Of a stretch of 32,000 bases of DNA, positions 1 to 32,000 are shown one piece after another; within the stretch, counting starts at the first letter, position 1, and each line of letters begins with the position of its first letter. The notes below the pieces were generated by a model. It ran no database searches and had not been told where the DNA came from. It saw only the letters and a list, made by a program, of their open reading frames with translations. Made by a program: the position numbers and the translations under genes. Origin of the DNA: Ureaplasma parvum serovar 3 str. ATCC 27815. GTDB lineage: Bacteria; Bacillota_I; Bacilli_A; Mycoplasmatales; Mycoplasmoidaceae. The stretch covers positions 510,001 to 542,000 of the forward strand of contig NC_010503.1 of assembly GCF_000019345.1 (NCBI RefSeq), read 5' to 3'.

Positions 1-249
1 AATTGAATTAATACTAATCAAGTCTATAAATAATAACCGTTCATTATAAGTACGAAAACCATATAAATCTTTAATAATTAAATTTTTATTAGGCATTATG
101 CTAATATATTCATACAAATATAATTTGCAAAATTTATTAATTTCTAATTCATAATCTTTTGGGATACGTATTTGATAACCAATAAAATTATGTTCGCCAA
201 CAACAATATTTGCATTTGCATAAATAACTTTAAAAATTAAATAGTTCAT
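1..249 (-). CDS. ruvA: Holliday junction branch migration protein RuvA, N-terminal part (3' end runs off the left edge)
   Basis: Minus-strand ATG at 249-247 with SD GAGGTGG 5 nt upstream, open to the window edge. Translation MNYLIFKVIYANANIVVGEHNFIGYQIRIPKDYELEINKFCKLYLYEYISIMPNKNLIIKDLYGFRTYNERLLFIDLISINSI fits the RuvA domain I pattern (GY.I ... LY.Y ... LYGF...ER.LF.LIS). Confidence 0.7.
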   Translation of the reverse strand, partial: MNYLIFKVIYANANIVVGEHNFIGYQIRIPKDYELEINKFCKLYLYEYISIMPNKNLIIKDLYGFRTYNERLLFIDLISINSI

Positions 250-290
250 TTTAACCACCTCAATAAAGAATTAGTTAAAACTAATTATTC

Positions 291-1454
291 TTATCTTTTT
301 TTATCAACTTTAGCTTTTTTAATAAATTTATATAAATCAAAAATTAAAAAATAACCAAACCCAAACATCCCAATTAAACTACCTAAATAAATACTAAACA
401 TTCTTCAAATAAAAATAATATTATTTATATCTTGCGTTGATAATCAATTCATTGCGTAACGAATTTGATTTTGATCATTTGTTAAAAAAACACGTAACAT
501 AAATTGAATTGAACCCTCAGATCCAGGCAAAGGGACAAAATTAGTTGCTGTGACAGCAATATTTGTATAATTAAATAAATCAAAAAAGATGTTATGTGGT
601 TTTGGTTCTACTAAACGATATGAAATATACATTAGTGCATAAATACCAATGTTATAGACTACTCCAATAACAAAAGCCAATAATGAAACCCGCAGTGTTT
701 TAAAATAATACAAATAAAAAGCTTTAAAACTTATATTTTGATTATTTTTTTGAATTAATTCAATTTTTGTTAAATATTTAAGCTTAAAAAGTTTTTTGAC
801 TCAATTATAAATTAAAACTGAACGAAAATGCAATTTTTTAGAGAAGCCTAAAACAAAATAAATAGCTGTCATACATAAATCAGCAATTATACCAACAACA
901 GCCAAATAATAATAAAAGGGTAAACTTGTTTTATTATTAACTGCATAAGTTATTAATTCATAATTAATATAAATAAAAGATGGTACAGTTACTATAACTT
1001 GGCCCAATTCATAAAAAGTTGATGAAACAAGTAATAGTGCAGAAACTTTTTTTAGATTATGATAACCATTTTTATTTAAAAAATAAATTGAAAAAGGTTC
1101 ACTTCCAACAGAAAAAGGAGTTACAGCATTTAAAAAAATTAAACTAAAACTATAAAGGATTCATTTCCATCAAGCAATTTTGATTTGGTTTTTATAAGTA
1201 TCAATGACTGCAATAACTATAAACATAAAAGCCCTAAAGAAAATAAAGCTAATAAGAATTAACAATCATAAAATAGCTAATTTAATAGTTTTTAAACTAT
1301 GATTTATTTTTATAAATAAATTTTGAAAATCAATATCTAAAATAAAAAGAATTGAAATAATAATCATTAATAAACAAACTATTAAACCAATTATTAAAAA
1401 ACAAATATTCTTCTTCGTTCAAAAACTAGTTTTTTCATTAATATTATTATCCAT
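291..1454 (-). CDS. Polytopic membrane protein, flippase-like / lysylphosphatidylglycerol-synthase TM-domain (UPF0104-type) family, 387 aa
   Basis: I hand-translated the minus strand from ATG 1454-1452 to TAA 293-291. There is no TAA or TAG in frame, and 6 in-frame TGA codons are read as Trp. It joins track ORFs 444-713 and 801-1007. It has multiple hydrophobic segments and two Pro/Gly/Ser/Glu motifs (TPFSVGSEP, PLPGSEGS) typical of that family. The family call is from memory of the motif, not from a search. Confidence 0.6.
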
Positions 1455-1500
1455 TTTAAAAATCCTTATTCTAGTAATTTAATTATATAATTTTATTCCT

Positions 1501-1527
1501 AATAAAAAAGAAGGGCACCCCCTTCTA
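1501..1527 (-). terminator. Rho-independent terminator after the 1534-2550 gene
   Basis: A 7-bp GC-containing stem AGAAGGG (1509-1515) / CCCTTCT (1520-1526) with a 4-nt loop. On the minus strand it is followed by TTTTTATT, and it begins 7 nt after the TAA stop. Confidence 0.65.
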
Positions 1528-1533
1528 AAAATT

Positions 1534-2550
1534 TTACTTTTTTGATGATTTGTTTGCTGATTCAGTTTCTCATCATGTTTTTTTCGAAATTGGATCACTT
1601 TGAAATTCTTCTTCAATTAATACTGTTTTTAATAATAATTGTTGTTTTTTATCTAAACCATTATTAATGGGTAAAACATCATCAATTGCTTTTTCTATTT
1701 GTTCTTTTCCATTTTTTTTAACAATTAAATCATGGCCACGATGATGACGTTGCGCTTTATGTTTATTATGGTGATTATCTGGATCAATATGTTCATATTC
1801 TTCTTCTATAAAGTATTCATTATTAGGAAATACTGAACTTTGAGGTGCTAATAAACATTCATCATAAACTAGTTGTGCTAGTTCAGCTTCATCACGTTTA
1901 TTTCAAACACTTACATACTTTGATAACCAACTAAAATCATTTTGATCATCATTAATTAAACTTTCTTTTTCAGAAAATAAAGATTCTAAAAATAAATTTT
2001 CAGCATACACTTTTTGGTTTGAATAAATATTTTCAAAAACAGGTTCTTCAAATTCAAAAGAAACAGGAGTAAAAGGTGTATGTTCTTTTACTGAATTATC
2101 AACTTCATCAACTGGAGCTACAATATTCTCCTGTATAAATTCTTCATTGCTTTGATTTTCGTTCTTTATAGGCTCAGGTTCAACTTCTTCATGTAATGGT
2201 TCAATAGGTGTAGATTCATGTTCGTTAACAATATCATCTTCTTGGTTATTAACTGGAGCTGATGATAGATCATTGCAATCTTGTAAAATTTGTGGTTCAT
2301 CCATTACAGGTATTTGTTCTTGTTGGATGTTTGTTAAAGCTAAATTACGTAAACTTTTAATCGTTTTTGTGTAATCAACTCACATAAAAACGCCACAATT
2401 TTTGCATCTTACTTTAACTTTTTTAGTAACAATAGTTTCATCATATAATTGATAAATATCTTTGTTATTATCTAAAACATCAGTAATATTTATATTTTTA
2501 TCTTCAGTTAACTTTTGATTTAATTTATTTTTCTTACTAAATAATCCCAT
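1534..2550 (-). CDS. Hypothetical acidic protein with a His-rich patch, 338 aa
   Basis: ATG 2550-2548 with GGAG 8 nt upstream, TAA at 1536-1534. Extends track ORF 1903-2304 through in-frame TGA codons. The central region is rich in Glu/Asp/Pro/Asn, and the segment HIDPDNHHNKHKAQRHHRGHD has 8 His. I recognise no family. Confidence 0.65.
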
Positions 2551-2646
2551 AATTCAACTCCAAAATTAATTATTTTTATAATTTTAACTTCTTTAACTAA
2601 CTTAAATTATATATGAAAATAAACTTTTTTATTTCATTTATTAAAT

Positions 2647-4065
2647 CTAATAAGCACGTGCAAATAAAGTCAATTTGTTTGTTTTTTTATTTGTATAAAA
2701 ACACTGCCCGTTTTGAGTTTCATCAAAAATACAACGTGTTGAAGCATTAGTTAATAATTTAATTTGTTCATCATCTTCTTTTGTACCATCAAAGAATGCC
2801 TTAGCCATTTTATTTTGTGCAATAACTTGTTTTAATTCCTCGATATTATTTACAAAAACAATCGAATCCTCTAAATCTTTTTTTGCCTTTTCATAAATAT
2901 TTCTTTTAATATCTGCTAATAATTTTGGGATGATTAGTTTCAAATCAGTTAAATCAACATTAATTTTTTCATGAGTATCACGACGCACAATAACAACTTG
3001 TTGATTAACTAATTCTTTAGCACCAACTAATATACAAATAGGCGTTCCCTCAATTTCTTGTTGTGCTAATTTATAACCAATTCCTTTATCACTATGATCT
3101 TCAAACAAACGATAATTATTTAATTGTTCACAAATCTGTTGACTAATTTTTAATAATTGGGGATTTTTATTAGAAAAAATCGTTAAAATAGCAATTTGAT
3201 TAAAAGCAATATCAGGGGGCAAAATCAAACCCTGATCATCAGCATGAACCATAATTAATGCTCCAATAATTCGTGTTGATAATCCAGCAGACATTTGATG
3301 TACATAATGCATTTGATTATCTTGACCTTGAAACTTAATATCATAAGCTTTTGCAAAAAACTGCCCTAAATAATGACTTGTTGCAGATTGTAATGCTTGG
3401 CCATCTTGCATCATAGCTTCAATTGTATATGTTTTTTGAGCACCAGCAAAACGTTCTCATGGTGTTTTTAATCCTTTAATAACAGGTATACACAAATAAT
3501 TTTGAACAAAATCTGTATACACATCTAAAATTACTTTAGCAAAAGAATCGGCCTCATTTTCACTTGCAAAAATAGCATGTAATTCTTGTCAATGAAACTC
3601 AGCATTTCGAAGAAATGGACGTGTTGTTTTTTCAGCACGCATTACTGAACACCATTGATTATTTTTAATCGGTAAATCATTATAACTATTAACAATATTT
3701 TTAAAATAATTACAAAATAAAATTTCACTCGTAGGACGTATTGCATAAGAATTATCTAATTTTTTATCACCAATTTGATTAACCATAAATAATTCAGGAG
3801 CAAAACCTTCAATATGATCTTTTTCTTTTTGAAATTCACTTAAAGGAATTAAAGTTGGCATGGCAAGATTGCGTACTCCGTGTTTTTTAAATTCGACATC
3901 AATTTGGTTTTTAATTGCTTCTCAAATTGCTCAAGCATTTGGTTGAAAAACCATCATTCCTTTAATATCAGTGTACTGAATTAATTTTGCATTATTTACA
4001 ATACTTGTATATCAATCAGCAAAATTTTCTTTTCTTGTTGTAATCTTTTCTAATTTTTTACTCAT
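2647..4065 (-). CDS. proS: Prolyl-tRNA synthetase (archaeal/eukaryote-like type), 472 aa
   Basis: ATG 4065-4063, stop at 2647. Joins track ORFs 2647-3414 and 3589-3861 via TGA=Trp, and I hand-checked the junctions. Conserved strings: [73 protein letters not shown]. Confidence 0.93.
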
Positions 4066-4090
4066 TTTATCAATCCAACCTAAACTTTTA

Positions 4091-4558
4091 TTAAACAATT
4101 GTTTTGTGTTTATCTGTAAATTGCTTTAAACACATTTTTAAAGCACTTGCGCCAATACGGGCACAACGAATACGATTCATTTGTTTTTTTACATTATAAA
4201 AAGCAATTAATTCTTGCATAATATCTTTATTGTAATCTAGCCCTTCAATCATATTTAAATAATTATTAATTAATAATAACGCATTATTAAGATCTAGATT
4301 TTTTACAAGTTCACAAATAATATCAGTGGATGATATGGAAATTGCACAGCCTGTACCTAAAAAAACGACATCAATTATTTTTTGATGATTTAATTTAACA
4401 TAAACTGTAATGTCATCACCACATCCTTCTGTTGTATTATGATATGACAAATAATTTATTTCATCTTGTACAAAACAAACTTTATTTTTAGGGTGTTCAT
4501 AGTGTTGCATGATAATCTTACGTAATAAAAGATTGTCATTGATATTATAAGATGCCAT
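4091..4558 (-). CDS. sufU: SufU-type Fe-S cluster assembly scaffold / sulfur acceptor (NifU/IscU-like), 155 aa
   Basis: Intact ORF starting at ATG 4558-4556. It has three conserved Cys contexts (EGCGDDITV, GTGCAISISS, RIRCARIG) as in Bacillus SufU. It overlaps the upstream desulfurase gene by 14 nt. Confidence 0.85.
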   Translation of the reverse strand: MASYNINDNLLLRKIIMQHYEHPKNKVCFVQDEINYLSYHNTTEGCGDDITVYVKLNHQKIIDVVFLGTGCAISISSTDIICELVKNLDLNNALLLINNYLNMIEGLDYNKDIMQELIAFYNVKKQMNRIRCARIGASALKMCLKQFTDKHKTIV

Positions 4559-5753
4559 TTAATTCATCTCCTTTTTGATATTCTTTAATTGCCTTAATTA
4601 ATCTATCAACATCATTAAAATCATTATATATGTAAAAAGATGCACGAATAGCACATTCGGTTTGAATCACGTTATTAATAATTTTTGCACATGATAATCC
4701 ACTTCGCACAATAATATTTTTTGATCCTAAATAATTAGCAAAATCTTGGCAAAAAACACCATTATAACTAAAAGTTATAGTACTTGAAGTAGCATCTTGC
4801 ACATATGTTTTAATTTCAGGAATTAAAGCTAATTGGTCACGTGCATATTTAGTAATTTTTAATTCATGTTCATGAATTTTATTATAACCTATATCCATTA
4901 AAAATTTTAAAGCAGCATTAAAACCATAAAAACCAGCAACATGCGGAGTTCCACCCTCAAATTTCATGTAATTATCATAGAGCTGATAACTATTTAAATC
5001 AATGCTAAAATTCATTCCACCACCATATTTTAATGGTTGCATTTTTTTAATCAAGTCATTTTTAATATAAGCAACACCAATTCCTGTAGGTCCTAATAAT
5101 TTATGTGCTGAAAAGACCATAAAATCACTTTTGCATTTTTTCACATCAAACATACGGTGTTGAATACTTTGAGTTGCATCAACGCACACTAATACATCTG
5201 GTTTAATTTTTTTAATATTTTTAATAATAAGATTTTCATCTAAAACATTACCAATTAAATTACCACCAGAAGCAAACGAAACCACTTTTGTTTTAGGTGA
5301 AATTACTTTTAGAAAATCACTAAGTTGTGGAAATTGATTTTTTTGATTAGCAAAAATAATCTTGACACCTAAATCATCTCGAAGTTTGTATCATGGTAAT
5401 AAATTAGAAGCATGTTCAATATAAGTTAAAATAATTTCATCACCCTTTTTTAAATGAGGTCTTAAACCGTTTGCAATCAAATTTAGAGATTCTGTAGCAC
5501 CACTTGTAAAAATGATTTCATCAAAATTAGCATTGATGAATTTGGCAACATTTGCTCTTGTTTCATTCATAATTTCATGAGTGTGAAAAGTAAAATTTGA
5601 ATCAGTATTATGGGGGTTAGTAGAATATTTTGTATAATAATCAACAATTGCATCGATTACAACTTGAGGTTTTAATGAAGTTGCACTTGAATCTAAATAA
5701 ATAACATCTTTGTTATTTTTAAATCAAGGAAAAAATTGTTTGTAATCATTCAT
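4545..5753 (-). CDS. sufS: Cysteine desulfurase (class V aminotransferase, SufS/NifS-like), 402 aa
   Basis: ATG 5753-5751 (AAGGA upstream), TAA 4547-4545. The N-terminal half was recovered through two in-frame TGA codons. PLP-lysine context FSAHKLLGPTGIG and catalytic Cys context RSGLSCA are present. Confidence 0.9.
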
Positions 5754-5924
5754 AGCGTATCCTTGCTTATTTTTCAAAAATAAGACTAAATTTCTTGCGA
5801 TGGCTTGATAATTAAATTTGTTAAAAACAATAACAAAGTTTGCTTTTGTCAGCTCAACTTTAGAAAAAATCTAACATACTTCTATAGTATAATATTAAAA
5901 TTATATTGTTTAAAACGATAAAAT

Positions 5925-5930
5925 TATAAT
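5925..5930 (+). promoter_or_regulatory. Candidate -10 box (TATAAT) for the lipoprotein gene
   Basis: Perfect TATAAT 35 nt upstream of ATG 5965. A second TATAAT lies at 5888-5893. No convincing -35 box is present, which is usual for Mollicutes. This rests on sequence pattern only. Confidence 0.3.
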
Positions 5931-5964
5931 ATATTCTCATAGCAAAAATAATATGGAGTTTGAT

Positions 5965-8900
5965 ATGAAATTTAAAAAAATTCTTTTAACAAGCACATTA
6001 AGTGTTTTAGGGGTTATTTCAATTGCAAGTTTAGCTACAAATTGTTCACAAACGAAAACAAAAATTAACCAGTATAAAATAACTATAAATAAATTAGATA
6101 GTCTAAATTTAACAAGTAATTTAACTACAAAACAAGCTTTAAAAGATGTTTTATTCTCAAAAGAAGGACAAAATGAATTTTTATTATCAAATGTTAAAAA
6201 AGTGGTTTATGATTGAGCAAAAAACAATAATGATCCAAAATTAGCTCATGATGTTAGTGAATATAATACACAATTAGATGAACAATTAAAGAGAATTAAA
6301 GAAAATGTAAAAAAATCATACCCAAATGATTGACAATCTGTTTTACAAAGCGAACTATATGATACTGAAGGTGGTAGTGAAAAATCATGAAAAGAAGCTA
6401 AGTTAATTGATCAAGCATACAAATCAATTACTTCTTCAATTTTTGATGATAATGATAATTGAATTAGTGTATTAAATGATCAAAATCAACTAATTGATGC
6501 CTATTCAAATGATGCTACTAAGTTGTTAGAGAATGAAAGTACTTTTAAATCAACTAAAATTGGAGATAGAAACAAAATTGTTGCTAAGACAAATAATTTT
6601 TTACAAAAAGGATACGCTAATTTATTTAATTTCTTAATTGATGATTATATTAAATATAACCTGCCTTTATCATTTGCCAACATTGAATTTAAATATGATG
6701 ATTTAAAAAATCAAAACATTTATAATAAAGATTTTTTTACAAAAATACCAACTTCTGGCACATCACCTAATTTTCCTTGATTTGATCCTAAACCAACTGA
6801 TAATAAATCAACTAACACTACAACTAATTATCTAGAAGTAGCTAAATTATTAAAAGAAAATAAATACTTAGATTCAAAAGATGATACGAATAATATTGAC
6901 AAAAAATTCAACAACAATAATGATATTAATAAATATTTAAGCTTAAATGATTTTATTACTCAAGACAACACAAATTTAACATTAAGTGTCGGTTTATTAG
7001 CTAAATTTTTATCATTATTTGGAAATGAAAATTTTGGTATTTATCAATTAGATAATTTAGATGAAAATAATATTTTAAACAATTTTATTAGTAAGAATCA
7101 AAGTAATGCAAACACAAATAATGTTGATTTATTTTATCCTTTAGTTAAAAAAGATAAAACAGCTTTTTTAAATGATTTTAAGGATGTTAAAGCTATCCGT
7201 CAAATTAATGATTTAAAAAATGGATATACTCTATTACGTAATGAAAACAGTGTTGATTTATGAGGTATTAACAATTTTAAAAGACTTCAACAAGCAGCTA
7301 AAATAGGTTTGAACGCTCTATTAACAGAGTTAAAAAATGATTTTTTATACAATGGTGCACTATACTTAAATTCACGCAAATCAAATAGTGTTAAAAAACA
7401 AGGCTATGATATTAAAGCTAAAATTAAAGATTACTTTAATAACAATAAAGAGCGCTTATTAGCACTATATATTGCTACACATCAAAACGATAGTGATTTT
7501 TTGTTTAAATCAAACTTAAAAAATGATTCAAAAGTTTTTGCATTTGATCAAAGAACAATTAATATTATTAAAGAAAACAATGAAATTCATTTATTAAATT
7601 ACTATGATAATTTAATTGATAAGTTAAATGATAAATTAATTAAATTTAATAAAAAAACATTTATTATTCCTAGTGTTGATAGTTTATATGATAATGGAAT
7701 TAATACACCAATTTACTTAATTAAAGACCAAAATCAACAAATTAGTTTATTTCAAACTTTAAAAATAAAACTAGTGGGTAATAAAAATCTTATAGATGAA
7801 AATCAAAAATTATCTACAATGATTAATGATTATGTTGAAAACTTTGATATAAAAAAACACCTTGTTGCTAATAATAAAAACTCCCAATCAATTGTTTTTG
7901 ACGATTATGTTATAAATAAAGTATTTAGTAAAGGAATAAACAGTGTTTTTGCAAATATTATTAAACAAGAACAAATTAAAAAAAGTGTAGCAAAATTCTT
8001 TGAATTTAATGATTTTAATTTTAAAAATAATTTTCTTGAAAACCAAGAATTATTAGCAGCATTTAACCAAATTATTAAGAATACAAGTGTTTTGGAAACA
8101 ACACAAACTAATAATTTTAGTAATTTTGATAACTTAAAAAAAGTTTATGAACAAGCTTTGAAATTATGAAACGATAATTATACTAAAAATGGCCCTTTTA
8201 ATCAGTTATCAATCAATTATCAAAAATACCAAGCATTATTTGAAACACTCGCTATTATTAATTACTTGTTAGATTTTAAAGATGGTAAACCAACATATCA
8301 AAATTTAATTAATTACTTGTTAAAAAAAACTGCTAATCATCAACCATTATTTATTGGTTGAAAAGCTTTAAATGATGTAACTAAAATTCCTAATTTTGGA
8401 AAAGATTCTAAAGAAGATTTTAGTTTCAAGAAATACCAAATTAATTTATATAATGGACTTGACCTATACCAATTAAAAAAAGCTGATGTTTATGAAATTG
8501 ACCAAAATAGTCAAGAAGTTAAATTCAAAAAAACTTTTATAGATGCATTAACATACACTAACGATAAAAATTATTGAAACTCAACCGTTAATAAAGATGG
8601 TTCAGTTTATAATAATTTTATTGGCTTAATTGATCAAAATAATCAAAAAGATAAATTAGGTAAAGCTTTTGAAAAAATCGACTTGTTTGATAAATTAGTT
8701 TACGCTAATAACCCAAGTAAACAATTTAAAGGTGCACTATATGGTTATGGTAGTAGAGAATTATTAATTAAAACATTAGATGGTTTTGTGTCTTATCATG
8801 ACTACCAAACACTTGCACAATTACTTTATGATCTAAATTTTAATGCAGAAGCTAATGCTGAATTTAAAACTATTTTAGATAACCAAAAACAAATTATTCC

Positions 8901-9351
8901 TGGCAATCAAAAAGATAGTAAAATAAAAAATATTGATTTAGCAACTAATGAAATTAAAACAATTATGATTAAAGGAATTAATAAAATCCCCCAAACTGCC
9001 TTTCAAAGATTAGATTTAGATTTAGTTTATAACAAATTAGACAAAAATGCTACACCATTAGTTAATAAAGAAGATAATGCTAATTTAAAATATATTTTAT
9101 TAGTTTCACAATTTAATGCAAATGATGTGCAAAATTTAGTTATTAACAATCAATTAAATCAAAGTGCAACAGGATATTTAGGATTGTCAAAAAGCCAATT
9201 TTATAACTTATTATTTGATTTAGCATTAAATGATCAAACTTTAAAAATTGAAGCTTTTAGTCAAATTGAAAACGAACATAAAATTAAAGTTTACGATAAA
9301 CGTTTAGCTAATAATAGTAATTTAAAAGGTTGAATCATAAATAATCTATAA
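5965..9351 (+). CDS. Large surface lipoprotein, 1128 aa, function unknown
   Basis: ATG 5965 is preceded by GGAG (5955-5958). The signal peptide MKFKKILLTSTLSVLGVISIASLATNC ends in a lipobox Cys. Track ORFs 5953-6216, 6523-6780, 7309-8169 and 8683-9333 are all in one frame and are linked only by TGA codons, and I hand-translated the gaps. The TAA stop at 9349-9351 overlaps the rpe ATG. Confidence 0.85.
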
Positions 9352-10010
9352 TGAATAAGCAACTAGTTCCATCCCTTTTAGCATTTGATAAAAAATATCC
9401 TTATGAACAATTAAAGATCTTTAAAAAGCATCATCTTCAAACAATACATTATGATGTTATGGATCTAACATATGTTAATAACACTGCTTTTGAAACTGAA
9501 CATTTAGAATGGCTACTAAAAAATGATTTTTTAGTACACATTCATCTAATGGTTATTAACCCTTTAGAAAAAATTAAACAATATTTTATATATAAACCAA
9601 CTCGCATATCTTTTCATTTTGAAATGAATGATTATCAAACTAATTTATTAATCATTAATGAAATTAAAAAACATCATGTTTTAGCAGGGATTGCAATTCA
9701 TCCTTGTTTATCACTAAACGATTATGCTTCTTATTTAAAAGAAGTTGATTATATTACTTTTATGTCGGTTATTCCAGGTAAGGGTGGACAAATTTTTTTA
9801 GAAGAAAGTTTATTAAAACTAAAAAAATTATATGAATATAAAATTAAAAATAATTTCAAATTTAAGATTGAAATTGATGGTGGTATTACTTTAGAAGTTA
9901 TTAAAAAAATCAATATTCCAATTGATTTTTTTGTAAGCGGTTCTTATTTAGTGAAAAATATTGAAAAACTAGAGCAAACTGTTAACGAATTTAATCAACT
10001 TGTTAATTAA
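9351..10010 (+). CDS. rpe: Ribulose-phosphate 3-epimerase, 219 aa (divergent)
   Basis: Intact ORF. Epimerase signature positions are present: PSLLAFD, IHYDVMD, HIHLMV, ISFHFE, GIAIHP, FMSVIPGKGGQ, IEIDGGI. The usual DG.FVPN segment is replaced by DLTYVNN. Confidence 0.82.
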   Translation: MNKQLVPSLLAFDKKYPYEQLKIFKKHHLQTIHYDVMDLTYVNNTAFETEHLEWLLKNDFLVHIHLMVINPLEKIKQYFIYKPTRISFHFEMNDYQTNLLIINEIKKHHVLAGIAIHPCLSLNDYASYLKEVDYITFMSVIPGKGGQIFLEESLLKLKKLYEYKIKNNFKFKIEIDGGITLEVIKKINIPIDFFVSGSYLVKNIEKLEQTVNEFNQLVN

Positions 10011-10087
10011 TATTAATTCTTAATTAATTTTAGTAACTATTTTATTTAAAAACCATTTCTTATAGTAATTGAAATGTACTAATTAAT

Positions 10088-10115
10088 AAAAAAACACCAC
10101 TGCAGGTGTTTTTTA
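10088..10115. terminator. Bidirectional rho-independent terminator between convergent rpe and pheT
   Basis: AAAAAACACC (10089-10098) pairs with GGTGTTTTTT (10105-10114), loop ACTGCA. The A-run and T-run flanks allow it to function on both strands. Confidence 0.6.
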
Positions 10116-10136
10116 TTATTTAAAGAATTTACAAAA

Positions 10137-12455
10137 TTAAAATTGTTTCAAATAATTATTTACTTCTTGTTCAATGATTATAATTTGTTCACTACTTAAA
10201 TTAGATAAATGATCATTAATATAATATTTAAAAGTATAAATAATTCCATCATCTTTTATATAAAGATCGCTGATTTCAACTTTTCTAATATTTTTAATTT
10301 TTTTAATATTAGCAATTATATTATTTAAGTCAACGTCAGAAGCTAATTTAACACTAATATCACGTATGACATCATGATACATACTTGGCTTAATAACTTT
10401 AGTGATTACTTGTTTTTGATTTAAATAACTAGTTAAATTTAAATTAATAATAAAAATATCATTACTTAAACCATATGTTTTTTTGACTTGATTTTTTAGT
10501 TGACCAATAAAACCAAATACTTGTTTGTTTGCATTAATTAAAGCTAATTGGTTATTATCATATAATTCATTAACAACATGATTTTTATCATATGCATAAT
10601 CAATATTTAATTTTGTTAATAAAGCATGTAGTAAAGCTTTTGTTGTCACAAAATTATTAACTATTAATGAATCATTAATTTTTGAATTAATTAATGGTTT
10701 ACATAAAATGATTGATAAAACTGTTTGTTGACTTGAATCAACTGGATTAATCTTTGAAATCTCAAAGATATTTTCTAATTCATTTTTTTGGTTTTGGTTA
10801 TATTCTAATACTTCAAGTAAGGAGTTAAGGTTATTTAATTTTAAATGCGAACGCATATTTGAAGTTGGATTATTAATTTCATAAGCTTGTTTAAAATTAA
10901 AAAAATTAAACTCATGTGCTTGTGTTTGATTTTTTAAATTATAAGTTTTACACTCAAACAAACCTTGATCAACTAAAAAATCACTAACTTTTTTTTCAAA
11001 ATCATAAGCTAGATTATTTTCAAAATTTAAAATATCAAAACTGATTGGTTGTGGTTTGATTTCTTGAATACTAATTTTTTTCATAATATCTTCATAAACA
11101 TCAAACTCATTTAATACATCATATCGATGACTTGGAGTAATTAAATTAGACTTATTAATTTTATAACCTAAGCGTTTTAAAAATGTTTGAGCAGTGTCTA
11201 AATCAATTTCTGCACCCACAAAATCACTTACTTGATTAATTTTATTTTTAATGACATTATGAACTGAATGTTTAAAATAATAAATTAATTTTGCATCTGA
11301 TTTAAAATTAGCTAACAATTTTTTTAATGTTACTTTTGTAACATAATTAGTTAAGGGTTTGCTAAAACGCATAGCCGCTGCGGTATTGATTTTTAAACGA
11401 CGCGCTGTATTTGCAATCAACATAGGATTAAAATTTGCACATTCAATATAAGCAGTTGTGCTTGTTGCATCAATTTTAGAATCATTAGAACCAATAATTC
11501 CAGCAAGTGCTAAAATTTTTTGATCATCAACGATAATTAGATCCCCTTTTTTAATTAAATATTCTTTTTGATCTAAACCCAATAAAATTGCATCTTCTTC
11601 AGCATTTTTAACAACAATTTGACCACTAATTTTTCGTGCATCAAATGCATGAAGTGGATTAGCAGTTAATAATGTTAAAAAATTCATATTATCAGCGAAA
11701 TTATTAAGAACTTTAATTTGATTATTAATCAATATACTTTTAGTATTCCATTTTAAAATATAATTTTGAATATTTTTAACCTCGATTATTCCATACGAAT
11801 TAACATCATCAGATAAAATCCGCACGTCAATAATTTCTTTATGTGGGCGATGATTAATCGTTGCATCAACAACATATTCGAAATCAAAATAAGCACATAA
11901 TTCCTTAGCTATTCAAAAATAACCATTTAAATCATTCCGATTTGATGGAATTGATAAATCTAAAATAACATCATCTAAATTAAAAATTTGATTTGGGGTT
12001 TTATAATGGTCATAATTGTCATCTAAAACTAAAATTCCATCTAAATCTGTTGATGTTAAAAAACTAGTAGCTTGTGGATTAATTTCACTGTAAGCACATA
12101 ACATTCCATTTGAAACATATCCTCTTAATTCACGTGGCGTAATTTTTAAACCATTTGCTAGTTCGGCATTTAATTTTGCTAAAACAACTCAATTATGAAC
12201 ACTAAAATTATTTGCACCACAAACGATCTCATAAACTTTTTGGTTTGCTTTAACTTTAACTAAATTTAAATGATTAGCATTAGGATGTCTAGTTTTTTCT
12301 AATACTTTAGCAAAAACTAAATTAGTAGATGGTTTAATGCTATTAATTGTTTCAACTTCACAACCTAAATCCATTAAAGCTGCGCATAATTCATTTAAAG
12401 GAATCTTTTTTAGTTTTGGACTAATCTTATGTAATAAATTTAAACTTAAAATCAT
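10137..12455 (-). CDS. pheT: Phenylalanyl-tRNA synthetase beta subunit, 772 aa
   Basis: ATG 12455-12453. Track ORFs 10137-11825, 11913-12104 and 12189-12455 are in one frame, joined by TGA codons, and I hand-checked the junctions. It has an N-terminal tRNA-binding-domain pattern (VFAKVLEKTRHPNANHLNLVKV ... VCGANN ... SNGMLCAYSEI) and a B3/4-B5 style middle region. Confidence 0.92.
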
Positions 12456-12486
12456 CTTTTTTTACTCTTTCATTAAATTTAGGAAT

Positions 12487-13488
12487 TTATTTAATTTGGG
12501 CATTAAATTTAAAATTATTTGAATATAAATAACGAATATCATCAATTTCATATTTTAACATTGCAATTCGATCAATACCCACACCAAAAGCCATCCCTGT
12601 TCTAATATCGTTAATATTCGCAGCTTTTAGAACATTTTCATGTAGCATTCCAGTTCCCATAATTTCAATTCATGTACTTTTTTTGCAAACTGCACACCCT
12701 TTTAAATCGCATTTAAAACATTGAACATCAACTTCAAACGAAGGCTCAGTAAACGGAAAAAAACTTAAACGATAACGTGTTTTTAAATTTTGACCAAATA
12801 AATATTTAATCAAACTGTCAATTAATCACTTTAAATTAGCAACAGTTAAACCTTCTTTAACTCATACAAAATCAACTTGATTGAATTGGTGGCTATGTGT
12901 TGCATCATCATCATCTTTTCGATAAACATTACCAAAAGACATAATTCTAATGTCCTTGTTTACGTTATTTTCTAAAAATTGTGCGGTTGTAGTTGTGCAA
13001 TGCGTACGTAACATTTTAATTGAATTAATAAAAAAAGAATCAGCACTTGCTCTTGCTGGATGATTTTCATCAATATTTAAATGATCAAAATTATAAATAG
13101 GTGAAACAACTTCTGAACCACTTACAATTTCAAAATTTAATTTTTTAAAAAAAGATGCAATATCATCAATAATACTATTGAGAATATGATGATGCCCATT
13201 ATTAATAAAAGGAGCAAACAAAGTCTTATTTGTTCATTTTTTTAAATCAACTTGATCATCTTTATCATTTAATTCTTTTAAAATTTGATCAGTAACAAAT
13301 TCAATTTGTTGTTTGAAATTATTAATTAATAAACCCATTTCTTTTTTATTAGCGCTTTTTTTTAATTCATCATATAGTGGTAATAAATGTTGTTTAACAA
13401 AAATATTTTTTAATTCAATCAAATGACGTTCATTATTTGCTGTTCGTAAAATTTGTTTTAAATTTTTAATTAGATTAATAACATCCAT
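12487..13488 (-). CDS. pheS: Phenylalanyl-tRNA synthetase alpha subunit, 333 aa
   Basis: ATG 13488-13486 (the track ORF begins at an upstream GTG at 13494), TAA 12489-12487. Class II motifs are present: [73 protein letters not shown]. Confidence 0.92.
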
Positions 13489-13494
13489 GAACAC

Positions 13495-13965
13495 TTACTC
13501 GCTTTCTTTTTTAGTATCTTCTTGTTGATCTTTAATCACTTTTTGATCTTCTTTATTATTTTTTTGAAAATTACGAAACCAATTCTTAACTAATTTTTTA
13601 TCTTTTAATTCTGGAATATAAACGTTTGAATAAGATCAATAAGCAAAAATATTAATATTAATAATAATAATTAAAAACGAACTTATTCCAAGAATTGAAC
13701 CATATTTAAATATTTTAATTTGGTTATAAGGAGAATCTAAATGAAAATTTTTGGTTTTAAAAATTTTAATAATATTTTGTTTTCATTCGTTATATTCATC
13801 AATTCGCGCATAATAATCTTTGATATAGTATGATAAACGAACAGCCGATCAGATTAAAATTGCTAATAAAATTGCTACAAAAACATATGAAATAATCGTA
13901 ATAATTTTAAAACCCTCGATTGTTTTTAAAAAATCATAAAATTTTTTACCTTTTTTGTTATTCAT
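13495..13965 (-). CDS. Small two-TM membrane protein, 156 aa, unknown function
   Basis: I hand-translated the full length: MNNKKGKKFYDFLKTIEGFKIITIISYVFVAILLAILIWSAV ... SILGISSFLIIIININIFAYWSY ... KKESE*. Three in-frame TGA codons explain its absence from the track. The ATG at 13965-13963 overlaps the end of nadE (ATGAATAA). The TAA stop lies 6 nt before the pheS ATG. Confidence 0.7.
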
Positions 13966-14725
13966 GTTTATTTCCTAATTTATAATTTAAAAATAATTTC
14001 TTTTTATCAAAAACAAAATGTTTATGAGCATTAGTCTCATAACGTTTTTTAATCATGCTAACAATTTTAGGATTAATTTTACGATAAAGTAAAAATTGAT
14101 CAAGATCGTTATATGTAAAACCAAAAAAACTCTCATCAGTTTTGTGTTCATCATCTTCATTTGCTGGAGTAGGAGCACGGTTTAAAATTTTATTTGGTAA
14201 ATGATAATAAGCACCTAATTCATAAATATGTTTTTTTAGTAAACCAATTAACATATAATAATCAGCGGCACTATCGCCATATTTAGTAAAAAAACCTAAA
14301 ATGTACTCATCATAGTTTAAATTACTCACAACAACACCCTTGTATGCATTCGCCATTGCATATAAATAATTTGTACGAATTTTAGGCTTTAAATTATAAA
14401 GAACATATTTATCATTTGTTTTTTTATTAATCATTTTACAATAGCTATCATAGATATCAACAAGATTGATAACTTCAATGTTAGGATAAATATTTTTTAA
14501 TTCATTAATACATTCATAATCTAAACTCGAATTATGAATATCTAAAAAATAAGCATAAATATTAAGATCATACTCTTTTTTTAAATCATTTAAAATAGCT
14601 AATGTTAAAGTGCTATCAATACCACCTGAAATGCCCAAAATAACATTATTCGTTTGTGCGTCATTTAAAAATTTTATAAAATCATTTTTCAACCATTGTA
14701 GATATTTAATCAAATCATTATTCAT
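13958..14725 (-). CDS. nadE: NH3-dependent NAD+ synthetase, 255 aa
   Basis: Intact ORF with ATG at 14725-14723. It carries the PP-loop GISGGIDSTL and a C-terminal P.P.....E.KTDE..FGFTY..LD motif. Confidence 0.9.
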   Translation of the reverse strand: MNNDLIKYLQWLKNDFIKFLNDAQTNNVILGISGGIDSTLTLAILNDLKKEYDLNIYAYFLDIHNSSLDYECINELKNIYPNIEVINLVDIYDSYCKMINKKTNDKYVLYNLKPKIRTNYLYAMANAYKGVVVSNLNYDEYILGFFTKYGDSAADYYMLIGLLKKHIYELGAYYHLPNKILNRAPTPANEDDEHKTDESFFGFTYNDLDQFLLYRKINPKIVSMIKKRYETNAHKHFVFDKKKLFLNYKLGNKHE

Positions 14726-14732
14726 AATTTAT

Positions 14733-16040
14733 TTACTCTTCAAATTCTAATGTAATATCATATATTTTAATACTATCCCCCGCTACTGCTCCAGCTTGTA
14801 GTAATTGCTGGTTAAAATTGATGCTTTGAAGTTTTTGATTAAAACGAATTAAATTATCTTGCGTTTTTAAGGGAATGCGATGTGCTCAATATTTTAAATA
14901 TTCACCAAAGACTTCAAAAATATGATCATCAACTTTTATAATTTCAATAGTTTTATCTAATTCTTTACTTTTAGGAATATCACTCGTTCATTTTAAAATT
15001 TGATCAACTGGTAATTGTTCTTTAAGTCGTTGCTCATAAATCTTTTTTTGTGCAAAGTAAATTTTAATAACATCATCTAACATATTATCTACATGTAAAT
15101 TTGTTAACGCAGATATAATTTTAATTTCTTGATTATTTTTTAAATATTCTTTTAGAATCTGCAAATTTTCTAATGCTCCAATTTGATCTATTTTATTAGC
15201 AACCAATACAATTGGTTTGTTAACTAAATTTTGTTTATATTGTTTTAATTCATTAACAATCGTTTCATAAGCATTAATAATATCAGGATTATCATTAGGA
15301 TCTAAAGAAATTAAATGAATTAATAAAAAACAACGTTCGATATGTTTTAAAAAATCATGCCCCAAGCCAACTCCTGTATGTGCTCCTTCAATTAAACCAG
15401 GAATATCTGCAAAAATGATACGATTTTGATCACGATAAATTGTACCTAAAACGGGATTTAAAGTTGTAAACATGTAATTTGCCGTTTTTGGTTTAGCATT
15501 TGTAAATGTAGAAATTAATGTTGATTTTCCTGCATTTGGTAATCCTATAATTCCAATATCAGCAATAGTTTTTAATTCTAATAAAACTTCAACATTTTCA
15601 CCTAATTCTCCTAATTCATATAAATTTGGTGCTTTATTAAAAGGCGATTTAAAATGTGTATTTCCATGACCGCCTAAACCACCTTGGGCAACTAAATATT
15701 TTTGTTGATCAATATTAATATCTGCCAAAATTTCATTAGTGATAGGATTATAAACAACTGTTCCTAGTGGCACATTAATAAAAACATCTTCCGCATTCGC
15801 ACCATGTTGATTTTTAATATCGCCTTTTTCACCATGTTTTGCACGAATAATTTTTTTATATTTTAAAAATTCTAATGAAGTTTCATTGTGATTACCAACA
15901 AATCAGATTGACCCACCATTTCCACCATTTCCACCAGCTGGTCCACCTTCTGGAACATGAGTTTCACGACGTCATGAAACAATTCCATCCCCACCATTAC
16001 CTGCAATCAATACGATTTTACATTTATCAATAAATGCCAT
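14733..16040 (-). CDS. obg: GTPase Obg/CgtA, 435 aa
   Basis: ATG 16040-16038, TAA 14735-14733. It has the Gly-rich Obg fold (AGNGGDGIVSWRRE..VPEGGPAGGNGGNGGSIWF) and GTPase motifs GLPNAGKSTL, DIPGLIEGA and NKID. The C-terminal OCT/TGS-like extension was recovered through TGA codons and hand-checked. Confidence 0.93.
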
Positions 16041-16042
16041 GC

Positions 16043-16861
16043 TTATTTTCCTTTTTGATCATCTTCAACTTTATATTTTATTCGTTCATTTGCTTTATTA
16101 CGCTTTTTTAATTCTAAACGTTTTTTGTTAAATTCATTATAATATTGTTCTGAATCTTTAAGTTCATTGTATAGATCTGCAGCATATGTCTCAAAATGTT
16201 TTGAGCGATTCATAATAGCATTTGTAATTTTTGTCATGATAAAAATTGGTAAAATAAAAGCAACTACTAAAATTAAAAATCGTACTAAATATCCTCAAAT
16301 TTGACTAGGAATAAATCCAGAAATAATTAAAATAAACATTCCAAATCAACATGAAACTACTGGCGTAAGAATGTCTCAACGAATCTTTGGCGTACTAAAA
16401 GCAAATATAATACATACAATAACTGCTAATCCTAAAGTTGAAAACATTGCAACTCAAACTGGATATGAACTAATTATATTTGTACCAAATTCAACACCAT
16501 GATTGTATTGATTAGTAATTTCATTAACTAATTTTTGCATTCTTTCAATCATAAGAGGACCCGGTTTTGGTTTTAATTGATCATATACAATAGGATTTCA
16601 ATGATAAAAATCTTTAACTCCTACAATCCATTGTTGGTTTTCATCTAATTTAAAACCTTTTCCATATCAACGACCATTAACACCAATTATTCCATTAAAA
16701 CCTAAAAGATTGATTTCACCATATAAAATAAAAAAAACAATCATTGGAATGACAACAAAAAATGATGTAATTAAAAATTTATATAAAAGAGGTGATTTAA
16801 AACGTGTATTAGTTTCAAAGGGTTTTCTAAATCAAGTAGTTTTTGAATGCCTTAAATTCAT
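16043..16861 (-). CDS. Polytopic membrane protein, 272 aa, unknown function
   Basis: ATG 16861-16859. The TAA stop at 16045-16043 lies 2 nt before the obg ATG. It extends track ORF 16043-16237 upstream through about 9 in-frame TGA codons with no TAA or TAG. It has four hydrophobic segments and a Lys/Glu-rich C-terminal tail. Confidence 0.68.
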
Positions 16862-16927
16862 TTACTGTCCTTTCTTTAATAAATGGTTGGTAATCAATAT
16901 GATTAAATTATAACAATTTACTATATT

Positions 16928-17845
16928 TTAATTAATAAAAGGGTTTTTCCCATTCAATAAAACTTTTGGAGATAAAGGTTTTTTATTTGGAAGCTGAATC
17001 AATAATAGTTCAATATCAAAATCTTGCGTACTTACAAAAAGTTGATTTTTAAAAATCATGATTGTTCCAGGTTTTTGACATGACTTTTGATTAGTGATTT
17101 TAACTTGATATACTTTAATTGAAACGCCATTATATTGCATAATAGCGATTGGTTTATCATACATAGCATTAACAAAACGATTAATAAAAAAAGCTGGTTG
17201 GTCAAAATTAATAATATTTTGGTCCTTTTGAATATTATAAGCAAAACTAACAGAATTTTCATCTTGTTGAATTCCAACTAAATTTGGTTTTACTAATTCT
17301 AAAAAATGTTCTTTAATCATCAATGCACTAAGATTAGCTAACTCTAAAGTTAGTGATTTGGTTGTTGTGCAATCGTTTATTTCTAAACTTCTTTGAAATA
17401 AAATATTACCTGCATCCATTTTTTTAATCGTATGCATTAAAGTGATTCCTGTTTTTAATTCACCATTTAAAATGGCATAATGAATTGGTGCTCCGCCACG
17501 TAATTTTGGTAAAAGTGAAGCATGAATATTAACGATTTTGTATTTAGGAATATCAATTATCCCTTGATTAATAAATTGACCAAAAGCACAAGTAATGATA
17601 ATATCTGGTCCTAAAATACGGATTTCTTCTTCAATTTCTTTGATTTTTTCTGGTTGAAATAACTTAATATTATGATCTAAACAAAACTGTTTAACAGGAG
17701 AGTAGATAACATTCTTTTTTCGATCAAAATGTGCATCTGGTTGACTAACAACAGCGATTAAATCAACTTCATGCATGTTAAACAATGTTTCCAAAACAAT
17801 TTTAGCGATTTCTGGTGTACCAAAAAACATTACTTTATATTTCAT
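16928..17845 (-). CDS. fmt: Methionyl-tRNA formyltransferase, 305 aa
   Basis: Intact ORF with ATG at 17845-17843 and AAGGA upstream. Fmt signatures are present: [34 protein letters not shown]. Confidence 0.93.
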
Positions 17846-17895
17846 TTAATTAAATTCCTTATTTTAATACCTTATAAATAAGGTAAAGATAGCAA

Positions 17896-17920
17896 AATAA
17901 CTCCTTAAAATGGAGTTATT
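17896..17920 (-). terminator. Possible terminator / attenuating hairpin between the 17919-18644 gene and fmt
   Basis: A 9-bp stem AATAACTCC (17896-17904) / GGAGTTATT (17912-17920) with a 7-nt loop. On the minus strand it starts at the TAA stop and is followed by TTTTGCT. The T-tail is short, so it may only attenuate transcription. Confidence 0.4.
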
Positions 17921-18644
17921 AGTTTGTTTTATTTTTTTGTTTTTCTAATTGTTTTTGACGTCGTTGAGCTGCTTTTTGTTGTTTTTTCTTATCTGCTTCT
18001 AATCTCTTGTTATAAATCTCATCATCTTTAGCTTTAATTGGTTCAATTCATAACATTTCTTCTTCATAATCTAAAGCACGCACAACATCAATTTCGCGTC
18101 GGTTTTCTTTTTTATTAATTTTTACCAAACGAACTTCACACTCAATCGCACGGGGTTCATCTATAATTAAAGTTTTAGCATTTCTTGTAGTAAACAAAAC
18201 TACATATAGTTCTTTAGGTTTAGCACGTTTTTCTTTTTTAATTCGTTCCATTTCAATTTTATATTGCTCTGGATTCGTTGTTTTAAGTGCTTTGATTGCT
18301 TTTTGTTCATTTTTATAATCAATTCTTTGTTGTTTTGTCATCTGAACCAAATTGTGTGGTTCAGCACGCTTAACTACATATGAATCAATAACTTCTTTTC
18401 CTTTATCGTCAATGCTACGTAAATATTTTTTAATTGTAGTTCAAACTTCATTTGTATCTGACTTATCTTTGTTATTAACACTAGTTTGATTTTCACCATT
18501 TTGTTTACGTTTTTTACGCATAATAAATACTACAACTAATACAATTGGAATGATAATGATTAAGATCATTAAAAAGTTGCCATTACCACCCTTTGCACTA
18601 TCTGCTTGTAAAATAGATTCTATTATTTCTTGGTTATCAAGCAT
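17919..18644 (-). CDS. N-terminally membrane-anchored Lys/Glu-rich protein, 241 aa, unknown function
   Basis: ATG at 18644. Track ORFs 18441-18644 and 18048-18350 are in one frame and joined by TGA codons. TAA at 17921-17919. It has a single TM segment (FLMILIIIIPIVLVVVFIM) followed by RKKRKQ and long charged, probably helical, segments. Confidence 0.68.
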
Positions 18645-18893
18645 GTAATCCCCACCTAAACATCAATTTATGAACACATTATATTATTATATGAAATTAA
18701 TAGCAACATTCATAATTAATTAATAGATTAAAAATTATTTATTAGAATGTTAATAGAATTTAAATAATTTATTTAATTAGTAACAATCATACATTATAAA
18801 CTTTTATATCATTTATAATTATTATTAAAACATGGTTAATAAAATAAAAACCAATTAGTTATGATTTCATTTCAAAAAATAGGAAGTAAGTAA

Positions 18894-19490
18894 ATGTACA
18901 ATATTAAATTTTTAGATTTATTAAATTCAAATTTAAAGCCTAACCCTCAATGAATTTTTAAAGATCCACATCCCATTTTACGCGAAGTAACTCAAGATAT
19001 AGAAGGTAATGAATTATCAAAAGATGATATTTATTATCTTAAAAAAATGGTCCGTTATATTGATGTTTGTTATCATAATCAAGCCAAAAAATATAAAATT
19101 CGTTCAGGAATTGCGATCGCTGCAAATCAAGTTGGTTGAAACAAACGCGCAACTTATATCCATTTTAATGATGAAGCCAAAGAACATCATTATTTATTAA
19201 TTAATCCTCATATTATTAAACGTTCATCTGAAATAGCTTATTTAAATCCAGGTGAAGGATGTTTATCTGTTGATGATGATCGTTCTGGATATGTTATTAG
19301 AAATAAAAAAGTTCATGTTAAAGCATATGATCTAATTAGCGAACAATTTATTGATCAAGAATTTAGTGGTATTATTGCAATTTGCATCCAACATGAAATT
19401 GGTCATTTAGATGCTGGTTTATATTATGACAATATCAATCAACAGCAACCATTTTATGCCGATCCTAGTTGAACAAAGATAGGAAGATAA
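18894..19490 (+). CDS. def: Peptide deformylase, 198 aa
   Basis: ATG at 18894 with AGGAAG upstream. It has three in-frame TGA codons. All three Def motifs are present: GIAIAANQVG, EGCLSV, QHEIGHL. The track only shows an out-of-frame ORF here (19009-19200). Confidence 0.9.
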
Positions 19491-21425
<1,935 letters not shown>

Positions 21426-21430
21426 AAAAT

Positions 21431-23983
21431 ATGAGTGTAAATCATCAAAAAATTATTAATACACCTTTAGACAACATTGTTGGTGAAAGTTATGCAAAAT
21501 ATGCAAAATACATTATTCAAGATCGTGCTTTACCTGATATTCGTGATGGTTTAAAACCTGTTCAACGACGAATTTTATACGCAATGAGTGAATTAGGAAT
21601 CTTTTATGATAAACCTTATAAAAAATCTGCACGTACAGTAGGAGAAGTAATTGGTAAATATCATCCACATGGAGATTCATCAATTTATGAAGCAATGGTG
21701 AGAATGAGTCAAGATTGAAAAAATAATCTATGTTTATTAGATATGCATGGTAATAAAGGTTCAATTGATGGTGATAATGCTGCTGCAATGCGTTATACAG
21801 AAGCTCGATTATCAAAAATTGCTAGTGTAATGTTAGCCAACTTAAAAAAAGATGTTGTTAAATTTAGTCCAAACTTTGATGATAGTGAAAAAGAGCCATC
21901 AATTTTACCATCTCTTTTTCCTAATTTGTTAATCAATGGAGCAACAGGAATTGCTTCTGGTTATGCAACAAATATTCCTCCTCATAACCCTAATGAAGTT
22001 TTTGATGCTTTAATTTATCGTATTGATCATCCAGATTGTAGTGTAGAAAAACTAATTGAAATCTGTCCTGCGCCAGATTTTCCCACAGGTGGGGAAATCC
22101 ACGATTTAAATGGATGTGCTAATGCTCACAAAACTGGTGAAGGTAAATTTATAATTCGTGCTTGCATTGATTTTAAAATCAATGATAATAAGATTAATCA
22201 AATTATTATTAGTTCAATCCCTTATGAAACAAACAAGGCTTTAATCATTAAAGAAATTGAAGATATTATTTATAATAAAGAAGTTGCTGGATTAATCGAA
22301 GTTCGTGATGAATCTGATGCTAAGGGAATTAGTATAATTATTGATACTAAAAAAGATATTAATTTAGAAAATGTTAAAAACTATTTATATAAAAAAACCA
22401 ACTTGGAAATCAGCTATAATACAAAATTTATTGCAATTGTTCACCGAACTCCTACACTTGTAAATCTATCTACATATTTAGATGCTCAAATTAATCATAG
22501 TTTAGATGTAATTAATAAAGTCGATTTATATGATCTAAACAAAATTTTGTTACGTATTGAAATTGTTGAAGGCTTAATTAAATGCGTTGATTTAATTGAT
22601 GAAATTATTAAAATTATTCGTGCTAGTGAATCGCGTCAAGATGCAAAAAATACTTTAATTCAAGTTTTTAATTTTACAAATAATCAAGCTGAAGCGATTA
22701 TTATGATGCGTTTACATAATTTGACACGTACTGATATATTTGATTTAAAAAATGAATGACAAACGCTACAAGACGAAGCTAAAACGCTACAAGAACGAAT
22801 AAATTCACTTCAAGTTCGCAAAAATTATTTAAAACAAAAAATGATTGAATTTAAAAAAACTTTTGGTTTTGAACGCAAAACAAAATTATTTGATGAATTA
22901 GTAAAAGTTGAAATAAACGAAGATCAAATGATCGAAAAACAAAATTTGAATTTAGTAATAAGTCGTGATGGATACATTAAAACTGTTTCTAAAAAGTCAT
23001 TTGAGTCATCTAAATATGATGAATTAGGATTAAAAACTAATGATATTCTTTTTTATCATAATATCATTAATTCTCATGATAAAATCCTAATCATTACATC
23101 AAAAGCTAAATTAATTAATTTAGTTGCTCATAAAATCACTTCTATGCGGTGAAAAGATGTTGGTGAACACTTAAATAATTATGTGAAATTTGATGCTAAT
23201 GAAAAAGTTATAGCTGTTTATATATGGAACGAACAATTTAAAATTGATGAATATCAATTAGTTTTGGCTTCTAGATTAAATCTAATTAAAAGAATTGAAT
23301 TAAGCGAGTTGGATATAAATAAAAATAGTAAACAAATTAGCATTATGAAATTAAATGATAATGATAATTTAATCAGTGCTAATTTAATCAAAAAAGGTCA
23401 TAATCAATTTATTATTGCAATTTCTAAATTAGGATTAGCCCTGCTATTTTTAGTTCATGAAATTAATTGCTTAAATCGTTTAGCTAAAGGAATTAAAATT
23501 ATGAAATTAAAACCAAATGATGAGGTTAGTGCTATTTTAATTACTCCTAATAATGGTTATAATGTTCAACTTTTTTTAGAACGGGGAAGTAAGTGTTTTA
23601 ATATTAGTGAATTAAAATTATCAAAACGTGCGGCCACACCAACAAATTTATATCCAATAACAAAAAAAGTGCAAAATGTTTTAGCAGCTTTTTTAGTTGC
23701 TCATGAAAATGTTTTTTATCTTTTAGATCAACAACAAAAAATAAATCCATATTACTTATCAAACCCCAAACCAACAAAACTAGATACTAAAATTAGTATC
23801 TATGAAAACGATCAAATGATCACTGATGTAGTTAAAGATTGCTTTTTAAGTGATGAAGCAATTAGTGATTTTAAAAAAATTAATATGTACGCAAATGAAT
23901 TTGATAATGAAATGCTAAAAATTAATAAAAATCACGATGATTCACAATTAGAATTAATTGATGAAGAGGAAGAAAAAAAATAA
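21431..23983 (+). CDS. parC: DNA topoisomerase IV subunit A, 850 aa
   Basis: Four track ORFs (21431-21718, 21743-22759, 22841-23152, 23183-23983) lie in one frame and are joined by TGA codons. Motifs present: [21 protein letters not shown] (Gln, as in ParC; GyrA usually has His), [29 protein letters not shown] (catalytic Tyr). I saw no GyrA-box (QRRGGKG-like) in the C-terminal domain. Confidence 0.86.
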
Positions 23984-25068
23984 TGATAACAAATAAAAAA
24001 TGTAAAGGCTGTGGAGCTTTTTTGAATGATCAAATCAATACAATTGGATATACCCCAAAAATAAATGAAACAAAAACCAATTTATGCCAACGTTGTTTTA
24101 AATTAATACACTATAATAAACTTGAAAAAGTAAGTACTAATTTAAATCAAAGTATTAAAGAGACAATTAACACTTTAAATTTTAGTAATTTACAGATTTT
24201 TGCTGTATTAGATATTTTAGATTTAGAACACACAATTATTGATGAACTAAAAGAATATCAAAATAAAATTATTTTTTTAGTTAATAAAATTGATTTATTA
24301 CCTCAGCGCTACAATAGTGAATTAGTTAATGAAAATGTTGTTAAAACACTTATTAATCATGGATTTATTGATCCTAAAATTATCTATGTTTCCACACATT
24401 CTAATACCAGTTTAAAAAAAGTTATGGATTATATTAAAAATGCAACTAATAAAAAACAAAAATCCATTTTTTTTGGAAAATCAAATGTTGGTAAATCAAG
24501 TTTAATCAATGCTTTATTAGCGCTAAATAAAATTAAAACTAAACTTACAATTAGTAGTTATACTAATACAACAATTAATTTAAATAAAATTAATATACAA
24601 GAACATCAAATACTTGATGCTCCCGGAGTTTGTTTTGATGAAAACATTTTAAATTATGTACGTGATGAAGATAATAAATCAATCATGATTTCTTATGGTG
24701 CTAAAGCAATTAATTACCAAATTAATCCCCAACAAGCTCTTATGATTTCTGGATTGGTTGGAATTCAGTATTTAAAGGGTCAAAAAACAACTTTTACATT
24801 ATATGTTTCATCCCAATTAGATATTCATCGTTGTAAATTAGAAAATTTTATAATGAATTTTAATAAACGATATTTATTAGCGAAGTTCAATTATCTAAAT
24901 CAAGATCTTGAATTTGTTGACCATCTAATAACTTTAAATAAGGATCAAAAAACCAATATTTGTATTGCAGGCCTAGGTTTGTTAGTTATTAATGCTCATG
25001 CTGAACAAATATGTATCCGTTTACCAAAAAGTGTTGGTCTAAAAGTAGCAAAATATGCGATTATTTAA
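23983..25068 (+). CDS. yqeH: Circularly permuted ribosome-biogenesis GTPase, YqeH-like, 361 aa
   Basis: The ATG overlaps the parC TAA (TAATG). It has an N-terminal zinc ribbon CKGCG...CQRCF. The G motifs occur in permuted order: NKIDLL (G4), then [12 protein letters not shown] (G1), then DAPG (G3). Confidence 0.8.
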
Positions 25069-25094
25069 TTATTATTAATAAAGAGAGATTTGTT

Positions 25095-26273
25095 ATGAAA
25101 ATCATTTTGTTTTGTGGAGCTTTTGATATGGTTCACAATGCTCATATTGCAATGGCTAAACAAGCCATGAAGTTAGTTAATGCTGACAAACTAATTTTTT
25201 TACCATCAAATTTTAAATTTTTTAAAGCAATTAATAAAAATGACAATTTAGAGTATGAAAAAACAAAATTAACACCTGGACATCATCGTATAGCCATGTT
25301 AAAAATTGCAACCAAAAATTTAGTAAATATTGAAGTAAGTGACTACGAATTAAAACAAATTAATAAATCTTATACAATCAATACCATTGAGCATTTTAAA
25401 CAAATATATGGTAGTGAACATGAATATTATTTTATTATGGGTAGTGATAACTTAGAACGTTTTAAACAATGAAAAGATTGGGAACGAATTCTAAAAGAAG
25501 TTAAAATTATTTGTTTTAAACGTGGGGATGTTTGTGTTAAAAAAAGTTGCCCACAAAAAAGCTGTGAATGCGAAAGTTTTAATTTTTTCGAACATGAAAT
25601 TCTTTTGGTTAATGATTTTAATTACAATATCAGTTCTACTGAAATTAAAAAACGCCATAATTTAACATCAGGAATAGATCCAGCAGTCCTTGATTATATT
25701 AATGAACATGGTTTATATGCTTTATGATTATTAGAAAAACATTTAATTTCATATGATAATTTTAATAATTTAGAAAAAAAAGTTGCACGCATCAATCATT
25801 GTCGTCGCGTTGCTCAAATGTGTGTTGATTTAATGAATGTCTATGATAAAAAACTAATTGATCAAGCTTATTGTGCGGGAATTTATCATGACATACTAAA
25901 ATGTTTAGATGAACAAGAAAGTGTTGCATATTTTAATGAACATAAAAGTGAATTAAATATTGGTGATGATTTTATCTCTTGAAGAATCTTACATTCATAT
26001 CTTGGTGCACATTTATTACAAACCCAATATGGTTTTAAAAATCAATTAATTTTAAATGCTATTCGTCGTCATACAAGACCTTTTGATTTTATTAAAGATT
26101 ATAGTGAATTAACTACTTTAGATAAAATTCTATATTGTGCTGATAAATTAGAGCCTAACCGTAGGGAAGAAATTGATCAAATTAACATTGATTATTATCG
26201 AAAATTAGTTTTTGAAGATCTAGATAAGGCATTTATTGAAGTTTATCAATACCAACAAAGACAAAGAAAATAA
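25095..26273 (+). CDS. nadD: Bifunctional-looking fusion of nicotinate-nucleotide adenylyltransferase (NadD) and an HD-domain phosphohydrolase (YqeK), 392 aa
   Basis: ATG at 25095 (AAGAGAG upstream), TAA at 26271-26273. There are three in-frame TGA codons and no TAA or TAG between the domains. The N-terminal domain has [13 protein letters not shown] and ISSTEIKKR. The C-terminal domain has H..RVA......[21 protein letters not shown] and [10 protein letters not shown], which are YqeK HD signatures. Confidence 0.8.
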
Positions 26274-26282
26274 GGTAAAAAT

Positions 26283-26975
26283 ATGATTGGTTTAATTGTG
26301 GCATTAAATAGTGAAATTAAAACCTTTTTTAAACAAATTAAAAAGAAGGTTTATCAAATTAATAATATTGATTTTTACTTGTGCACTCATCAAAATATAG
26401 AATTTGTTTTAGTTTTTACGGATGTAGGAAAAACTAATGCGAGTTTTATTACTGCATTATTAATTAATAATTTTAAACCTAAAGTGATTTTAAACGTTGG
26501 TAGTTGTGGTGCACTAAATGATCAGTTACAGGTTTTAGATATTGCCATTATTGATCAATGCCAATACTTAGATGTTAACGTTAGCGCTTTTGGTTATTTA
26601 AAAAATCAAATACCGCGTTTAGATAAATTTTTTATTTTAGATAAAAGTTATAATCAACAAATCAAAAACCAGTTAATTAAGAAAAAACTAAAATGTTGAA
26701 TTGCAAATGTTGGAAGCAGTGACACATTTATTAATCGTGATAACATCTCCTTTTTTTATGATCAACAAATCGACTTAGTTGATATGGAATTAGCAGCTAT
26801 TGCTCATGTATGCACGCGTATGTTAACACCACTAGTAAGTATTAAATTAGTTAGTGATCATATTACTCTTCCCAATTCCAATCAAGAACAGTTTAATAAA
26901 AACTTATCACTAATTGATAAATGATTTAATGAGCATTTACCATCCATTATTGAAGCAATTTTAGAGATCTACTAA
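26283..26975 (+). CDS. mtnN: 5'-methylthioadenosine / S-adenosylhomocysteine nucleosidase, 230 aa
   Basis: Track ORF 26283-26699 extended through 2 TGA codons to TAA at 26973-26975. Pattern: MIGLIVALNSE..., GVGKTNAS-like DVGKTNAS, NVGSCGAL, SSDTF, VDMELAAIAHVC. Confidence 0.78.
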
Positions 26976-27033
26976 TTTATTTTTGTAAAAAATATTAAAA
27001 TTACAAAATCTACTATTATTTTTTAAATTGTTT

Positions 27034-27039
27034 TATAAT
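27034..27039 (+). promoter_or_regulatory. Candidate -10 box (TATAAT) for the 83-aa ORF
   Basis: Perfect TATAAT 43 nt upstream of ATG 27082, in the 106-nt gap after mtnN. This rests on pattern only. Confidence 0.3.
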
Positions 27040-27081
27040 TTACGTATATAAAAAGTTAGTTAAATAAGGAGTAGTTTATTT

Positions 27082-27333
27082 ATGATTTATAAAGAAATTG
27101 TTCGTAATATTATCAAGCATCCATTAATCTTACCAGAAGGAAAACATTACCATTTACATAAAATTCTAACTTCAAAAGATGAATTACGTAAGGGTGAAGT
27201 TAGTTTAGTTGCAGAAAATGGCAAAGAATACACTGTTGATTTATCTGCATTTGTTGACTTATTAGTTGATGGTGATTGCATTATTGATGATAATCATTCA
27301 CTTGTTGCTTTATACTTTGATGAAAGTAAATAA
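27082..27333 (+). CDS. Small hypothetical cytoplasmic protein, 83 aa
   Basis: Intact ORF with no TGA. It has a strong SD (AAGGAG) 9 nt upstream of the ATG and is followed by a strong terminator. I recognise no family. Confidence 0.62.
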   Translation: MIYKEIVRNIIKHPLILPEGKHYHLHKILTSKDELRKGEVSLVAENGKEYTVDLSAFVDLLVDGDCIIDDNHSLVALYFDESK

Positions 27334-27356
27334 AAAGTAAAAAATATTAATTTAAG

Positions 27357-27404
27357 AAATCTTGCTAAAACACACCAGTAGGTTTTAAGCAAGATTTTTA
27401 TTTG
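27357..27404 (+). terminator. Rho-independent terminator after the 83-aa ORF
   Basis: A 10-bp stem AAATCTTGCT (27357-27366) / AGCAAGATTT (27388-27397) plus an inner 5-bp extension (AAAAC/GTTTT, with one bulge). It is followed by TTTTTATTT. Confidence 0.72.
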
Positions 27405-27537
27405 TAAAAATTAAGTATTTATTATGTTATTTATTTTATGAAATTTAATAATAATTTCAATTATTATGGGTTTTATTTTGTGTAAATTTTTAGTTTTTAT
27501 GTTAAAATTTCTGTGTTATTTTATTAAAACATTATTG

Positions 27538-27553
27538 TTTTTTTTTTTTTTTT
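27538..27553 (+). repeat. Homopolymeric T16 tract in the upstream region of gene 27623-29950
   Basis: I counted 16 consecutive T directly, ending 69 nt upstream of ATG 27623. It is the longest homopolymer in the window. Confidence 0.95.
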
Positions 27554-27622
27554 GAAAAAATAATGAGTAAATAAATGTTTTGTTTTTATCTGTTTATTTT
27601 ATAAAAATGTGGGAAAAATTAT

Positions 27623-29950
27623 ATGAAATCAAATAATAAAAATTACAAATTTTTGAACATAAAAAAACGGAAATATCGCATTTTTTTTATGTTGTGTTCT
27701 TTAAATTTAATATGAGCAGGCGTTATTATAGCTATTGTTCTGCGTTTAAAAAATATTGATAAACGCTTTAGTGAAAATGACCATAAAATTGCTCGTCCAA
27801 CTTGAGAGTATGATAATGATGGAAATTTAGAGATTCACACTCAATTAGCAAATGATTTAAATGATGATTTAAAACAAAAAGCTTTAAATAATGCAAATGT
27901 CAAAGGAATTGTTGTTGACCAAAATGGTGTAGAACATGAGATAGATGTAAGTATTGATGCTAATGGTAAGGTTATTATTCCAACAAAAGATTTAGTAAAT
28001 AATGACCCAACTAAACCTAATATATACACACTTAAAAAAGTCGTTTTAAAACAACATAATCAACCAAATATTGATCTAATTAGTGAAGAGCAATTAAGTG
28101 GTGATAATCATATTTCATTTAAAAAACCAACAGTGGTTGCTCAAATTAATGATAACAATGATTATATAATGCATTTTACGAATCCTAATTTAGTTAACAA
28201 GAAAATTAAATTAACATTTAAAGTTGATGATCAAGATGATCATACAAAAACCATTGAAGCTATCATTGGATTAGATGGAAAGGCTATTTTTAAAACAAGT
28301 GATGATGCAATTTTTGCACCAGATCATAAATATACACTAACAAAAATTGAAGCTAATAACAAAAAAGTTGCTAACATTGATGAAATTCCATTAAAAAATA
28401 GAATCGTTGATAAAAATCCAATTAAAAGAATTAACTTAACACAACTAAAAGTTGCTAAAGATTTAATTCTTTGAAATAATACAAACCAAAACCAATTCAT
28501 AACTGCTACTTTTAAAAATATAAATAACGATTTTGATGATTATATTGTTAAATTAATTTATGAATACAATTATCGTGGAGAAATGAAAGAAATTGCATCA
28601 CAACCTTTCAAATTAGAAAAAAATAAAACAACATACAACAATATCCTTTTGCCAATTAGTATTCCAAATCGCTTATATCATTTTAAAAAAGTAGTAATTC
28701 AAAAATTAAATCAACCAAATAAATCTATTGATTTAGATCATGATCCAAATTTAAAATCTTTTTTTATTGTTGGTCCTGGTAAAACAGATTTTGCATGAAA
28801 AAAACCAAATGATGATCAAATTACATATGATGGTTTAAAGAGATTAAATATTGAAATTACTTCTCAAGATTATGCATTACAAAATGGTAAAAAAGTTATG
28901 GTTTGGTTTAAATCAGATGCCGAACCAAATAATGATTCACTTAAATTTATAGGCGAATTATCTCAAACTAACGCCAATGGAACAGCTGCTGTCATTAATA
29001 ATTTAAATAATTTATACGGTATGAAAGAACAAACAGAGTATTACATCTATAAAATTCAGTTCATAGATGAATTAGAATATTCAAAATTACCACCAAACCG
29101 TAATAACATTGTTTATGAATATAATAAAAATATTGCACGTAATTATGCATTCCGAACTAAAACTGCCCCTTTAATTTTAGAAAAAATAGAAAAAGATGAT
29201 AATGGTAGCATTGGAGGACAAAATTTTTATTTTTACCTAAATAAAGCTAGTGATGATCCTAGTACAATCAAGCAAGTTACTATATATTGTCGTGATAATA
29301 ATAATGAATTATATACTTCTGATGATCAAGAAATAGATTCTGTTGATCTTGTATATCATTCTTGAATTCATGATTTAAAATGAAATCGTGAATATGTTTT
29401 TGATCATGCTGAAATACAAACAACATATCCTGATGATCCTGAATATGGTGGTGAAACAAATGATTTAGAAATTAAAAGAGGATTAACTTTCAAGTTTTAT
29501 ACACCACCAAGTAAAACAGAAATACAGTGAAAACATCCTATAAAAATAACTAATAATGGGGCAATTTTAGATATTCAATTACAATCAAAAGATCGGGCAT
29601 TTGAAGATAAGCAAAAATATCGAGTGACATTAGTTGAAGCTGAAAATCAAAACAATGCTGTTGTTGGTGACTTTTTACTTGCTGGCACTTCTATTAATAA
29701 AAATGATAGCCCAATTGGTGATAATAATGATAAGAACAAAGATATAGCAACTTTGAGCTGTAATTTTGAAAACAAATTAAAAAAAGGGACTAAATACTTA
29801 TTAAAAGAAGTTCGATTTATTGCTAATCCAAATGAAGAAATTAGTGCTAAACCTACTAGAGCTGCTAGACCATTTAATAATGATAATATTATTTATAGTT
29901 TGAATCTACGAATAAATGATCCCTATGACTTTACAACTTTAAAAAATTAG
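27623..29950 (+). CDS. N-terminally membrane-anchored modular surface protein, paralog A, 775 aa
   Basis: ATG at 27623, TAG at 29948-29950. Track ORFs 28133-28474, 28583-28798, 28898-29365 and 29624-29950 are all in frame, with 7 TGA=Trp. The N-terminus has a basic stretch and then a TM segment (LNLIWAGVIIAIVLRL) with no lipobox. The body consists of about 100-120-aa modules, each ending in a [KR]-[LKY]-Y-x-[LF]-x-K-[VI] motif. Confidence 0.8.
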
Positions 29951-29971
29951 TTTAATCCTTAAATTTTTAGT

Positions 29972-32000
<2,029 letters not shown>

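Follow-up and report, generated by a model that had tools for sequence, protein, structure and literature searches.

What does a run of sixteen T, placed shortly before a gene for a putative surface protein, do for a ureaplasma? Ureaplasma parvum and Ureaplasma urealyticum are common agents of chorioamnionitis and preterm birth, and to our knowledge the antigenic variation of Ureaplasma comprises no more than MBA size variation and recombinase inversions. The run, referred to here as T16, lies in a 32 kb stretch of U. parvum DNA (the window, numbered from its first nucleotide), upstream of a gene that we call pA. An earlier note on the same DNA had read it as the spacer of a promoter that is switched by a change in the number of T. 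Here, we compare the tract between strains, species and genes, and weigh the promoter switch against other explanations of the same run.

The window has about 25% G+C, and its long open reading frames appear solely when TGA is read as tryptophan (genetic code 4). Along the locus, gyrB and gyrA are followed by a yqeH-like GTPase gene, nadD-HD, a nucleosidase gene of the PNP_UDP family, an 83-aa open reading frame, and then the tandem DUF1410 genes pA and pB (Table 1). [quoted passage not shown] The product of pA is 100% identical to a U. parvum protein (AAF30885.1 / WP_006689018.1). It begins MKSNNKNYKFLNIKKRKYRIFFMLCSLNLIWAGVIIAIVL, with a basic N-terminus and then a hydrophobic anchor, and it contains two DUF1410 stretches (E = 1.7e-18), features expected of a membrane-anchored surface protein of this family; its exposure on the surface is a prediction. 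In other genomes, pB has a length of 1306-1313 aa. The terminator behind the 83-aa gene is strong, and pA therefore needs its own promoter inside 27409-27622. The intergenic region between the 83-aa gene and pA measures 289 nt and is near-invariant across alleles apart from the borders of the tract. T16 is placed in this region, between the strong terminator and the start of pA.

Table 1. Positions and properties of the features discussed (numbered in the window; the last four rows concern tracts at other loci)
Feature	Position	Strand	Description or basis
83-aa open reading frame upstream of pA	27082..27333	+	without confident family assignment
Intrinsic terminator of the 83-aa gene	27355..27408	+	15-bp hairpin, -15.7 kcal/mol, then TTTTTATTT
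TGTTAAAAT, extended -10-like element upstream of the tract	27500..27508	+	best single -10 match in the intergenic region
Inverted repeat CATTATT / AATAATG bracketing the tract	27530..27565 (arms 27530-27536, 27559-27565)	+	folding
TTGTTT, proposed -35	27535..27540	+	3/6 match to TTGACA
T16 homopolymer, hypermutable simple-sequence repeat	27538..27553	+	sequence; length variable across assemblies
AATAAT, proposed -10	27559..27564	+	AAAAAT or AAATAT in 8/23 alleles
TATAAAAAT, alternative -10 region	27600..27608 (TATAAA 27600-27605, overlapping AAAAAT 27603-27608)	+	invariant in all alleles
pA, DUF1410 gene	27623..29950	+	775 aa under code 4; open reading frame and family match
Perfect 12-bp inverted repeat in codons 12-24 of pA	27656..27693 (arms A7 27661-27667, T8 27681-27688)	+	folding
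(TA)13 directly upstream of pB	29972..29997	+	only other long simple repeat in the window
pB, second DUF1410 gene	29997..32000, past window end	+	ATG at 29997 or 30018
Tract of 1103-aa DUF1410 lipoprotein gene next to ackA		- in L034-L043 contigs	T8 or T15-19, 74 nt before ATG
Tract of 5754-aa DUF1410 gene, ackA neighbourhood		- in L034-L043 contigs	T14-17, 81 nt before ATG; same anchor motif
Tract of U. diversum lipoprotein gene			T15, 103 nt before ATG; single long run in 21-kb contig
Tract of lipoprotein gene, Ureaplasma-like contig			T14, 60 nt before ATG; single long run in 12-kb contig

The run is the sole homopolymer longer than 8 nt in the window, which holds eleven A/T 8-mers and not one run of 9-15 nt. 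When the run-length distribution is extrapolated, 0.026 runs of at least 16 nt are expected. Markov models based on composition only yield a run of at least 16 nt in some 7% of the windows simulated; the longest run that they predict is about 13, where none of 9-15 nt is seen, and the real sequence is thus depleted in long runs. T16 is more than chance, and it is exceptional for the genome. A reading of T16 as the tail of a terminator was tried and rejected. The 45 nt before the run fold at -2.1 kcal/mol (z = 0.46), or at -2.6 kcal/mol with the run added, and the real terminator lies 150 nt upstream; with no hairpin before it, the run at the pA locus is not a terminator tail.

The earlier note had named the length of the tract in other genomes as a check, and the comparison shows a repeat of variable length in the regulatory sequence 5' of a gene for a surface protein. 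The pA locus was taken from 24 other distinct assemblies, including complete genomes, ATCC drafts, metagenome-assembled genomes and Logan assemblies (given L numbers below, as are their contigs). One contig starting inside the run and one genome without the run were not counted, and the 23 length alleles that remain, the window's among them, cover both human Ureaplasma species. They range from 10 to 19 T, with T16 (7 alleles) and T17 (6) followed by T15 (4), T18 and T19 (2 each), and T10 and T13 (1 each). The tract is kept in both species: of the 24 assemblies that extend across the site, one lacks it.

Close relatives differ as well. L011 has T17 and L012 has T16, with one other difference in 5.3 kb, and L013 (T16) and L015 (T15) are otherwise identical upstream of the tract and over 2.4 kb spanning pA. 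At the borders, TA or TAA is inserted on the 5' side, and 3 nt or 1 nt is lost on the 3' side. As a control, 42 other A/T runs of 6-8 nt were followed over the same 6.2 kb in the same 10 assemblies, and 3 of them vary; these runs being mostly stable, assembly noise does not account for the variation of the tract. Homopolymer lengths in assemblies can nevertheless be off by one, and lengths at separate loci of one assembly tend to covary (19, 19 and 17 in L005/L038; 16, 16 and 15 in L001/L034), so that part of the variation of +/-1 may be technical. Slipped-strand mispairing is well supported by these comparisons as the probable cause of the length changes. The modal lengths, 15-18 T at three loci with different flanks, could reflect a mutational equilibrium just as well as a functional optimum.

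The explanation that we prefer, and that we place just on the probable side, is that T16 is a promoter-proximal contingency repeat, the length of which modulates the transcription of pA. The effect on transcription is suggested by the position of the tract, its recurrence, its strand bias and the precedents described below. By this explanation, T16 would gain and lose T through slipped-strand mispairing, inside the sole stretch able to hold the pA promoter. A change in length would alter the geometry of the promoter region, and hence the transcription of pA, either on/off or in a graded manner, and the bacterium would vary the expression of the pA protein at random.

A special case of this explanation is the one put forward by the earlier note, with TTGTTT as -35 and AATAAT as -10, T15 being ON and other lengths OFF, as in vlp. 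We consider this special case unlikely. The tract and both hexamers are indeed found where the earlier note had seen them, separated by an 18-nt spacer of 13 T plus GAAAA, and its arithmetic is correct: T15 gives a 17-nt spacer, and natural T15 alleles exist. Around the run, some bases are kept in all alleles, including the TTG 5' of it and the GAGTAAA after the proposed -10, and the hexamer that follows the run always has A as its second base and T as its sixth (AATAAT, AAAAAT, AAATAT). Additionally, the T14 run before the lipoprotein gene of the Ureaplasma-like contig follows TTGC and stops 2 nt short of a perfect TATAAT. For vlp, maa2 and vmm, switching by a spacer repeat is established (PMC2268961). 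However, the promoter itself does not hold up well, with a weak -35, an unspecific pair of boxes, a -10 that is not conserved, a spacer that is seldom 17 nt, and a deletion of the whole in one genome. The last three bases of TTGTTT become TAT or TAA in variant alleles. The pair is omitted by a promoter scan because the -35 matches just 3/6, and the promoter-like sites of the window are fewer (18) than in shuffled sequence (29.7 +/- 4.4). By the earlier note's own criteria, equal-or-better hexamer pairs number 703 on the + strand and 739 on the - strand, more than 1,400 in the window. The hexamer pair is no more than chance in AT-rich DNA.

Comparison of alleles points the same way. Through the loss of 3 nt or 1 nt, the proposed -10 is altered in 8 of the 23 alleles. 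Nine alleles imply a spacer of 19 nt and seven one of 18 nt (18-19 nt in 16/23), with the 17 nt of the ON state in two. Indels in the flanks that compensate for tract length would favour a spacer of fixed size. This was rejected: the spacer varies more than the length of the tract itself, so there is no compensation across flank types. Both boxes are gone in L025, which has an intact open reading frame, and the paralogous tracts described below are not followed by a -10-like box.

Other promoters can be proposed for the same region. The earlier note had mentioned a second -10, the position of which (27599-27604) is off by one and reads TTATAA; TATAAA lies one nucleotide further on, within TATAAAAAT. 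With TATAAAAAT as -10, transcription would start near 27612, which places the tract at about -59 to -74. With AATAAT, transcription would start near 27571, and with TGTTAAAAT near 27515. The element TGTTAAAAT is of the TGnTAAAAT type and reads TGTTAGAAT in some alleles, with TAAAAT or TAGAAT kept. The best downstream -10 at the pA locus starts 47 nt after the run. L025, a metagenome-assembled genome, has lost 162 bp between direct repeats that are short, TGTT..TTTATTTTAT (L025 1373-1501, corresponding to about 27430-27591 of the window). The deletion takes the greater part of the intergenic region, including the T tract, TTGTTT, AATAAT and TGTTAAAAT, and spares TATAAAAAT, the ATG and an intact 775-aa open reading frame. 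Candidates for a -10 are found on both sides of the tract, and in silico no promoter model stands out.

The tract may stand upstream of a core promoter having TATAAAAAT as its -10, and serve there as an UP-like element or a DNA-shape rheostat. We hold this arrangement to be possible and somewhat doubtful, and the place of the tract relative to the real promoter is itself a prediction. A role as UP or curvature element for the downstream -10, which the earlier note had raised as its own alternative, is at least as likely as a role as spacer. A tract in such a position can also be inert, since the T-tract of vpma has been shown not to switch.

If TGTTAAAAT is the promoter, the tract becomes part of the transcript, as U16 from about +24 to about +39 in a leader some 108 nt long. 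It could then act through pausing, through a hairpin with a downstream A-run, or on RNA stability or translation. The TGnTAAAAT motif is the best single -10 match from the terminator to the ATG and is conserved as TAAAAT or TAGAAT; however, single -10-like matches are common in the DNA of the window, and TGTTAAAAT is deleted in L025. In the same manner, the bracketing inverted repeat and T:A pairs can form a hairpin of 13 bp (-7.3 kcal/mol, z = -3.1) containing AAUAAUG, but this inverted repeat is partly lost in variant alleles, and an Rfam search gave no match. A precise dependence on length is not expected of a U-run in a leader. At the paralogous loci, the runs follow a terminator hairpin, and there they cannot belong to a downstream leader. 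Altogether, we find a function in the leader quite improbable.

The preferred explanation, a repeat near the promoter that tunes pA, draws on tracts at other genes. Five long runs were found in about 90 kb from three Ureaplasma lineages, and all are T on the coding strand, 60-105 nt before genes for proteins with a signal peptide or anchor. Two of these tracts are in the neighbourhood of ackA, which is eleven protein accessions from pA in the reference genome; they lie at about 7805-7820 and 4270-4290 on the - strand of the L034-L043 contigs and at 6374-6390 and 9906-9919 of L033, and are also present in L046. Both have a conserved hairpin directly before the run (-13.6 and -8.2 kcal/mol) and invariant sequence after it. 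A stable hairpin just before the T run, as in the tail of a terminator, is thus found at the two ackA-neighbourhood loci and not at pA, and at these two loci the runs may mainly be terminator tails. No -10-like box stands right after these runs; good -10 boxes come about 19-45 nt further downstream (a perfect TATAAT at about 19 nt, TAAAAT at 44 nt and TGcTATAAA at 39 nt). At the 1103-aa gene, the run ends about 18 nt before the perfect TATAAT and so abuts the -35 position of a promoter that is predicted there. The genes differ in where the run stands with respect to the best -10; the family therefore supports a repeat in the regulatory region generally and fixes no one architecture.

A promoter cassette shared among the tract-bearing genes was considered and rejected, there being no extended similarity past the runs. 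The 10-mer ATTTTTAGTT has 4 matches against 1.6 expected, an enrichment that is not significant, and AGTAAATAAA comes after both repeats in the window, yet differs between alleles. Synteny through acetate kinase fails in U. diversum and in the Ureaplasma-like contig, although both contigs provided independent cases of long T runs. Word-index searches for homologues, with the DUF1410 protein or an alignment as query, gave 3 matches each, for which low-complexity composition is probably to blame. For other species and paralogues, a protein-alignment scan of genome contigs with the conserved N-terminal anchor returned nothing, and a degenerate DNA pattern for the same anchor had 0 matches in genome contigs, though 2 in the window. 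A metagenome scan using the flanks of the T tract returned nothing, and a phage search gave no match.

An additional observation comes from the U. urealyticum contig L046, where T17 (coding sense, 9406-9422) stands upstream of a membrane-anchored nuclease-like gene. It takes the place of a short palindromic A7-G-T7-A7 terminator-like element found in L033 (about 1275-1300), which suggests that long T runs can grow from terminator tails.

The tract may instead be neutral. It would then be a hypermutable sequence without a regulatory role, kept by a balance of expansion and contraction, and possibly a leftover terminator T-tail or a generic AT-rich element. Mollicutes, and with them this genome, are not known to have mismatch repair. 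Such an origin is in keeping with the hairpins before the paralogous runs (-13.6 and -8.2 kcal/mol), which resemble terminators with their tails, and with the T17 of L046, as a case of a long run arising in this way; at the pA locus, however, no hairpin precedes the tract (z = 0.46). The similar modal lengths at three loci with different flanks agree with a neutral balance, but no other run longer than 8 nt is present in the window, which argues that long runs are removed unless kept for a reason. In the same way, the deletion in L025 is tolerated, but the tract is kept in both human species with this one exception in 24 assemblies, and the five long runs share the T sense and the distance of 60-105 nt to signal-peptide or anchor genes. 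The T-tract at the vpma promoter of M. agalactiae, which causes no switching, is a neutral precedent (PMC2268961). On balance, we regard a tract without function as rather unlikely.

Precedents for the preferred explanation, in which the length of the tract modulates pA transcription, come from several bacteria. [quoted passage not shown] The poly(A) of M. hyorhinis vlp, the poly(T) of M. arthritidis maa2 and the (TA)n of M. mycoides vmm are, as here, hypermutable repeats directly upstream of a variable surface-protein gene of a mollicute. They also change in length by slipped-strand mispairing, and several members of the family each carry their own repeat. In Ureaplasma, the repeat is likewise hypervariable between strains (10-19 T, 23 alleles), and it precedes a variable surface-protein gene, with a DUF1410 match (E = 1.7e-18), an anchor, open reading frames that are disrupted or frameshifted in some strains, and a predicted exposure. 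The likeness to mycoplasma promoter repeats, which the earlier note had drawn for vlp, is apt at the level of the class (PMC2268961). In vlp, maa2 and vmm, however, the repeat lies between mapped -35 and -10 boxes, and ON and OFF states are tied to its length, whereas the Ureaplasma boxes are predicted ones that are weak and not conserved, and they have a spacer of mostly 18-19 nt. The DUF1410 proteins are also unrelated to Vlp, MAA2 or Vmm.

In the sabA gene of H. pylori, a T-tract adjoins the -35 and serves as a rheostat: its length sets how the core promoter is aligned with UP-like elements, and in this way tunes the binding of RNA polymerase (PMC4081817). It resembles the Ureaplasma tract in being an intergenic T-tract of similar length that varies strongly between isolates, upstream of an adhesin gene, in a genome where other genes have like-placed tracts (PMC4081817). 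It differs in that the Ureaplasma tract would be farther upstream than a position adjoining the -35 if the -10 is TATAAAAAT (about -59 to -74). [quoted passage not shown] T16 is best filed as a member of the known class of promoter-proximal contingency repeats, represented by vlp, maa2 and sabA, and is a candidate member of the spacer-switch family.

Within Ureaplasma itself, the phase variation of MBA/UU376 and of UU172/UU171 is site-specific inversion (PMC3047005, PMC3511179). These systems concern the same organisms and surface proteins of overlapping families, but they act by recombinase-mediated inversion at short inverted repeats and not by slippage of a repeat. The published 25-nt recombinase recognition sequence, ACTTTYTCTSTTTGATAATTMAAAT, was not found in the window, even with 3 mismatches permitted. 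An (AT)9 that separates UU171 from UU172 had earlier been suggested to act as a switch (Rocha and Blanchard 2002, as cited in PMC3047005); Zimmerman et al. then showed that this locus switches by inversion at inverted repeats (PMC3047005). A search of the accessible literature returned no paper on poly-T tracts in Ureaplasma, and the survey of mycoplasma repeats by Rocha and Blanchard (2002) may list them.

The T tract is not the only repeat of its kind at this locus. The (TA)13 before pB occupies most of the 47-nt gap from the pA stop to the first pB ATG and abuts that ATG, in parallel to the (TA)n promoter repeat of M. mycoides vmm. Elsewhere, its copies number 5, 7, 8, 9, 10, 11, 12, 13, 14 or 15, varying even where the pA protein is identical. 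Inside pA, the A7 and T8 runs, which occupy codons 13-22 and lie in the arms of the 12-bp inverted repeat, are the sole 7-8-nt runs that vary in the control region of about 6.2 kb (A8 in L005; T7 in L003 and L009). Each of these changes is a frameshift, and the stem covers an internal ATG at 27689. As the frame is shifted, the product would start at this internal ATG. The two runs could be a second, translational switch, or the changes could be sequencing errors.

From these repeats, a second and so far unrecognised layer of surface variation in human ureaplasmas can be proposed, one that works apart from the inversions made by recombinases. Several DUF1410 and lipoprotein genes would have slipped-strand repeats, either before the gene or within its first codons: T14-19, (TA)5-15, and possibly the A7/T8 frameshift runs. 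We offer this layer tentatively, with its chances a little short of even. If this is true, each repeat switches or tunes its own gene, and a clonal population would hold many combinations of surface proteins. Should expression be under the control of the repeats, stochastic variation within the host would affect a whole family of large DUF1410 surface proteins, which would bear on immune evasion, serology, the choice of vaccine antigens and the interpretation of differences between strains.

Some minor features of the locus were also observed. The region of the pA start codon is duplicated 185 nt upstream, as a 22-nt direct repeat (27433-27454 / 27618-27639, 86% identity). The upstream copy opens a 15-codon open reading frame that is not conserved, as variant alleles have a 21-nt insertion there. 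In six assemblies or contigs (L003, L007, L015, L035, L036 and L040), pA, pB or the 1103-aa gene is split in two open reading frames, for example 131 + 605 aa, 268 aa, or 401 + 866 aa, which fits surface-protein genes that may be dispensable and often inactivated.

Downstream of pB, a Type III-like restriction-modification pair is found, with ResIII and an N6_N4 methyltransferase (about 16400-22328 in L028-L032; 160-5875 in L041). A (TC)7-9 repeat lies near or inside the methyltransferase gene, the called products of which range from 360 to 529 aa between strains, and the gene looks like a phase-variable mod gene. A hypothetical gene adjoining the pair has 497 aa or 616 aa, or is not called. 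In L041, a U. parvum contig, the 5754-aa gene is absent in comparison with L034, and all that is left of the 1103-aa gene is two fragments (204 + 358 aa). The restriction-modification genes therefore adjoin ackA there, and large deletions are indicated in the surface-protein region.
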